Shown: in pieces, positions 1-64,000 of the stretch
Position numbering within the stretch: the stretch's first letter is position 1
How the letters are laid out: each line of letters starts with the position of its first letter
IMG/VR virus record: IMGVR_UViG_3300003320_000620
Coordinates: 1 to 64,000 of that record
Strand: one strand, 5' to 3'
DNA: 64,000 nt
Source of the DNA: a virus
Taxonomy: Duplodnaviria > Caudoviricetes
Translations under genes and position numbers: made by a program
Notes under the pieces: model-generated
Databases searched by the model: none
Seen by the model: only the letters and a program-made list of their open reading frames with translations
Told to the model about the DNA's origin: nothing

Positions 1-518
1 GGACCATTTCTTCCACGTGTAAACACATAAGACCCATAGCTTTCCTTAATAGCCATTCCGGCAGGCAAATCAAAACTACTGAAAAGTTCAGGATCTCTCG
101 AGCTTATTGAGGCCGATAATCGGCAACCATCACCAATCCACAACCCTAACCAGTAGGGTTCTAATTCAAGAAATTTATGCCTTTTGAAATCTATTGGCTC
201 CACCATTGGAATAAACCATTTACGCCAACCATTAGTGTCACGTAAATCACCAATAAGCTCCTTCAAAGGTTTTATATCATAGTCTTCGCCCCGCCATTTT
301 CTAGTAGGTGTGGTTACCGCCCACAAATGATCCTCACACGTTCTTACGCTAGCACCATCTGAAAAGGTTACTTCAAAAACAGGCTTTTTTCCTTGAGGAA
401 AAACACCTATCACTTTTGTTGCTTTGCCATTCGCGCCGATAACTTTTTCACCGATTTTTATATCGCCTATATTTTTCCAACCACGTGGGGTAAGCACTTT
501 TTCGTCAAGTGGAAGCGC
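1..518 (-). mobile_element. Intein with Ala at position 1 (probable class 3) and start of a LAGLIDADG endonuclease, partial
   Basis: After GGGK the frame reads ALPLDEKVLTPRGWKNIGDI (block A), GASVRTCEDHLW (block B, His followed by Trp at B12) and PYWLGLWIGDGC (LAGLIDADG block C). Confidence 0.85.
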
Positions 519-737
519 TTTGCCCCCACCCATATCAACAAAGAGCATGAAGCGCTTGATTTCCCGGATTAGCAGGAAACAGGCTTTTTGGTGTGCCCAA
601 AGCTTGACGCCAAAATGAGGACGTGGCTTCAGCCTTTTCAGCGCTACATCTAATTCTTCAGCTTTATATTCTTTGATCCAATCGAACGACTGGAGTTTGC
701 GGGCTAAAAACCTTTCAATTTTCTTAGGATTGATCAA
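1..737 (-). CDS. SF2/SNF2-like helicase, N-terminal part, intein-containing (runs off the window)
   Basis: Manual translation from TTG at 737 gives LINPKKIERFLARK...KLWAHQKACF...FMLFVDMGGGK. This has a Q-motif-like WAHQ and a Walker A, followed directly by intein sequence. It is absent from the ORF track because it has no stop in the window. Confidence 0.8.
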   Translation of the reverse strand, partial: MINPKKIERFLARKLQSFDWIKEYKAEELDVALKRLKPRPHFGVKLWAHQKACFLLIREIKRFMLFVDMGGGKALPLDEKVLTPRGWKNIGDIKIGEKVIGANGKATKVIGVFPQGKKPVFEVTFSDGASVRTCEDHLWAVTTPTRKWRGEDYDIKPLKELIGDLRDTNGWRKWFIPMVEPIDFKRHKFLELEPYWLGLWIGDGCRLSASISSRDPELFSSFDLPAGMAIKESYGSYVFTRGRNG

Positions 738-751
738 GAATTAACCTAAAT

Positions 752-970
752 TTACTTATTTAGCCGTTCCAGAGAACGTTGTATGCGCTTTTCGAGTTGC
801 TGAAAACCGCGCGGCCAAGGAACGTCAGATGTGTGCAACAGCACCACCGGCTGCGTTAGCGGCTCTGCTTGCCGTCCCTCACCCGCATATTCGCAGGCAA
901 CAACCACCCCGTCTTGTAGCGTCAGCGTGTATTCGACGTATTCGTTATCCTCACTTTGAATTTCATTCAT
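752..970 (-). CDS. Small hypothetical protein
   Basis: Part of ORF 752..1039. The ATG at 970 (MNEIQSEDNEYVEY) abuts the dnaB stop. Confidence 0.5.
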   Translation of the reverse strand: MNEIQSEDNEYVEYTLTLQDGVVVACEYAGEGRQAEPLTQPVVLLHTSDVPWPRGFQQLEKRIQRSLERLNK

Positions 971-971
971 T

Positions 972-3449
972 TCACTTCTCCTCTTCAGTTTCTTCAGCTT
1001 CACTTTCGCTATTACGTCCAACCAATGACCAATAATCATTGGTCATCATTGCGGAATCAACAACGAAATTACCTAGAGCATAGTTTTGCGATATTAGCAC
1101 TGTAAAACGATCTTCGTCATTACGGCCAGCGGCAACATGCAGCCTTGCCAAGCCTAGTTTGTGCTCTTCCTCGGTTTGGCTATAGGTTATCACTACGTCG
1201 GCGTGGGCTACCTTTGAATACGCTTCTGCAGTATTCTCAAGCCCTACCTGTTTGGCTTTTTCGCCTGACCTGTTGCTCTGACTGACTATGGCCCCAGCAA
1301 TGTTCCGCTTGATCAAAAGCCCCCTAAGCTCCTTATAAGTTTCATCCAATGAAAGCCTGAAATTGTGCTTGTCTATTTTCATCAGGTCTGGGTAATCCAC
1401 TATTAACAATTCTGGCGTAAACCTGTGGGTGTTTTCCAAATTATCTAGGTAAGCTGCCAATTGAGGAACAGTTAACGCCCCTGTTGGGAACTGCTTCACT
1501 ACGATATTGCTGAATACCCTTAAAGCCCACCGATCAATAGATCGCTCCAGCTTTTTTCTGATGTTTGGGTCATCCATAGACATGGCAGGCGCAACCCTGA
1601 CATCCTCAAAGTCAGTGATCCTGCCTAATTTGTCACGGGCGAATTTGGTGACCTGTACTGGGTCCTTACGCTTGGCCAATGCCAGCATGGCTTGGAAATA
1701 ACGCTGAGAGCAGCGGTCTTCTGACATTTCAAGCGTGATATGGACCACCCTAACCCTGTGCATTAGGGCCATTTTGGCCAAATGAATGAGGCCCCATGAA
1801 TTGTGGACTACGATATTGTTTGCAACAAAGTTGTGGGTTCCTTCAACTGCAAGATCATAAGTTTCAGCCTCACCATGGGGTTTTATAGATACAACCCTGT
1901 CAAAGAAAATTTCACCAAACTGGTCACGTACCAAATAGGACAATCTATCAGGTCGACTGCCATTACCTGCAGCCATTTTAGCCAGTTTTTTACCTTTTGA
2001 TCCTAACAAACCAATTTCTTCATGTAGTTTTTTAATTTGACGGCGTCCTCTCACAAGTAAGGACCAACTGCAATAGGGGCACCCAGCAACTGTTTGCCAA
2101 CGTTCTCTGACTTTTGAAACAATTCCAAATCTTGTTAGCAAATTATTGATTTGCTGCATCAGCACAGCGCTTGTTGTGGAATATTCAAAGTCCGAATCAG
2201 CGTAAACTGAGCCGTCACAAGTAAACAAAGCCTGAAGAAAAACTGCAGTGTGTTCTTTGTCTAAAAGACCAAACCATTCAGGCAACTGCTTTTGGTTTGA
2301 CTTTTTTTCCATCAAACCATCACGCCTTAAAAGGTCAGCGACCAAATTACGGTCACCCTTTCCAACAACATAATAATGATCAGGTGCACCTTTTGCTTGT
2401 GTCAATGCGCAGTTATAGACACTAAGACAGCGCTCAAGATCAGTTACTATCTCCTTTTCTTGTTTTGTGAAAGTTGGCGTATGTGGTTTGCTCATACTTC
2501 CATCGGCTATCATATAACCTAATATCTTTAGGTATTCCTTTGAAGCAACCATTGTGCCAAAAGCAAGCCTTAGGGGAACAGCAATGCTATGCCCTACGCT
2601 TATTTCAGACACTGTTTTCCAACCATCTTTAGTAAGCAGACGATGGTTATTTGTGACAATCAGGGTACGCCCTGATCGCGTCTTAACCTCTAGAACAGGT
2701 TTCTTCCCATTAGCCGTAAGTTGTGCTTGTTTAGATTCAAACACACCAGTCGCTTCATTAAAGCTTACAACACAGTCCCCATCTTGTATATTTTCAATAG
2801 GAATGTAGCGGCCAGTATCTAATTGAACCAATGTCCCGACTGCAAGGCATTTCCCTCGCTTCGCATTGGCTATGAGCAACCACAGTTCTTTAGGAACTGG
2901 CCCTAAACCACGTCGGTCCAATTCAACAATGCCTGTAGGCATTGCCTGTTCACTAATATCAAGGAACCTTAGGGCACGCTTCTTATCATTAAGAAATGTC
3001 CCTGGGTCAAATAAGCTAAGCGAATTATGCCTAGAGCCAGCAATCAGCTTTTCAGCTTGTTCTAGCGATTCTTCGGTATCACGCTGCAGGGCTTTGGTTA
3101 GCTCAACAGCGACAGAACGCAGAGCCTGCCTTTTGATGTAGGTCTCAAGCTGAGATAGAACATATTCCCTATTGAGGGTGTCCTTTACAGCATGGATGCT
3201 ACCAATAATGTCAACGTAGAGTTGAGCTTCCCGCTTATTCTCACCCTCAAGCTTGTCAGTCAGCAGATCAGGTAGGTGGTCGCCAGCTGGCTGCTTAAAG
3301 CGGTCCAGGTAGTCATAGCATCTGGCAGCTATGACCCGGTAAGGCCCACCATAGAGTTCAATTGCTATGGCCCCCCTTACTATGGGGGCACCCTCCTTAT
3401 CAAAGGCAAGGAGGGTAATAATGTTCTCCTGTAGGGCACCAAGAAGCAT
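972..3449 (-). CDS. dnaB: DnaB-like replicative helicase, intein-containing
   Basis: Walker A ANAKRGK|S is split by an intein. Also HITLEMS, Walker B LLIVDYPDL, SQSNR and the C-terminal AAGRN motif, all typical of DnaB/RecA-fold helicases. Confidence 0.9.
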   Translation of the reverse strand: MLLGALQENIITLLAFDKEGAPIVRGAIAIELYGGPYRVIAARCYDYLDRFKQPAGDHLPDLLTDKLEGENKREAQLYVDIIGSIHAVKDTLNREYVLSQLETYIKRQALRSVAVELTKALQRDTEESLEQAEKLIAGSRHNSLSLFDPGTFLNDKKRALRFLDISEQAMPTGIVELDRRGLGPVPKELWLLIANAKRGKCLAVGTLVQLDTGRYIPIENIQDGDCVVSFNEATGVFESKQAQLTANGKKPVLEVKTRSGRTLIVTNNHRLLTKDGWKTVSEISVGHSIAVPLRLAFGTMVASKEYLKILGYMIADGSMSKPHTPTFTKQEKEIVTDLERCLSVYNCALTQAKGAPDHYYVVGKGDRNLVADLLRRDGLMEKKSNQKQLPEWFGLLDKEHTAVFLQALFTCDGSVYADSDFEYSTTSAVLMQQINNLLTRFGIVSKVRERWQTVAGCPYCSWSLLVRGRRQIKKLHEEIGLLGSKGKKLAKMAAGNGSRPDRLSYLVRDQFGEIFFDRVVSIKPHGEAETYDLAVEGTHNFVANNIVVHNSWGLIHLAKMALMHRVRVVHITLEMSEDRCSQRYFQAMLALAKRKDPVQVTKFARDKLGRITDFEDVRVAPAMSMDDPNIRKKLERSIDRWALRVFSNIVVKQFPTGALTVPQLAAYLDNLENTHRFTPELLIVDYPDLMKIDKHNFRLSLDETYKELRGLLIKRNIAGAIVSQSNRSGEKAKQVGLENTAEAYSKVAHADVVITYSQTEEEHKLGLARLHVAAGRNDEDRFTVLISQNYALGNFVVDSAMMTNDYWSLVGRNSESEAEETEEEK
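1800..2849 (-). mobile_element. Canonical class 1 intein with LAGLIDADG endonuclease (350 aa) in the DnaB P-loop
   Basis: Starts CLAVGTLVQL and has block B VTNNHRLL, ILGYMIADGS, FLQALFTCDGS and block F TYDLAVEGTHNF. Ends VHN followed by Ser(+1). Confidence 0.95.
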
Positions 3450-3952
3450 TATTCCTTAGCCTTGCGTTCCATAGCCCTAAGTATGAGGTCGGACAACCCT
3501 GATTTGCGGTAGTCTGGGAATGCTGCATCAAATAGGGCTGGTGCCCTGCCTAGGTTTGAGCATACCATTCCAATTGAGGCTGGAAGCTTCTTTTCATTTA
3601 GATCAGAAATAACCAAAGACACCAACTGATTGCACAAAGCTAAGAATTGGACACGCGCTCTAATAGTAAATGTTTGGCAGATAAACTTGGTTACCATAGG
3701 CCTATATTTCTGGAAATCCCTGTAAGCAACAGTTTTTTGAAATGCACCCCAATTCAGTGGAACGGTTTGGGAGGTGATGGCTGTATAAAGGCATTGCTCG
3801 TTGGATGAGGCAGCCTTGATGTTTTTAGGTCGAAGCTGCGCAATGGCAGCTTCGACTGTAGCCAGTTCCTTAGAACTGAGGCTTGGCAGGAGCCCTATAA
3901 TTGTAGATAGAGCCGATGACTTCTTGCCCTTCTGGTGAAGCTGCCCAGGCAT
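3449..3952 (-). CDS. Hypothetical protein
   Basis: ORF 3449..3988. Likely start MPGQLHQ; its stop overlaps the dnaB start. Confidence 0.6.
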   Translation of the reverse strand: MPGQLHQKGKKSSALSTIIGLLPSLSSKELATVEAAIAQLRPKNIKAASSNEQCLYTAITSQTVPLNWGAFQKTVAYRDFQKYRPMVTKFICQTFTIRARVQFLALCNQLVSLVISDLNEKKLPASIGMVCSNLGRAPALFDAAFPDYRKSGLSDLILRAMERKAKE

Positions 3953-4172
3953 CGCTCTCCTCCAATGAAGCGTCAAATTCCCCTTCAATATGACGATCCA
4001 GAAGTTTCAACGCCTCAATTGTCCCAACCGCCGTCAGCTCAATAGCAAGCTGTTGGCAGGGTAAATCGAGGGGAGATAAGAAATCATGGTAATAACCGGT
4101 AGCTGCCCGGTCAGCCATCTCATGAAGGCCAGCCTTCCGCAATTCTTGCGCTAGGTAATCCTTAGTGTGCAT
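3870..4172 (-). CDS. Hypothetical phage protein
   Basis: 100-aa ORF with SD (GGAGG) upstream and globular composition. Confidence 0.6.
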   Translation of the reverse strand: MHTKDYLAQELRKAGLHEMADRAATGYYHDFLSPLDLPCQQLAIELTAVGTIEALKLLDRHIEGEFDASLEESDAWAASPEGQEVIGSIYNYRAPAKPQF

Positions 4173-4416
4173 CTACATTTTCCTCCTTCAGTTCATTTCC
4201 TTCTTCATCTGAGCCCATAGCCTTCAGGGTGGAGGCTATGGCGACTATGGTGTTGATCGCGTGGATCAGCTGACTCCACGCAAAACACATTTCTGGCGGT
4301 GTCAGATCATTAAACTTACCATCTGGTCCTGTTAATTTCAGGTTGTGCTCTATAAAATCACGGATTCGTTTTGCGCTCACTTTCACCTCCTCTGGTTTCT
4401 GACTGTTTTTGCCCAC
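4162..4416 (-). CDS. Hypothetical protein
   Basis: 84-aa ORF in the minus-strand operon. Confidence 0.5.
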   Translation of the reverse strand: MGKNSQKPEEVKVSAKRIRDFIEHNLKLTGPDGKFNDLTPPEMCFAWSQLIHAINTIVAIASTLKAMGSDEEGNELKEENVDAH

Positions 4417-4602
4417 TGCATAATCAGGGTTGCCGTTTCATGCCCCACATTTGGCCGCTGAATAAGCTGTTCATACGTCACGGTACCTAACAGCACCCAA
4501 CTGGGTCGCCAACCACGGGGCCGCTGTGAGCGTTTACGGCCCTGCCTATCAAGCTCTATGGCCCATAGGGCATTCATAGCCTTACCCACCATCCATTTGT
4601 CC

Positions 4603-4851
4603 CTATACAGCATAGAACCAAAGGCCCTTCCTTTCTTTGCGTTTGGCGTCCATGGCTGCTCGGTAGAGTACAATTTGTCGGTACCCTGAAGAGGCGAACA
4701 GATCAACCTCTGGGTCACCAACCATCTTGGGCTTTGGCGGTTCGGGCACAAACAAATAGCCGTTGCAAACCAATTTGCCGCAACGAGTACCTATGTCTGA
4801 TTCGTTCATTCGCTCATAAAAATGATGACACTCACTGCACATAAGGCGCAT
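4603..4851 (-). CDS. Small Zn-ribbon protein
   Basis: CSEC...CGKLVC motif with GGAG SD upstream. Confidence 0.55.
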   Translation of the reverse strand: MRLMCSECHHFYERMNESDIGTRCGKLVCNGYLFVPEPPKPKMVGDPEVDLFASSGYRQIVLYRAAMDAKRKERKGLWFYAV

Positions 4852-4865
4852 TTTGCCCCTCCAAC

Positions 4866-5099
4866 TTACATCCAGGTCTCAACAATCACTGGGTCATCAG
4901 ATGGATCACGCTGAAAGCAGATGAGCCTTTGTATTGGAAGGGCAAGCCGGGCCTCATCTAGCGTTGCAGCTTTGATCACTTCGTCAGTTAGCTGTGGCTC
5001 AAAGTTGTTTGACACAATTTCCCACTTGCGGACAACATATTCAGCATCAGGGTGATCCTTGGGCTTATGGTAGATCACCCATTGATAGAATGGCTCCAT
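4866..5099 (-). CDS. Conserved-type small phage protein
   Basis: WVIYHKPKDHPDAEYVVRKW...RDPSDDPVIVETWM, with GGAG SD. Confidence 0.65.
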   Translation of the reverse strand: MEPFYQWVIYHKPKDHPDAEYVVRKWEIVSNNFEPQLTDEVIKAATLDEARLALPIQRLICFQRDPSDDPVIVETWM

Positions 5100-5127
5100 T
5101 TTTGCTCCTCCTTGTTTTTGCTAAAAT

Positions 5128-5370
5128 CTACAAACTGCGTGGTTGTTTGAAAAACTTCATTGGATCAATTTGCATCCAGCTGCACAGGGCCAAGTAGTGT
5201 TCCACTGTGCAGCATAAGCCTAGTTCCACCCTGACAAGGGTGGAGTGGCTACAGCCAATTTCTAAGGAACACTGCCTTTTTGATCTTTCCCCCCTACACG
5301 CATGAACAGCGTCAGCGAATTTGTTCCAATCAACCTTGGGGCTGCTCGCTAACTTTGTCATTGGGATCAC
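5128..5370 (-). CDS. XRE-like helix-turn-helix protein
   Basis: SKRQCSLEIGCSHSTLVRVELG resembles an XRE HTH. Confidence 0.6.
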   Translation of the reverse strand: MIPMTKLASSPKVDWNKFADAVHACRGERSKRQCSLEIGCSHSTLVRVELGLCCTVEHYLALCSWMQIDPMKFFKQPRSL

Positions 5371-5647
5371 CTGTTAGTTCTATCACTTCGAACACATGCC
5401 AGACATAGCCGTTGGCAAAGATCACTGTTCCAACGAACGCTGTGACCATTAGTGATTGGGGTATTTCCCAGCCAGTACCAATAACGTAGAACAGCATAGG
5501 AACTTTAGGGTTCTCAGTCTCTACGTTGATCCATATGTTAATCTCATAATCAGGAAACTTAGTTCCTACACTCAATGGCTTAGAACCTACAGGAACATCT
5601 ATCCTATTTAACCCTGTATCTAGCTCATATTTCCACACAGTAAGCAT
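5330..5647 (-). CDS. Hypothetical phage protein
   Basis: VWKYEL...IGTGWEIP...FVGTVIFANGYVWHVFE pattern, GGAGG SD. Confidence 0.65.
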   Translation of the reverse strand: MLTVWKYELDTGLNRIDVPVGSKPLSVGTKFPDYEINIWINVETENPKVPMLFYVIGTGWEIPQSLMVTAFVGTVIFANGYVWHVFEVIELTGDPNDKVSEQPQG

Positions 5648-6276
5648 ATCTAACCTCCCTACTTAACACTAGACAATAGTATACCCCCGCAATGTCCGGC
5701 ACATAGGGAAACCCTGTGAGCCTGCCCTTGCTATTGGGCTGTGTTAGCTAATGTTAGTAGAGTTAACTAGATTTGTATTAGTTAGCTTACTAGAGCACTA
5801 GCCACTTACAAAGACAATCTGAGATAACAGGTATACCCTAGGTGTCCGTTCGTCCCTAGCACCACCCCGACCGATGCCTCGTGAAGGGGTAGGAACTAGC
5901 GTGGTGGACCAGACCACTGGCCCTGATTAACCCATCAGGAGGGTAGGTTTGCCTTAAAAGCCTAGGATGCCAGCATACTGCTCAGATTCAGAAATTTGCT
6001 GCGGTCGGGGGTCGTGTTTTCTACCGCCTGTTCCTTCGACGGGGATGTGCCGTCCCACTGCAACTTCAGGTTGGGTAAGTCTGGCTCAATCGGCGTGCTA
6101 GCCGGGCCTGAGAAACTGTTTTTAGGTATTGACCGGAGGCTTGGGGGGTGTTATTAAGCTTCCGTTCTACTACAGGGTTTGTTTCTCAGACGACTTGACC
6201 TGTAGTTTACCGCCCCAGGAAAAGCTGCTCTTTCCTGGGGCACTTTTTTGTAACCTATGCTTTACATTCAGTCAAG

Positions 6277-6545
6277 CTAGATTTCTGTTAGGGCTAGCTT
6301 CCAGGCTAAGGTGCCGTCCCCGGTGATCAGGTACTGCCTTAGGGCCTCTGTAGCTTGAGCGACATTGGCGTGCCAATGTTCTTGATCTTCTGGAAAGAAG
6401 AGGCAACAGAGCCCCCATCCTATTTGGTGGCGCATAGTAAATGCACGCATATCGCTGGCATACAGCATCCCTCTGGAATGCCGAGCTCTACTGCAGTTTT
6501 GAACACTGCGCTTGCTTTATCCCATTTCTTACTGTCATAAAGCAT
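6277..6545 (-). pseudogene. Degenerate third copy of the MLYDSK(K/N)WDK paralog family
   Basis: The N-terminus MLYDSKKWDKASAVFKTAVELGIPE stops at 6420. The C-terminal homology (FTMRH..LFFP..ANVAQATEALRQYLITG) lies in another frame (6277..6468), with internal deletions. Confidence 0.75.
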
Positions 6546-6547
6546 GC

Positions 6548-6940
6548 TTATTCTCCTTCCTTCATTGCTTCACGCCAAGCTGCCCTGGCATTGCCGGTAG
6601 TCAAGAAGCCACGTAGGGCTTTGGCCCCCTGTTGGACGTTAGCTTTATAAACACCGTCTGGACCACTTGGGTAAAACAATGGGCCAACGGCCTCTGGCCG
6701 GAACCCATTGCGCATTAACGGTTCGAATGTGGCAGCCCAACCCAGGATACAGCCAGCGGTGCCACATTCTGGTGCACCAATAAAGTGCATTGTGAACATG
6801 TGCCTAGGTACCTTCCCGCTTTCAAACAGTTCCAGCGTTTTCAGTAGGGCCACATAGTGGTTTTCGGGTATTTGCAGTTCTTCTGCTGACTTGAACTTGG
6901 CAGGCAGGTTCTTATCCCAATTCTTACTGTCATAAAGCAT
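6548..6940 (-). CDS. Tandem paralog, CGTxGCILGW family, unknown function
   Basis: 130 aa with CGTAGCILGW; clearly homologous to 6943..7359. Confidence 0.8.
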   Translation of the reverse strand: MLYDSKNWDKNLPAKFKSAEELQIPENHYVALLKTLELFESGKVPRHMFTMHFIGAPECGTAGCILGWAATFEPLMRNGFRPEAVGPLFYPSGPDGVYKANVQQGAKALRGFLTTGNARAAWREAMKEGE

Positions 6941-6942
6941 GC

Positions 6943-7359
6943 TTATGCTCCTTCCTTCATTGCAGCTGGCCAGTCAGTATGGGCGGTTTCCAGATAGCCG
7001 CGAAGCGCTGTTGCGGCCTGCTTTGGGGTGGCCATGTATGCCCCAATTTCATATGCGCTTGTGATGCTCGGAAAGAAGAGCCGATCTAGCTCATGAGGAA
7101 ACCAGCCACGACGCCCCTCCGTGCGGTCATAAACCGACATGCTGATTGTTTTTGACCAACCCAGAATGCAGCCAGGGGTGCCACATTCGGGATGCCCGAC
7201 CCGGTTCATGTTGAACATTTCAGGCGGTACTTTCCCTTCCTCAAAAAGAGCAAGTGTTTTGATTAAGGTATCGTGCTGCTCCTCAGTCAAACCTAGCTCT
7301 TTTGCTGACTTGAAGGTATTGACTGGGAGCTTATCCCACTTCTTACTGTCATAAAGCAT
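6943..7359 (-). CDS. Tandem paralog, CGTxGCILGW family, unknown function
   Basis: 138 aa with CGTPGCILGW and the same N-terminus as its neighbour. Confidence 0.8.
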   Translation of the reverse strand: MLYDSKKWDKLPVNTFKSAKELGLTEEQHDTLIKTLALFEEGKVPPEMFNMNRVGHPECGTPGCILGWSKTISMSVYDRTEGRRGWFPHELDRLFFPSITSAYEIGAYMATPKQAATALRGYLETAHTDWPAAMKEGA

Positions 7360-7400
7360 GCTTATTCTCTCCTCTTCTGGTCAAAATTAACTAATGAACA

Positions 7401-7420
7401 GGGCGGCTTTCCAGCCGCCC
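7401..7420. terminator. GC-rich hairpin, possible terminator or processing site
   Basis: GGGCGGC-TTTCCA-GCCGCCC between two minus-strand genes. Confidence 0.5.
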
Positions 7421-7426
7421 CTTAGA

Positions 7427-7843
7427 TTATTCAACGGTAATTGCAATTTTCCGTGCTTTGACTTTTTGCTCATTCGGCAACTGCAGGACAGTTGCCTTCA
7501 TGCCTTCCTTCAAGTCGTTGATTAGGACGACTTGGCCGTTGGCGAACTCAAGCGCATCGTGATGCACAAGGTCTTTGTTTTCATCCACCTTGGTGAATCG
7601 GGCAACTTTGTCGAAGGGCTTTACACCCTTCAGGCACTGCAGAAACGTGCGATGGGGGGCCTCACTGAAAACGATCTCAGTGCCTTTTGTGAGGCAGACT
7701 GCTGTAGTGATGTAGTCTTCATCATTATAGCCAACATCATCTTCTGGCATAAAGCCTTTGGAATACACAAATTTATGGACGACAAGCCTGTCGCCAGCTA
7801 CGGCCTTCCTTTCGTTATCAGCATGAACGCTGTAGTCACACAT
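7427..7843 (-). CDS. Conserved hypothetical protein of a type I associate with Rhizobiales
   Basis: MCDYS...AVCL..GTE..F...HHDALEF..G..VL...L.EG..ATVLQLP pattern, recalled rather than searched. Confidence 0.65.
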   Translation of the reverse strand: MCDYSVHADNERKAVAGDRLVVHKFVYSKGFMPEDDVGYNDEDYITTAVCLTKGTEIVFSEAPHRTFLQCLKGVKPFDKVARFTKVDENKDLVHHDALEFANGQVVLINDLKEGMKATVLQLPNEQKVKARKIAITVE

Positions 7844-8228
7844 CGGTAGCTACTCCTTCTCTCTGGTTGTGAACCTTCGTTTGTTGTGAATAGAACGCCC
7901 ATAGCGGCTAGAGCGCAAGTTATATGTTGGGTCATTGTCCCAACGCTCACTCGGATCTATAAAACGCATACAGTTAGCAGATAAACTCTGAACCCTAGAG
8001 GCTAGTACTAAGGCGCCTCCATACCAAACTAACGTATCTAACTTTTCATCTTGGTCCATTGTATGTCACCTATTGGCTGTTAAATGGCCTCACAAACCCA
8101 ATACGGGGCCTGCTGATAAAGCTTTTGACTTAGGGGGCCTATATGCCCTACCTCAAAACCCGCAGTACCGTTGTATGGCCACGGTAGCGTCAGAGGCCCT
8201 TAACCCGCTGCGGTGCCGGGAGGGGAAC

Positions 8229-8435
8229 TCAACCCTTAAGCTTAGTACGTTCGCGGGGCTCAATCAGCGTAAAGCTAGATGAGCCATTCAAAGCTTTTGT
8301 CATCACGGAATGGTCAATCAGCAGGTGTTCTAGTGCTACAGCGTCAACAGAGACATAGCCCTTACGGGCAGTTGAGAGCCGATCATGAAGGTCTTCAAAC
8401 TCATTCAGTTTGGTGCAGAGTCTGATTTCTGGCAT
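8229..8435 (-). CDS. Hypothetical protein
   Basis: 68-aa ORF in the operon. Confidence 0.5.
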   Translation of the reverse strand: MPEIRLCTKLNEFEDLHDRLSTARKGYVSVDAVALEHLLIDHSVMTKALNGSSSFTLIEPRERTKLKG

Positions 8436-8668
8436 CGCACTGACTCCACATAAGCACTGTAAGGATCACACACCGCATAGATCATGGCCGGTGATCGATG
8501 CCCTTCTTCAAGCAAGGCTTTTGCCAGAGCCCTTGCTTTTTCTATGGTATCAACCTCAAAGCGAGCCCTAGCCCTGTAGGCGTGGATGATTACGGTGAAA
8601 TAGTCTGCGTTGTCACGCACCCACACATCGTGTTCCGTGTGGGTTTTGAAGTCCGGCGCTTGTTTCAT
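8405..8668 (-). CDS. Hypothetical protein
   Basis: Part of ORF 8405..8707; likely start MKQAPDF after a duplicated SD. Confidence 0.55.
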   Translation of the reverse strand: MKQAPDFKTHTEHDVWVRDNADYFTVIIHAYRARARFEVDTIEKARALAKALLEEGHRSPAMIYAVCDPYSAYVESVRCQKSDSAPN

Positions 8669-8949
8669 GTAGCCTCCCTTTTGCATGTTGTAGCCTCCCT
8701 TTTGCATGGTATAGTAACAGAGCGGGGATCATCGCATCGGCCTGCTGTTGTGATGGCTATGGTGTAGCCACAGCTAGTGCAATGGACCAAGTAATAGCCG
8801 CACCGCTGGGCGGGATACGGCAGTTCTGCCTTGCAGTACGGCAGGCTGCCAGCTGAGACATTTATGTCCTTCCCTTTTGGGAAGGCTGAATCTGGTGCAC
8901 ACTTTGGTTCCCGCCCATGATCAAACCACTTTATGACAAACTGTTTCAT
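8665..8949 (-). CDS. Cys-rich (Zn-binding) small protein
   Basis: CKAELPYPAQRCGYYLVHCTSCG...GRCDDPRSVTIPC; ATGA overlap with its neighbour. Confidence 0.65.
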   Translation of the reverse strand: MKQFVIKWFDHGREPKCAPDSAFPKGKDINVSAGSLPYCKAELPYPAQRCGYYLVHCTSCGYTIAITTAGRCDDPRSVTIPCKREATTCKREAT

Positions 8950-9302
8950 TTCCCTTCTCCCTTTACTTTCCGCTCCACTTCGGATAAAATCTCTGCCTCG
9001 GTTCTCCCGCCCCTGCGTGGGTCACCGGGCGGAAAGGCTAAGTCTTCAAGATGATTACGGAGGCTTAGGTAGAGAGTTTTGAACCTTTCTAGGCTTTCTA
9101 TTTCTTTTCTAAGCCTTTCAATTTCTTCAGCTGCTTCCAATTTTAGAGGGGTTGTTGGGTATTGTTCCCAGCCAAATTCAGGCTCACCATTTTCCATGGT
9201 TGGGCCTTTGGCATAGAGGCCACGCAAACGCTTTACGAGATCATTGTTTATTTCAACCTTCTTGCGAAGGAATGGGTCAAAAACAGTTCTGGTTTCAGTC
9301 AT
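8946..9302 (-). CDS. Hypothetical protein
   Basis: 118 aa with LVKRLRG..YAKGP and EAAEEIERLR motifs common in phage small proteins. Confidence 0.6.
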   Translation of the reverse strand: MTETRTVFDPFLRKKVEINNDLVKRLRGLYAKGPTMENGEPEFGWEQYPTTPLKLEAAEEIERLRKEIESLERFKTLYLSLRNHLEDLAFPPGDPRRGGRTEAEILSEVERKVKGEGK

Positions 9303-9322
9303 GTCACACTCTCCAGCCCCCC

Positions 9323-9373
9323 AAAAAAGAACCCGGCCGGACGCAAGCGGGGGGCTGCTGCATCCGACCGGGT
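9323..9373 (-). terminator. Rho-independent terminator
   Basis: On the minus strand: ACCCGGTCGGATGCA...TGCGTCCGGCCGGGT (15-bp stem with G-U pairs) followed by TCTTTTTT, downstream of 9406..9924. Confidence 0.75.
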
Positions 9374-9405
9374 ATCGGCTGGTAAGGGAGGAGAAAACCA
9401 GCCGG

Positions 9406-9924
9406 TTAATGTTTACGAGCAGAAAGGTGATACCGGGTAGCAGGCCTATTTGCCTGCCCAGCCACTTCTTTAGTGGTTACTTTGTAACCTTTCGCCCTCA
9501 ACTCATTGAGGATATTGTATTGTACGGTTCCTGTTTTTGCCTTTACTTCGGCCAAGGTGGCGCCCTTAGGCGCAGAATACATGGCGGCAGCAATGCTGCG
9601 TGCAGTTCCCTCACGGAATCCATACCTGTCGACCTTAGCCTCTTTGGCAGGCTTCTTAGCTGTTTTAGCCTTACGAACACCCTTGGCTTTGCCATTGGCC
9701 TTAGCTTTCTGCTTCTGCCGCTTGGCCTTTGGCTTTGAAACCTTCTCTTCAGAATTCAAACCCTCAACCTCGACTACAGGCTGTTCCCAATCAGCAGGTA
9801 GTTCCTGCTCACCAACCCAACCAGTTTCCTGAGTTTCCATCTTTGGTTCTGGGATGACTTCCTGCTTAACCTCTTCGGTCAGAGGCTTGCTCACATCATC
9901 ATACGTATCGTTCATCAAACTCAA
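9406..9924 (-). CDS. Lys/Ala-rich putative DNA-binding protein with DUF3489-like winged HTH (paralog 1)
   Basis: Acidic N-terminus, K/A-rich linker and REGTARSIAAAMYSAPKGATLAEV motif. Confidence 0.7.
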   Translation of the reverse strand: MSLMNDTYDDVSKPLTEEVKQEVIPEPKMETQETGWVGEQELPADWEQPVVEVEGLNSEEKVSKPKAKRQKQKAKANGKAKGVRKAKTAKKPAKEAKVDRYGFREGTARSIAAAMYSAPKGATLAEVKAKTGTVQYNILNELRAKGYKVTTKEVAGQANRPATRYHLSARKH

Positions 9925-9941
9925 CTCCTAAATGGTCAAAC

Positions 9942-9978
9942 GACACACAGATAAAGCGATCACTTAGCTGTGTGTCAA
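9942..9978 (-). promoter_or_regulatory. Putative sigma70 -35 box overlapped by a 9-bp inverted repeat (operator-like)
   Basis: GACACACAG (9942-9950) and CTGTGTGTC (9968-9976). TTGACA lies on the minus strand at 9978-9973; the -10 box is weak. Confidence 0.4.
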
Positions 9979-9983
9979 GGGCA

Positions 9984-10274
9984 TTAATTATCGATTTTTG
10001 GGTAACCCTTATCGCCTACCTTAATAGAACCGTACCCCATCGCCCTGATGGCAGCCCAGACCGTAGAAAACTGCGGCCTTTTGGTCTTGCCTTTTTCCCA
10101 ATTACGTACTGTTGTCGCTGTTGGGCCACCACTTTCTTCTATGGCGGCGTAGCCAATTTTCTTGAATTGACGCACAGTTCTGACTGCATCAATGATTGGG
10201 TCCTTGTCACGGAACATGTAACTGTTATAGACCCTTAGTGCCCCTCGCTTCTTGGGGCTTTTCTTTCCATTCAC
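9984..10274 (-). CDS. XRE-family HTH transcriptional regulator
   Basis: AAIEESGGPTATTVRNWEKGKTKRPQFSTVWAAIRAMG. Confidence 0.75.
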   Translation of the reverse strand: MNGKKSPKKRGALRVYNSYMFRDKDPIIDAVRTVRQFKKIGYAAIEESGGPTATTVRNWEKGKTKRPQFSTVWAAIRAMGYGSIKVGDKGYPKIDN

Positions 10275-10286
10275 AATAGTTCCTCC

Positions 10287-11375
10287 TCACTCATCGCTGT
10301 TGGAATCCAACCCCGTAGATTGGACCTTACGTGGCCGTAAGTGCTTTGTCCGCTTGCCGGAATTTACATGCTCTGCCAGCATTTGGTAGATTGTTGTCAG
10401 GGTTGCTGTGGCAGATGAGGCCAAAGGCGCCAGCCCTGGGTCGGTGTTAATTGGGAATGAAGCGATTTTGGCGCGCATTGGCGCTTCAATAAACAGCTTC
10501 TCTTCCCTAGGCCCTTTCCAGAAGTCATGGTGATTGCTGAAGAACCGTGCCAGCATAACAAGGAATGAGGCCTGTAGGTGCCGTGAAAGGTCCCTATATT
10601 GTACGTTCTTCACCCCCCACATTTCCTCAATGTAGGTAAAGAATGTGCGAATATTGTCCCTGACCCCACTAGCTGTGATCTTTTCTGAAAGAGCATTCAG
10701 CTGATTTGCCAGATTAAAAAGGCTCTTCTCCCTGCCGGGGGAAATGTGCTGATGCAGTTCACCAGCTATCTTCAAGATATTGAAGGCTGTTATCAGATGA
10801 TGACGCTTCATATTCTGATCCCAGCATGTTCTGCCACCAAGACAGAACCCAAAGTTGTCCGATTCTGTCAGTTTGTACAACACATTTATGAGGTTGTGGT
10901 CCTCCCTCATATTTCTGGCCAGAACGTTTGGCGCTACCTTCACACGGTAGGAGTTTAGAACGCGGAACCGTTCGCGCTCCCATGCCTTGTCTGTGTTGAA
11001 GTGTATGGTGGCCCCGATGAACACAGGTACCCCTGGGTTGACCAGTAGGGACGTTTTGCCAGCACTTACACGCTGTTGGCCATCTATAATGAAGCACTCA
11101 TCTTGAAGGTACCAAGCGTCAGGCTCACCCTTCACATCCCTTGTCCTTGACCCACGCATGCCAATCTCAATATCTGGCAACGGGCTGCCGCTCTTGATGG
11201 CCCCCATCAAGCTTTTTAGGGAAGCTAGTGGCAGCACCTCCCGCTGATAGTCATCTACCAGCAAGTTATTGAGGCTTTGGGCATCAATAACACCACGGAG
11301 GATGATGGAGCCCCCACGAAGCGAGCTTTCGTGGAGAGCGCCATGAATAACTTTCACTGACTTTGTCTCAGCCAT
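10287..11375 (-). CDS. ParB/Srx-like (DGQHR-type) N-terminal domain protein
   Basis: LLVDDYQRE and FIIDGQQRVSA (GxxRxxA) motifs. Confidence 0.65.
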   Translation of the reverse strand: MAETKSVKVIHGALHESSLRGGSIILRGVIDAQSLNNLLVDDYQREVLPLASLKSLMGAIKSGSPLPDIEIGMRGSRTRDVKGEPDAWYLQDECFIIDGQQRVSAGKTSLLVNPGVPVFIGATIHFNTDKAWERERFRVLNSYRVKVAPNVLARNMREDHNLINVLYKLTESDNFGFCLGGRTCWDQNMKRHHLITAFNILKIAGELHQHISPGREKSLFNLANQLNALSEKITASGVRDNIRTFFTYIEEMWGVKNVQYRDLSRHLQASFLVMLARFFSNHHDFWKGPREEKLFIEAPMRAKIASFPINTDPGLAPLASSATATLTTIYQMLAEHVNSGKRTKHLRPRKVQSTGLDSNSDE

Positions 11376-11417
11376 TTGGACTCCTTTGAGTTGGAATGGC
11401 TTTTTTTAATACGAGAG

Positions 11418-11786
11418 TTATTTACCCACCTTTTTCGCAAGAACGTTGTATTCCCCCTTTTCACTGTTGTAGACACCCAGAACTTTTAGATCTCTCAACC
11501 CTTTGACGTAGTAAGGAAGCCCATCAGGATTTCCTCCTATTGTTTTGATCATTTCCTTCAAAGCATCCCTTTGAAGGGCTTTGGCTTTTGCAGCTGAAAT
11601 TAGATGAGCAACCTTTTCAGCCATGCTGCCCCCTACAGGCTCGCTTTCTGCGATAGCTTTTTTGCCACGCTTTACAAGTGCCCCCCGTATGCCCCGCAGT
11701 TCCATGTCAACGACTTTGCCGTCAATGGCTTCCAGCACTTCACTTAGCTTTTTTGCTTCTACTTTCAGGATTATTTCCCACAGCAT
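11418..11786 (-). CDS. Hypothetical protein, possibly DNA-binding
   Basis: 122-aa basic ORF with strong GGAGGA SD. Confidence 0.6.
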   Translation of the reverse strand: MLWEIILKVEAKKLSEVLEAIDGKVVDMELRGIRGALVKRGKKAIAESEPVGGSMAEKVAHLISAAKAKALQRDALKEMIKTIGGNPDGLPYYVKGLRDLKVLGVYNSEKGEYNVLAKKVGK

Positions 11787-11920
11787 TTTCTCCTCCTTTT
11801 GTTATGCTGGCGAAGTATGCTTCGCCAGCAGCAGTCAGTTTGAAGGTTTCAACTCCATCCTCAAACACAACTACAACGTAGCCTTTGCCTATCATCCATT
11901 CTCTAGATGCAGGCAGAAGC

Positions 11921-12256
11921 TCAGTTACCATCTGGATGTTTGATTTCATACCTATCCCAAGCTTCATCCATGCGCTTGCGTAGCTCAAGCCCAAAAGACA
12001 TCAGAAGATTACTGCAGGCCTGCAGGCCTTTCCTGACATGGGCTTCTGTTCGAATATTGTGCCTAGTGAAAGCGTGTTTGACTGTAAAATCAGCCAAGAC
12101 AGCAGTCAAACCGATCCCAAAATGCTTTTGATCTTGAAGATCAATTATTCTTTTTCTTATTTCTTCATAAATAGGAAGTTTCATTATGTGATTGAAATCA
12201 TCATCTGATGACATAGCGTATTCTCCTCTCTTTTGATGTTTTGCAGTATTCAGCAT
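11921..12256 (-). CDS. Hypothetical protein
   Basis: Likely start MSSDDDF after a GAGAGGAG SD. Confidence 0.55.
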   Translation of the reverse strand: MLNTAKHQKRGEYAMSSDDDFNHIMKLPIYEEIRKRIIDLQDQKHFGIGLTAVLADFTVKHAFTRHNIRTEAHVRKGLQACSNLLMSFGLELRKRMDEAWDRYEIKHPDGN

Positions 12257-12551
12257 GAATCTCAGGCTCTTCTTCTTTAAGAGCCTTTTGATCCAGGCGG
12301 GCTACTGTGCAGTAGGACAAATGTGCTTTGAATTCGGATCCCAGAACCTCTCCTGGTTTCTTCCTCCTGAAGGATTCAACTTCGTCCCTGATGGCTTTAT
12401 CCATTGCTTCAGTTATTCTTTCTATGGCTGAGATCCTAGCCCCCACATCCACTGTGGCTTGGAGGTTTAGTTTGGGCACTATTGCCCGGAGCTTTTCAAG
12501 GGAAAGTGATATTCCCTTCAAAAGCTCCCGTGCTTCATCTGCTGCCGTCAC
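12201..12551 (-). CDS. Hypothetical phage protein
   Basis: C-terminal ARLDQKALKEEEPEIHAEYCKTS motif, a pattern seen in phage recombination-module proteins. Confidence 0.6.
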   Translation of the reverse strand: MTAADEARELLKGISLSLEKLRAIVPKLNLQATVDVGARISAIERITEAMDKAIRDEVESFRRKKPGEVLGSEFKAHLSYCTVARLDQKALKEEEPEIHAEYCKTSKERRIRYVIR

Positions 12552-12829
12552 TGAATGTGTTCCTTGGCTTCTGCTTCCTCGGTTTCTGGCCCATCACAAA
12601 CAAATTCGTTGTGCTTTGCTATTGTCTCAGTTTGCCGAAGCATTAGCTTTACAAGAAGGGCTACTCCTTTCATAAAGCACTTTTTATGCCTGCACGGCAG
12701 CATCTGAGCCAAAGCTTCTATTGCCGCAGTTGCCAATACAGGCGCTTGAAAATTACCAAGAGTGCTTGTAACTGAGAGAACATCATTCATCGCTGATTCA
12801 AACTCTTCAGGATTAGTAAGCTTACTCAT
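12548..12829 (-). CDS. Hypothetical protein
   Basis: Part of ORF 12548..12895; likely start MSKLTNPEEF after GGAGGAG. Confidence 0.55.
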   Translation of the reverse strand: MSKLTNPEEFESAMNDVLSVTSTLGNFQAPVLATAAIEALAQMLPCRHKKCFMKGVALLVKLMLRQTETIAKHNEFVCDGPETEEAEAKEHIQ

Positions 12830-12894
12830 TTTTCTCCTCCTTTTGAAGCGAAGTGCTTCCTGATGGGGGCAGTTGCCCGCCCCCACTAGAAACA

Positions 12895-14628
12895 CTACTG
12901 GTTGCTGATAATGGTTTCGGTGTCTTCCTTAACCCGGTCAACCCGATCCTTCAGCGTAGTCATGGCCTTCTGCAGGCCACCATTAGCCGCTTCCTTCCGC
13001 AGGGTTTGGACCCCTGTGTTGGCTGACGCGGCCTGATTTAGAATCTCTGAGATATAATTCTGAAGCCTGTCAACCGACGTGGTATCAAGGGTGCCAATGA
13101 CATCCCTGAGCGCCGAAGCCAGCCGGTCAGCTGCTGACGGTGCCTTGACCTCCTTGTTAAGGAGAGCCAAGTGGTTTTTCATAGTTTGAGCGGATGTGAC
13201 AATGTCCTCACCGCTTAAACGCTTAGCCCGACGGCCGATCATACCAAGTTTGGCACGCTCAACACATTCACGGATACTGGCAGGGATTTGACCTGCCAGT
13301 TCCTCACCCGCCCTTGTAAGGTCAGCACCTTCTTCCAGAAGATCACCCGCGTAGTAGCAGATGAGTTTCTGGACAGTACCGGCCTGTGGCGCCCGCAGTG
13401 AGATCACGGCGTCCAGCCTGCCCGGTCGCAGAATGACCGGGTTCAGCTTTTCGACATGATTGGTTGTCAGCACCGTCATGATTTTGGCAGATTTGCTGAC
13501 CACACCGTCGATCACATTGATCAAATCATTCATTTGATCATTGCGCTCACTTGCGATGCGATCAATGTCCTCCGCAAAAACCACGGCTGGGGCATACCTG
13601 TTGGCAAATTCCAAGGCTGTGCGCAGGCCTTGAACTTTATCCAGCAGTACAAACGTCCAGCCTTCGCGCTCACAGACGTTGGCGGTCATGCGTGCCGTCA
13701 ACGACTTGCCGGTGCCAAACGGCCCTTCAAGCAGAACGCCCCGCTTGAGCGGGATTTTTAGCTTTACGCACAGGGCCGTCTCCTTGATTGGAACCAGTAT
13801 GTTGGTATTGATCTGGTTCTCAATATCAGCATCAAACAGAAGGTTTGCTTCTGTAGTATTGCTGACGTCAAGGAATTCAGGCGGGTGGCTCAGGTCCAGA
13901 TGACCCTCATCGTTGACACCGAGCCTGATAGCTTTGCCGCGATAAATGCTGTTGGTTTTAAGCAGGCGCCGAGTTTCCTCGGCCAGCTCAACCAACACGT
14001 GCTTTTCTTTCTTTGTCACCTCAGTTGAGATGTAGAAAGCTGGGCGGCCTTTCGAATCTTCCCCAAATCCCGAATGAACCAATTCGGTAATTCCAGGCAG
14101 TTTGAAGGCACCCATGGGGCACTGCAGCACGTCTTCTTCGTTTGGCCCCACCTTGATGCTGAGCATTGCAGGCGGCTGCGGCCCGAAGAAAGTCATGACC
14201 GTCTGTGGGCTGGCCCAACCGTAGAGGTTGGTCATGGCGCGCACAAAGGCCACTGCGGCGTCGTGAGGGTACGCATCAAAGTATTCAACAGCCTGAAATT
14301 CCTGGTTGTCATCATTGATGCGCCGCTGAAGCGCTTCGACTGCCTTTTCCATCGGCATTTTGGATGGGTCGTCCGGCAGCGTGATGGCACGCCCTGAATG
14401 TTCAATTGGAACTTCCAGTTTGTCCCACTGCTTTTCAGCCTTCTTCCTCAGTTCTTCCTCAACCATAGCGTTGAGGATGTCTGACCTCACTTCGTCACGC
14501 GTCTTTTCAACAGCTTTTGCCATTATTCTCTCTTCCTCCTTAGTGATAAAGGCAATAGAATGCCCTGAAGCACAACAAGTGCTTCCTAATGGGCTGAACC
14601 TGTCAGCCCATCGAGCTGCACTTTTCAA
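12895..14628 (-). CDS. AAA+ ATPase (classical clade; true start probably MAKAVEK near 14523)
   Basis: Walker A GVLLEGPFGTGKS, Walker B VVFAEDID, SRH TTNHVEKLNPVILRPGRLD. Confidence 0.9.
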   Translation of the reverse strand: MKSAARWADRFSPLGSTCCASGHSIAFITKEEERIMAKAVEKTRDEVRSDILNAMVEEELRKKAEKQWDKLEVPIEHSGRAITLPDDPSKMPMEKAVEALQRRINDDNQEFQAVEYFDAYPHDAAVAFVRAMTNLYGWASPQTVMTFFGPQPPAMLSIKVGPNEEDVLQCPMGAFKLPGITELVHSGFGEDSKGRPAFYISTEVTKKEKHVLVELAEETRRLLKTNSIYRGKAIRLGVNDEGHLDLSHPPEFLDVSNTTEANLLFDADIENQINTNILVPIKETALCVKLKIPLKRGVLLEGPFGTGKSLTARMTANVCEREGWTFVLLDKVQGLRTALEFANRYAPAVVFAEDIDRIASERNDQMNDLINVIDGVVSKSAKIMTVLTTNHVEKLNPVILRPGRLDAVISLRAPQAGTVQKLICYYAGDLLEEGADLTRAGEELAGQIPASIRECVERAKLGMIGRRAKRLSGEDIVTSAQTMKNHLALLNKEVKAPSAADRLASALRDVIGTLDTTSVDRLQNYISEILNQAASANTGVQTLRKEAANGGLQKAMTTLKDRVDRVKEDTETIISNQ

Positions 14629-15014
14629 TTAAGTTTGCTATTGGAGACAACCACTACTTCTTTGTCTCCAGGCTCCCTTTCTTTGGCAGCCTCTTCCCAG
14701 CAAGCTTCAGCGGATCCAGCAACTTGCTCAAACATATGTTTGATCAACACATCAACACCGTCTTTGCTGCCGCCAGACTTGAAGATTGTGCTGGCAATTG
14801 ATACCCCCAGCAAGTTGGCGGCGGCATTGCAGTTTGTCATAGCCCAGACACTTTGGCTAGCGTTTTCCCTGCTTAGGACGGTGTTGAGGATTTCATTGTA
14901 GGCTTCGATTAGCTTGTTGGTGATTTCGGAAATCAGCTCTTGCATTTTTCGGTTTGGCAGCAGTTCGCTTTCTTCACTCATTTCACTTCCTCTCCCTTCA
15001 GTAGCCTGGGCCAA
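14625..15014 (-). CDS. Hypothetical protein
   Basis: 129-aa ORF in the operon. Confidence 0.55.
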   Translation of the reverse strand: MAQATEGRGSEMSEESELLPNRKMQELISEITNKLIEAYNEILNTVLSRENASQSVWAMTNCNAAANLLGVSIASTIFKSGGSKDGVDVLIKHMFEQVAGSAEACWEEAAKEREPGDKEVVVVSNSKLN

Positions 15015-15093
15015 AGATTACAGCCCAACCAATGATAAGGTAAACCACAACAGTCATAAGGATTGAGGTTTTGTATCCCATGTCTATCTCCGT

Positions 15094-15375
15094 TTACCTG
15101 CACCGCAGCAACAACCACTCGACTGCTTGTTGGCGGTGCTCAGGGTTAATAATAAGTTCCCACTCACTCATGCCGTCTGGATGACGGCGTATTAGCCTGA
15201 GGGCGATGTGTGGCGTAACATGCACGTCATCGTCTGGTACATAATCCTTATGAGGTAAGGACCAGCGTACTCCAACGGTGACGCGCTTTTTTGGAAGCCA
15301 GTGGCAGGCCACCCCTCTTTCAGGGTGGCCGTTGAAGGCCCTTAGGACCTTTTGGGTGTTTAGGATGAGCCGCAT
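15094..15375 (-). CDS. Hypothetical protein
   Basis: 93-aa ORF, coupled to the upstream gene. Confidence 0.5.
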   Translation of the reverse strand: MRLILNTQKVLRAFNGHPERGVACHWLPKKRVTVGVRWSLPHKDYVPDDDVHVTPHIALRLIRRHPDGMSEWELIINPEHRQQAVEWLLLRCR

Positions 15376-15647
15376 TATGGATGGTCGTAGCCTTTCACAT
15401 ACTTTTTGGCTTCATCTTTGCTGACAAATTTTCCATCCCAGTCAAGGTAGACTTGATCAAAGTTGCCCTCGTCAATAAGTTCACAGATTATTTCCTTTTG
15501 ACGCGGTGTGTCGTGCTGAAGCGCTGCGCTCATTGAGGAACCAATTTCACAGTATTCCTCAAGGAGCTTTAGGGCTTTTTGGCTATGAAACGTCCACGCC
15601 TTAAGGGTTCCCCATTTAAGGGTTAGGCTGTCCTTTTTCTCTGTCAT
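15375..15647 (-). CDS. Hypothetical phage protein
   Basis: LTLKWGTLKAW...DWDGKFVSKDEAKKYV pattern; likely start MTEKKDS. Confidence 0.6.
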   Translation of the reverse strand: MTEKKDSLTLKWGTLKAWTFHSQKALKLLEEYCEIGSSMSAALQHDTPRQKEIICELIDEGNFDQVYLDWDGKFVSKDEAKKYVKGYDHP

Positions 15648-15648
15648 G

Positions 15649-15954
15649 TTAATCCATCCTGCAGATTTCACAGCTTCGGTCAGGTTGAATTATTGCCACC
15701 CAAGCATAGGGATAAATCAGAATTAATTCATCCCTGAACTGACATGAAGCCAACGGGCTTATGTCAGGGTCGCCAAGATAACTAAGTGTGTTATCCTTGT
15801 TGAGGGTGTGGCCAGTAAAGGGACGCCAGCCTGACACATAGTTTGTGTCAAACTGTTCCTTTGCAGGCTTGGGATCCTTATCATCTAGGAAAAATGGTAT
15901 AATCCCAAGATGATCAGGCGTTGCCCTACGGTCCAGAAACTTCCATGTGAGCAT
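15649..15954 (-). CDS. Hypothetical phage protein
   Basis: LGIIPFFLDDKDPKPAKEQFD...YPYAWVAIIQPD..EICRMD, with strong SD. Confidence 0.65.
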   Translation of the reverse strand: MLTWKFLDRRATPDHLGIIPFFLDDKDPKPAKEQFDTNYVSGWRPFTGHTLNKDNTLSYLGDPDISPLASCQFRDELILIYPYAWVAIIQPDRSCEICRMD

Positions 15955-15987
15955 TTTCTCCTCCTTTTTGAAGCGGTCTAAGCGCTT

Positions 15988-16010
15988 CTCACTGCTGAGC
16001 TAAAAACTCA
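15988..16010. terminator. Hairpin CTGCTGAG-CTAAAAA-CTCAGCAG
   Basis: Perfect 8-bp stem in an intergenic gap. Confidence 0.45.
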
Positions 16011-16024
16011 GCAGGAAGCTGCGC

Positions 16025-16345
16025 TCAGTGAAGTGGCCGGTCTTCAACAGCCCTTTTCAGTAGGTCTTTGCCTAGCCTCTTCATTTCAGTGACATTGGAC
16101 TTTGCAATCAAACGCCCCAGACCTTTGCACAAGGCCTCCTTCAGGTCAGCCGGTACCGCAAGGCCTTTCCCAGGCATCCAAACATCATTTTTGTCTTTGT
16201 AAATTGTGCGGATGCTGAAGTAGCGTTGTCCTTTGAAGTCGCTAAGGTAGGCCACAACACGCTCACCATTTGGCTTTTCAGCCAATTCGCTGAAAGTGCC
16301 AGGGATGTGGTCGAAGCCCAGCTGAACAGTCATCTTTTTAGTCAT
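16025..16345 (-). CDS. PC4/p15-like ssDNA-binding protein
   Basis: VVAYLSDFKGQRYFSIRTIYKDKNDVWMPGKGLAV matches the PC4 fold signature (F.G..Y.DIR..Y...GEW.P.KGI). Confidence 0.8.
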   Translation of the reverse strand: MTKKMTVQLGFDHIPGTFSELAEKPNGERVVAYLSDFKGQRYFSIRTIYKDKNDVWMPGKGLAVPADLKEALCKGLGRLIAKSNVTEMKRLGKDLLKRAVEDRPLH

Positions 16346-16506
16346 GTGTCATCTCCTCCATTTTGCGGTGCATAAGCACACCCTGAGATGGCCCATGTAG
16401 GGCCATCCTAGCTGCGCTTCAGCCCTCTTCTTGCATTTTGGCTATTTGGTCGCGGATGCGACTAGCTACCAACCGCTCCACTTCAGCCCCCATAAGTGGA
16501 AGCCTT

Positions 16507-16791
16507 TCATTGAGGTATTGTTGACCAGTGTGGTGGGCGCTCTAAACGCCCACCTGCATCCAGCGCAGCGCATAGGGTATCATCACGGGAAAGTGGCCGT
16601 GCCCTAGATGCAGGCTGCTCCCGAAAGGCTTGATACAAGGCCTCACCACGAAGGCCAGTGACATGCCTAAGTGTTTCAAGCTTTTCCAGATCAGTCAGGG
16701 TGCTGCACACACCACCTGTTGGAACAGGTAGCTTTTTAGGGGCCATTGAAGACGGCCCTACTGGCTTCCTGAGCTTTTCCCTCATTTCCAT
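16507..16791 (-). CDS. Hypothetical protein
   Basis: 94 aa with GGAGG SD. Confidence 0.45.
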   Translation of the reverse strand: MEMREKLRKPVGPSSMAPKKLPVPTGGVCSTLTDLEKLETLRHVTGLRGEALYQAFREQPASRARPLSRDDTLCAALDAGGRLERPPHWSTIPQ

Positions 16792-17284
16792 CCTCCTTCC
16801 TTGGTTGAACTGAATAACCCGCTAAGCACTTCCTGGTTTCAGTTTCGTAGAGCATCATCAGGCACCAGCTAGTACCCAATTCAACACCAAGAAGCGCTCT
16901 TAGCAGGTAGAAAAAGCCTAGACTTATTGCGAACGCATTGATTGAACACCAATCAATTCTCAGGCGGTACTTTCTCATGATTCTCCAGCCAGTCGTTGAG
17001 GCCAAAAGCGAGTAAAGTTACTAACATCCCGCTCATGACACCTATGGCGTAGTAATACCACATTTCCCTACCTCCTTTGTTTAAGTCAACGTTAGGTTGC
17101 TTTCTTTGTGGCGCTTTGCTGTGCTTATCTTATGTGAATTATCTTCAGGCTGCACAGTATGTGCAGCCTGCCGTAGACCCAGTCAAAGGCCGTTGCAATG
17201 GCTCCGTAGTCATCCACACATACTACTTTCATGTAGCGGGTAGAGGCCTGATGTTTGGGGGGCCTTTTATGACGGTGCCAGTAT

Positions 17285-17617
17285 CTAATCCTGACTGTGT
17301 ATGTTTTCGTCACCGTTCCCACCTTTTCTTGTGCTTGGGAACCGCTTTTCGCGATCAAAGTGACCGTGTTGGGTGTAACCGTTCAGATCAATTACACCCC
17401 ACAAAAAGCTATTCCATCTTTCGCTGTTTGGTGCCCTTGGCGATCTCAGCAGGTAAAAATCCCAAACTGAGGTATTGATCACCAGTTCCTGCACTTTCCT
17501 GGGTAATGCAGCATACTTCAGTGGTCCTTTTACGATTGTGGCCCGGTCATGTTTCAGCATTTCACGCGGGAACGGAGGCCGCCCGAAAGCGACGTAGTTG
17601 TACGGCTTATCGCCCAT
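17285..17617 (-). CDS. Hypothetical protein
   Basis: 110 aa with GGAGGGG SD, inside the first long-range stem. Confidence 0.6.
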   Translation of the reverse strand: MGDKPYNYVAFGRPPFPREMLKHDRATIVKGPLKYAALPRKVQELVINTSVWDFYLLRSPRAPNSERWNSFLWGVIDLNGYTQHGHFDREKRFPSTRKGGNGDENIHSQD

Positions 17618-17719
17618 TTACCCCTCCTTTTGTTTCTTTCAATTTGAAAGCGCCACAAAAAGAGCAACCTAGTGTTCACAAAGACTCAGGCTGCCAGTTT
17701 TGAGGCGCCTTTAGATTGT

Positions 17720-17953
17720 TTATTTCCTGCTGTAGATGAGTAGGTAGTTGCATCCTTTTGCCCTGATATCTGTTATGGCAGGGCAGCTGTCACATCTTCC
17801 TTTCGTGTAGAATTTGTTGGGCTCGTCAATGGTCAAGCGTTTGCCACAGCCATCACAGGTGAACTTTTGATAGACTGTGCCACCCTTCTCAATCCATTCA
17901 CGGGCCGTTTTTGCTACATCGTCAAAAGGAAAGTCAGGGGCTTCTTCCGTCAT
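17720..17953 (-). CDS. Small Zn-ribbon protein
   Basis: Part of ORF 17720..18025 (likely start MTEEAPDF) with CDGC...CDSC. Confidence 0.65.
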   Translation of the reverse strand: MTEEAPDFPFDDVAKTAREWIEKGGTVYQKFTCDGCGKRLTIDEPNKFYTKGRCDSCPAITDIRAKGCNYLLIYSRK

Positions 17954-18128
17954 TTGCCTATCCTGATCCTGCGTGGAAGGCACCCCAGTGGGATGATGGC
18001 TAACAGCCCGCCGTACTGATAGCAATAGAGGCGCGTTGCAGTACGGAAGTATGTTATCCTCCCACTGGCGATGTTGTAAGCCAAAACGTGGCCATCATGC
18101 TGTTCAAGGTGCTTCATTTCAGCCCCTC

Positions 18129-18323
18129 TTAATTGTCCGCAAAGTAGCGGCAATTGAAACATTGGCATTTGTGGCCATGAATTGCTGCGCTGGCGTGCCA
18201 AGTCGCTGGCTGGCCCCCTGATTGTTCGTCAGCAAAGCAAAACCACGCTATCTTTGCGTGGTTTTCAGACGAAGTGTTTATGCTGGCTCGTGTTAAGTCT
18301 AACCACTGCTTTAAGGTCTTCAT
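18129..18323 (-). CDS. Small hypothetical protein
   Basis: 64 aa, AAAGGA SD, C-terminal HKCQCFNC. Confidence 0.5.
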   Translation of the reverse strand: MKTLKQWLDLTRASINTSSENHAKIAWFCFADEQSGGQPATWHASAAIHGHKCQCFNCRYFADN

Positions 18324-18424
18324 GTGTCATGTGTCCTTTCATAGATGAAAGGCGCCCCAAGACAAGCAGCCTGAGCTTTGTGAGATACTGACACCAGCCA
18401 GCTTTAGGGTGCTTGGATTATCAT

Positions 18425-18652
18425 CTACTTCTTGCTTTGCTGAAACAAAGCAATTTTCTCTATGTATTCAGGTGGGAATGGGCAGTCATACAGCTTTGCC
18501 ATGGTTTGGCAAATTACTACCTCAAACCCTTTTTCGATATTGCAGGCCCAGGTGTTGACTACCAAATTCCACTCACGCGGATCATGTGGCTTGTCTATGC
18601 CGTAAACGTTGCAGGCAAAAGCATGTAGCTCATCTGGTGATCTCATTTGCAT
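18425..18652 (-). CDS. Small hypothetical protein
   Basis: 75 aa, AAAGGA SD; exactly fills the loop of the third inverted-repeat pair. Confidence 0.55.
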   Translation of the reverse strand: MQMRSPDELHAFACNVYGIDKPHDPREWNLVVNTWACNIEKGFEVVICQTMAKLYDCPFPPEYIEKIALFQQSKK

Positions 18653-19235
18653 TTCAGGGTGTCCTTTCAGGTTGAAAGCACCCTAAAGCAAGCCGGTGTC
18701 AGTATTTATCACATGGAGGAGGAGTGCAAGCTTGCTGGTATGGTGTAACGTTGCGCTGTGAACCTGTCACGGCCAGGGTGCGTAAAAGATATCACCTCAG
18801 TTGGTCAGATGTGATTATGTGCCGCAACCTGAAAACCAAACCCTGTAACTATTGTGTTTTTGTATTGACAACCTTTTGATGTAACGATTCAAACCTCAAC
18901 TACCCTAGTATTAGACCTTATGCAGGGTTAATGTCACCAAGCAGTTTTGGATTCACTGTTTGTTTGACTACCTGTTAGATCAGCGCGCAACACAGTGGCC
19001 CGCCTTGAGTGGAGTGGGGCGGGAGTTTTACGTAAGGGCTAGTTGATTGCCAGTATCAGGCAATGTCAGGTGAAACCATTACAGGGTACGGCATGCTCAG
19101 GCATGCACGGCACACGCGGCCCAGTAGGGCAGCAGACGCCCATGGGCAGCATAGCTTGCAACCGGGCGCGCGGCACTTAAGCCACCCTAACCCCGGTACA
19201 ACCATCATCCTCACGCCCCTATCTGGGGCACCGCT

Positions 19236-19643
19236 TCAAACCTTCGTTATGAGATTGCCCTGCAAGTCAGGCACAAGCACGCCTTTACGGCGTGCTGATT
19301 TATGCCACAAAAACATCCTGACTTTGACTTGGGGGGCAACATAGGCACCATGGGCCAGTTGACCGCGTATAGCACGGCCCTTTGCCCTACAGGCGCCTGT
19401 ATAGCGCTCAATAGGCGTTGCCCTGACAGGTGACTGGCTAGTACGCAAACCCGTGCCAGTGCTACGCCAAAAGCCCGTATTCAGGCGCATAAAGCCCGCA
19501 GGCCGTTGACGTATAGTATCAGTGTTGGCAACACCTGGAGGTACCGGAATGACAAGCACGGGCTGCCGTGCCGCGCTACGGGGTACAACCCCTTGCTTAG
19601 CGCGGCGCCGACGGCCGTATTGCCCGTATTGTGGTGCCCTCAT
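19236..19643 (-). CDS. Arg-rich hypothetical protein
   Basis: 135-aa ORF inside a compositionally unusual island; coding status uncertain. Confidence 0.4.
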   Translation of the reverse strand: MRAPQYGQYGRRRRAKQGVVPRSAARQPVLVIPVPPGVANTDTIRQRPAGFMRLNTGFWRSTGTGLRTSQSPVRATPIERYTGACRAKGRAIRGQLAHGAYVAPQVKVRMFLWHKSARRKGVLVPDLQGNLITKV

Positions 19644-20138
19644 GTGACTTGGCTCATAACATTCAAGTGCGACGCTGTTGACCAGCTGTTAGGCGGCTAG
19701 ATGTGGGTGCTTTGTTATGCGTAGGGCCACATTGTGAAACGGGGTGACCACCCGCCTATGTGTTTGGGCCACATAGTCACATTGGGCAACGGCCAAACGG
19801 GAATGATGGATTTTTGACCCCGTACCGTTGCCCCTAGTTGTATGGTATTGTGGCACAGGCCTTGGGATGATTGGCGGGAATTTAGGATGAGTGTTCCAAA
19901 CCTCTGTTCGGTAGGTAACGAAGAATGCGCATGGATGACTTTGTCCTTAAAATTGCAGCCTCCCTTATTCGTGGAAGGAGGAAGGGGATAGCGGCTGGCA
20001 TCTTCGACCAAGAAGATTATTTAGGTTATGACGAAGCGCTTATCCGAGCCAATGACGTAGCGCATGCTCTAAAGCCGCTGTTCCAACCTGATTAGACCCG
20101 TATTTAGGGTTGGAACTTAAAAGTGAGGAGAAAGCAAA

Positions 20139-20369
20139 ATGGATGTTAAAGCTTTAGAGCATAGGTCAGAAACGTTAAAGAAGGAACAGTTTGAGAAATG
20201 GTTGTCAGAACCTATGGTCCGAATGGGTTTAAGCATGGTACCCCCTGGTGACAAACAGGAGGTGTTGAAAACACTTTTACAGAGTGCTTTCAATACTGGC
20301 TTCAATACTGGAACTGGTGATATGATACGCACAATGCTTGAAATGATAATGAAGGATAAACCCAAATAA
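20139..20369 (+). CDS. Hypothetical protein
   Basis: 76 aa with GAGGAG SD. Confidence 0.65.
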   Translation: MDVKALEHRSETLKKEQFEKWLSEPMVRMGLSMVPPGDKQEVLKTLLQSAFNTGFNTGTGDMIRTMLEMIMKDKPK

Positions 20370-20500
20370 TTTGCGTAGTATCATAGTGTTACCTACCCTA
20401 CTAATCCATTAAAACCCCAAAACGTCGTAAAAAGTGTGAAACCAGTTCGCACCTTTTGCGCTTTAATTGGCACCGTGGGGGCAAATAATGGAGTGTTAGT

Positions 20501-20806
20501 ATGAGTATGCGTAACAACGAGTACCCAGCTCTTCTGAACTGGCCAAGAAGTGCTGGTAGAAAGCCTGATCATAAGGTCCTTAAAAACATTCATGAGAAGG
20601 CTTTAGCAAGGAGAGGATCAAAGGATGCTGTGGCCTTAGCTATGGCCCTGAGGCCGGAAGGTGCTACACAACCACAGATCATTTCAGTTCTTGGCAGCCC
20701 ACACAGAAACAAGTTTAATGAACTTGTTAGGAAACGTAAGGTTAGGCTGTCAAAGTTTGCGTCAAAGCATGGCTTGACGGTGTATAAGTTGGAACTCAAG
20801 GTTTGA
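20501..20806 (+). CDS. DUF3489-like winged-HTH protein (paralog 2)
   Basis: RRGSKDAVALAMALRPEGATQPQI motif, GGAG SD. Confidence 0.7.
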   Translation: MSMRNNEYPALLNWPRSAGRKPDHKVLKNIHEKALARRGSKDAVALAMALRPEGATQPQIISVLGSPHRNKFNELVRKRKVRLSKFASKHGLTVYKLELKV

Positions 20807-20883
20807 TCCATTGCATGGTGCTTCTCATCCAGCGGTGGTGAGAGTGGTTGTATGGTGACATAACAACTGGAATGGATCAAACA

Positions 20884-20925
20884 GCCCAGGAGGCTTTAAC
20901 CTTTCAGCCTCCTGGGCTTGCTTTT
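20884..20925 (+). terminator. Rho-independent terminator
   Basis: GCCCAGGAGGCT-N10-AGCCTCCTGGGC followed by TTGCTTTT. Confidence 0.8.
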
Positions 20926-20937
20926 GTCTGAGGCAAA

Positions 20938-21399
20938 ATGATCATCACTATAAAAGATGCAGCTGAATACCTCCGAACAGGAAAAGCAATAAAGGTCTTC
21001 CTTGATTTGATCAGAGGGATGAGGAAGATATTCACATTTAAGCAAGAGCGTGAGAACAGGCCTGTTCGTTACCTAGAAGTAGTGAAGGCCTATGAGAAAG
21101 GCATGATGGTAGATGACATACTTGAGAAGTACGGATGTAGCCGTGCCACAATATGTCGCTACGCAGCGATGGCTGGCCTTCCGAAACGGCATTGGAGGCC
21201 TAAGGATGAAGACCAACATGCTAAGATACTAGAATTGTCAAAGGCTGGCCTTACGCAGGATGTTATAGCCAAGCAATGCAACTGTTCTCCAGCCTTAGTT
21301 AGGAAAGTTGAGAAAACTGCTGGCATTAAAAGAACACGATCAAAAATGACAAAGAAGAAAGCGTATCAAATAGTAACAGGCAAGGAAAATCACTTATGA
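20938..21399 (+). CDS. Protein with two HTH motifs
   Basis: DDILEKYGCSRATICRY and DVIAKQCNCSPALVRKV. Confidence 0.7.
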   Translation: MIITIKDAAEYLRTGKAIKVFLDLIRGMRKIFTFKQERENRPVRYLEVVKAYEKGMMVDDILEKYGCSRATICRYAAMAGLPKRHWRPKDEDQHAKILELSKAGLTQDVIAKQCNCSPALVRKVEKTAGIKRTRSKMTKKKAYQIVTGKENHL

Positions 21400-22103
21400 T
21401 CTGGCCGTTCTCACTATTTAGATCACAAACCAGCAACCCTCTTGCTGGCAAGCGTTTGAGATATCTCATTGGGGCAGATGACGGCTTGTATGATGGCCTA
21501 GAGAACAACGACATTACTGTTGTTCCTTATGATCACGGCCCTTTGAAGCGTGGAATAAGTGTTGGCTACTGCAATTTGTTCGATGAGTACAACACAGGTC
21601 GCTACGGCCCTTACCTATATACTTCTGATACAGCAAGACAATACGGGGAAGGTCAAATTGATCCCAAAGGTGTCGGATGGGTTAGAAACCTGTCAACTCA
21701 GTTCCTCAACAGGCATCAACAAGGAATCACTTACATTGAGCTCGACAATACAGATGCCTACAAAATTGAGGACGTATTAGGCGCCATCCAGCTTGCAGAG
21801 GATATGGGCCTTAAGGTTCTAGCCAAAAATCCAGCTTTGTCAGATGACCCGGTTAGATATTTAGCCCACAAAAACATTTACGGTGCTATTGTTGAGTATG
21901 ATGCTGGCCTGCCGGAGGAGTACCAGTTGCTCAGAAATCAAGCCAAGAAGCCCTTACTACCCATTTGGTTTGTGTTCTATCTCCACTATGACAGCCATGT
22001 TCGCATGGTGGCAGAGGAAGCACGTAAATATAAAGGGATGGGGGTAACGATTAGCGTGAAGGGTGAGTACGAAACTTCAACTGATCTGTTGGTTCCGCTA
22101 TGA
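21396..22103 (+). CDS. Putative glycoside hydrolase, GH114-like TIM barrel
   Basis: GYCNLF, GITYIELDNTDAY, GLKVLAKN and AIVE resemble the GH114 D-N-x-D-x-Y, KN and catalytic-Glu motifs. Confidence 0.5.
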   Translation: MIWPFSLFRSQTSNPLAGKRLRYLIGADDGLYDGLENNDITVVPYDHGPLKRGISVGYCNLFDEYNTGRYGPYLYTSDTARQYGEGQIDPKGVGWVRNLSTQFLNRHQQGITYIELDNTDAYKIEDVLGAIQLAEDMGLKVLAKNPALSDDPVRYLAHKNIYGAIVEYDAGLPEEYQLLRNQAKKPLLPIWFVFYLHYDSHVRMVAEEARKYKGMGVTISVKGEYETSTDLLVPL

Positions 22104-22175
22104 TAACTACGTTCGTTCTGGTGCTCTTAGGCGTAGCTGTAGGTGCAGAGCTTTGCTACCTAGCATTTATCTGGA

Positions 22176-22481
22176 TTGTGTGGAAATGGTGGTCAAGAAG
22201 ATGAAGGAGGGAAGATGGCAAAAGTTAAGGTTGGTAGATTAGCTTTCAGGGTAGAGGGCGTAAACTGGAATGCCTATTACGCCAGCCCAGATTCAATGGA
22301 AAACGCTATTTACCTAGGATCAATTAGGATGAGTTTTGTAGAAAGGAATCCCAGGAGAAAGCATGAATTCATGAGCCTTATGCGTTCGTGCTTCGCCGAT
22401 GCAGTTAAAGAACTAACTGGTGAATACCCAAGCTGGGAAAGCCCAATCTCAGCGCCAGAGCATGAAAGAACAAAAGAATGA
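22176..22481 (+). CDS. Hypothetical phage protein
   Basis: GRLAFRVEGVNWNAYYA...APEHERT pattern; likely start MAKVKVG. Confidence 0.65.
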   Translation: MCGNGGQEDEGGKMAKVKVGRLAFRVEGVNWNAYYASPDSMENAIYLGSIRMSFVERNPRRKHEFMSLMRSCFADAVKELTGEYPSWESPISAPEHERTKE

Positions 22482-22816
22482 GTGTGTGTCAAGAATGTGG
22501 GATGATTGAAGGTGAACCGTTCCTAGGAACACCCACCTGTCGTAGGTTTGATCCAAAGAGCTATAGTGAAGCAAAGAAGGCAGAATTAGCAGCCAAAGGA
22601 TGCTTCAATTTCCTAGAATACAGGCAAAACAGCCAGGACTTTAAGTACAAGGTAGGTGATCTTGTCATTAAGGAAGGTGGGGATTACCGTTATTACGGCT
22701 GGGTAGTCGCTGCCTACCATAAACGGTCTGGTGTTAAACGCTATGTAGTTGAGAATGTAGATGGGATGAACTTCATCTTTAATGAAACCCAACTTAGCAG
22801 ATGGCAGGAACCATGA
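22478..22816 (+). CDS. Hypothetical protein with an SH3/KOW-like C-terminus
   Basis: FKYKVGDLVIKEGGDYRYYGWVV...RYVVE. Confidence 0.6.
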   Translation: MSVCQECGMIEGEPFLGTPTCRRFDPKSYSEAKKAELAAKGCFNFLEYRQNSQDFKYKVGDLVIKEGGDYRYYGWVVAAYHKRSGVKRYVVENVDGMNFIFNETQLSRWQEP

Positions 22817-22948
22817 TTTGCTGCATTTGCAAAGAGCCATTCCTTGGCTACGGGAACAACCCACAACCAATAAAGAACCATGGAAAGTGTTGTGATCGCT
22901 GTAATGTGTTGGTGGTAAGGGCTAGAACACCCAAAGAGAAGGAAACAG

Positions 22949-23191
22949 ATGAAGGAAACGTCACCTTATCATGAGATCAAACGCACTGGCTGTTCTTACA
23001 ACATTGGCTACGAACTGGCTGAGACGATAGTGCGTAATCTCAACCCGGAAAAATGGCAATTCAGGGACGGTGTACTGGAAGCGGCGGCTAAGGCTATAGA
23101 AGGCCTGAAATCACCTGCTAAAGTAGCAGATGTATTGGAACGGGTCCTTTTGTCATATCACATCACAGGAACGAGCAATGCTAAACCGTAG
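22949..23191 (+). CDS. Hypothetical protein
   Basis: 80 aa with AAGGA SD. Confidence 0.45.
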   Translation: MKETSPYHEIKRTGCSYNIGYELAETIVRNLNPEKWQFRDGVLEAAAKAIEGLKSPAKVADVLERVLLSYHITGTSNAKP

Positions 23192-23582
23192 GAAAGCTAT
23201 GGGTGTTCTAGGCGGTGCCCTGGCGACGCTACTAGCAAGGGATGCCCTACAATCAAAAGAGAAGATGAATCTTGTCCAAAGTTTTGGGCAGTTAAACCCA
23301 GCCCCTGCTCAAGAACAAACACCAGCCCACCTTTCCTTGCAAGATATAGCTAGGAAATACCTAACTACAGATTCAATGAAAGCAGCCTTCAGGTCCAAGC
23401 TATTTAGGGAAGATCACCGCTATATCTACGGCTTAGATGAGGACATTGCCTCAAAGAAGTCATGGTCTCAAGCCGCTAAGATCGCCTTTCAGAGGCAGAG
23501 GATTGTAGATCAGCGCGAAAAGATAGCGTTTGAAGGCGAAGGGAACGCATTCCAATGGTTGATTGGCTTCACCAAGCTCTAA
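23178..23582 (+). CDS. Hypothetical protein with a twin-arginine-like N-terminus
   Basis: MLNRRKAMGVLGGALATLLA resembles a Tat-type signal. Confidence 0.5.
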   Translation: MLNRRKAMGVLGGALATLLARDALQSKEKMNLVQSFGQLNPAPAQEQTPAHLSLQDIARKYLTTDSMKAAFRSKLFREDHRYIYGLDEDIASKKSWSQAAKIAFQRQRIVDQREKIAFEGEGNAFQWLIGFTKL

Positions 23583-24613
23583 AGTATGAAGTATGGGCCA
23601 CCGAATTAACAGCAGCTTTTAAAGATTCAGGAAACACGCTAGAAATGATGGTAGTTTTCAGGGTAGATGAGCAAGAATGAAAGACAGATGCTTAGATATT
23701 TATGTGTGGTCGGTAATCGCAGTGGTAACGTTAGTTATAGTGTTAGATTATTCCACAAAGATCAGGAACACAAAATCTATGCAAGAACAACATAGAACAA
23801 TGACCTTTGGAAATAAGCCATGAACACTAGAAACCTAGAAAGGCTATTCTACGGATTAATGATCCTGTTAACCCTATTCTGGCTAGCAGCAGCTGTAGTA
23901 GTGACCCATTTCGTAATCAAGTTTTGGTAGACAGATGAACCAAAGAATTCACACAGAACAAGAGCTAGATGAGATGCAGGATGACCCTGAAAAGCTAAGA
24001 CGCTATTACAAAGGGATCATAATGCACTGGAAGAGGCTGGCATATGAGATGAGGCAGGAATCAAGGTATCTGGGTAGAACCTACCCAGTGCAGGGCTATA
24101 GACAGACATTTCAGGACGGACAAGACCTAATTAAATGGTCAGAAGCATTAGACAGAGCGGCCAATACTCTTGCAGAACACCTAGATGAGTTTGTTGAATA
24201 TACAGTTAGTAGATGAGCAGATTTGAAGCTATCCTCTAAGATCACCCCTAGAAGGAATTGATCCTAGGATAGCACCGATGTGCTGGTTTTGTTGCTGAAT
24301 ATGGTAGATGAGGTGGCAAGAATCGGTGGATTTGGGAGGAAGGAATTTGGCCTCCCTCCGACTTCTTCTGTCTTAGTCTTTCATCCGACGTCATAAATAC
24401 ACGACGATAGACGAAGAAGACTTTAAAATTACTTAGATGAGCCTGTCTAATCGGCATCGGACACCCCCGACATAATAGCCGACACAACAGATTCGGCGGT
24501 GGGCTCGTCGACGTCGCCGCCGAATCTGTTGTGGATGAGCCGATTAAGCTAGATGAGCCTGTCTAATCGCCGTCGGAGGCTAGACGAGCCAGACAGCAGA
24601 TGAGGTAGATGAG
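23435..24613 (+). repeat. Polar cluster of AGATGAG heptamers
   Basis: Exact copies at 23435, 23665, 23967, 24047, 24183, 24211, 24306, 24435, 24551, 24598 and 24607. A longer direct repeat TAGATGAGCCTGTCTAATCG occurs at 24434 and 24550. Confidence 0.75.
23935..24216 (+). CDS. Hypothetical protein
   Basis: 93-aa ORF. Confidence 0.55.
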   Translation: MNQRIHTEQELDEMQDDPEKLRRYYKGIIMHWKRLAYEMRQESRYLGRTYPVQGYRQTFQDGQDLIKWSEALDRAANTLAEHLDEFVEYTVSR

Positions 24614-24687
24614 CTAGCAAGAGCCCGACGGACTGACGCCAGCAAAGCCATAAAACTAGCCAGGGACAGGCTAGGACTTTACAGGGC

Positions 24688-24720
24688 AAAAATAAACTGG
24701 TAGGCCATGCGGCCTACCAG
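24688..24720 (-). terminator. Rho-independent terminator
   Basis: CTGGTAGGCC-GCAT-GGCCTACCAG followed by TTTATTTTT on the minus strand. Confidence 0.8.
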
Positions 24721-24882
24721 CCATTTTACGCCTTAACCGTCAATTTTGTACCAGTTGCCGTTTTCAGCGTTCAATTGGTACTTTTGGCCTTTGCCCAGCC
24801 CTAAGCCAACGCCGTACTGCTTGTGACTATGCGGCGTCATAATGGCCCGTCAATGCGTTTCACTTGCCAACGTAACGGCCAA

Positions 24883-24906
24883 CCAAGGCCTTAGCTAAGG
24901 CCTTGG
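24883..24906. repeat. Perfect 24-bp palindrome
   Basis: CCAAGGCCTTAGCTAAGGCCTTGG is its own reverse complement. Confidence 0.9.
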
Positions 24907-24938
24907 CAAGCTCAACCAGTAGCTTTTTGAGCATGTGG

Positions 24939-25616
24939 CTACTGTTGCGGCTGGTCACTCAACGCCGCGTCAACGGCCTGCTCAACGCTATGGGCAAGCT
25001 GTTGCTGAATGTCAGGGGTTGCCTGATCAGGCTCAGCCGCGGGCTTTTCAGCCTTTGGCTTGGGCTTACGCTTTGAAGCCGCCGCTTTGGGCTCAGGCGC
25101 GTCACTGGTAGCCTTTTCAGCTTTGGGCTTAGTAGTACCGCCCTTAGCCTTTTGCTTACCAGCGGGCTTTGTAGCGTCACTGTCAGCACCTGCTGTTAGC
25201 GTAGCCTGAAAGCCCTGCAAGGCACGTTCAAGCGCTTTCACGCCCTTTTGAGTGAACGTCAACCAAAACCGCCCACTGCCTTTAACCCTAGTGAAGTAGT
25301 GTAACCCCTCACCACGGTTATTGGCGCTTAACTCCCGGCTATGGTTATGAGCCGGGCCGCTGTTGAAAGCGGCTGAAAGCTCAGCAACGCTTGCCCCTTC
25401 AGGGCGTAATTGCATGGCCACAAAACCGGCTTCAGGCCCCGGCTTACGTAGCTTACCAAACGCCAAGGCCACAGTCAGCATTTCAGCCGTAGGGGCAGGC
25501 CCGGCATGCTTTACCGGCCACCCTTTCAACCAGGGCTGAAAACCGTCAACCAAAAATTGCACGGGTGTAACGGTTTTCAGTACGTCAACGTTGTTGATAG
25601 TGTTTTGAGTGGTCAT
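24939..25616 (-). CDS. DUF3489-like protein (paralog 3) with a histone-H1-like K/A/P tail
   Basis: KPGPEAGFVAMQLRPEGASVAEL motif, tail KPKAEKA repeats, GAGGTG SD. Confidence 0.75.
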   Translation of the reverse strand: MTTQNTINNVDVLKTVTPVQFLVDGFQPWLKGWPVKHAGPAPTAEMLTVALAFGKLRKPGPEAGFVAMQLRPEGASVAELSAAFNSGPAHNHSRELSANNRGEGLHYFTRVKGSGRFWLTFTQKGVKALERALQGFQATLTAGADSDATKPAGKQKAKGGTTKPKAEKATSDAPEPKAAASKRKPKPKAEKPAAEPDQATPDIQQQLAHSVEQAVDAALSDQPQQ

Positions 25617-25850
25617 AGTGTCACCTCAAGTTGTAGGGTGCCGCTAGTTGTCAACGTAGCCCTAGCCACGTTCAAAGGCACCCGGTTGTCAAAAAGCCCG
25701 GTTGCTGCGGCAACCGTGGTTTACGTATGAACCATGATGATGCGCATTACAAGCCACCAAAAACAAAAAACACAAAAAACACGTTCACAGTTGCGTGATT
25801 GCTTTGTGATTTACGGGGGGACCTTTAAGGATTTGCCCCGACCCGCCTAG

Positions 25851-25868
25851 ATGTTTCACGTGAAACAT
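25851..25868. promoter_or_regulatory. Perfect parS centromere site
   Basis: A-TGTTTCACGTGAAACA-T. The core is identical to the established bacterial chromosomal parS consensus and lies in a non-coding gap. Confidence 0.85.
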
Positions 25869-25891
25869 GCTTGACAGAGCAGGACGATGTG

Positions 25892-25916
25892 AAGTACCGC
25901 CTTAGGCGGTACTTTT
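25892..25916 (+). terminator. Hairpin/terminator
   Basis: AAGTACCGCC-TTA-GGCGGTACTT-TT. Confidence 0.55.
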
Positions 25917-26607
25917 GCACAGAGCCCAATGGAGCAGGAGGACGGCGGAGGGGAGGCCCCCAGCAAAAGAACAGGACGAGGGTGCATTCAGTTGGATTTT
26001 TCAAAAATGGTACCCCCTCCTCCCTCTAGACTCGCCTCATCCCTATACAATACGCGGCAAATTTTGACTTAACTATCTTTTTGGACAGGGCCATAAGCTT
26101 CAAGCCGTAATCCTTCACCTCCAGCTCTAACCTGGTCTATTTCTGCTCTTAACGCGATAAGGGTTTCCAGCCATGGCGACCCACCACGGGTCGGGATCAG
26201 CGGCGATGGTCTCGCGGCGTTGCGAATTCTTGATCGCGCCGATGACGGTATATTCGCTGGTCATGGTGTAGTCTTTCGGGGCGCAAATAGAGGGGATGAC
26301 TGTATTATCCGAAGAGTGACAATTTCAGTTCGTTCAAACAGGCAATCTCCGCACTTCACTTCAGGCTTTGTATCCGAATCGTAGGACGTGACTCGGTTGC
26401 ACTTTGGGCATCGCAGATGATAGCGAGTCATGATGCAATCTCATCAATGCAGCGCGAGAGCAGCATCTTCTGGATTAAAGCCTACAAAGACCTTTGTGCC
26501 ACTGCTTAATGTGCATTCTATGCCCTTCACTGTCTTTTTAGCCATTGATCTACCTCCTTGTTGATATGGATGTTAGGCCCTGGTTCTGGCCCAGGTATAG
26601 GTCTGGC

Positions 26608-27093
26608 CTAACTATCTTTTTCATCTGCTTCAATCAAGATTTTTGCTGCTGTCTTAACATCATCATCCCTGACAAGGGCTATTTTGGCAGTTTTGATGGC
26701 TGATCTCAGTCGTTTGATTTCAGTTTCTGGGTCTTCAGGTAAGTTTTTGAGCTCTTCGTCAGTGCCTATAAATCGGCAGTGTTTGGCCATACCTTGATCT
26801 ATAAGGCTTTGGGGGTAGCCATCCCTTAGCAGGGTTTGTTCTAAAGCTTCATTTGGTTCTGGCTTATAGGGTTTTGGGAACCCATAGCGCCAGCCTGCTG
26901 GCGCTAGTACCTGTACCCAGGCATTCCTTGGTTTGGAACTTAGGAATTCATCTATTGCTTTTTTCCCTTCACTGAAGTCTTTGTATTCAATTTGTAAAAT
27001 CCCTGTTAAATCCACTATCCTGCAGGGCAGCATAATACCGCCCCTTATTTCACATAGATGTGCTGGTCTTTCATGTGTATTACACCATTTCAT
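26608..27093 (-). CDS. Hypothetical protein
   Basis: 161 aa containing the PAGWRYGFPKP motif seen in phage small proteins. Confidence 0.55.
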   Translation of the reverse strand: MKWCNTHERPAHLCEIRGGIMLPCRIVDLTGILQIEYKDFSEGKKAIDEFLSSKPRNAWVQVLAPAGWRYGFPKPYKPEPNEALEQTLLRDGYPQSLIDQGMAKHCRFIGTDEELKNLPEDPETEIKRLRSAIKTAKIALVRDDDVKTAAKILIEADEKDS

Positions 27094-27258
27094 CGGTCCA
27101 GTTCCTCAGCTAGAAATTCTAGCTTCTTTATCCACTCATTGGCCTTCCCACTGAAATACACAGTGAAGATGTGTTCTGGATCTGGGTTATTTAGCTCCTT
27201 CTTTATTTCTTCCATTAGATCAAGCAGCACTTTCCTTATCTGGTGATCTTGCAACATG

Positions 27259-27588
27259 TCATCTACTCACAAAACAGCGGGATTTTTTATGCAGGCGACG
27301 TTGTGCCTGCTTGCTCGGTGGTTGCCTTTCGTTACGAAACTTTTTGTAGGCACGTTTGAGCAAGCGCTTACCTATCTGACCACGTGGGTCTGGCGGCGCT
27401 GATTTGTACCAGAAGTAAGGACTGGTTATCATGCGACCACGGTTGTTGTAGGTACAGGAACCAGCCCGGTGGTTTTCGTCACGTATTGTTTCTACAATGA
27501 AGAGTTTGGCATAACGCTGCCATAGCGGATCTTCTTCGTCACGTAGGCGGTCGCATACCCGCCGTACCATTTGTGTCTCGGTAAGCAT
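27259..27588 (-). CDS. Basic hypothetical protein
   Basis: 109 aa, GGAGAG SD. Confidence 0.55.
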   Translation of the reverse strand: MLTETQMVRRVCDRLRDEEDPLWQRYAKLFIVETIRDENHRAGSCTYNNRGRMITSPYFWYKSAPPDPRGQIGKRLLKRAYKKFRNERQPPSKQAQRRLHKKSRCFVSR

Positions 27589-27600
27589 TTCTGTTCTCTC

Positions 27601-27909
27601 CTATTTCAGCGTTACCTCACGCCCATTCAGGTGTTTGCTCAGGTGCTTTTCGTAACGCTTTTGCTCTAGCTCCATTTGATCTGCCATTGCTTCAGTATAT
27701 TCTGCTTCTGTTATGAGTCCTTTCTTAATCAAGAGGGCCGCTAACCCGGCAGTATCGGACATGGCTGAGTTGACCCCTACCCTTAGATGCTTTGGCTCTG
27801 TGGCGCTGGGGCAGTAGTTCATGTCCATTGTTACGCCTGATTGCATGGCGTGAGCGGCCCGGTGATAGCGTTCTACTGCTTCTGCTATTCTTTTTTCATC
27901 GTCTGTCAT
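27601..27909 (-). CDS. Hypothetical phage protein
   Basis: HAMQSGV...TEPKHLRVGVNSAM..ALAALLIKKGLITEAEY pattern. Confidence 0.7.
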   Translation of the reverse strand: MTDDEKRIAEAVERYHRAAHAMQSGVTMDMNYCPSATEPKHLRVGVNSAMSDTAGLAALLIKKGLITEAEYTEAMADQMELEQKRYEKHLSKHLNGREVTLK

Positions 27910-27926
27910 TAGCCTTTTCTCCCAAT

Positions 27927-27956
27927 AAAAAAGGTGGGCTATGATAGCCCACCTTT
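27927..27956. terminator. Rho-independent terminator (U-tract on the minus strand)
   Basis: AAAGGTGGGCTA-TGA-TAGCCCACCTTT with an A-run on the left. Confidence 0.75.
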
Positions 27957-27981
27957 AACAAGTTCGTTGCTAATCTTGCGA

Positions 27982-28338
27982 TTAGGCAGCTGGCGCCGGG
28001 GGCGGCGTCATCGCATCAAGTGCGTCGAGCTTATCAGCGATTACACCCGCATGGTTCTGGATATCATCTAGAAGTGCCTGGTCTTCCGGTGTGATGGCAC
28101 CGTTGCTGTTCTGTAGTGCGATGATCTTGTCGTTCAGGGTCTGAACGTCCTGCTGCAGGCCAGCCACAGCAGCGTCCTGACGATCAGTGAACGCTTTCAT
28201 TTTGGCAGCAAAGTCAGAAATGGCAGACATCATCTTCTCCAGTTGGCGTTCTATTGCAGCGAATTGTCGCTTTGCGAAAACTTCAAATTCGCTGGGTCCG
28301 AAAAGCGACATGAGGGGGTCCTCCAGTACCGCCCTCAT
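27982..28338 (-). CDS. Coiled-coil hypothetical phage protein
   Basis: SAISDFAAKM..FTDRQDAAVAGLQQDVQTLNDKI..LQNSNGAITPEDQALLD pattern. Confidence 0.65.
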   Translation of the reverse strand: MRAVLEDPLMSLFGPSEFEVFAKRQFAAIERQLEKMMSAISDFAAKMKAFTDRQDAAVAGLQQDVQTLNDKIIALQNSNGAITPEDQALLDDIQNHAGVIADKLDALDAMTPPPAPAA

Positions 28339-28374
28339 ATAGCAACGAACTATGACTATTTGAAGAGGCGTGGC

Positions 28375-28855
28375 CTAAGCCTGCCCAGCTAACTGTTGCG
28401 CCAGCTGCTTGCATTCCTCCTTTACATACTCAAAGGTCCTGTATTTGGCATCTGCAAAGGCGTATGAGCGTATGCCCTCAAACCTAAAGAGTTTTGGGGC
28501 AACGTCGTCGCAGTGAGCGCAGTCAAACCCTAACCACCACACTTTGTCTGGTTCACCCTCTTCTACCACATGACAAAATACCGTGCTCTTTAGCAGGGGG
28601 GTGTATCTGACAAGGCCCAGCGAACGTAAGGCCGCCATGGCATTCTACGTCAACAGTGTCATACTCTTTACCGTGACATGGGCGGCCCTCCGGTACCCCC
28701 ACATAGCCACAGAGCGCCCCAACAGGGTTGCGCACTATCAGGCAAGGCAAACCAGTATCTTCATCTTGCCATTGCACCTTGTCTGGCTCATGGTCCCACA
28801 CACCGCGTGGCCACTCAGATTTGTCAACGACATTTTCATAGACAATTGTCTTCAT
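28375..28855 (-). pseudogene. Conserved phage protein (CGYVGVP..HGGLTF / WWLGFDCAH) split by a 1-nt frameshift
   Basis: N-half in ORF 28553..28969 and C-half in ORF 28375..28638. Removing one base of the A4 run at 28575-28578 joins them as EHG-ICHVVEEGEPDKVWWLGFDCAH. Confidence 0.75.
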
Positions 28856-29166
28856 TTTTTCCTCACTCAACGCAGGTATATGCTCAAAGCCAGGGCGAGA
28901 TAGGCAACCAGCAATCCAGAGTAGTGCCCTGTTGCCCACAGCCAAGCAGGTTGGCCTGTATCCTTCCATTTAAGGTAGGTGTAGGCTGTACAGGCAATCA
29001 GTAGTCCGCTCCCTATCAGAAAGTAGGGCATTCCCATGTCTTTGCCTCCTGTTATGTTTTCGCTTTATTGCTTTACGAACGCCAGCACGCCATCTGCGCC
29101 AGCGCTTTGCCTTCCTACACAAAGCATCAAATTCACTTCCGCTTATTAAGCGGGTTCTATGGCCCA

Positions 29167-29655
29167 TCATTGTAACCTCGTTACTAAACCACGCTCCCTG
29201 TATTCAGTCAGCATGTGATCTGCTAAGTTGTTGGTCCAGTGGTTTTCAGTGCTGGCATGACCTTCTTTGCCCACAACCATTGCTGCGCAGATGGGGCATA
29301 TTGGTTTATGCTCTACGTGTGCGTACATCCTCAACAGGTCCTCCGGGCCAACCATTTCCATCAGCGCAACAGTCATTTTGGTGAAGGATTCCATAAGCGG
29401 ATCAGTAAACGCTTCAGGCCCTTCATCTTGAATTTTTTTGGCCATGGCCTCGGCTTCGGCAGGCCCCTTACTGATTAAGTGGCCCATTCCTCTGTCTGAG
29501 ATGGCAGCGTGCATCATTTCCCAGTGTTTGCTGCAGCAGGCAAAAGCAACCTGATCGCCGTTCTCAACGTCAACGCCATTGAATGTAGAATGATAGTTAA
29601 TCATAAACCCCTCCTGTTGTGGCGTGGCTTCTGATTTTTGAGTATACGGGTGCAC
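29167..29655 (-). CDS. Hypothetical protein
   Basis: 162 aa with CC..HW and CPIC. Confidence 0.6.
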   Translation of the reverse strand: MHPYTQKSEATPQQEGFMINYHSTFNGVDVENGDQVAFACCSKHWEMMHAAISDRGMGHLISKGPAEAEAMAKKIQDEGPEAFTDPLMESFTKMTVALMEMVGPEDLLRMYAHVEHKPICPICAAMVVGKEGHASTENHWTNNLADHMLTEYRERGLVTRLQ

Positions 29656-29708
29656 GCCGCTTTAACCAGTATACCCAACCCCTGCTTTCTTGAAGCAGCA
29701 ACGGGGAT

Positions 29709-29738
29709 TTGACAAAAAACTATAAGATGTTGTATCTA
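29709..29738 (+). promoter_or_regulatory. Putative sigma70 promoter of the rightward operon
   Basis: TTGACA at 29709 then 17-18 nt then (G)TATCTA, 30 nt upstream of the RfaH-like gene. Confidence 0.45.
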
Positions 29739-29769
29739 CAGCAAGTTCCTTGCTGAACCAAGTGCCCCA

Positions 29770-30252
29770 ATGCCCTGGATCGTAGCCTTAACGAAGCCAA
29801 ATCAGGAGCACATAGCCTGCGAAAATCTTTCGCGTCAGGGCTTCCAGTATTATTGGCCTCGTTTCAGTCAAAAAAGACCTAACAAAAAGGATGTTGTTTG
29901 CAGTCTGTTTCCTCGCTATCTTTTTGTTCTTATTTCACAAATTTGGTATCCATTAACAGGGACAAGGGGTATTTCAAAAGTGCTATTAGGAAATGATGGA
30001 CCCCTAATTCTACCGGGGTCAGAACTAGACAATTTGAGAAAGCGTGAAGGGGTGAATGGCCTCATTCAGCTTTCGCCACTCCCTCCTAAATTCCAGAACG
30101 GCGACAAGGTCAAGGCAACAGAAGGTGCTTTGGCTGGCCACCTGTTGATCTATGAGGGGATGACTGCTAAGGACCGTTGTCGTGTCCTAGCCCAGCTGCT
30201 GGGTGGGCACGTTCGCGTAGAACTGGACGAAAAGCTGCTGGTGGCAGCTTAA
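29770..30252 (+). CDS. RfaH/NusG-paralog transcription antiterminator
   Basis: NGN domain (WIVALTKPNQEHIACENLSRQGFQYYWP...LFPRYLFV) plus KOW domain (FQNGDKVKATEGALAG). Confidence 0.9.
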   Translation: MPWIVALTKPNQEHIACENLSRQGFQYYWPRFSQKRPNKKDVVCSLFPRYLFVLISQIWYPLTGTRGISKVLLGNDGPLILPGSELDNLRKREGVNGLIQLSPLPPKFQNGDKVKATEGALAGHLLIYEGMTAKDRCRVLAQLLGGHVRVELDEKLLVAA

Positions 30253-30300
30253 TGGGTTTGTGATCCACAACAGTAGGCAGTCTAGGTAAATCCCTGGACT

Positions 30301-30311
30301 GCGGTAGCTTG
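30301..30311 (+). promoter_or_regulatory. ops-like element
   Basis: TGCGGTAGCTTG versus the ops consensus GGCGGTAGnnTG (only the first base differs). It sits in the gap between the RfaH-like gene and csp, on the non-template strand. Confidence 0.65.
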
Positions 30312-30322
30312 AGGGCTTTATT

Positions 30323-30550
30323 GTGAGTGAAGATGTTTTAGTACAGGGGGTTGTTAAGTGGTTCAACAAAGAAAAAGGCTATGGCTTTGTTACGCCTAAT
30401 GGCAATGGATTTGACATCTTCATTCACGCTAAGCAACTCAGGCTGTCCGGGATAGACAGCCCTCTGGAAGAGGGGAATAAAGTCAGCTTTGTAACCAGTA
30501 AAGGCCCAAAAGGGCCTTTTGCTACGAAAATCACAATCCTGAAAGGTTGA
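30323..30550 (+). CDS. Cold-shock domain protein (CspA family)
   Basis: GVVKWFNKEKGYGFV (RNP1) and DIFIH (RNP2). Confidence 0.95.
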   Translation: MSEDVLVQGVVKWFNKEKGYGFVTPNGNGFDIFIHAKQLRLSGIDSPLEEGNKVSFVTSKGPKGPFATKITILKG

Positions 30551-30554
30551 TCTA

Positions 30555-30725
30555 ATGGCTAAGAAGAGCTACTCGGCTAAGGCGGCTGCTGCAGGCAAAG
30601 ACATTGGAAAGCCTGGGAAGAACTTTTCGAAAATTGCTGAAAGCGCTGGCAAGAAGTATGGCTCAGCCGAAGCTGGTAAGCGCGTAGCTGGTGCTGTGCT
30701 GGCCAAGCTCCGTAAGAAGGGCTAA
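30555..30725 (+). CDS. Small basic protein (56 aa)
   Basis: MAKKSYSAKAAAAGKDIGKPGKNFSKIA...VAGAVLAKLRKKG; below the ORF-track size cut-off. Confidence 0.7.
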   Translation: MAKKSYSAKAAAAGKDIGKPGKNFSKIAESAGKKYGSAEAGKRVAGAVLAKLRKKG

Positions 30726-30728
30726 TTC

Positions 30729-31034
30729 ATGGCAACTTTGTACGTCACTGAGTTTTCTGCTGTCCTTAATATCCATGCTGTCGGTGGCGCTGCAGCTTTT
30801 CAGCCGCCAGTAGCCGAACAGACAGTTTCTATTGGCGGCGCTTCTACGGCTTCTTCTGCATTCAATAATGGCACACGCCTTGTTCGCCTGCACACCGATG
30901 CAATCTGTTCTATTGAGTTTGGTACCAGCCCAACAGCAGATGCTACAAAAGCTCGAATGGCAGCAGGGCAGACAGAATACTTTGCAGTACCTGAGGGTAA
31001 GAGCTATAAAGTAGCTGTCATTACGAATACCTAA
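30729..31034 (+). CDS. Hypothetical virion-associated protein
   Basis: 101 aa, beta-rich, in the late operon. Confidence 0.7.
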   Translation: MATLYVTEFSAVLNIHAVGGAAAFQPPVAEQTVSIGGASTASSAFNNGTRLVRLHTDAICSIEFGTSPTADATKARMAAGQTEYFAVPEGKSYKVAVITNT

Positions 31035-31042
31035 GAGGCAAA

Positions 31043-31654
31043 TTGGCCATGATGCTAACATCTACTACAGCTGCAGACGCAAGTGGTGCTTTTGCTATCC
31101 TTAAGATGCTTGGTGATGACAACGAATATAAAAAGAGATTCGATGAAATCACTGAGGCACTCAATCAGGCAAACAAAGCACAGGAAGATGCCAAAGCAGC
31201 GGCCGATGCGGCTCAACGTAAAATTGATCTAGCTGAGAAAGTAGCAATTGAGGCTCAGGCTAGGGCTGCAGAACTAGAAGTAAGGAAAACCAATCTCGAT
31301 GCAAAAGAAGCTTATCTGCTCTCCTATCTTGAGAGCTTAAAGCAAAAAGAATCTCAGATTAAGGCTGAGGCTGAAAAAGCATCAGCCGATGTAAAGAAAG
31401 CACTTCAGCAAGAAGCTGCAAAGATTTCAGACAAAGAAAAAGAGATACAGGCTAAGATTGCTGACTTTGAAAAGTACAAAGCTAATGAAACAAAACGAAT
31501 TGATTCTATCAACAACGATCTTCAGTCAAAGGTTCAAGCTTTGAATTTACAGGATGTTAATCAAAAAAAGCTATTAGCAGAAGCTATGGCGTTAAAGGCT
31601 GATTATGAAAAGAGGATTGCAGCTGTGCTGGCTGCTATCAATAAAGATAAATGA
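31043..31654 (+). CDS. Coiled-coil protein
   Basis: Heptad-rich A/K/E composition. Confidence 0.7.
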   Translation: MAMMLTSTTAADASGAFAILKMLGDDNEYKKRFDEITEALNQANKAQEDAKAAADAAQRKIDLAEKVAIEAQARAAELEVRKTNLDAKEAYLLSYLESLKQKESQIKAEAEKASADVKKALQQEAAKISDKEKEIQAKIADFEKYKANETKRIDSINNDLQSKVQALNLQDVNQKKLLAEAMALKADYEKRIAAVLAAINKDK

Positions 31655-31923
31655 GCATTGTAGCCTCCATCATACTCTCAACTTACGTCCAAGCCGACGG
31701 CCGCCACTGGGTGCGTGAGCAGCATACCGACCAGATCGGGGTCAAATGGTTGCGGACCTATCTGGTGGGCGCGGCGGACGACCTTAATGCGGCACTCGCA
31801 GCCTATGCCGTGCAGCTCGCGGCGGACATTACGGCGCAGGAGATTGCGACCAACATCGCGGCAGTGATGGCAACCGGATCACAGGCGACGATCAGTCTCG
31901 TCTACTCAACGGCAGGGCAATAG
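31651..31923 (+). CDS. Hypothetical protein
   Basis: 90 aa; ATGA overlap with the upstream gene. Confidence 0.6.
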   Translation: MSIVASIILSTYVQADGRHWVREQHTDQIGVKWLRTYLVGAADDLNAALAAYAVQLAADITAQEIATNIAAVMATGSQATISLVYSTAGQ

Positions 31924-33342
31924 ATGGCTAGCTATTACGTCCGATCAGGTGCTGCCGGTGCTGGCACGGGGGCTGATTGGGCCAATGCCTATACGACGCT
32001 GACGGCGGCCGTATCGGGCAAGGCGGCTGGCGATATTTTCTACGTGTCGGAGGATCACAATGAATCGACTGCTGGTGTGGTGACAATTACGTCGCCGGGG
32101 TCACTTACTAGTTTCTGCTTTTTCTATTGTGTCGATCATAACGGAACTGTCCCGCCAGTATCTGCAGATTTAAGAACAACTGCTCAAGTATCAACAACGG
32201 GCAACAACATCCTTTCGGTTAACGGAATCGGGTATTTTTACGGGATAATCTTTTCGTCCGGTAGCGGGGCTAACTCAGTAAATTTCGTAGTCAACAATAC
32301 GAATACATCTCAACAAATATATGATTCTTGCGCTTTGCGTCTTGGTGGAACTTCTGGCGGCCAATTGCAGTTGGGGCGAACCAATGCTCAGGTTACATTG
32401 AATAATACAACGTATCAGGTATCTGCATCAGGGTCTACGATAGCAGTCGCTGGACCAACCGTATGGAGAAATACACCGTCTGCCATTACCGGAGCGACGT
32501 TACCAACGAATCTAATTTCAGGCGGGAATACGGACCTGAACCTCATTATGATTGGTGTTGATTTGAGCGCTTTGGGTTCCGGCAAAACGATCTACGGTGC
32601 TGGATCAGTTAGCGGGTTCGCTAGACTTATCGATTGCAAATTAGGTGCCTCCGTGACAGTGGCGGGCACAATCTCAGGTCCTGGGCGATATGCAGATCTC
32701 GTAAGGTGTGACAGCGGGGCAACGAATTACCGAGATGAGAGGTATTGGCTCCAAGCAATTCAGACAGTTGAGACAACGATTGTTAGAACTGGCGGGGCCA
32801 CTGACGGAACAACACCAATTAGCTGGAAAATCGTAACAACTACCAGTGCTAAATGGGTTGGTCCATTCGAATCCCAGCCCATCACCATCTGGAACGACTC
32901 CACATCAGCCATCACCACGCTGACGTTCTACGGCACCACGACAGGCGGAGGTGTGCCGAACAACGATGACATCTGGGTAGAGGTGGAATACCTCGGATCG
33001 GCGTCAACGCCGCTGGGCTCATTTGTAACTACGACCAAGAGCAATAACCTAGCTCCATCTACTACGACAAATAATTCCTCTGACGGCTCTACGTGGGGTG
33101 GCGGCGGTGCTGGGAATGGGTTCAAGATTGTGGTGCCTTCGTTCACACCTAGAATGAAAGGGCCGCTCAACATTACAATCAAAGTAGCGAAGGTGAGCAG
33201 CACTTATTACATTGATCCGCGCCCTGCAATAAACGGCGTTACAGTTTCAAAGTCTGAAATTCTGGCCCCTGGTGTCTATGCCAACGAACTAAGCAGTGGC
33301 GGTCTTGTTCGTAACCCTAGTCTTGCTGGGGCTGCGCAATGA
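31924..33342 (+). CDS. Putative virion fibre or spike protein (beta-helix-like)
   Basis: N-terminus YYVRSGAAGAGTGADWANAYTTL..A...GD is typical of beta-helix proteins; T/S/G-rich. Confidence 0.65.
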   Translation: MASYYVRSGAAGAGTGADWANAYTTLTAAVSGKAAGDIFYVSEDHNESTAGVVTITSPGSLTSFCFFYCVDHNGTVPPVSADLRTTAQVSTTGNNILSVNGIGYFYGIIFSSGSGANSVNFVVNNTNTSQQIYDSCALRLGGTSGGQLQLGRTNAQVTLNNTTYQVSASGSTIAVAGPTVWRNTPSAITGATLPTNLISGGNTDLNLIMIGVDLSALGSGKTIYGAGSVSGFARLIDCKLGASVTVAGTISGPGRYADLVRCDSGATNYRDERYWLQAIQTVETTIVRTGGATDGTTPISWKIVTTTSAKWVGPFESQPITIWNDSTSAITTLTFYGTTTGGGVPNNDDIWVEVEYLGSASTPLGSFVTTTKSNNLAPSTTTNNSSDGSTWGGGGAGNGFKIVVPSFTPRMKGPLNITIKVAKVSSTYYIDPRPAINGVTVSKSEILAPGVYANELSSGGLVRNPSLAGAAQ

Positions 33343-34031
33343 AACTTAATGTTCCTCTTGGGGCTACATCTTATATAACTCAAATTTTTATTCAGGATTC
33401 TTCAAGCACGACTGGGGCTGGCCTAACTGGACTTGTGTTTAATTCTTCAGGTTTGACTGCCTATTATCACCGAGATACCGATACAACAGCTACTGCGATT
33501 ACTCTTGTCACAATGACAGTTGGCACGTTTACGTCATCAGGATTTAAAGAGATCGATTCTACGAATATGCCAGGATGGTATCAATTCTGTCCGCCAAATG
33601 CGGCACTAGCTTCTGGGGCTAAGTCCTGTGCCTTCCATCTAAAAGGCGCAACCAACATGGCGCCATTACCGATTGAGGTGCAATTGGTAGCTTATAACCC
33701 TGACGATGCAACATCCCTTGGTTTATCTCGTCTTGATACTGCTGTTTCTACACGCGCTGCCCCCGGCGATGCAATGGCCTTAACATCTTCTGAAAGGAAT
33801 TCTACTGCAGATGCTTTTCTAAATCGAGATATGTCAGTAGGGGCCGATTCTGGTTCTTCAACCGTTCGAACGGTACGACAAGCTCTTCGTTTCCTTCGAA
33901 ATAAGTGGACTATTGTTACATCTACATTAACTGTTTACAAAGAGGACGATAGCACAACGTCTTGGACTGCAACTGTTGGCACTGATCCATCTGCTGTACC
34001 AATAATCTCTAACGATCCAGCAGGTCCTTAA
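33339..34031 (+). CDS. Putative virion structural protein
   Basis: 230 aa, T/S-rich, coupled to the fibre gene. Confidence 0.65.
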   Translation: MKLNVPLGATSYITQIFIQDSSSTTGAGLTGLVFNSSGLTAYYHRDTDTTATAITLVTMTVGTFTSSGFKEIDSTNMPGWYQFCPPNAALASGAKSCAFHLKGATNMAPLPIEVQLVAYNPDDATSLGLSRLDTAVSTRAAPGDAMALTSSERNSTADAFLNRDMSVGADSGSSTVRTVRQALRFLRNKWTIVTSTLTVYKEDDSTTSWTATVGTDPSAVPIISNDPAGP

Positions 34032-34032
34032 A

Positions 34033-35286
34033 ATGTCTTTTATAGATCGCTGCATATTCACTCCGACAGCCGGGGGCCTGGGCGACTTTGTCGTTTCAGC
34101 TGCCGTGCAGGGCTATATGACGCCAGCACAGGCGAGTGCGGTGGATGGAAAGACCTATGGTTATGCCGCGCAATCGAGCGATCTAAGCCAGTGGGAGGTT
34201 GGCGTTGCTACTTATACCGCGTCCACTACAACGCTTGCACGAACGACCATTCTGTTTTCCAGTGCTGGCGGCGCCAAGGTTGATTTCAGCGCTGCACCAC
34301 AAGTGCTCTTATCGGCGCTTGCTGAGCAGCTCATTCCCGCTGATATTTCATCTCCGAGCGACGGCCAAGTCCTGTGCTTTCGAGGCGCGGATTCTACTTG
34401 GACTAACGACGCCCGTATGATCGGCAAGAATGCTGCTGGAGGCTCCGGCAATCCAGGGCAGGACGTGACGGTCAGAAGCGGGAATGGTGATGGGGTCGGA
34501 GCTGGAGGACAAGTATCGCTGATCTCCGGTGATTGTTTCTATTCGGGCTACTATGGGGGCAAGCTGCTCATCAAAACCGGAGATGGGCATAATGGAGCTT
34601 ATGCGGGCCGCATGTATATTCAAGGCGGTGCGCCTTACGGCTATGTGAACATCCGATCGGGCGACGGCAGCGCGGATTATGAAACCGCTGCGGATTTGCG
34701 AATTTACTCCGGCAATGGTTACGGTGCCGAGGGTGCTGGCGGCTATGTGGTTCTTGCTGGCGGATATGGAAAAGGAACCTCCGCAGGAGGAACCGTTCGA
34801 GTTAAAGGCGGCAATGGCTCCTATGGACTTGGATCTTACACACAGATGGGCCCTGGGTTTTATAAAACGGGCGGAAGTTTGACGATGCGTGGTGGGGCGA
34901 GCGGGAATCCGGGCTCTGGTGGATCATTTAATTTATATGGCGGGAATGGTGCTGGTGGAGGGTATTTTGCAGGGGGCTTCGTGTTGAAGGGCGGAAGCGG
35001 CAACAATGGTGCTATTGGGGGCGACGTCTACATAAGGGGCGGAAGTGCCAGTTATGCAAATGGGGGCCACTCTAAACTGTCAACAGGGCCGAGCGCCGGA
35101 TCGGGTCAAGCGGGGCACCTCTATCTTGATGTAGGCTCGGCTACTGGCGGTTCATCGCCCGCGAGCATCTACATCAACAAAGATGGAAATACATCCAACA
35201 TCATCGTTAAGAACCTGCCGATATCAAGCGCCGGACTCCCCTCTAATGCCTTGTGGAACAATTCAGGCGTCATCAATATAACGTGA
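34033..35286 (+). CDS. Gly-rich tail fibre-like protein
   Basis: Repeated GG.v.i.gG.G units after an N-terminal anchor-like domain. Confidence 0.7.
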   Translation: MSFIDRCIFTPTAGGLGDFVVSAAVQGYMTPAQASAVDGKTYGYAAQSSDLSQWEVGVATYTASTTTLARTTILFSSAGGAKVDFSAAPQVLLSALAEQLIPADISSPSDGQVLCFRGADSTWTNDARMIGKNAAGGSGNPGQDVTVRSGNGDGVGAGGQVSLISGDCFYSGYYGGKLLIKTGDGHNGAYAGRMYIQGGAPYGYVNIRSGDGSADYETAADLRIYSGNGYGAEGAGGYVVLAGGYGKGTSAGGTVRVKGGNGSYGLGSYTQMGPGFYKTGGSLTMRGGASGNPGSGGSFNLYGGNGAGGGYFAGGFVLKGGSGNNGAIGGDVYIRGGSASYANGGHSKLSTGPSAGSGQAGHLYLDVGSATGGSSPASIYINKDGNTSNIIVKNLPISSAGLPSNALWNNSGVINIT

Positions 35287-35293
35287 GGATCGC

Positions 35294-35578
35294 ATGCCAA
35301 AGACGGCGACGACGTCGTTTACCGAAATCAAGTTTAGCCGGGAAGAGATTCTGGAATGGATCCAGTCCCACATGTCGATATTGCAACCAACCGATGCGGC
35401 GATTAATCACGGTTCCGGCCCCGGCTCTCCGGCAAAATTCATCGGGCTGACGTTTGGTGCGACCCGCGATCAGGTCGACGAGTATTTGCGCGAGGTCGTC
35501 CAGGGCCTTCCCCCGATTGGGCGTTACCAGTTCCGGCTTACAGAAGACGGCGGCGCCATGGTCAGGTGGCAGAATTGA
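35294..35578 (+). CDS. Hypothetical protein
   Basis: 94 aa, GAGG SD. Confidence 0.55.
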   Translation: MPKTATTSFTEIKFSREEILEWIQSHMSILQPTDAAINHGSGPGSPAKFIGLTFGATRDQVDEYLREVVQGLPPIGRYQFRLTEDGGAMVRWQN

Positions 35579-36402
35579 TGCACTTCATTTCCGGGCTGCC
35601 GCGGTCCGGCTCCACGCTGCTTGCAGCCATTCTGCGGCAGAATCCGCGGTTTCATGCGGGCATGTCATCGCCGCTCTCTGGCGTCGTGATGAAAGTGCAG
35701 CAAGCCCTCTCGCGCGGGAATGAGGGGGCGGAGTTCATCAGTTCCGATCAGAAGCAGCGCATTCTCTCGGGTGTGTTTCGCAATTTCTACGAGGGCTTCA
35801 CTGAGGAAGTCATCTTCGACACCAGCCGCGCATGGTGCTCCAAGCTGCCGTTAATCGCTTCCTTGTTACCGGACGCCAAGGTGATCTGCTGTGTGCGCGA
35901 CGTATCGTGGATCATGGATTCGATCGAGCGGATATTGACCAAGAATCCGCTCGAGCTGTCGGGCATCTTCGGGTTCAATCCGGGGGGCACTGTTTTCTCT
36001 CGGGCTGACGGGCTGGCATCGGCGAACGGCATGGTCGGGTTTGCGCTCAATGCCGTGAAAGAGGCATTCTTCGGAAAACATGCTTCGCGTTTGATGCTCG
36101 TTGAATATGAGGCGCTGGCGCGCGATCCGGCCGCGGTCGTCAGGCACATCTACGAGCATATCGGCGAGCCCGCATTCGACCACGATTTCACGAACGTGAG
36201 CTATGAGGCAGACGACTTTGACGCGCTGCTCGGTACGCCAGGGCTGCACAAGGTCGAAGGGCCGGTTGTGTGGCGTGAGCGAGAGACCATTCTGCCTCCG
36301 GCGTTGTTCAATCGCTTCAGCAATGATGCCTTCTGGCGTGACCAGACGCTGAACGTGCGCAAGGTGCCTGTGGTTATGCACGTTCGGAAGGGCGCGGTTT
36401 AG
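35566..36402 (+). CDS. PAPS-dependent sulfotransferase family protein
   Basis: 5'-PSB loop FISGLPRSGSTLL, 3'-PB CVRDVSWIMDS, then VEYEAL. Confidence 0.85.
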   Translation: MAELMHFISGLPRSGSTLLAAILRQNPRFHAGMSSPLSGVVMKVQQALSRGNEGAEFISSDQKQRILSGVFRNFYEGFTEEVIFDTSRAWCSKLPLIASLLPDAKVICCVRDVSWIMDSIERILTKNPLELSGIFGFNPGGTVFSRADGLASANGMVGFALNAVKEAFFGKHASRLMLVEYEALARDPAAVVRHIYEHIGEPAFDHDFTNVSYEADDFDALLGTPGLHKVEGPVVWRERETILPPALFNRFSNDAFWRDQTLNVRKVPVVMHVRKGAV

Positions 36403-36600
36403 ATGCTTGGAAATTTTGCATTAATGCAAACACCATTGATGGGTTTCTCACCGAGCGGTGTTGTTCAGGGTGATTGCCGATCGATGTTTGCATTCTGGAT
36501 GGGTGGTGCCTGCGCTCAGTCACCTGATGCCCTAAGTCGAATTCATTTTGTTGGATTTCATGGGATGGGTGGTGGTGGGTTAATGCATGGAGCTTAAGAA

Positions 36601-36762
36601 ATGCCATCAAAAAGTGTAAAGCAAGCGAAAACGATGTCTGCTATTGCTCATGGTTGGAAACCTAAGGGCAACGCTGCTGACATTCCAGTCAAAGTGGCTA
36701 AGGAATTTCACAACGCCGACGCAGGCAAGAAATACGGTCATAAAAGAGGAAAGGGTAAGTAA
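36601..36762 (+). CDS. Small basic protein (53 aa)
   Basis: MPSKSVKQAKTMSAIAHGWKP...VAKEFHNAD. Confidence 0.7.
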   Translation: MPSKSVKQAKTMSAIAHGWKPKGNAADIPVKVAKEFHNADAGKKYGHKRGKGK

Positions 36763-37059
36763 ATGGGCTACGGTAAGGAAAGTGTGAAAGCTTACGTTGG
36801 TACCGAAAAGCGTGGCTCATCCCTAATTGGTGAGTGCGGCGAAGGCCACGACAAGCAGCCGCAAGGCCACCCGATTGGCACTGGCCAAAAAGGGCCTAAT
36901 CTTCGTGGTTTGCCCCGCAGTGGTGACAGCCAGATCTTTGGCAAAGTGTCGCTGAAGACCCCCGACATCTTCCGCTCAGCAGGACATCACAAGGATGGTA
37001 AACTGCGCATGTCTGGTCATTCTGGTGCTCACCGGGTTGGCGGTAAGAAGAAGTACTAA
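36763..37059 (+). CDS. Small basic Gly/His/Lys-rich protein
   Basis: C-terminus LRMSGHSGAHRVGGKKKY. Confidence 0.65.
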   Translation: MGYGKESVKAYVGTEKRGSSLIGECGEGHDKQPQGHPIGTGQKGPNLRGLPRSGDSQIFGKVSLKTPDIFRSAGHHKDGKLRMSGHSGAHRVGGKKKY

Positions 37060-37322
37060 TGGCCAAGAAAAAAGCCCTTTACAGCCAAACGCCAGCTGTG
37101 CCTGCAAAGAAAATAGCAGGCACAAATCCTGTTGGCTTAGTCCTGATTGGGCTTCATGGCCCCGGTATGGTTCCTGAGAAGGGCGGCATGACTAGGGGGC
37201 TGGTACCAAAGAACAAGTTCCACCAGCCTAAGCCACATGGTTTCAACCATAGTATAAGACAACGCAGTGGCCATCTACGATTGTCCGGTCATGAAGGGGC
37301 GCATAGGGTTGGCAAGAAATGA
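37059..37322 (+). CDS. Small basic Gly/His/Lys-rich protein
   Basis: C-terminus LRLSGHEGAHRVGKK. Confidence 0.65.
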   Translation: MAKKKALYSQTPAVPAKKIAGTNPVGLVLIGLHGPGMVPEKGGMTRGLVPKNKFHQPKPHGFNHSIRQRSGHLRLSGHEGAHRVGKK

Positions 37323-37951
37323 AACTAAAGCTACCTCAAGCTTTTAGGTCCAAGCTTGCTGTAAACCCTAGGATGTATGTGAAGGGGAAGCACAAAGGCG
37401 GCTCCAATTTTGTACCAGGGAACCAACTTTCCACAATTGAAAACCTTTCAGCAGAGGCACATGCAGCCAAAATGTCCGCGATGTATCAAGGATGGAAAAC
37501 TAGAGTGCAAAAATCCAAAGGCATAAAGGTACTCTCTGTGGAACAGAAGAAAAAGCGCGAGATGCGCAAACGTGTTAAGCTGCAGGAGACTGTTGCCCGC
37601 GAGGCACGTGAAATTCAGGATATGGCTAGGATGGCAGCTGAAGAGGCAATGCTCTGCCTTCAGGCCATTATGCTGAGCCCTGATACGCGGCCTAGTGACA
37701 AGATATCAGCCATCAACACGATCCTTGATCGGGCCTACGGCAAGGCTACTCAGACTAACGTCAACGCAAACGTAGACGCTAATGGCAAAGAAGCAGACAT
37801 CAGCGCAGCTGAACTCCAGAGAAGAGTTGAGAAGGCTCTCAATAGAATTGAGACAATTGCAGGGGGAGATGGAGAAGCGCGAGCGAGCCAAGACAGACCT
37901 CCTGACGTACGCGAGTACGATAGAGATCCCAACAGCTCCACAAAGCACTGA
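37319..37951 (+). CDS. terS: Terminase small subunit (probable)
   Basis: Immediately upstream of TerL; DKISAINTILDRAYGKATQ motif. Confidence 0.65.
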   Translation: MKLKLPQAFRSKLAVNPRMYVKGKHKGGSNFVPGNQLSTIENLSAEAHAAKMSAMYQGWKTRVQKSKGIKVLSVEQKKKREMRKRVKLQETVAREAREIQDMARMAAEEAMLCLQAIMLSPDTRPSDKISAINTILDRAYGKATQTNVNANVDANGKEADISAAELQRRVEKALNRIETIAGGDGEARASQDRPPDVREYDRDPNSSTKH

Positions 37952-39431
37952 TTCTGACGAGGAACGCGAAGAGTTTATTCCTCTAACCACGAATTTTGGG
38001 GCACACCACTTGCTATGGCTCAATTGCTTGCAGCAGGTGGAAGACGGTAAGATAAAACGTCTTATGGGCTTCATGCCGCCAGGATCGGCCAAATCAACCT
38101 ATACGTCAGTTGTATTTCCAACACACTTTTTAGGCAGGTTCCGTAGAAGCCAAATAATTTTGGCTTGTTACGACAGTGACCTGCCTAGGAAGCTAGGCCG
38201 TCGAGCTAGGTCCATAATCACTCAACCAAAGTTTAAGCGTATCTTTGATTGCACAATTTCGCCAGAATCCGCAGCAGCAGACGAATGGGCATTGACAAAT
38301 GGTAGTGAGTGGATGGCAAAAGGCATCACTACCGGCATTTCAGGTAACCGCGCAGACGGCATAATTTGGGACGATCCAATAAAGAACCGTGAAGCTGCTG
38401 ACTCCGAAGTCATCAGGGAAAAAACCTGGAGTGAGTATCAAGATGCTCTCCTTACCCGTAAAAAGCCACAGGCTTTTGAGGTGGGAATAACTACAAGATG
38501 GCACGAAGATGACCTTGCAGGCCGAATTTTGCCCCTCAACTATGCTGGTGAATCTGGCTGGATAAAATGCCGTGACGGCAATGATTGGTACGTTGTCTGT
38601 TTGCCTGCAGAATGTGAACGTGAAGATGACATTTTAGGCCGAGAAATCGGCGAAATTCTTTGGCCAGAATGGTTTAGCAAAGATTTTTTTGCTACTTTCA
38701 AGCGTCAAACTAGGACGTGGAACGCACTGTATCAGCAGCGCCCAGCACCAGAAACAGGCGATTTCTTTCAGGCTGACTGGCTTAAGCCCTATCAAAAGAT
38801 GCCAGACAGGCGTACCCTTAACATTTATGGCGCTAGCGACTACGCGGTGACCCAAGATGAGGGTAACTATACCGTCCACATTGTTGTGGGCGTTGATCCT
38901 GCTCACCGTGTCTACCTCCTTGATCTTTGGCGCAGTCAAGCTAGCCCAGATAAGTGGATTGAAGCCTTTTGCGACATGGTGGCCTTCTGGCGGCCAATCG
39001 GCTGGGCTGAAGAAACAGGGCAAATCAAAGCCAGTATTGGGCCATTCCTTGAGAAACGGCTACGCGAACGTCAGCTTTACATCGCAAGGGCTAAATTCCC
39101 AACAAAGGGCGACAAGGCAGTCAGGGCACAGTCTATAAGGGGTAGGATGGCTCAGGACGGCCTATACGTTCCAATTCACGCCCCATGGTTTCCTGACTTT
39201 AAACGTGAATTGATGACCTTTCCAGCAGCCCGCAACGACGACCAGGTTGACTGTTTGGGTTTGATAGGTCAAATTCTTGACAAGATGATCTCAGGAAGAG
39301 CCATAGACCCTGAATCTTTACGGCCGAAAGTATTTTCTACTAACCCAGAGGAGTGTACAGTTACCCTTTTGGACATGTTTGAGGCGAACGAACAGCGGGT
39401 TAACGTGCGTAGCAACTTAAGGATACATTAA
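37782..39431 (+). CDS. terL: Terminase large subunit (start may be MEKRER near 37870)
   Basis: MPPGSAKST (Walker A), GIIWDDP (Walker B), TTRWHEDDL, ASDYA nuclease Asp and RNDDQVD. Confidence 0.95.
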   Translation: MAKKQTSAQLNSREELRRLSIELRQLQGEMEKRERAKTDLLTYASTIEIPTAPQSTDSDEEREEFIPLTTNFGAHHLLWLNCLQQVEDGKIKRLMGFMPPGSAKSTYTSVVFPTHFLGRFRRSQIILACYDSDLPRKLGRRARSIITQPKFKRIFDCTISPESAAADEWALTNGSEWMAKGITTGISGNRADGIIWDDPIKNREAADSEVIREKTWSEYQDALLTRKKPQAFEVGITTRWHEDDLAGRILPLNYAGESGWIKCRDGNDWYVVCLPAECEREDDILGREIGEILWPEWFSKDFFATFKRQTRTWNALYQQRPAPETGDFFQADWLKPYQKMPDRRTLNIYGASDYAVTQDEGNYTVHIVVGVDPAHRVYLLDLWRSQASPDKWIEAFCDMVAFWRPIGWAEETGQIKASIGPFLEKRLRERQLYIARAKFPTKGDKAVRAQSIRGRMAQDGLYVPIHAPWFPDFKRELMTFPAARNDDQVDCLGLIGQILDKMISGRAIDPESLRPKVFSTNPEECTVTLLDMFEANEQRVNVRSNLRIH

Positions 39432-40250
39432 ATGCGTGTGTTAGTTACTGGCGGAACTGGAACTATTGGATCAGCCATTGTTAAGCATTTAATTTCAAAA
39501 CAACACGAAGTAGTTATTCTAAGCCGTGATGAATATAAGCAGCATAGGCTTAGGCAAGAAATAGGTGATAGTACCAAATTTATACTGGGCGATATCAGAT
39601 CTTACGACACTCTATTAGACGCAATGGCTGGAGTAGATAAGTGCTTTCACGTAGCAGCCATGAAGCATGTTTCCCTTTGTGAAGAAAATCCCTATGAAGC
39701 GGTCCAAACCAACGTGATTGGAACTAAAAACGTAATAAGGACAGCAAAAGAACGATTGGTGTCAAAGGTGTTGGCAATATCTACAGATAAGGCAGTCAAC
39801 CCCATTTCAGTCCTTGGTGGAACCAAGTTTATTATGGAGAAATTGCTTAAGGCTGAAAAAAACGAACCACCATTCGTAACCAAATTTGCATCAATCCGCT
39901 TTGGTAATATTTTTGATTCGCGTGGATCAGTTTTTGATGTTTGGAAACGCCAAGCGGCATTGGGTGAACCGATAACAATAACTGATTCTAGAGCTACAAG
40001 ATATTTCATATCAATAGATAAGGCTGTGTTTGCTGCCTATAAAGCGATGCTTGCTTTTCAGGGTGGGGAAACCTTTATTGTTGATTGTGGTGATCCAGTT
40101 AACATCTCTGGTTTGGCTCATAAGCTTTATCCTGAAGAAGGAAGGACATTTGTTTATTCTGGGTTAAAAGCAGGCGAGCGTCTTCATGAAGAATTATTTT
40201 CTTCAAACGAAACACCAGAATTTGGCCCCGAAGGGTTGATGGTAGTCTAA
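39432..40250 (+). CDS. NDP-GlcNAc 4,6-dehydratase (PglF/PseB/LegB-like, Polysacc_synt_2 type)
   Basis: TGGTGTIG, SRDEYKQ, AAMKHV..CEENP.EAV.TNVIGT, STDKAVNP..LGGTK and RFGNI.DSRGSV. Confidence 0.9.
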   Translation: MRVLVTGGTGTIGSAIVKHLISKQHEVVILSRDEYKQHRLRQEIGDSTKFILGDIRSYDTLLDAMAGVDKCFHVAAMKHVSLCEENPYEAVQTNVIGTKNVIRTAKERLVSKVLAISTDKAVNPISVLGGTKFIMEKLLKAEKNEPPFVTKFASIRFGNIFDSRGSVFDVWKRQAALGEPITITDSRATRYFISIDKAVFAAYKAMLAFQGGETFIVDCGDPVNISGLAHKLYPEEGRTFVYSGLKAGERLHEELFSSNETPEFGPEGLMVV

Positions 40251-42978
40251 ATGGCCATTGAACTTGACGAGCTGGCAGGCCCAGACGGTGGTGAAGAGAG
40301 CAGGAAGCTAGCCAAGCACTGGATAGAACAGTTGTCCATGATTAAGGACAATGGCGACAATAAACGTTGGGTTAAACGTGGTGAGGATATTGAAAAGCGT
40401 TATAGGGACGAACGCAGTCGCAGTGACGAGCAAGGTCAGCGCCGCTACAACGCCCTATGGTCCAATGTTCAGATCCTTAAGCCCGCCTTGTTTGGCAAGG
40501 TGCCAATCCCAATTTGTGAGCGGCGTTTCAAAGACAAAGACCCGGTTGGCCGGGGCGCTGCTCAAATGCTTGAGCGTGCTCTAAGGAATGAGATAGAAGT
40601 TTGTGGCTTTGGGGACTCACTAAGCAGGGCCGTTGATGACTATCTTCTTCCTGGTCGTGGTGTGGTTTGGGTACGCTATGAGCCTGAATTTTCAGAAAGT
40701 ATTTCACTTCCTGTTGAGCAGGAAACTGATATTGACGCCAAAATAGGCCAAAGAGCCGTTGGCAAAAATGATGACGATGAAGATCATGATGACGGTCCTG
40801 CATCTGAGGAAGGAAAGCAAGAAGATTACAATGAAGAGGGTGAGGCTCATGAGCCACATGAACAAGCTAATGAAGAAAAGCTTCAAAGTACAGGCGATAG
40901 AATTATCAGGGAATCTACCCCTGTAGATTACATTCCCTGGAAAGACTTCATAACCTTTCCGGCTCAAGCGCGAACATGGCCTGAAGTTACCGCTATTGGC
41001 AAGCGCGTTTACATGTCGCGCAGCCAAATGAAGAAACGGTTTGGAAAGAGGATCGGCAGTGCTATTCCCTTACAGCGTGACGACCGTGGTCCTAAAACCC
41101 AAAACGCAAGCGTTGTCGTATCATCAGACCAAGACAAAGGTATCATCTACGAAATATGGTCGATTGACCACATGGCGGTTTTTTGGGTGGCTGAGGGCTA
41201 TGATTATCTTTGTGATCGCAAAGACGACCCACTAGAATTGGAAAACTTTTGGCCAGTTCCACGACCACTCTTCGCTAATTCCACCAACAACACTTTGATA
41301 CCAGTCCCTGACTATATTCAGTATCAGGATCAGGCAATTCAGATTGATGAATTAACGCAACGCATTGCTATGCTGGCAAAGGCTTGTAAGGTTGCTGGTG
41401 TCTATAATGCCGCAGCCAAAGAAATTAAGCGCGTCTTTAACGAATCCTTAGAGAACGAACTCATACCAGTTGACGATTGGGCTGCTTTTGCTCAAGAGGG
41501 TCAAGGTGTGGCTGGAAATATCAGCCTAATGCCCATCAAGGATATTATGGGTGTTCTAAATGAGCTTATTACAGTTAGGAAGTTGGCTATTGAAGATATG
41601 GATCGTCTTACTGGTATCAACGATATTATGCGTGGCACTAGTGACGCGCGTGAAACTTTGGGTGGGGTGCGACTTAAACAAAATTCAACAGGCACTAGAA
41701 TTACTGCACGACAAAATGAAGTAGCTAGGTTTGCTAGAGACATAGTTCGTATTATGGCGGACATCATGTGTCGTCATTTCAGTCCTCAATCGCTAATTGA
41801 GGCCTCAGGTGCCCTTTACGAAGAAGGGCTTGGGCCTGAAGATATGCCTGATTTGACAGAATTGCAGCCGCCAGAACAGCAGCAAATGCCGCCACAGGGA
41901 CAGAAACCGCTTGGTCTTCTGTCATCACAGGCTCAGCCAAATGTTTCCTCAGCCCCAGCCGGTTCCTAATCAGGGGCCAATGCCCCCTCAAATGCCGCCG
42001 TCTGGCCCTCCACAGGGGATGCAGCCGCCAATGGGCGGGCAGCAGCCTCTAAATGGCCAGATTTTGCCACCTCAGCAGCAGATGCCGCCTGAGATTATGG
42101 CAAAAATGAAGGCCTTTGAGCGGATTGGCAACGCTATAGAACTACTTAGAGATGAAAAACTTCGCGGATTTCGCGTAGATATTGAAGTAGATTCTACAAT
42201 TTTCCCAGATGCGGCCCAAGAGAAGGCAGATAGGACAGAATTTATCACTGCTACAACCAAATTTCTTGAGACTGCAATGCAGATGGGCTCAGTAATGCCC
42301 GAATCTATCCCACTTTTGGGCAAAATGCTGCAATTTGGCGTTAGGGGCTACCGTGTAGGCCGTGATCTTGAGGCTTCAATTGAAGAATTCACTGATGAAG
42401 CCATAAGAGCAGCCAAAAAGAAGCAAGAAAACGCTGCAACTGCCCAGAATCCGGACATGATTAAGGCTCAGGCCGATGCAAAGAAGGCCGAAAGCCAATC
42501 TCAGGTTGCTCAGATCAAGGCACAGGCCGATATTGAGAAGATTAAGGCTGATCGTGAGAACCAGCAGCAAGAATCGGCTGCTGAAGTTGAACGACAACGC
42601 CTAGAAAATGAGGGTGAGAAGCAAAACGCCCAAATGGAATATATGTCTAAACAAATTGACATACAAATGAAAATGATGGAGAAGCAACTTCTTGAAATGA
42701 AGATGCAGATGGAAATGTTTAAGGCTCAGCATCAGACCAGACAGGGTCAACAGGAGATTGAGCAGCAAGACCGTGCTATGGCGCATGACGAACAAATGCA
42801 GCAGCAGCAAGCTGTGCAGCAGGAACGTCAATCTCAGCGTGACGCTCAAATGCAGGACCGACAGATGGCTATGCAGGAGCGTGATGCTATGTTCCAGGAG
42901 CGTCAGGCAAACCAAAAGATGCAGCAACAGGCTATGAAGCCCGTCCATTCCCCTAAACCAAACCCCATACAGCAGTAG
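40251..42978 (+). CDS. Portal protein, split by a +1 frameshift near 41940-41969
   Basis: ORF 40251..41969 is portal-like (GINDIMRG, RETLGG). The homology-type tail (ELLRDEKLRGFRVDIEVDSTI) continues in the +1 frame, 41911..42978. Confidence 0.85.
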
Positions 42979-42983
42979 CGTTC

Positions 42984-43295
42984 ATGTCAACTTATGTCTT
43001 ACGCAACGGTCGGCTTGTAAACAAAGAGCGAGCTCCACCTTTAATTGAAAGATTTGGCGACGCCCCTTATGTTGTCAGCGATTGCATGCCAGAAACAAGG
43101 CATATGGTGGATGGAAATTACTACACATCAAAAGCCAAGTTCCGTGAGGTAACTAGGGCAAATGGATGTGAAGAAGTAGGAACAGAAACAGCCTATATGC
43201 TGAAGCCACGGCAGAAAGTAAAGCTAGATCGTGGCAAAAGACGCGAAGACATAAAGAAAGCTATCTACACTCTCAGAAATGGTAAGCGGAGATAA
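42984..43295 (+). CDS. Hypothetical head-module protein
   Basis: DGNYYTSKAKFRE..RANGCEEVG pattern, located between portal and scaffold. Confidence 0.75.
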   Translation: MSTYVLRNGRLVNKERAPPLIERFGDAPYVVSDCMPETRHMVDGNYYTSKAKFREVTRANGCEEVGTETAYMLKPRQKVKLDRGKRREDIKKAIYTLRNGKRR

Positions 43296-43297
43296 GT

Positions 43298-44506
43298 ATG
43301 TTGTTTGTGGACAAGTATAAGCCGTATTTCAGCCCCGACATGGAGGTTGGAGCTGAGCAAGATGTAGGGTTGCCAGAAGGCGCTATTGCTGAAAATATTC
43401 AGGAACAAGGCATTCCAGAACCTGCTGATGGCCCTGGCAGTGGTCGTAGCAAGCTTCGTAAGCAGCTAGAAACCAGCGTTGCTGAAGTAAACAAGCGAAC
43501 TCAAGAGAAGCCTGCGAAATATGTAAGCCGAGCACGTCAGGAGGGGACAGCTGCGCCGGAGGCTGAGGAAGAGCCAGAAGCCGAACAGGAAGGTCAGGAG
43601 CAGGAAGCGAAACCTGCTACAAACCCACCCGAGGCATGGGCAAAAGAGGCAAAAGCTGAATGGGCAAAAGTCCCTACAAATGCCCAAGCAGCCATTCTCA
43701 AGCGTGAAGAGGATGTGGCTAAGGGCGTGCACGCCCTTCAGTCGTATTACAGGGATCTGGAAGAAGTACTGTCACCCCGCTACGAACTTTTTAAGCAGTA
43801 CAACAAGACGCCTGCGCAGGCTGTAAATCAGCTGTTTGGCTGGTTCGATGCCTTAGGCGGCAACCCAGACCAAGCCTTCCCTGCGTTGATGAGGACGTTT
43901 AACTACGACCCAAGGCGTTTGATCCCATTTATCAACCAGCTGGGTGGACAGCAGCAACAGCAGCAGCCCGAAGGTGAGCAAGAAGTACCGCCTGCCTACC
44001 TACAATACATCAACCAGCTGGAACAGCGCGTTGCTGGCCTGACCGATGCTGTCTCAAAGAAAATAGGCGGCCTCGAAAATATGTTTGCTCAGCAGAATCA
44101 GGCCAGGGTTCAGGAGACTCTAGATGTGTGGTCAGCCAATAAGCCACACTTTGAAAAAGTTCGTGTTATGATGGGCCATCTGCTGGAGTCTGGTCAGGTG
44201 CCACCACTGCCAAATGGCGCTGCTGATCTAGACAAGGCATATGATATGGCTTTGTGGGCGCTTCCTGAAGTCAGACAGCAAGTAATGGCTGACATAGAGG
44301 CTAAGCGTGCAGCCGAACTGAAGGCTAAGCAGGATGCTGAGCGTAAAGCACAGAAAGAAGCTGCTGACAAAGCCCGCCGCGCCTCCGGTGGCCTTGGTCC
44401 TAGCGCCCCAGGCTCCCCAGTTAATCCAAACCAGTCACGCAGGCCACAGCGAAAGAGCGTTCGCGAATCCTTAGCTGATGCCATCGCAGAGGTGCGCGGC
44501 GAATAA
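43298..44506 (+). CDS. Capsid scaffolding protein (probable)
   Basis: Position before the capsid gene, acidic N-terminus, PPEAWAKEAKAEW motif, coiled coils, C-terminal SVRESLADAI. Confidence 0.8.
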   Translation: MLFVDKYKPYFSPDMEVGAEQDVGLPEGAIAENIQEQGIPEPADGPGSGRSKLRKQLETSVAEVNKRTQEKPAKYVSRARQEGTAAPEAEEEPEAEQEGQEQEAKPATNPPEAWAKEAKAEWAKVPTNAQAAILKREEDVAKGVHALQSYYRDLEEVLSPRYELFKQYNKTPAQAVNQLFGWFDALGGNPDQAFPALMRTFNYDPRRLIPFINQLGGQQQQQQPEGEQEVPPAYLQYINQLEQRVAGLTDAVSKKIGGLENMFAQQNQARVQETLDVWSANKPHFEKVRVMMGHLLESGQVPPLPNGAADLDKAYDMALWALPEVRQQVMADIEAKRAAELKAKQDAERKAQKEAADKARRASGGLGPSAPGSPVNPNQSRRPQRKSVRESLADAIAEVRGE

Positions 44507-44716
44507 ATGAATGTCTTCAGGACAGCCATAAAACTTAAATGCAAAAGGGAACTGGCTCTAATGCTTGGGGCCTACAAGCCTCATCTTCTAGAGCCGCGTT
44601 CCTATTGCATTCACGTTAAGACTGAGCTAGACAGAATTAAAGGAACACTGATCTGGCCCATAGTCAGTGATGGAACAGTTTCAGTTACGTCCAAAGGAAT
44701 AAAGATAACCTCATAG
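44507..44716 (+). CDS. Small hypothetical protein
   Basis: 69 aa, coupled to the scaffold stop. Confidence 0.45.
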   Translation: MNVFRTAIKLKCKRELALMLGAYKPHLLEPRSYCIHVKTELDRIKGTLIWPIVSDGTVSVTSKGIKITS

Positions 44717-44870
44717 CAGTTCGTGAGGACCCTCACAGGGGTAAAGGAACTGCAGCGTGGCAATGTCACTTACGACGTGTCAGTAGCTGTGGCCAGAACA
44801 AGTGTGCCAAGCGAACCACACAAAGGGTGGTGCTACTCCAAACCGGGCTAGGAAACCGAAAGGAGTAACC

Positions 44871-47800
44871 ATGGCTTTTCCTAACCTATCAGAAATCGTT
44901 ACGACTACGCTGCGAAATCGCACAGGCGAGCTCGCAGATAATATGAGCCGTAACAACGCTGCGTTGCTTAGGCTTACTAAACGTGGTAGAAGTTGTACCT
45001 AAGGTTGCCACGTAACCCAGTGAATTCGGTGAAGGCTGAGATGCTAATACCGAGCCAAGATGCAAACGTATAGTGATTACAGTCACTAAAGGGTTGCATA
45101 AGGTGTAGAGACTAGGTAGCCCCGAAAGGGTGTTACCCACGAGCGCTGGGTGTTAGTATGGATGAAGTTCCTGGTATCTATGTTATAGAGTGTGTGCCAA
45201 CAGGTAGAGTTTATGTTGGATCTTCAGTAAAGCCACTGGCTAGAATCAAGTCTCACAAAAACTTGCTTAGCAAAGGTACCCATCGTAATGTTCATCTCCA
45301 AAGGGCTTGGGGTTTGCATGGCTCTAATTCCTTTACTTTCACGGTGGTACAACAGTGTGTTGCTGAAGAGCGCTTCAAAGTAGAACAGGAATGGATAACG
45401 AAGCTTCAAGCTACTGGTAAAAATGGGTTTAATATAGCGTTCCCTGTTGAACAAGTTCTGCCAAGTGAAAGGATGTCACAGGTAAGCCGTACTTCCTGGA
45501 AGGACAAGAAAACCAGAAAGAATAGGCATGCAGGCATACTTACAAAATGGCAAGACGATGCCTTTAGGGAAAGAAAGCTGCGCGATGGCCTAAAGGCTAG
45601 AGAAGCTTTAGCTAAAAAGCGGTTAGACCCAGAATGGCGTGCTCGGATTAGTGAAAAGACAAGTAAAACTATGAAGGAGCGTGCCAAGACTGAAGAAGGA
45701 TTAAAAGCTTTGCGTGTTGCAAGTAAGATTGCTCATATGCGCAGAGAAAATGATCCTGAATTCAAAGCAAAATGTGAAGCAGGCTTGAAGTATTCGAGTA
45801 CTAACAAAGAGATAGTCCGACCAGCAGCAAATAAAGAAGCTGCTGAAGTGATGGATAAAGAGCCGTCACGGTAACAACTAAGAACCTAAAGACGTTCTCA
45901 GGTGGGCGTACGATTGTTCAAGAGCTTGTAATGGGCTCATAGTATAGTAAGAGCTTACGGCTTCAGGATACTATGATATGCTGGTGAATTCGGAGAAAAC
46001 CCAATGCCCGGCCGAAAGGTGCGGAAGGGCAACCCCGAGCCAAGCAGGCAGTTTTATGCTGCCGGGCGTGTGTAACGATCATGAACCAGCCCCGGAAGGG
46101 AAGATATGATCTGTTCTGCATGGGAACATGCAGAGGCTGACAGAAATGATCAGCCCGGCTGTAAGGACAGTCAGTAACAACTAGAAATTATGCGAACAAT
46201 CAAACCTTCCAATGGTATTCAGGATATCAATCCTTGAATATCAGCCCGTCGCAGGTCTTCTCTGCGGCTGAGTACCCGATCCGTCAAGCAGCGGTGGCTG
46301 TCTCTATCTCTGGCCTAGAGGAACTCCAGAACAGTGGAGAGGAAGCCATAATCGACTTGCTGGAGAGTCGGATAATGAATGCGGAAGACACCTTCGATTT
46401 GAGGGCCGCTGCGTAGTTAAAAGGACGCAGATGGAATGCTGGTGAATTCGGTGGAAACCCAATGCCCGGTCTAGAGTTGATGCGGAAGGGTAATACCGAG
46501 CCAAGCAAGGAACTTACAAGTTCCTGGGCGTGTGTAACGAGCATGGACCAGCCCCGGAAGGGAAGATGTGCTCTGATCTGCATGGGAACATGCAGAGGTT
46601 GGCAGAAATGACCAACCCCTTAAGTTGAAACTTAAGAGTAACAAATTGTCATGAACGGTCTTTCGCAAGGGGTGTACGGCGACGGTACTGTGGCCAACTC
46701 AGTCGGCGGCCTCCAGTTGCTTGTTTCCAGCTCCCCGACCTCAGGTGTTGTTGGCGGCATTGACCGCTCGCAGTGGTCTTTCTGGCAGAACCAATCTTGG
46801 TCAGCCAGCACGAACGGCAGCACTACCCTCAGCTCGGCTACCATCATCCAAATGATGGATGCTCTGTGGGTTCAGCTGATCCGCGGCCGTGATTCGCCTG
46901 ATCTGATCATCGCAGACAACGTCTGCTACCGCTACTACCTGAATGCCCTCCAGGCCATTCAGCGCGTTACCCAGACTTCTTCGGCTCCTGATATGGCTGA
47001 GGCTGGCTTCCAGAGCCTCAAGTATATTACGGCCGATGTGGTGCTGGATGGTGGCTTCCAGGGATTCAGCACTGATCCGCTGCCTTCCCAGGTTTCTACT
47101 AGCTCGTCTGCTGTTGGCGGTGCGCCAAGTTCGACGATGTATTTCCTTAACGAGTCGGTGACGATTCACTAACTCATGGGGCTGTTAATCAGTAAGCGGA
47201 GGGTATGATCGTTTCTTGAGAGCTTTACACTTCAAATAAAGCTCTTCTCGATAAGCAAGGATTAAATCTCGGTCCTTGCGGTTGCTACCATCACCTCGAC
47301 CTGGAAAGTTATAGGGGTGTTGGTCAATGTGGTCACGAAGGGCTAGAACTAAATCTACCTCTTCACGTTTTACGATCACATAGGGTTGTATGCGTCGAAG
47401 GAAAGGGGCAACGCCTTGGTTGTGAATGCCCCAACAAAACTGGATACGATTCTTAGGGTTTCGCAAGTCATGTCGGTTTTGGTTCAAATGACCGCCAAAT
47501 TCATCATAAAGCATCTTTATGATGGGATAGTGTGTCATGCCAATTCCAACAGCGGGGTAATAGCCCACATGGCCTTTGCGAACCTTTTTGAAGATTCGAG
47601 CAAAGCCTTCGCCGTCAAACAAGCCAGCAACGTAACGATCATCCAAGACTCAACTCCGTCAGGGGTTAACAGAATGGCAGCGAATTCGGAGAAAACCCGA
47701 TGCCCGGCTCTAAATGAGTGCGGAAGGGCGACCCCGAGCCAAGCAAGCAGAGACAAACTGCTGGGCGTGTGTAACGAACATGTGCTGTCCTCGGAAGAGA

Positions 47801-48555
47801 AGATATGTTCTGAACTCTACAGGAATGTAGAGAAGTTGGCAGAAATGACCAACTCGGCTAATGTACTTATCACTTATAAGTATGTCAAGTCGGTAACAGA
47901 TTGCAATACGAAGTACATCCACTGGCGCCCTCATAGCCGCCGCAACATGGTCCCTCTTGATCCAGACCGCTTCTCGGTTAATAGTTGGCCGCATGCAAAG
48001 GCGACTTTGCATTGAAAATTGGGTGAATTGCTGGAACACCCCACTGGGGCAATCAGCAGCCAAGCTGCTTAGGAATAAGCAGAAGGTTCAACGACTAGGT
48101 AGAGTAATCCAGACCGGACGAAATACCCACGAGCGCCCAACACCTCTAGTAGGTGAAGATATAGTCTGAACTGTGCAGCAATGTGCAGAAGTGGCAAATA
48201 AAGAGTTGTCACGGTAACAAAAATGCAACCAAGACGCGATGGTAAGATTGATAGGATGGGCTGGGAATATGACCCTGAGCAATGCGTTAACTGAGAAGCG
48301 CCCTCAATATCTAAATTGAGGAAAACTGGGTGAAACGGAGAAAACCCTTATGGGGCAACTCCGTAGGAAGCTGGCAAGGGCATGGTTTGCCAGAACCTCT
48401 AGAGACTAGGTCCTGAGTCCCAACAATAATGGACCCACGAGCGCCCGGCACCGAAAGGTGATGAAATAGTCCGATCTGTGTAGCAATACGCAGAAGTGCA
48501 GGATAAAGAGCTTGCACGGTAACAGAATGTTCTTCAGGGGATCTTAGTGTCGTAA
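44871..48555 (+). CDS. Major capsid protein, 7 exons, 343 aa after splicing
   Basis: Exons: 44871-44987, 45883-45926, 46185-46393, 46649-47147, 47904-47978, 48226-48287, 48530-48555 (1032 nt, one open frame). Junctions read TKRG|NLKTFSGGRTIVQEL|NYANN...AEDTF|MNGLSQG...MYFL|NTKYIHW...DRFSV|NQDAMVRLIGWAGNMTLSNAF|LQGILVS. AAAGGAG SD upstream. Confidence 0.9.
44988..45882 (+). mobile_element. Group I intron 1 (895 nt) with GIY-YIG ORF
   Basis: Exon ends in U and intron ends in G. IGS AGGTT|GCCACG pairs with both exons (U.G at the splice site). Core motifs GAATTCGGTGAA, CCGAGCCAAG, AGAGACTAG and GATAGTCC. Confidence 0.9.
45158..45874 (+). CDS. Intron-encoded GIY-YIG homing endonuclease
   Basis: GIYVIECVPTGRVYVGSS...RIKSH...EQEWI...FN; its 3' end overlaps the intron core. 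Confidence 0.9.
   Translation: MDEVPGIYVIECVPTGRVYVGSSVKPLARIKSHKNLLSKGTHRNVHLQRAWGLHGSNSFTFTVVQQCVAEERFKVEQEWITKLQATGKNGFNIAFPVEQVLPSERMSQVSRTSWKDKKTRKNRHAGILTKWQDDAFRERKLRDGLKAREALAKKRLDPEWRARISEKTSKTMKERAKTEEGLKALRVASKIAHMRRENDPEFKAKCEAGLKYSSTNKEIVRPAANKEAAEVMDKEPSR
45927..46184 (+). mobile_element. Group I intron 2 (258 nt, no ORF)
   Basis: U|...G| boundaries, P1 GAGCU/GGCUC, core GGTGAATTCGG, CCGAGCCAAG, TGTAACGA, GAAGATATG. Confidence 0.85.
46394..46648 (+). mobile_element. Group I intron 3 (255 nt, no ORF)
   Basis: U|...G| boundaries, IGS TGA|GGG; core nearly identical to intron 2. Confidence 0.85.
47148..47903 (+). mobile_element. Group I intron 4 (756 nt) with antisense LAGLIDADG ORF
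   Basis: U|...G| boundaries; the core at about 47670-47903 is similar to introns 2 and 3. Confidence 0.85.
47185..47646 (-). CDS. Single-motif LAGLIDADG homing endonuclease, antisense within intron 4
   Basis: YVAGLFDGEGF motif, VKREEVDLVL and LKKR C-terminus typical of the family; GGAG SD on the minus strand. Confidence 0.9.
   Translation of the reverse strand: MDDRYVAGLFDGEGFARIFKKVRKGHVGYYPAVGIGMTHYPIIKMLYDEFGGHLNQNRHDLRNPKNRIQFCWGIHNQGVAPFLRRIQPYVIVKREEVDLVLALRDHIDQHPYNFPGRGDGSNRKDRDLILAYREELYLKCKALKKRSYPPLTD
47979..48225 (+). mobile_element. Group I intron 5 (247 nt, no ORF)
   Basis: IGS TTG|GCCG pairs with exon CGGU and with 3' exon CAA; AACGACTAG and GAAGATATAGTC. Confidence 0.9.
48288..48529 (+). 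mobile_element. Group I intron 6 (242 nt, no ORF)
   Basis: IGS GAA|GCGC pairs with exon GCGU and with 3' exon TTC; AGAGACTAG and GAAATAGTCC. Confidence 0.9.
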
Positions 48556-48601
48556 AGACACCAACAAATGTTTTTACTCCGTTAGTGAAGCCTATTATGT
48601 A

Positions 48602-49720
48602 TTGGGCCTAATCACTAACGGAGTAAAACTTACAATGGCTGGATCAGGCATTTATGCCATAGTTTGCATACCAACAAACCAGCGCTATGTTGGATATGCT
48701 GTAAATTGGGAGAAACGAACGAAAAGTCACTTTTCAAAACTTGAGCGCGGTGTTCATAAAAACAAGAAACTTCAAGATGCTTGGTTTTTACATGGTGAAA
48801 ATAATTTCAAGTTTGAGTTGTTGGAATTGTGCCCAATAAAGGATTTGGTGCATAGAGAGTATTGGTGGATTAAACATTTCAACTCCGTTGAAAATGGTTT
48901 CAATAACTTACGATCTGGTTGCTTTTCTAATACTTCGCATGGAATGTCTGGCACGCCAACATTCAAATCTTGGGAATCAATGCTTCAGCGCTGCAATAAT
49001 CCAAACTCACCAGATTATCCAAAATGGGGTGGTTGTGGTATTAAGGTTCATGAAAGCTGGTTTGAGTTTTCTAAATTTTATGCTGATATGGGTGAGAGAC
49101 CGCCAGGAACCTCAATAGATAGGCATCCAAACAAGTTTGGAAATTATGAACCTGGGAATTGCCGTTGGGCAACTGGCTCAGAACAACAGAAAAACAAAAG
49201 CAACACATTGTTTATAACGCATAATGGAATATGCAAACCCCTTGTTGAATGGGCTGACGAAAAGGGAATGCCTCGAGACCTTTTACGTAGGCGTTATCAT
49301 GCAGGAATGCTTGGTGATGAACTTTTCGCTCCATCCTACAGCCGTTATAAAGGTGACGTTAACGGCGTTAAGAGAAAGAGGGTTGAGACTAGGCATAACT
49401 TGCATAAATTTGAATATAAAGGAAAAATGCGTTCAATTACAGAAATAGCGGAGCTAGCAGGGATTAAGCGCTCGAGGTTGAAACAACGCTTGGTTAGAGA
49501 CAAAATGAGCCTCGAGGTAGCGTTAAGTGAAAATGCTTTGCCTAGGGGGAAAGCCGGGCCTAGAAATGGTAGGGTTATGTTAACTGCCTTTGGCAAGACA
49601 CAATCAATAAGTCGATGGGCTGAACAATACCACATGGCACTTTCAACCTTAAGGAATAGAATTTTTAGATCTGGCATGAAACTAGAGGATGCCTTAACAC
49701 TGAACAAGTCCACATCGTGA
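48602..49720 (+). CDS. Free-standing homing-endonuclease-like protein with GIY-YIG and HNH-type domains
   Basis: GIYAIVCIPTNQRYVG (GIY-YIG), then SWESMLQRC...SIDRHPNKFGNYEPGNCRWAT (HNH-like), then repeated small DNA-binding units. Confidence 0.85.
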   Translation: MGLITNGVKLTMAGSGIYAIVCIPTNQRYVGYAVNWEKRTKSHFSKLERGVHKNKKLQDAWFLHGENNFKFELLELCPIKDLVHREYWWIKHFNSVENGFNNLRSGCFSNTSHGMSGTPTFKSWESMLQRCNNPNSPDYPKWGGCGIKVHESWFEFSKFYADMGERPPGTSIDRHPNKFGNYEPGNCRWATGSEQQKNKSNTLFITHNGICKPLVEWADEKGMPRDLLRRRYHAGMLGDELFAPSYSRYKGDVNGVKRKRVETRHNLHKFEYKGKMRSITEIAELAGIKRSRLKQRLVRDKMSLEVALSENALPRGKAGPRNGRVMLTAFGKTQSISRWAEQYHMALSTLRNRIFRSGMKLEDALTLNKSTS

Positions 49721-49834
49721 CTTGACCACTTACATCTTTCTGCTAAATTCCACGTGCTCAAGCTTGGAAACCAATTCTTGCTGCGGCACCGTTGAACTGG
49801 CGTAAAAAATCGACATTCAATCAAAAGGTGCCAT

Positions 49835-50506
49835 ATGGCTCAGCCTGTCTTCTATCAAACCGTAAATAACGTGGGCGTAGACCCTACTGTCTACTACGCC
49901 GTTTCGGCGTCTGTGACGCCTGAATACCCCGCACCACCGTTTCTTGTTGGTACCCGTGCCTTCGGAAGTGATGGTTCTGAGTTTGTCTTCGTTCAAGCTT
50001 CTACTACCATTAACCCTACTGACTTTGTAATGCTTAATATGGGTTCTACTGGTGGTGGTTCCTATCAGGCAAACTCCATAACCAATACGAACGTAGTAAG
50101 TTCTTTGGGGGTTGGACTTGCCTCTACCGGCCTTGTTCTGCGTCAATCAGTGACGTACATCCCTGCAGGTGCGTACTTTTGGGCGTGCACGAAAGGCCAA
50201 TATCTGCCTGCTACTACCTCTGCTGGCTTGGCCAGCAACGCTGGTGGTGTTGCTCTCTATACGTCGGCCACTGCCGGTGTGCTAACTTCGGTCACAACCA
50301 GCTCTTCTACAGCAGCTGCTCTTGCAGGCATCATCTGCATCAACTCACTGACGGTTAGCATTCCGTCATCTATTGTACCCGGTGCTGGTGCTACAGCGTC
50401 CAATGGCTACACGGTTGGCCCAGTTGTCAACCTTAACAGCCCCCGAACCATAGTGCTGACGTCCTTGACGTTTGCTACTCTGTCCTTACCTGTGTTTTCG
50501 TTCTAA
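49835..50506 (+). CDS. Capsid decoration/cement protein (probable)
   Basis: Follows the capsid gene; GTRAFGSDGSEFVFVQA pattern; S/T/A/G-rich. Confidence 0.65.
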   Translation: MAQPVFYQTVNNVGVDPTVYYAVSASVTPEYPAPPFLVGTRAFGSDGSEFVFVQASTTINPTDFVMLNMGSTGGGSYQANSITNTNVVSSLGVGLASTGLVLRQSVTYIPAGAYFWACTKGQYLPATTSAGLASNAGGVALYTSATAGVLTSVTTSSSTAAALAGIICINSLTVSIPSSIVPGAGATASNGYTVGPVVNLNSPRTIVLTSLTFATLSLPVFSF

Positions 50507-50515
50507 ACACGACGA

Positions 50516-50539
50516 AGGGAAGGGAGAAATCCCTTCCCT
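50516..50539 (+). terminator. Hairpin after the head genes
   Basis: AGGGAAGGGA-GAAA-TCCCTTCCCT; the U-tract is weak. Confidence 0.55.
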
Positions 50540-50580
50540 CTAACAAGAGGGAAAAATGGCTGCTGCTATCTGGATAAGGG

Positions 50581-51525
50581 GTGGTAATTGAAATGGTTGC
50601 TGAAGTACCAAATCTTTATGCTGGTGAGTCGGCAAATCTTCCTCCAATAACCGTTTATGATGAAACTGGTGAAGATCCAGTTAAGCATCCAATAAAATTT
50701 AAGCTGAAAAGGCCAGATGGAGCTGATGGTGTTGAGAGGGATCAAACGCATGATGCTGCAAGTCACATGCGTTATGCAGCCACGCTCGGCTTACCAGAAC
50801 TAACCAAGCGTCAAGTTCCACGGTTAGGAAGGGCTGTAATTGTTGGAGGTGGCCCTTCCATAAAAGGTGAGATTGAAACAATACGATCTTTAGCTGCCGA
50901 TAAGAACAATGCTGTTTTTGCAGTAAATTGGACGCACACGTGGTTGTTACAAAACGGCATAACGCCTAGGGGATGCGTCTTTTTTGAAATAGACGCAGAG
51001 CCTGACACTGTTCTGGAATCGGCTCATCCAGATGTTACCTATTTCATCTGTTCCCACTGTCACGAAAAAACATTCGACATGCTTGCAGGAAAAAAGCGTG
51101 TCTTATGGCACTCACCACCAAATTCTGATCCTGAAAGGGTGGTCGCTGAGGAACTGTTTCAAAGTTCTGAGCATGTAGGTGGAGGGATCAGCACCTTCAC
51201 ACGCACAATGTCCATTGCTCTGTACCTCGGGTACAGGCATTTTGACCTTTTTGGTTGTGACAGTAGCTTTCCTGAAGAAGAGGGAACTCATGTTGACGGC
51301 TACCAGACTGTTATGGATGCAAAAGTGGATGGGATGTTTGTTTACGCTAGGTCCCTCACCACTGGGCAGGTAAGACGTTTTAGAACTTTGGGGTATCTAG
51401 CTCTTCAGGCAGAAGAGTTCAAAATCTATTGTGAGCAGAACCATCAACACTTTTCATTAAGAGTCTATGGGGATACCTTGCTTCGTTATATTCACAAAGA
51501 AACTTACCCAGATCAATATGAGTGA
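50581..51525 (+). CDS. Maf-type (DUF115/MptE-like) glycosyltransferase 1
   Basis: AVIVGGGPSI, VFAVN...LLQNGITP and ALYLGYRHFDLFGCDSSF match the Maf/DUF115 signature. Confidence 0.75.
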   Translation: MVIEMVAEVPNLYAGESANLPPITVYDETGEDPVKHPIKFKLKRPDGADGVERDQTHDAASHMRYAATLGLPELTKRQVPRLGRAVIVGGGPSIKGEIETIRSLAADKNNAVFAVNWTHTWLLQNGITPRGCVFFEIDAEPDTVLESAHPDVTYFICSHCHEKTFDMLAGKKRVLWHSPPNSDPERVVAEELFQSSEHVGGGISTFTRTMSIALYLGYRHFDLFGCDSSFPEEEGTHVDGYQTVMDAKVDGMFVYARSLTTGQVRRFRTLGYLALQAEEFKIYCEQNHQHFSLRVYGDTLLRYIHKETYPDQYE

Positions 51526-52342
51526 AGTTCAGCCTGTAAGATTCTTTAAGATAAATGCAGCATCCAAATTACCAGACGATATATTTGACAATCTGGTTGC
51601 TGCATCAAAACTTCCAATTTTGCATCTTAGGCAATTTCCCGAACACTCAGGAAGGGCTGTAATTGTTGGCGGTGCCCCCAGCGTTGAAAAATATTATCCA
51701 CGCATTTGGCAGCTTATGGCCAACAAGAAGAAAAGCACGCTCTTCTCAATAAATTGCATGCACCGTTGGCTTGTTGAGCGTAATCTAAGGCCCAATATCC
51801 ATGTTGTCTTTGAAGAGGATATTGATCCTACTGTTGTGATAGGGAAGCCGTGCCATAAGACAGCTTACTACATAAGCTCACACTGTCCTCCAAAGCTTTT
51901 TGACTACTTCAAGGGGCACAAAACCGTACTTTGGCATTTCTATGCTGAGGAGCTTAAGTACCAGTCAGCCATAGCTGCCTTATTTCCAAGTGAGCCGATG
52001 ATTGCTGGTGGCTACACCACGCTTTTTCGCGCCATAAACATAGCTATTGTGCTGGGCTACAGGAAATTTGATCTTTTTGGAGTTGATAGTTCCTTTGAAA
52101 ATGATGATAATCAGCACATAGAGGGATACCCTACAAAGCCAAGCAACGTAGGTTTGGCTGATGTGTGGTGGGGCGAGCGTAAGTTTAGAACTACTGGCGC
52201 GCTTGCGTTTCAGGCCGAGATGATTCGGCGCTTTTGTAAAGAAAACAGAGGTAAAATTCAATTCAGCGTATATGGCAGTGGATTGCTGCCGTACATGCTC
52301 GAAACTGAACCAAAGGAGGTTCAAAGTGAATCTAGCAAGTAA
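51517..52342 (+). CDS. Maf-type (DUF115/MptE-like) glycosyltransferase 2
   Basis: AVIVGGAPSV, LFSIN..H.WL and AIVLGYRKFDLFGVDSSF; paralog of the upstream gene. Likely start MSEVQP. Confidence 0.75.
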
Positions 52343-52721
52343 CCTTATGGGCTTCGGCATGCCGCCGTTGCTGGCTCAGGAAATTGGGACCGTAGGCTCC
52401 CTAACCATTACTGCAGCTGGCACTTCGTATACCGCATCTACCAAAATTGGTGCGAACCAGTATGTCGTAAGCTGCAGTAATGGTGACAGCACCAAATCTG
52501 TCGGCTTGCCGACAATTGGTGGTGACAGTGGCGCATCGCCTGCTGATGACTTTTGGATCAACAACGCAGGTACCGATTCTTTCGTTCTGCGTGCCTCAAC
52601 TGGTGTTCTGCTCAGTGCAGGTGGCACTTCCGGTGACAGCAAGATTGTTATTGGCCCAGGCAGCACAATTCTTATGATGCCGGTGTCCTCTACACTTTGG
52701 ATGGGTTGCAAAGGCGGCTAA
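52326..52721 (+). CDS. Small virion structural protein (probable)
   Basis: GTG start after GGAGG (MNLASNLMGFGMPPLLA); G/S/T-rich beta protein. Confidence 0.6.
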   Translation: MNLASNLMGFGMPPLLAQEIGTVGSLTITAAGTSYTASTKIGANQYVVSCSNGDSTKSVGLPTIGGDSGASPADDFWINNAGTDSFVLRASTGVLLSAGGTSGDSKIVIGPGSTILMMPVSSTLWMGCKGG

Positions 52722-52739
52722 GAGCTTGCAGGCGGTGGG

Positions 52740-53630
52740 GTGTGCGTGCTTAAGTTCCTTCACTCCAGTCAAACAGCCCAGTGGCGATCTTACCTATTCA
52801 GATTGCCGCCTGGGCTGTTAGACATTCACTTCTACCCTGAAATGGTGATGCCCTATGAGAAGGCCGGAATGGGTCAGGGCATGCTCGCTGTCATAGATCA
52901 GGGCAGAGATTTCTTAATTCAGCCTTTTTTGCAGCTAAATAATGGCGATGGAAACCTTCGCCATCCGTACAATTTTGGCGGACCTATAGCCACAGAAGAG
53001 TTTGAGCTTAAGAAAGTAAACGTAAATTCAATCTCTACTTTCAACCCATTTCTTTGGGTAAGACAACAACAGCTTGTCAAGCACAGAGCTGTACACATAA
53101 AGAACGTTGTTTGGATTGATCTAACAAAGCCCTTAGATTTAAGGCAGACAACAAGGCATTCAGTTGAAAAGGCTGAGGCGTCTGGAGTCACTGTAGAATT
53201 GGTTGAACCAACCAGCGAAAACATCGAGGTTTTCTCACGTCTTTACGTCGAACATATGCAAGCAGTGGATGCTGCAGAGCATTTTAGGTTTCCTAAGGTG
53301 TGGTTTGAGGCTTTTTTCAGCAGTCTAGGTAAGTCAATGTCATCTTTACTGTTTGCAAAGCATAAGGATGAAGTTGTAGGGGCCTGCATTCTGTTGCATG
53401 ACGACAACACCTGTTACTACCACTTCGCTGTCAGCAAAAGAACCCCTGTAGGCATTGCCGCACGTATGGTTGTCAGTGCAGTTGGTTTTGCTAAGGAAAA
53501 AAATCACTGCAGGCGTTTGCATCTAGGCGGCGGGGTTGAACCAACAGACGGTCTCTACAGGTTCAAAGCTGGATTCTCTGACCTGAGGGCGCCTGTCTTC
53601 AGACATGAGTGCAAAAGAAATGTCAATTGA
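52740..53630 (+). CDS. GNAT acyltransferase, FemAB-like
   Basis: YNFGGP, YYHFA and LHLGGG...LYRFKAGF motifs. Confidence 0.8.
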   Translation: MCVLKFLHSSQTAQWRSYLFRLPPGLLDIHFYPEMVMPYEKAGMGQGMLAVIDQGRDFLIQPFLQLNNGDGNLRHPYNFGGPIATEEFELKKVNVNSISTFNPFLWVRQQQLVKHRAVHIKNVVWIDLTKPLDLRQTTRHSVEKAEASGVTVELVEPTSENIEVFSRLYVEHMQAVDAAEHFRFPKVWFEAFFSSLGKSMSSLLFAKHKDEVVGACILLHDDNTCYYHFAVSKRTPVGIAARMVVSAVGFAKEKNHCRRLHLGGGVEPTDGLYRFKAGFSDLRAPVFRHECKRNVN

Positions 53631-54435
53631 AATCATCAGCGAAGCAGGTTTGAACCATCTAGGTAAATTGGATATTGCCAAACAGATGGTAGTGGCTGCT
53701 AAAGCAGCAGGCTCAGATATAGTAAAGTTCCAGACTTATTTAGCTAATAACATCTGCCATCCTGAAGATAGAAACTTCAAACTGCTTTGTGACCTCGCCC
53801 TATCAAGGGCAGAAACTATTCAATTGGCTAAATTCTGCGAAGGCACTGACATAGAATTTATGTCAACCCCAGGGGATGTAGATAGCCTTAAGTTTCTGAC
53901 GCAGGAAGTTGGGGTAAAAAGGATAAAGATAGGTTCTGATGACCTGACGTTCACACCTTTGCTTGTGGCAGCATCTGACAGCGGCCTTCCAATAATTCTC
54001 AGTACAGGAATGGCCAATATTGAAGAGATTGGGGGGGCGATTGCCGTTATTGGTGGGGTGGAGCTGACGCTTTTACACTGTGTCAGCCTCTACCCCTGCC
54101 ATTATTCTTTGGCCAATCTCAATGCAATTGACACACTACGTCAATTTGAGCTTCCTGTTGGCTATTCAGACCATGTACCAGGGTTCTGGGCTTGTGTTGC
54201 CGCAGTTTCTAAAGGCGTCACAGTCATAGAGAAACATTTCAAGCTGCGAAATGTGATTGGTTGTGTTGACGAGGTAGTTTCAATAAACGAACTTGAGCTA
54301 ATGAACATGATCAATCATATAAGAATGACCGAAGAAATGCTTGGAACTGGTAACAAAGAACCTTCTCCTGAGGAGGTCTTAAATATAAACAAGTTGCGTA
54401 AGCAGGCTGACGGGAAAAGAGGTATTCAGAAATGA
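53605..54435 (+). CDS. neuB: Nonulosonic acid synthase (NeuB/LegI/PseI family), lacking the C-terminal AFP-like domain
   Basis: ISEAGLNHLG, VKFQT, KIGSDD, ILSTGMA, LLHCVSLYP, GYSDH and IEKHF. Confidence 0.95.
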   Translation: MSAKEMSIEIISEAGLNHLGKLDIAKQMVVAAKAAGSDIVKFQTYLANNICHPEDRNFKLLCDLALSRAETIQLAKFCEGTDIEFMSTPGDVDSLKFLTQEVGVKRIKIGSDDLTFTPLLVAASDSGLPIILSTGMANIEEIGGAIAVIGGVELTLLHCVSLYPCHYSLANLNAIDTLRQFELPVGYSDHVPGFWACVAAVSKGVTVIEKHFKLRNVIGCVDEVVSINELELMNMINHIRMTEEMLGTGNKEPSPEEVLNINKLRKQADGKRGIQK

Positions 54436-55064
54436 CGGTTATGGGTTTGATCCCTGCACGCTATGGGTCTCAAAGGATTCCACGCAAAAACATCGCTGAC
54501 CTTGGCGGTATTCCGTTAATCCAGTGGACAATTAATGCTGCTAAAGCAAGTGGTATCTTTGATGTCTTAGCAATTAGCACTGACGACAGTGAAGTTGCTG
54601 AAATTGCGAAGCTAAACAACTGCCTGCTCATAGAACGGCCAAAGGAACTGGCTAGAGCTGAAACTGAGATGCTGCCAGTTGTCAAACATGCTAGAAAAGC
54701 TGTTCCTTTGGCTGAAGCAATAGTGCTTCTTCAGCCTACTTCGCCATTTAGAACAGCAGAAGATGTAAAGCTTTCCTACCAACAACTAAAAACCTATAAG
54801 GCAGATTCAATAGTGTCTGTTGTGTCTGCGCCTCAGGCTTTAGCCTTTGAGGTAGGCCACGCCCAAAGGCTCCGTGAAGCTAAGAACATTGTGGTGCCAA
54901 ACGGCGCCCTCTACCTGATAACCACAGAACATCTGGATTCTGGCGGCGATTGGTATGATGGCTATGCCTATGCGTATGTAATGCCAAAGGAACGTTCAAT
55001 TGATATTGACGTTCATTTCGATCTAGAAATGGCTAGATTGATGTTGGCACAGAGGGCTGCATGA
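54432..55064 (+). CDS. neuA: CMP-nonulosonate synthetase (NeuA/LegF family)
   Basis: LIPARYGSQRIPRKN, STDD, LLQPTSPFR, NGALY and SIDID. Confidence 0.95.
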   Translation: MTVMGLIPARYGSQRIPRKNIADLGGIPLIQWTINAAKASGIFDVLAISTDDSEVAEIAKLNNCLLIERPKELARAETEMLPVVKHARKAVPLAEAIVLLQPTSPFRTAEDVKLSYQQLKTYKADSIVSVVSAPQALAFEVGHAQRLREAKNIVVPNGALYLITTEHLDSGGDWYDGYAYAYVMPKERSIDIDVHFDLEMARLMLAQRAA

Positions 55065-55606
55065 GAGTTCTTGTAGCTTGTGAATTTAGTGGAAGAGTTA
55101 GAGATGCTTTTATAGCAAGAGGACATGAAGCCGTATCATGTGACTTACTACCTTCAGAATCTGAAGGCCCGCATTACCAGTGTGATGTAAGAGACGTTTT
55201 AGATGAGAAATGGGATTTGATGATTTGTCATCCACCATGCACTTATTTGGCTGTTTCGGGAGCGAGGTGGTTTAAGTTTAGGCAAGATGAGCAATGTCGG
55301 GCTCTGGACTTTGTGAAGTTGTTACTGACTGCAAAAGTTGAAAAAATTGCCCTAGAAAACCCAATATCAATTATCTCTACAAGGATAAGAAAGCCAGATC
55401 AAATAGTACATCCGTGGATGTTTGGGCATGGTGAAACTAAAGCGACTTGCCTTTGGTTGAAGAATTTACCCTTGTTAAGGCCGACAAAAGTAGTTTCCGG
55501 CAGAGAACAAAAAGTTCATAGGATGCCCCCAAGTAAAGAACGGTGGAAGGATCGTTCAAGAACGTATGCTGGAATAGCTGAAGCTATGAGCATTCAATGG
55601 GGATAG
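55061..55606 (+). CDS. Short phage-type DNA C5-cytosine methyltransferase-like protein
   Basis: VLVACEFSG (SAM-binding), HPPCT (catalytic PC), ALENP and RSRTYAGIAEAM..QWG. Confidence 0.8.
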   Translation: MRVLVACEFSGRVRDAFIARGHEAVSCDLLPSESEGPHYQCDVRDVLDEKWDLMICHPPCTYLAVSGARWFKFRQDEQCRALDFVKLLLTAKVEKIALENPISIISTRIRKPDQIVHPWMFGHGETKATCLWLKNLPLLRPTKVVSGREQKVHRMPPSKERWKDRSRTYAGIAEAMSIQWG

Positions 55607-55607
55607 C

Positions 55608-56744
55608 ATGAGCGTTGAGAGCGTAGTAAAGACAATAAGCAGTGTCACCTTGGGGCCGAAAGGCCACCATGATCCTTCTTTTGGCGAACTTGAAAGCGAC
55701 TATGTTACCCGTTGTCTAAAGGCAAATGGACAGGGTGACTTTTGGCGCCTTAACCTAGAAAAGAAAATTGGTAATTATTGCCAAGTGCCTTTTGTTGTTC
55801 CAACAAATTCAGGAACAGCAGCCCTGCATGTTGGATTAGCAGCTGCAGGTGTAAAGCCTAACGAGGAAGTGCTTGTTCCAAGCCTTACTTTTGTTGGTAC
55901 GGCAAACGCTGTTTGCTATGTGGGCGCTATTCCTCATTTTATTGACTGTCTGCTAGTTCTTAGCGGGTATACATTAAGGAAATACCTAGAAAAAAACACA
56001 AAGCCAACTGAGGATGGTAGAGGACGGTTGAATCCTACAACAAATAGGGTAATATCAGCGGTCATAGCTGTTGATCTTTTGGGTTTTCCAGCAGAATTAA
56101 ACGAGCTTGAGGAAGTAGCTGAGGACTTTGGCCTTTGTTTGATTGAAGATGCAGCCCAAGCCTTCGGCTCATCTATTGGTGACCGCAAGTGCGGTAGCTT
56201 TGGGAAAGCTGCTATTTTAAGTTTCAATAGTAATAAGATTGTAACTGGACATGGTGGTGGTGCTCTACTGACCAAGGACGAATCTATAGCTGCTAGGGCC
56301 AGGGCCTTATCCAACACAGCACGAACTGACCACCCCTGGCGCATAGAACACGTAGAACTAGCCTTCAATTACAGAATGTCTTCATTAACTGCTGCTTTGA
56401 TTTGTGCTCAAATTGACCGGATTGATTCTTTTCTTGAGGCAAAGAAAATTATACTGGAAAAGTATGTAAACGCCTTAGTACATGAGAACGACGTTTCAGT
56501 TCTACGGTATGCCAACTCAATCTATAAGCCGAACTACTGGCTAGCCACAATCCTATCAAATTCAAGAAGCGAGTTGCTCAACTCCTTGCATAAGAAAGGA
56601 ATCAAGGCTAGGGCACTTTTCACGCCGCTGCACAGTCTCCCTGCTTTTGATGGTTTTCCTCATGAAGAGGATATGTGTGGTACCAAGTTTTGCTATAAGA
56701 ACTACGTGTGCTTACCTTCTGGTGTATCAATAGCATGGCAATAG
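55608..56744 (+). CDS. legC: PLP-dependent sugar aminotransferase (DegT family, LegC-like)
   Basis: N-terminal HDPSF (LegC HEPxF-like), NSGTAALH, IEDAAQAFGS, SFNSNKIVTGHGGG and FNYRMS. Confidence 0.85.
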   Translation: MSVESVVKTISSVTLGPKGHHDPSFGELESDYVTRCLKANGQGDFWRLNLEKKIGNYCQVPFVVPTNSGTAALHVGLAAAGVKPNEEVLVPSLTFVGTANAVCYVGAIPHFIDCLLVLSGYTLRKYLEKNTKPTEDGRGRLNPTTNRVISAVIAVDLLGFPAELNELEEVAEDFGLCLIEDAAQAFGSSIGDRKCGSFGKAAILSFNSNKIVTGHGGGALLTKDESIAARARALSNTARTDHPWRIEHVELAFNYRMSSLTAALICAQIDRIDSFLEAKKIILEKYVNALVHENDVSVLRYANSIYKPNYWLATILSNSRSELLNSLHKKGIKARALFTPLHSLPAFDGFPHEEDMCGTKFCYKNYVCLPSGVSIAWQ

Positions 56745-57766
56745 TGGTCGTTTCCGGCAGTAGAGCAGACAAAGGGCCTCTGTCACCTGTAGTAGCTGCT
56801 CTAAGGGCTCAGTGGTTGTTTCTAGAAACAGCTTACAATGCAGACGGGCATCAATGTGCTGTTTCGTGTAGTGTTGCTATGGCTCAAGCAGCCAATGCTT
56901 TCGACAAGCTAAAGCCAGAACTAGTCATACTTCTTGGTGACAGGTATGAAATTCTGGCTGCAGCTACAGCTGCTCATCTAATGAACATCCCAATAGCTCA
57001 TTTGAGTGGTGGGGACGTTACTGAAGGCTCACAAGACGATTCTATGCGGCATGCAATTACGAAATTGTCGCATCTTCATTTTGCTACTTGCTATCAAAGT
57101 GCGTCTAGAATCATAGCTATGGGGGAAGAACGCTGGCGTGTTTACGACGTAGGCTGCCCTGGCATTGACGGCCTGCTAAATACCGTTTTATTGGGTCGTG
57201 AAGCCACTCTACGTCAGCTTAATCTAGCTGAGCCTTACTACCTAGTGGCTTTTCAACCAGCCACCCTGCTGCCCGATCCAGCTGACGAGGCCAGGGCTTT
57301 AGTCAAAGCCCTGAAGTTCTTTCAAACTCCATGCATTTTTACTACCCTAAACACAGACATAGGCAGCCTTGATATTGAGGACCTTTTCAAGAGCTTTTGT
57401 AAGGAAGACGGCAAAAGCCAAATCTTGTCAATGTCTAGGCAGCTTTTCCTTTCAGCTATGAAACACAGTCATTTGATGATCGGGAATTCATCATCTGGCC
57501 TGTACGAAGCACCAACTCTACAAAAAGCTTTTGTCAATGTTGGCGTTAGACAGCAGGGTAGAACCAAGGCTAGATCAGTAATTGACTGCCCTGCTGAGAC
57601 AGCAGCTATCATCAAAGCTGTGCAACGAGCGTCGACTCTAGATTGTTCAAATGTTACGAACCCCTATGGTGATGGGAACACGGCAAAACGCATTGAGACA
57701 ATCATTAAGGCATTACCCGTAGATAAACAGCGCTTGTTGCATAAGAAATTAAGCTACGTTGCATGA
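56735..57766 (+). CDS. neuC: Hydrolysing NDP-GlcNAc-type 2-epimerase (NeuC/LegG family)
   Basis: SGSRAD, LLGDRYE, HLSGGDVTEGSQDDSMRHAITKLSHLHF, GNSSSG..EAP, NVGVRQQGR and YGDG. Confidence 0.95.
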   Translation: MAIVVVSGSRADKGPLSPVVAALRAQWLFLETAYNADGHQCAVSCSVAMAQAANAFDKLKPELVILLGDRYEILAAATAAHLMNIPIAHLSGGDVTEGSQDDSMRHAITKLSHLHFATCYQSASRIIAMGEERWRVYDVGCPGIDGLLNTVLLGREATLRQLNLAEPYYLVAFQPATLLPDPADEARALVKALKFFQTPCIFTTLNTDIGSLDIEDLFKSFCKEDGKSQILSMSRQLFLSAMKHSHLMIGNSSSGLYEAPTLQKAFVNVGVRQQGRTKARSVIDCPAETAAIIKAVQRASTLDCSNVTNPYGDGNTAKRIETIIKALPVDKQRLLHKKLSYVA

Positions 57767-58377
57767 ACATAATTTGGGATAAGGTTCATTCTGAACGGGA
57801 ATGGGGTATCTACCCAAACGAACATCTAGTCCGTTGGGCTTGTGGCAGGTTCAAGACAGGCGCTCAGCAAAAGGTACTAGATTTAGGTTGTGGTCAGGGG
57901 TCATCTACGTTGTTTTTGGCTAGAGAAGGTTTTGACGTCTCAGCCATAGATTTTAGCCATAACGCTGTTGCGAAATGTAACAAACGCTTAAGGGCAGAAA
58001 AGCTTAAAGCTCGTGTTTTTGTTGGCGAAATGATGCTGCTACCGTTTCAGAGCGGCTATTTCGACGGAGTTGTGGACGTTGTGTCTTCGGCTCATAATAC
58101 AAAGGCACACATAGAGCTTATCTACAAGGAAGCGGCTAGGGTACTGAAGGTAAACGGCACACTGTTCTTGATTACGCCAACCAACAGTTGCTCCAGGCGC
58201 CCTTTTATGGAATATGGTACGATCAGTTTCATGGAATCTGAGGAAATAAAGCATATCCTCGAAAAGAACTTTACGAATATAAAGATTCGCCATACATCTT
58301 ACGAAATTGATGATGGTTGCGAAGTCAGGAATTGGGTTGTAACTGCTGACCGCAAGGCGGCACAAGGAGAAGGTTAA
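57763..58377 (+). CDS. Class I SAM-dependent methyltransferase
   Basis: WGIYPNEHLVR and VLDLGCGQG, a type common in nonulosonate gene clusters. Confidence 0.9.
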   Translation: MNIIWDKVHSEREWGIYPNEHLVRWACGRFKTGAQQKVLDLGCGQGSSTLFLAREGFDVSAIDFSHNAVAKCNKRLRAEKLKARVFVGEMMLLPFQSGYFDGVVDVVSSAHNTKAHIELIYKEAARVLKVNGTLFLITPTNSCSRRPFMEYGTISFMESEEIKHILEKNFTNIKIRHTSYEIDDGCEVRNWVVTADRKAAQGEG

Positions 58378-59156
58378 TGGTTGACGAGTATGGCTTGGCC
58401 AATTCTGGCCAGATTCAGTGGCAGGGTGATTGGGGAGGCGTCGTTCAAGTCGAACGAAATAACAACATGGCCATTTTCTTCAATAAGGCTGTGCATAACC
58501 CAGCCAAATCTGCAGAAAGTGGGCATCCTTTCTACGACAACGTAGTTTTTGTGCGCATCGCACCCCCTGGTGAACGCCTTAATATTGTAGAGCGGCCTGC
58601 CCGTGATGAAGACCGCCGACGTTTTGCCGTTCAATGGGCACAGTTTCAGCAAAATCAGGAACAGCTGCCAGAAGGCATGCCAATTGACCTGCTCTACCCA
58701 GAGCAGCCAGCTGTCGGCGCTACGTTAAGGGCACACGGCGTTTACACTGTAGAACAGTGCGCTGATCTATCAGTCAATGCCATAGAAACAATTGGCATGG
58801 GGGCTCAGCAGTACGTCAACGATGCCAAGCGCATGTTGGAAATGGCTAATGCCGGGGTCACGGCTGTTCAACATCGTAAAGCTCTGGAAGAGCGCGATCA
58901 AAAGATCAGATTGCTCGAAAATACTGTGGCACAATTGCAGCAGACAGTTGCACGCCTCGAAAGTCAGAACACTGCTGCCCCGAATATTCAACAGCTGGCA
59001 CAGTTGCTCGCCAGTGTTCAGCAGCGCCCTGTGCATCTGCCAGAACAGGGTTTTGATGTGCAGACTACAACCATCAATGCCAATCACGCATCTGCGCTTG
59101 AAGCAGAGACCCGCAATCAGTCACAACGACAGCGCTCAAGAGCACGGGCTAGATAA
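58377..59156 (+). CDS. Conserved head/neck-module phage protein
   Basis: FF..AV.NPAKS.E.GHPFY....FVRI..PGE..NIVERP motif followed by a coiled coil. Confidence 0.75.
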   Translation: MVDEYGLANSGQIQWQGDWGGVVQVERNNNMAIFFNKAVHNPAKSAESGHPFYDNVVFVRIAPPGERLNIVERPARDEDRRRFAVQWAQFQQNQEQLPEGMPIDLLYPEQPAVGATLRAHGVYTVEQCADLSVNAIETIGMGAQQYVNDAKRMLEMANAGVTAVQHRKALEERDQKIRLLENTVAQLQQTVARLESQNTAAPNIQQLAQLLASVQQRPVHLPEQGFDVQTTTINANHASALEAETRNQSQRQRSRARAR

Positions 59157-59347
59157 AAAGAATGGTATGGGCGATCGCTGTTATTTGCGTATCGTTATCA
59201 TGTTCGCCCATACCTAAGATGGCTGGTTGGTTTTATTCTGAGCGTGATTGCGCAGAAGCTGCACACATGATTGCTCAATCATGGCAGCCAAAGATTGGCT
59301 TATATGAGATAAAGTGCGTCCCTAGATCAGCAATCTAAGGGCAACGA

Positions 59348-60319
59348 ATGCCTAAAACCATTCTAAACATGGTTAATTCAGCCCAAGCCGAACTTGGGCT
59401 GGCTCAATCTACATCGCTGTTTACGGCAGGCTCTACGGACGTTACCGGCACTCAAATGCTGGCACTGGCCAACCGTGCGCTCGACGAAATCAGGCGCATG
59501 CACCGATGGACAGCCCTAGACTTTGAATACAACCTTGTTGTTAGCACACCTCTGATAACTACTGGGGACATGGTTGCTGGGTCTGCTGTAATTACGAATA
59601 TACCCAGTACCGCTACGCTCACAGCCAACAATTACATGGTGTCGGGGGATGGTATACCCGCACCAGCACGTCTCCTATCAGTAGACAGTGCTACCCAAGT
59701 CACCATGACCATGGAGAATTCCAACACTACGAATTTGACCGGAACTTCAATAACTTTTGCCCGTGATACCTACCCAATCCCAGCTGATTTCGACAACTAT
59801 CATAATAGGACTATGTGGGACCGCACAAATAGGTGGGAACTGCTAGGCCCTGACAGCCCGCAAATAGACCAATGGCATAGATCAGGCATTGTAGCTACGG
59901 GGCCACGGCGCCACTTCAGGCAGATCGGCCCGTATTCTAGCAATTTCCGTATTTGGCCACCACCAGCTGAGATTGTAGCTCCCCTTCAGCTAGTCTTTGA
60001 ATACAGCAGCATCTATGCTGTAGCCCTTAATGGAAGTTCAACCAATTTTGCTCAGTATTTTGCCAACGATGCCGACACTATATTGCTTGATGAAAATGCC
60101 CTGATCATGGGCATCAAGTGGATGTTTTGGGAAGTCAAAGGCTTTGGCAGCTACGTTACCTTGCAGAACCGCTGGATAGATTACGTTAACCGTCTAATTG
60201 CACGTGACGGTGCCAATGAAACCCTTAGAATGGTTCAGCGCAGAGATCCACTGCTCATTTCTCCTGCGAACACGCAAGATGGGTTTTTCCCTGGCCCAGT
60301 GGGACCAAATGAAAGCTAG
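59348..60319 (+). CDS. Head-tail adaptor / tail tubular protein (probable)
   Basis: TILNMVNSAQAELGL...LLDENALIMGIKWMF..KG pattern typical of podovirus adaptors. Confidence 0.7.
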   Translation: MPKTILNMVNSAQAELGLAQSTSLFTAGSTDVTGTQMLALANRALDEIRRMHRWTALDFEYNLVVSTPLITTGDMVAGSAVITNIPSTATLTANNYMVSGDGIPAPARLLSVDSATQVTMTMENSNTTNLTGTSITFARDTYPIPADFDNYHNRTMWDRTNRWELLGPDSPQIDQWHRSGIVATGPRRHFRQIGPYSSNFRIWPPPAEIVAPLQLVFEYSSIYAVALNGSSTNFAQYFANDADTILLDENALIMGIKWMFWEVKGFGSYVTLQNRWIDYVNRLIARDGANETLRMVQRRDPLLISPANTQDGFFPGPVGPNES

Positions 60320-60371
60320 TTGACAGGGGTTGTAAAACTGCTGTATAGCCTCCTTAACCAAGGAGGTTTCG

Positions 60372-61079
60372 ATGAGAGGGCGTAAGTACGATCCAGAGTT
60401 TATGGCTGTTCTAAAAGAACAGGCAGAGGTCGATCCTGATACCGGCAAACTGAGTTTTAAGAAATTGTATGCTTCATTAGCCGTAAACGTAGGCTGGAGG
60501 GATGGTGTTATTGTTATTCCATACAGCCACATTGTTTGGTTTCTTACACATGGGGAATGGCCAGAACCAGGAATGCATGTTGATCATATAAATGACAATC
60601 CACTTGATAACAGATTGCTTAACTTAAGGATTGTTACTGAGGAGGAAAACCACAAAAAACGCAGAGGCAGAGCGGTAAACAGAAATTATGGATCAGGAAA
60701 ATATGGTTTTGGCCTTTGCATACACCACGATAAGCGTGATGGTAGGTACTATGTTAATCGCCATTTGTCACGCGGGCATGGAAATGGTGAGTTAAAGACA
60801 ATAAGAAAAGGATTGGGTGGTTTTGACACCTTAGAGGAAGCTGAAGACAGGGTTAATGACGCGATAGATCAAATAAAGGCCAATGGCTTGGATTTCATCC
60901 CAGTATACGAAAATATTGGTAAGAAAAGAGAAAGTTTGTTTCTTCAGTCTCAAGTAGAAAAGATGCGTGTTTTGCGTCGTGAAGGTAAAACTCTTGATGA
61001 GATCAAAAGAATTACTGGGTGTAATACTGTATACAAATTTGTCCGTGACATTGAGTCTGTTCGAGACAAGAAGAAATAA
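60372..61079 (+). CDS. Free-standing HNH endonuclease
   Basis: HIVWFLTHGEWPEPGMHVDHINDNPLDNRLLNLR..T.EEN. Confidence 0.9.
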   Translation: MRGRKYDPEFMAVLKEQAEVDPDTGKLSFKKLYASLAVNVGWRDGVIVIPYSHIVWFLTHGEWPEPGMHVDHINDNPLDNRLLNLRIVTEEENHKKRRGRAVNRNYGSGKYGFGLCIHHDKRDGRYYVNRHLSRGHGNGELKTIRKGLGGFDTLEEAEDRVNDAIDQIKANGLDFIPVYENIGKKRESLFLQSQVEKMRVLRREGKTLDEIKRITGCNTVYKFVRDIESVRDKKK

Positions 61080-62209
61080 TGGACGACACGTTCTTAACTG
61101 CTCAAACTCTAAAGAACAGCCCACCACTACCGCAATGGCCTGATCCAGCTATTGATCGCTTCATGGCCTCTTTGGGGCATAAGCCTGCTGTCCCAAACCC
61201 AGATTTAATCCCACCACCATCTCAACAACACGTAACAAACGCTAGAAGTGCTATAAATCAGGCTCTATTTGAACCTGGGATGGAATTAGGTGAAACCCTA
61301 AAGCGAACAGCTGACAGTCAGGGTAGTCCTTCTGACTACGCAGACATAGTTTCAAACCTGACTGGTTTGGTGCCTGCCGGTGCTTCTAAAGCGCTTATTG
61401 CTGGTCCTCTGGCTTTGGGTGCTGACCTAAAAAAGCTTTCCTTGGCACAAAAGATGGCCAAGGCTGATGAAGCCCTAAGGAGTGGTGGAAATTTAAGCCC
61501 TATTGAACAGGGGGCTGCAAAAATCAAATCTGAGCGAGAAATCTATGATAATACTGGCTGGTATCGTGGCGTAGACGGTAAATGGCGGTTCGAGATACCT
61601 GACAGAAACACTTTGTTTTTCAGGGAATCAAAACCTACAGGTGAGATACCGCTAAGTAAGAACTTTTATCACGCAGAATTGTTCAAAAACTACCCAGACA
61701 TGAAGAATATGAATTTGCAATGGGGCGATGCAAACACTTTAGGCGGCAACTATTTTGGAATGCATCATCCAGATGAAAATTTAATTCAGCTGTTAGTTGG
61801 AAGATCCAGAGAGGACACGAAAAGTACATTGCTGCACGAATTGCAGCATGCAATTCAACAAAGAGAAGGTTTTGCTCCAGGCACAAACGTAGAGCATCTT
61901 GGCGAACTGACACGCAAACATCTTATAGACAGTGGCAAAATTCCAGATAGGTCAATGTTTCCAGACGACAAGTCATGGCATGAAGCTTTAGACAAAATAG
62001 AATCTGTGCCTTTTAATCTTTACAAACGCCATGCTGGGGAAGTTGAAAGCAGAACTGTTCAACACCGTTTTGCACACCCATACATAGATATTCCGCCCTA
62101 TTATGGTGATTACCCCCGTCAGGAACAGATAATTCCCTATGAGTGGCTGCGTCATCAGCCGAAAGACGTTCAAGATTACGTCAGAAGCAACCTAGATCAC
62201 TATAAATAA
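61079..62209 (+). CDS. LPD23-like polyvalent-protein domain with an HExxH zincin motif (probable ejected protein)
   Basis: TGWYRGVDGKWRFEIPD, STLLHELQHAIQQREGFAPG and Y.RHAGEVESR.VQ.R. Confidence 0.75.
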   Translation: MDDTFLTAQTLKNSPPLPQWPDPAIDRFMASLGHKPAVPNPDLIPPPSQQHVTNARSAINQALFEPGMELGETLKRTADSQGSPSDYADIVSNLTGLVPAGASKALIAGPLALGADLKKLSLAQKMAKADEALRSGGNLSPIEQGAAKIKSEREIYDNTGWYRGVDGKWRFEIPDRNTLFFRESKPTGEIPLSKNFYHAELFKNYPDMKNMNLQWGDANTLGGNYFGMHHPDENLIQLLVGRSREDTKSTLLHELQHAIQQREGFAPGTNVEHLGELTRKHLIDSGKIPDRSMFPDDKSWHEALDKIESVPFNLYKRHAGEVESRTVQHRFAHPYIDIPPYYGDYPRQEQIIPYEWLRHQPKDVQDYVRSNLDHYK

Positions 62210-62219
62210 TGTCAGGACC

Positions 62220-64000
62220 ATGCTGATGGATTTTCAAACGTTAGCAGATGCGCTGAAGCGCACACGCGAAGCCACTGACATAACTAACTTAGTCCCAAGA
62301 GCTGTTGGGCCGACTACTGGTAGTATACCTCAGGATATGATTGGTTCGCTGCCAGCAGCCTTAATGGGACTTGGTCCATCAGGACGTGCAGCCCCTGCTG
62401 CTGGTGGCCGAATGGGCTACAGGGATGTATTTACAGGCCGCTATGCCAACCCAGCAAACGATCCTGGTAGGCAGGCCTACCCTGCAGTCGCAGCCACTCA
62501 AATAGCAGGTGCTTTATCCCCAACTGGTGGCCCTCCCAGTATAGCCTCTGAGCCAATTCAAGGCTCACCAGAAATTAATAGAATGCCTCCAGCAGGCCAA
62601 CCTGAAATGCCACTTTGGATGCAAAGTGGTATGCAGGAAACTCCTCAGGCACCTAATCCGTTTAATGTTGAGCCCCCACGTCCTGAAGACGCTTTGCGTG
62701 AGCTATACCGTTCAGGCATGAGTGCCGACACGGGCAAAGCAGCTTCTCCTGGTGCCTCTTCTGGTAAGGCTGCACGCCCTAAGCCAAAAAAGAAAATGGC
62801 GTATAAGGCGCCCGCTAAGCCAGAACCAGGGCCATTTGATTTCTTACACAAACTACTTCCGATGGAACAGGGTGGCGTTAACCCGACTGGCCAACCCATG
62901 CTGGTAGGTGAGGACGGCCCTGAAGTAGTAGTTCCGAGCGGCCCAACAGCAGTCATACCAAACGAAAATTTGCCTAATCTCGCAATCAGGTCAGGGATGC
63001 AGCGTACGCCCCCCGAGCAGGTAGATGCTTTTCCAGCGCCACCACAATCCCGTGCTGATCAGGCTTACCAAACCAGCATTGACAGGTGGAAGAACATATT
63101 CAACAATCCAGGACCTGCAATAAGCAATCTTGGTACAACAGGCCAGATCATTGGCACTGTTATGGAAAATGCAGATCCTGAAAGAAGGCTTCAACGTGGA
63201 TTGCTGCCGCTTAATGCGCCAAAAACGCCAAAAACAGTAAGCGAAGATGATACAATTCCAGCTTTAGCACAGCCTGCACAGGGCACCCAAGCTTTGGACC
63301 TTCAGGCGCTAATGAAACAGCGTGAATCGCTTAATACTCAACGCCAATCTCTTGATGCTCAACGTTCAACTGCTGTTGCTGACAGAGATATGCAACTAAA
63401 GGGTGGCATAGACAAGAAAACCGGCAAGCCTATTCAGGCTGGACGTGGGCCAAACTACGACGCCAAAGAAGCTGAGGTGGCACGTCTGACTGGCGAAGTA
63501 GGCACTATTGATGGTCAGATAAAGAATCTTGACGAACTTATTAAAAATCAGACTAAGATTCAATCACCCGAATATCAGGATATGCTTTCTGAAGGGCGCA
63601 AAGCAGCTGCTGTTCGTGATCAAATGCTTACCGATAGGCGTCACACTTACGAAGAATTAGCTCCCAATTGGCTGAAAAATGCACAAGCCGTTTTGCCGTT
63701 TGCAACCGGAGCTACTGTTCAGGGTATTACTGCTTTGGTTCAAGCTTTGAAGAACAGGGTAGGCGCTAACCGATGGTGGAATGCTATAGAAGCTGCGAAT
63801 GATGCCAAAACCTACACACCAACCCAAAGAAAAGGCTTTGCCAGAACTTCAGAGGGGTATGAAAAGGAATACCCTAGGCCAACAGTAGGGTCAGTGTTGG
63901 GTTCTTATGGTAAGAACGCAGCCCTTGGAGGGGTTGAGGGTTTTGCTTTGAGCAACTTGCCAGAAGCCTATAACTCATTTCTTCCTGCAGAAAACCAAGA
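62220..64000 (+). CDS. Large Pro/Ala/Gly-rich protein, probable internal virion/ejection protein (partial)
   Basis: Open frame from ATG 62220 (MLMDFQTLADALKR); contains GGVNPTGQPMLVGEDGPEVVVPSG...IPN. No ORF-track entry, consistent with running off the window; I translated only the first part. Confidence 0.7.
   Translation, partial: MLMDFQTLADALKRTREATDITNLVPRAVGPTTGSIPQDMIGSLPAALMGLGPSGRAAPAAGGRMGYRDVFTGRYANPANDPGRQAYPAVAATQIAGALSPTGGPPSIASEPIQGSPEINRMPPAGQPEMPLWMQSGMQETPQAPNPFNVEPPRPEDALRELYRSGMSADTGKAASPGASSGKAARPKPKKKMAYKAPAKPEPGPFDFLHKLLPMEQGGVNPTGQPMLVGEDGPEVVVPSGPTAVIPNENLPNLAIRSGMQRTPPEQVDAFPAPPQSRADQAYQTSIDRWKNIFNNPGPAISNLGTTGQIIGTVMENADPERRLQRGLLPLNAPKTPKTVSEDDTIPALAQPAQGTQALDLQALMKQRESLNTQRQSLDAQRSTAVADRDMQLKGGIDKKTGKPIQAGRGPNYDAKEAEVARLTGEVGTIDGQIKNLDELIKNQTKIQSPEYQDMLSEGRKAAAVRDQMLTDRRHTYEELAPNWLKNAQAVLPFATGATVQGITALVQALKNRVGANRWWNAIEAANDAKTYTPTQRKGFARTSEGYEKEYPRPTVGSVLGSYGKNAALGGVEGFALSNLPEAYNSFLPAENQ

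Follow-up and report, generated by a model that had tools for sequence, protein, structure and literature searches.

The DNA analysed here (the window) is a 64,000-nucleotide stretch, positions 1 to 64,000 of the IMG/VR record IMGVR_UViG_3300003320_000620, from an uncultivated, metagenome-derived phage with a genome of 88 kb (CheckV completeness, 97%). Its major capsid protein (MCP) gene is divided by six group I introns into seven exons. It begins at an ATG with a ribosome-binding site (aaggag) 6 nt upstream and ends with a TAA stop at 48553-55. Three predicted homing-endonuclease genes lie in or adjoin it, and four of the six introns have no ORF. The features of the locus, with the evidence for each, are as follows:

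44871..48555, plus strand: major capsid protein gene, seven exons and six introns (exon 4 against PHROG 9953, major head protein, 3.4e-39)
44871..44987, plus strand: exon 1 (CDS nt 1-117)
44988..45882, plus strand: intron 1, 895 nt, family A (Rfam partial match at 45014-45151; nhmmer; P1/P10)
45158..45874, plus strand: GIY-YIG homing endonuclease gene, 238 aa, in the P8 loop of intron 1 (Pfam PF01541, 7.6e-10; PHROG 314, 2.3e-20)
45883..45926, plus strand: exon 2 (CDS nt 118-161)
45927..46184, plus strand: intron 2, 258 nt, family B, without ORF (Rfam, 32.1 bits; covariation)
46185..46393, plus strand: exon 3 (CDS nt 162-370)
46394..46648, plus strand: intron 3, 255 nt, family B, without ORF (Rfam, 19.4 bits; covariation)
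46649..47147, plus strand: exon 4 (CDS nt 371-869)
47148..47903, plus strand: intron 4, 756 nt, family B (Rfam, 20.2 bits; core in the covariation alignment)
47185..47646, minus strand: predicted single-motif LAGLIDADG homing endonuclease gene, 153 aa, in the P2 loop of intron 4 (AF2, Foldseek, 40-homologue alignment)
47904..47978, plus strand: exon 5 (CDS nt 870-944)
47979..48225, plus strand: intron 5, 247 nt, family A, without ORF (Rfam, 96.2 bits, E 1.5e-24; covariation)
48226..48287, plus strand: exon 6 (CDS nt 945-1006)
48288..48529, plus strand: intron 6, 242 nt, family A, without ORF (Rfam, 48.5 bits; covariation)
48530..48555, plus strand: exon 7 (CDS nt 1007-1032, stop included)
48602..49720, plus strand: free-standing GIY-YIG homing endonuclease gene, 372 aa (Pfam PF01541, 2.4e-10; PHROG 3377, 4.8e-55)

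The preliminary description of this DNA had proposed that seven exons encode an uninterrupted 343-aa capsid-like protein and that about 72% of the locus is intron, and had named end-to-end alignment with intronless capsid homologues as a check; all of this was borne out. Joined where each exon ends in U and each intron in G, the seven exons give a 1032-nt ORF (343 aa plus TAA), and the computed intron share is 72.0%. The protein aligns gaplessly from residue 1 to 343, at 83-89% identity, with the products of uninterrupted genes of 343 codons on about 25 related IMG/VR contigs. The identical seven exons were recovered by an independent spliced aligner, which took the CDS of an intronless relative (L007:4629-5660) as reference, required an intron-final G and favoured an exon-final T. 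Other exon ends were rejected: the triplet aga at 44988-90 is in frame by chance and does not extend exon 1, the 5' splice site lying after 44987 (..KRG/NLK..), and ending exon 1 at 44990 or 44993, or exon 2 at 45929, gives a protein longer than all 343-aa homologues and a poorer P1. Matches by tblastn to three phage MCPs (Bradyrhizobium phage ppBjS10J-1, Mx8 and BUCT555) extend over all exons, and the gene product is a tailed-phage major capsid protein by full-length homology to annotated major head proteins. Compared with those of relatives, the exons show pN of 0.05-0.2 and pS of 0.6-1.0 (saturated), and are under purifying selection. The late transcription unit around the gene is long, 5.6 kb being free of terminator-like sites. 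A promoter scan was at chance level (8 found, 6.8 expected), and a minus-strand promoter-like site at 47888-47860 is accordingly only a lead.

The Rfam group I intron model RF00028 matched all six inserts on the plus strand, with 96.2, 48.5, 32.1, 20.2, 19.8 and 19.4 bits in a 6.5-kb search (E-values from 1.5e-24 to 0.15), and only intron 5 exceeded the gathering score of 50. The weak matches are upheld because the homologous introns of relatives, detected with nhmmer profiles and Rfam, show covariation. By sequence the inserts fall into two families, A (introns 1, 5 and 6) and B (introns 2, 3 and 4), and over 35 homologous introns the P3-P9 cores, including the P7 pseudoknot, covary strongly. 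For family A (21 introns), 87.9% of cells are paired in the proposed structure, compared with 37-40% when it is slid along the alignment, and 47 of 60 pairs show double-sided changes. The corresponding values for family B (14 introns) are 96.1% and 32-40%, with compensatory changes in 29 of 48 pairs and P7 paired in 100%. For both families, the percentage paired and the covariation score of the true alignment lay above those of all 500 shuffles. Rfam also independently recognised six introns in one relative (L014) and five in another (L025).

The splice sites follow group I rules. At all six sites U stands at -1, all six introns end in omega-G, and joining of the exons restores the frame; the same exon-final U and intron-final G are invariant among the approximately 50 introns inferred in this genome and its relatives. 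Scored by script, P1 and P10 comprise 7 + 5 bp in intron 1, 5 + 0 in intron 2, 3 + 3 in intron 3, 3 + 2 or 4 + 0 in intron 4, 4 + 4 in intron 5 and 4 + 5 in intron 6, and mean P1 plus P10 pairing is 7.4 bp with cognate flanks, compared with 5.1 bp with mismatched flanks. Each intron has an in-frame stop 13-35 nt from its start, a feature reviewed for phage introns (PMC3984707). The six inserts are thus genuine group I introns, with the conserved core, the U.G pair in P1 and the terminal omega-G, as the preliminary description had held. Its reservation that the internal guide sequence (IGS) of intron 4 is less clear also stands (P1 of 3-4 bp), and the IGS of intron 3 is short too (3 bp). Guanosine-dependent self-splicing is predicted for all six, and intron 3 or 4 could splice poorly or need a helper, since P1 there is only 3-4 bp and intron 4 has no convincing P10.

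In intron 1, P1 is formed by acgtggt/Gccacgt, with the U.G pair at 44987/45007, and P10 by aacct/aggtt. Its P8 (about 45150-57 with 45800-07) encloses the endonuclease ORF, whose 3' end overlaps P7', P9 and P9.1; over 200 nt the intron is 90% identical to an ORF-less intron at the same site in a relative (L028). Intron 2, at a site found only in this genome, is 84% identical to intron 3, and the site of intron 3 is also occupied in L026 (86% identity). Intron 4 has a weak IGS (GGGG, 47178-81), a core extending from about 47660 to 47903, and a P2 (ctgttaa at 47182-88 with ttaacag at 47667-73) that surrounds the antisense ORF. Intron 5, likewise at a site found only in this genome, pairs through cggt/Gccg (P1) and caac/gttg (P10). 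For intron 6 the pairings are gcgt/Gcgc and ttctt/gagaa, and five relatives have an intron at the same site.

Both GIY-YIG ORFs score above the PF01541 cut-off and carry the paired motifs (GIYVIE..YVG and GIYAIV..YVG). The free-standing gene begins 46 nt past the capsid stop; no intron signal was found around it (48602-49720) with Rfam or nhmmer, and in many relatives, intronless ones included, a homologue follows the capsid gene. The 153-aa ORF of intron 4 is antisense to the capsid gene and has a TTG start with GGAG 7 nt upstream. Sequence searches with it returned nothing relevant in Pfam (E up to 10) or PDB. Its 40 homologues (44-86% identity) share an invariant AG.FDGEG motif, A7, G8, F10, D11, G12, E13 and G14 being unchanged across the 40 sequences. 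An AF2 model from this alignment had a pLDDT of 92.1, compared with 37.8 from the single sequence, and its top Foldseek matches were I-MsoI, I-CvuI and I-CreI (TM 0.68-0.74, best 0.74, probability 1.0); its Atlas neighbours are LAGLIDADG_1. The predicted fold and the motif together point to an I-CreI-type LAGLIDADG endonuclease. The predicted fold contradicts the PHROG label for this ORF, "HNH endonuclease". The homodimeric enzymes I-CreI, I-MsoI and I-CvuI resemble it in fold and in having a single LAGLIDADG-type motif (here AGLFDGEG), but identity to them is 14-18%, there is no Pfam match, and the ORF runs opposite to the strand of its intron. Endonuclease activity and cleavage at specific targets are predicted for all three genes.

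Among relatives, the capsid gene carries from none to 9-10 introns at 25 distinct sites, as mapped with L041 left out (indels, with a gapless aligner) and with L023, L040 and L044 not placed to the base. Some relatives with 83-89% identical capsid proteins are intronless, and others carry differing sets of 2 to 9-10. No insertion site falls outside the conserved N- and C-terminal regions of the gene; introns of family A follow R-U at 13 of 13 sites and those of family B follow Y-U at 10 of 10. On independent contigs of other samples, introns at shared sites are 74-90% identical, and the clade includes forms of the same intron with and without an endonuclease as well as streamlined 180-nt versions. 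A 51-nt remnant in L025, at another site, starts with TAA and has no core, so intron degeneration occurs in the clade. Because close relatives are intronless or carry other sets, the introns are dispensable and vary as selfish elements do.

We therefore regard the locus as a hotspot of selfish mobile RNA elements, relatives carrying from none to 9-10 introns, and not as a demonstrated regulatory device. With a probability of roughly 85%, the six introns, of two related families, are selfish mobile elements, tolerated by the phage since they remove themselves from the late transcript by splicing. The capsid gene would be transcribed as a single 3.7-kb precursor, in which ribosomes entering an unspliced intron would halt at its early in-frame stop. 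Each ribozyme would fold through its P3-P9 core, with a guanosine pocket in P7, and pair its IGS with the exon end through the U.G pair; two transesterifications would then yield the ligated mRNA and the normal capsid protein. The three endonucleases probably drive the spread of the introns as DNA, with intron-poor alleles of co-infecting relatives as presumed cleavage targets. The ORF-less introns could be passengers of co-conversion, or could reach new sites by ectopic insertion directed by the guide sequence. No recent homing, co-conversion event or conversion tract is visible against any sampled relative, and co-conversion that homogenises the intron-rich gene ends is unsupported at this sampling, synonymous sites there being as saturated as in mid-gene. 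The introns may be old residents.

We put forward, as a tentative possibility, that this soil-type phage clade has an intron nest in its capsid gene, two ribozyme families having settled at 25 or more positions of a 1-kb gene (as many as 9-10 in one genome) chiefly by ectopic insertion that the guide sequence directs, through reverse splicing or an equivalent, rather than by endonuclease homing. In support of this, the R-U/Y-U target rule holds, most introns have no endonuclease, and intron 2 is a close copy of intron 3 at a genome-unique site. Should this hold, no viral or bacterial protein gene described so far would carry group I introns more densely, and the clade would provide rare evidence, from comparison, that introns outside rDNA can transpose under RNA guidance.

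It is rather doubtful that the introns are a competitive or defensive asset, the endonucleases attacking the capsid gene in co-infecting relatives while introns shield the phage's own sites, so that the intron-rich allele wins mixed infections by interference competition or marker exclusion. This overlaps the selfish-element explanation and adds a net benefit to the phage. It would fit the presence of three endonuclease genes in or beside the most conserved gene of the region (identity among relatives, 75-89% for the MCP compared with 60-72% for the portal and 30-47% for the scaffold), the confinement of every intron site to the most conserved segments, and the free-standing homologues beside even intronless capsid genes. 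However, most introns carry no endonuclease, and recent conversion tracts are not visible.

The preliminary description had also suggested that six splicing events act as a kinetic, GTP/Mg- or temperature-dependent gate on virion assembly, which finds no support because intronless close relatives exist. We consider it very unlikely that GTP, Mg, temperature or folding kinetics time or throttle assembly in this way. No second capsid gene was found in the 88-kb genome, so all capsid protein would have to pass through six splicing events, and the long terminator-free transcription unit is compatible with a gate but not specific to it. On the other hand, relatives with 83-89% identical capsid proteins have no introns and others carry differing sets elsewhere in the gene, the intron families are ordinary mobile ones equipped with homing endonucleases, and neither a sensor element nor a conserved intron set was found. 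Equally hard to credit is that the genome is defective or a dead end and the gene in decay, at least one intron, most likely 4 or 3, no longer splicing and no capsid protein being made. The short P1 helices, the missing P10 of intron 4 and the coreless remnant in L025 are in its favour, but all six cores are complete and keep their covarying helices, the intact exons show purifying selection, and the genome is near complete by CheckV. That the inserts are chimeric joins of metagenome assembly, as might be suspected of an uncultivated viral genome, has a negligible chance, given base-exact boundaries, a frame restored six times and similar inserts on independent contigs of other samples, in part at shared sites.

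Automated gene calling will overlook or break up the capsid gene in this phage and in many relatives, and intron-aware annotation is therefore needed for capsid-based classification and for host-defence studies of the clade. The clade also offers a natural series, from no introns to 9-10 in one short essential gene, that bears on how group I introns arrive at new sites (homing or reverse splicing), on the ribozyme load that one bacterial mRNA can carry while being translated, and on whether intron-borne nucleases decide mixed phage infections.

The arrangement is of a known kind, and what is unusual is the intron density. The statement in the preliminary description that structural genes with multiple introns are uncommon is dated: the MCP gene of a Zeta-group crAss-like phage (cMAG OLRF01000054) is in five fragments, with inserts of group I intron type (Yutin et al. 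2021, PMC7886860), and Jug phage genomes hold 18.5 group I introns on average, terL being among the carriers (PMC12880540). As here, the Zeta-group capsid gene is interrupted repeatedly by self-splicing-type inserts with endonuclease domains, and both phages are known from metagenomes only. The two differ in lineage and habitat, and the Zeta-group gene has four inserts compared with six here and 9-10 in relatives. Introns are spread over many genes of the Zeta-group genome and were inferred mainly from protein domains, whereas here they are confined to the capsid gene and their RNA cores are identified by covariation.

Fungal mitochondrial cox1 and nuclear rDNA are group I intron reservoirs for which spread by reverse splicing has been proposed (PMC1299323). 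There too one highly conserved gene gathers many related introns at many sites, which suggests ectopic transposition, but those genes are eukaryotic, organellar or nuclear, whereas the present one is a 1-kb phage gene, and no reverse transcriptase was identified. The td, nrdB and nrdD introns of T4, with I-TevI, I-TevII and I-TevIII (GIY-YIG/HNH), likewise loop their ORF out of a peripheral helix and have an in-frame stop near the 5' splice site. They occur singly in nucleotide-metabolism genes and have sense ORFs, whereas the six introns here share one late structural gene and one of the ORFs is antisense. T4 introns home into intronless alleles of co-infecting relatives, a behaviour also proposed here. 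Another close parallel, together with the Twort ribozyme, is orf142 of Staphylococcus phage Twort, for which three group I introns are reported (Landthaler and Shub 1999, as cited in PMC6669764). There too several compact phage group I introns lie in a single protein gene; its splicing is experimental, whereas that of the six introns here is predicted. The core of intron 5 is 70-81% identical to known phage introns, and between P7 and P3' family A appears to have an additional hairpin of the kind usual in IA-type phage introns.

Seven separate stretches at 44871-48555 (+ strand) match intronless capsid proteins known from three phages in culture (Bradyrhizobium phage ppBjS10J-1, Myxococcus phage Mx8 and Stenotrophomonas phage BUCT555), with the reading frame changing between stretches. 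The virus record is 88,094 bp long in IMG/VR (CheckV completeness 97%), and the window covers its initial 64 kb. Junctions were read by hand following group I rules (U at the exon end, G at the intron end, and P1/P10 pairing with the internal guide). A spliced aligner blind to the hand reading, which used the intronless capsid CDS of a related contig (L007:4629-5660) as reference and required G to end the intron with T preferred at the exon end, gave exactly the same seven exons.

Capsid gene exons, hand-read and recovered by the spliced aligner
44871-44987, +, exon 1
45883-45926, +, exon 2
46185-46393, +, exon 3
46649-47147, +, exon 4
47904-47978, +, exon 5
48226-48287, +, exon 6
48530-48555, +, exon 7

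The joined exons (1032 nt) encode 343 aa followed by TAA, and the introns (895, 258, 255, 756, 247 and 242 nt, in order) make up 72.0% of the locus, reproducing the preliminary description of six introns, seven exons, a 343-aa ORF and ~72% intron. That description had also called for alignment to intronless homologues: a search of IMG/VR with exon 4 as query yielded 53 related loci, and in ~25 of these an uninterrupted 343-codon ORF aligns with the joined protein without gaps over residues 1-343 (83-89% identity).

The Rfam group I intron model RF00028 matched all six inserts on the + strand, but only the match at 47969-48188 passed the gathering score, so further evidence was needed for the other five.

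RF00028 matches, with P1 + P10 pairing as scored by script
45014-45151, +, intron 1, 19.8 bits (5' half only), 7 + 5 bp
45906-46133, +, intron 2, 32.1 bits, 5 + 0 bp
46349-46595, +, intron 3, 19.4 bits, 3 + 3 bp
47576-47832, +, intron 4, 20.2 bits, 3 + 2 or 4 + 0 bp
47969-48188, +, intron 5, 96.2 bits, 4 + 4 bp
48283-48493, +, intron 6, 48.5 bits, 4 + 5 bp

The introns form two sequence families, A (introns 1, 5 and 6) and B (introns 2, 3 and 4). In relatives, nhmmer profiles of both families matched interrupted capsid genes exclusively, with no match in intronless loci or in the 5-kb flanks, nor elsewhere in the 88-kb genome. Base pairs were counted in alignments that combine the window's introns with those of relatives (21 introns in family A, 14 in family B). 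For family A, a structure running from P2 to P9.1 and including the P7 pseudoknot had 87.9% of cells paired, compared to 37-40% when slid, and both-sided changes in 47 of 60 pairs; none of 500 shuffles reached the observed values. For family B, RNAalifold recovered P3, P4, P5, P6, P6a, P8, P9 and P9.1, and with P7 added 96.1% of cells were paired (32-40% when slid), with 29 of 48 pairs compensatory; introns 2 and 4 of the window carry variant central P7 pairs. In the interrupted relatives L014 and L025, Rfam likewise recognised six and five introns, respectively. The intron 5 core is 70-81% identical to annotated introns of cyanophage psbA and Bacillus phage polymerase genes. Across 50 introns, pairing with cognate flanks (7.4 bp) exceeded that with swapped flanks (5.1 bp). 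Both families, and nearly all introns of relatives, retain a GTAACA-like motif that lies 4-8 nt ahead of the terminal G (one per intron in the window, at 45871-45876, 46174-46179, 46639-46644, 47893-47898, 48215-48220 and 48519-48524).

Compared with relatives, the exons have a pN of 0.05-0.2 and a saturated pS of 0.6-1.0, and no second capsid gene was found in the 88-kb genome. All six intron cores are complete. Each intron also contains an in-frame stop codon, 13-35 nt in from the 5' end; such stops are known from phage introns, where they prevent ribosomes from entering the core (PMC3984707). On these grounds we argue that the gene is alive and that all six introns would splice. Terminator-like hairpins were absent from the 5.6 kb at 44400-50000 (5.8 expected from shuffles), which fits one long late transcript.

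When the spliced aligner was run on relatives, a clean 343-aa ORF came out for each of eight interrupted loci, with nine introns in L014, nine plus a 51-nt remnant in L025, six in L018, five each in L021 and L027, four each in L020 and L028, and two in L026; the L025 ORF is clean only after removal of the 51-nt insert. Together with the window these define 25 distinct insertion sites, all within codons 1-127 and 288-336, where the protein is most conserved, and none in codons 128-288. Sites 161 (intron 2) and 944 (intron 5), numbered by the CDS nucleotide before the insertion, were seen occupied in the window only; site 1006 is common to six genomes. Family A is preceded by purine-U at 13 of 13 sites and family B by pyrimidine-U at 10 of 10, the latter fitting its conserved G-G-G guide. 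At 75-89% identity, the capsid protein is far more conserved than the neighbouring portal (60-72%) and scaffold (30-47%).

The capsid genes at L014:2774-6657 (ten exons) and L025:3493-6619 thus carry more introns than that of the window. Many of those in L025 are shortened to 179-186 nt and lack the P7.1 and P9.1 hairpins. The 51-nt insert (L025:3571-3621) lies at a site where L014, L018 and L027 have a family A intron, begins with TAA, and keeps an 8-bp P1 (acatgtct with GGACATGT) and the terminal G, with no catalytic core; intron decay, a dead gene or splicing in trans could each account for it.

Intron 1 encodes a 238-aa GIY-YIG protein (PF01541; PHROG 314) in its P8 loop, the final 70 nt of the ORF also serving as P7', P9 and P9.1; L028 has an ORF-less form at the same site (90% identity over 200 nt). 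In intron 4, the P2 loop contains an antisense ORF of 153 aa, with no match in Pfam or PDB sequence searches but with 40 homologues sharing an invariant AG.FDGEG motif. Its AF2 model (pLDDT 92.1) resembles I-MsoI, I-CvuI and I-CreI (TM up to 0.74), and the predicted product is a homodimer-type LAGLIDADG enzyme. A sense-orientation homologue (32% identity) is present in L021, in an intron 3 nt away. Antisense ORFs of 90-276 aa also lie in introns at L028:3673-4563, L026:3580-4531 and L014:3946-4273, and antisense coding may thus recur among these introns. Of the sigma-70-like matches in this region, the best (TTGACA-17-TACATT, 10/12; 47860-47888, - strand) lies ~215 nt upstream of the antisense gene, in a scan at chance level as a whole. 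A third endonuclease gene, free-standing GIY-YIG, follows the capsid stop codon (48602-49720, +), a spot where many relatives have similar genes, intronless ones included (GIY-YIG-type in L019, L024, L033, L034, L036 and L037).

The presence/absence polymorphism, endonuclease-plus and -minus forms, streamlined 180-nt versions and decayed remnant make up the pattern of selfish mobile introns, lodged here in whichever gene is most conserved. Synonymous sites are saturated relative to relatives, so no recent homing is visible and the introns may be old. It is possible that the introns and endonucleases benefit the phage in mixed infections. The gate on virion assembly proposed earlier need not be invoked, and fits poorly with the existence of close relatives that lack introns.

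Multi-intron phage genes are already known: Twort orf142 has three introns (Landthaler and Shub 1999, cited in PMC6669764), one crAss-like Zeta MCP is split into five fragments (PMC7886860), and the genomes of Jug phages contain 18.5 introns on average (PMC12880540). Taken singly, the group I introns and homing endonucleases here are all of standard type, and what is unusual is their density; our literature search found no description of this clade, nor of six to ten introns within one phage gene. The site rule (R-U/Y-U) combined with an intron nest in a capsid gene is a more novel reading, as yet unproven.

The portal gene (40251-42978) is also divided, into overlapping frames at 40251-41969 and 41911-42978 that match the two halves of PHROG 12082. 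The break falls in a Q/P-rich stretch with no intron signal, and may reflect a frameshift, recoding or a fault in the assembly; the L007 portal is a single 827-aa ORF.
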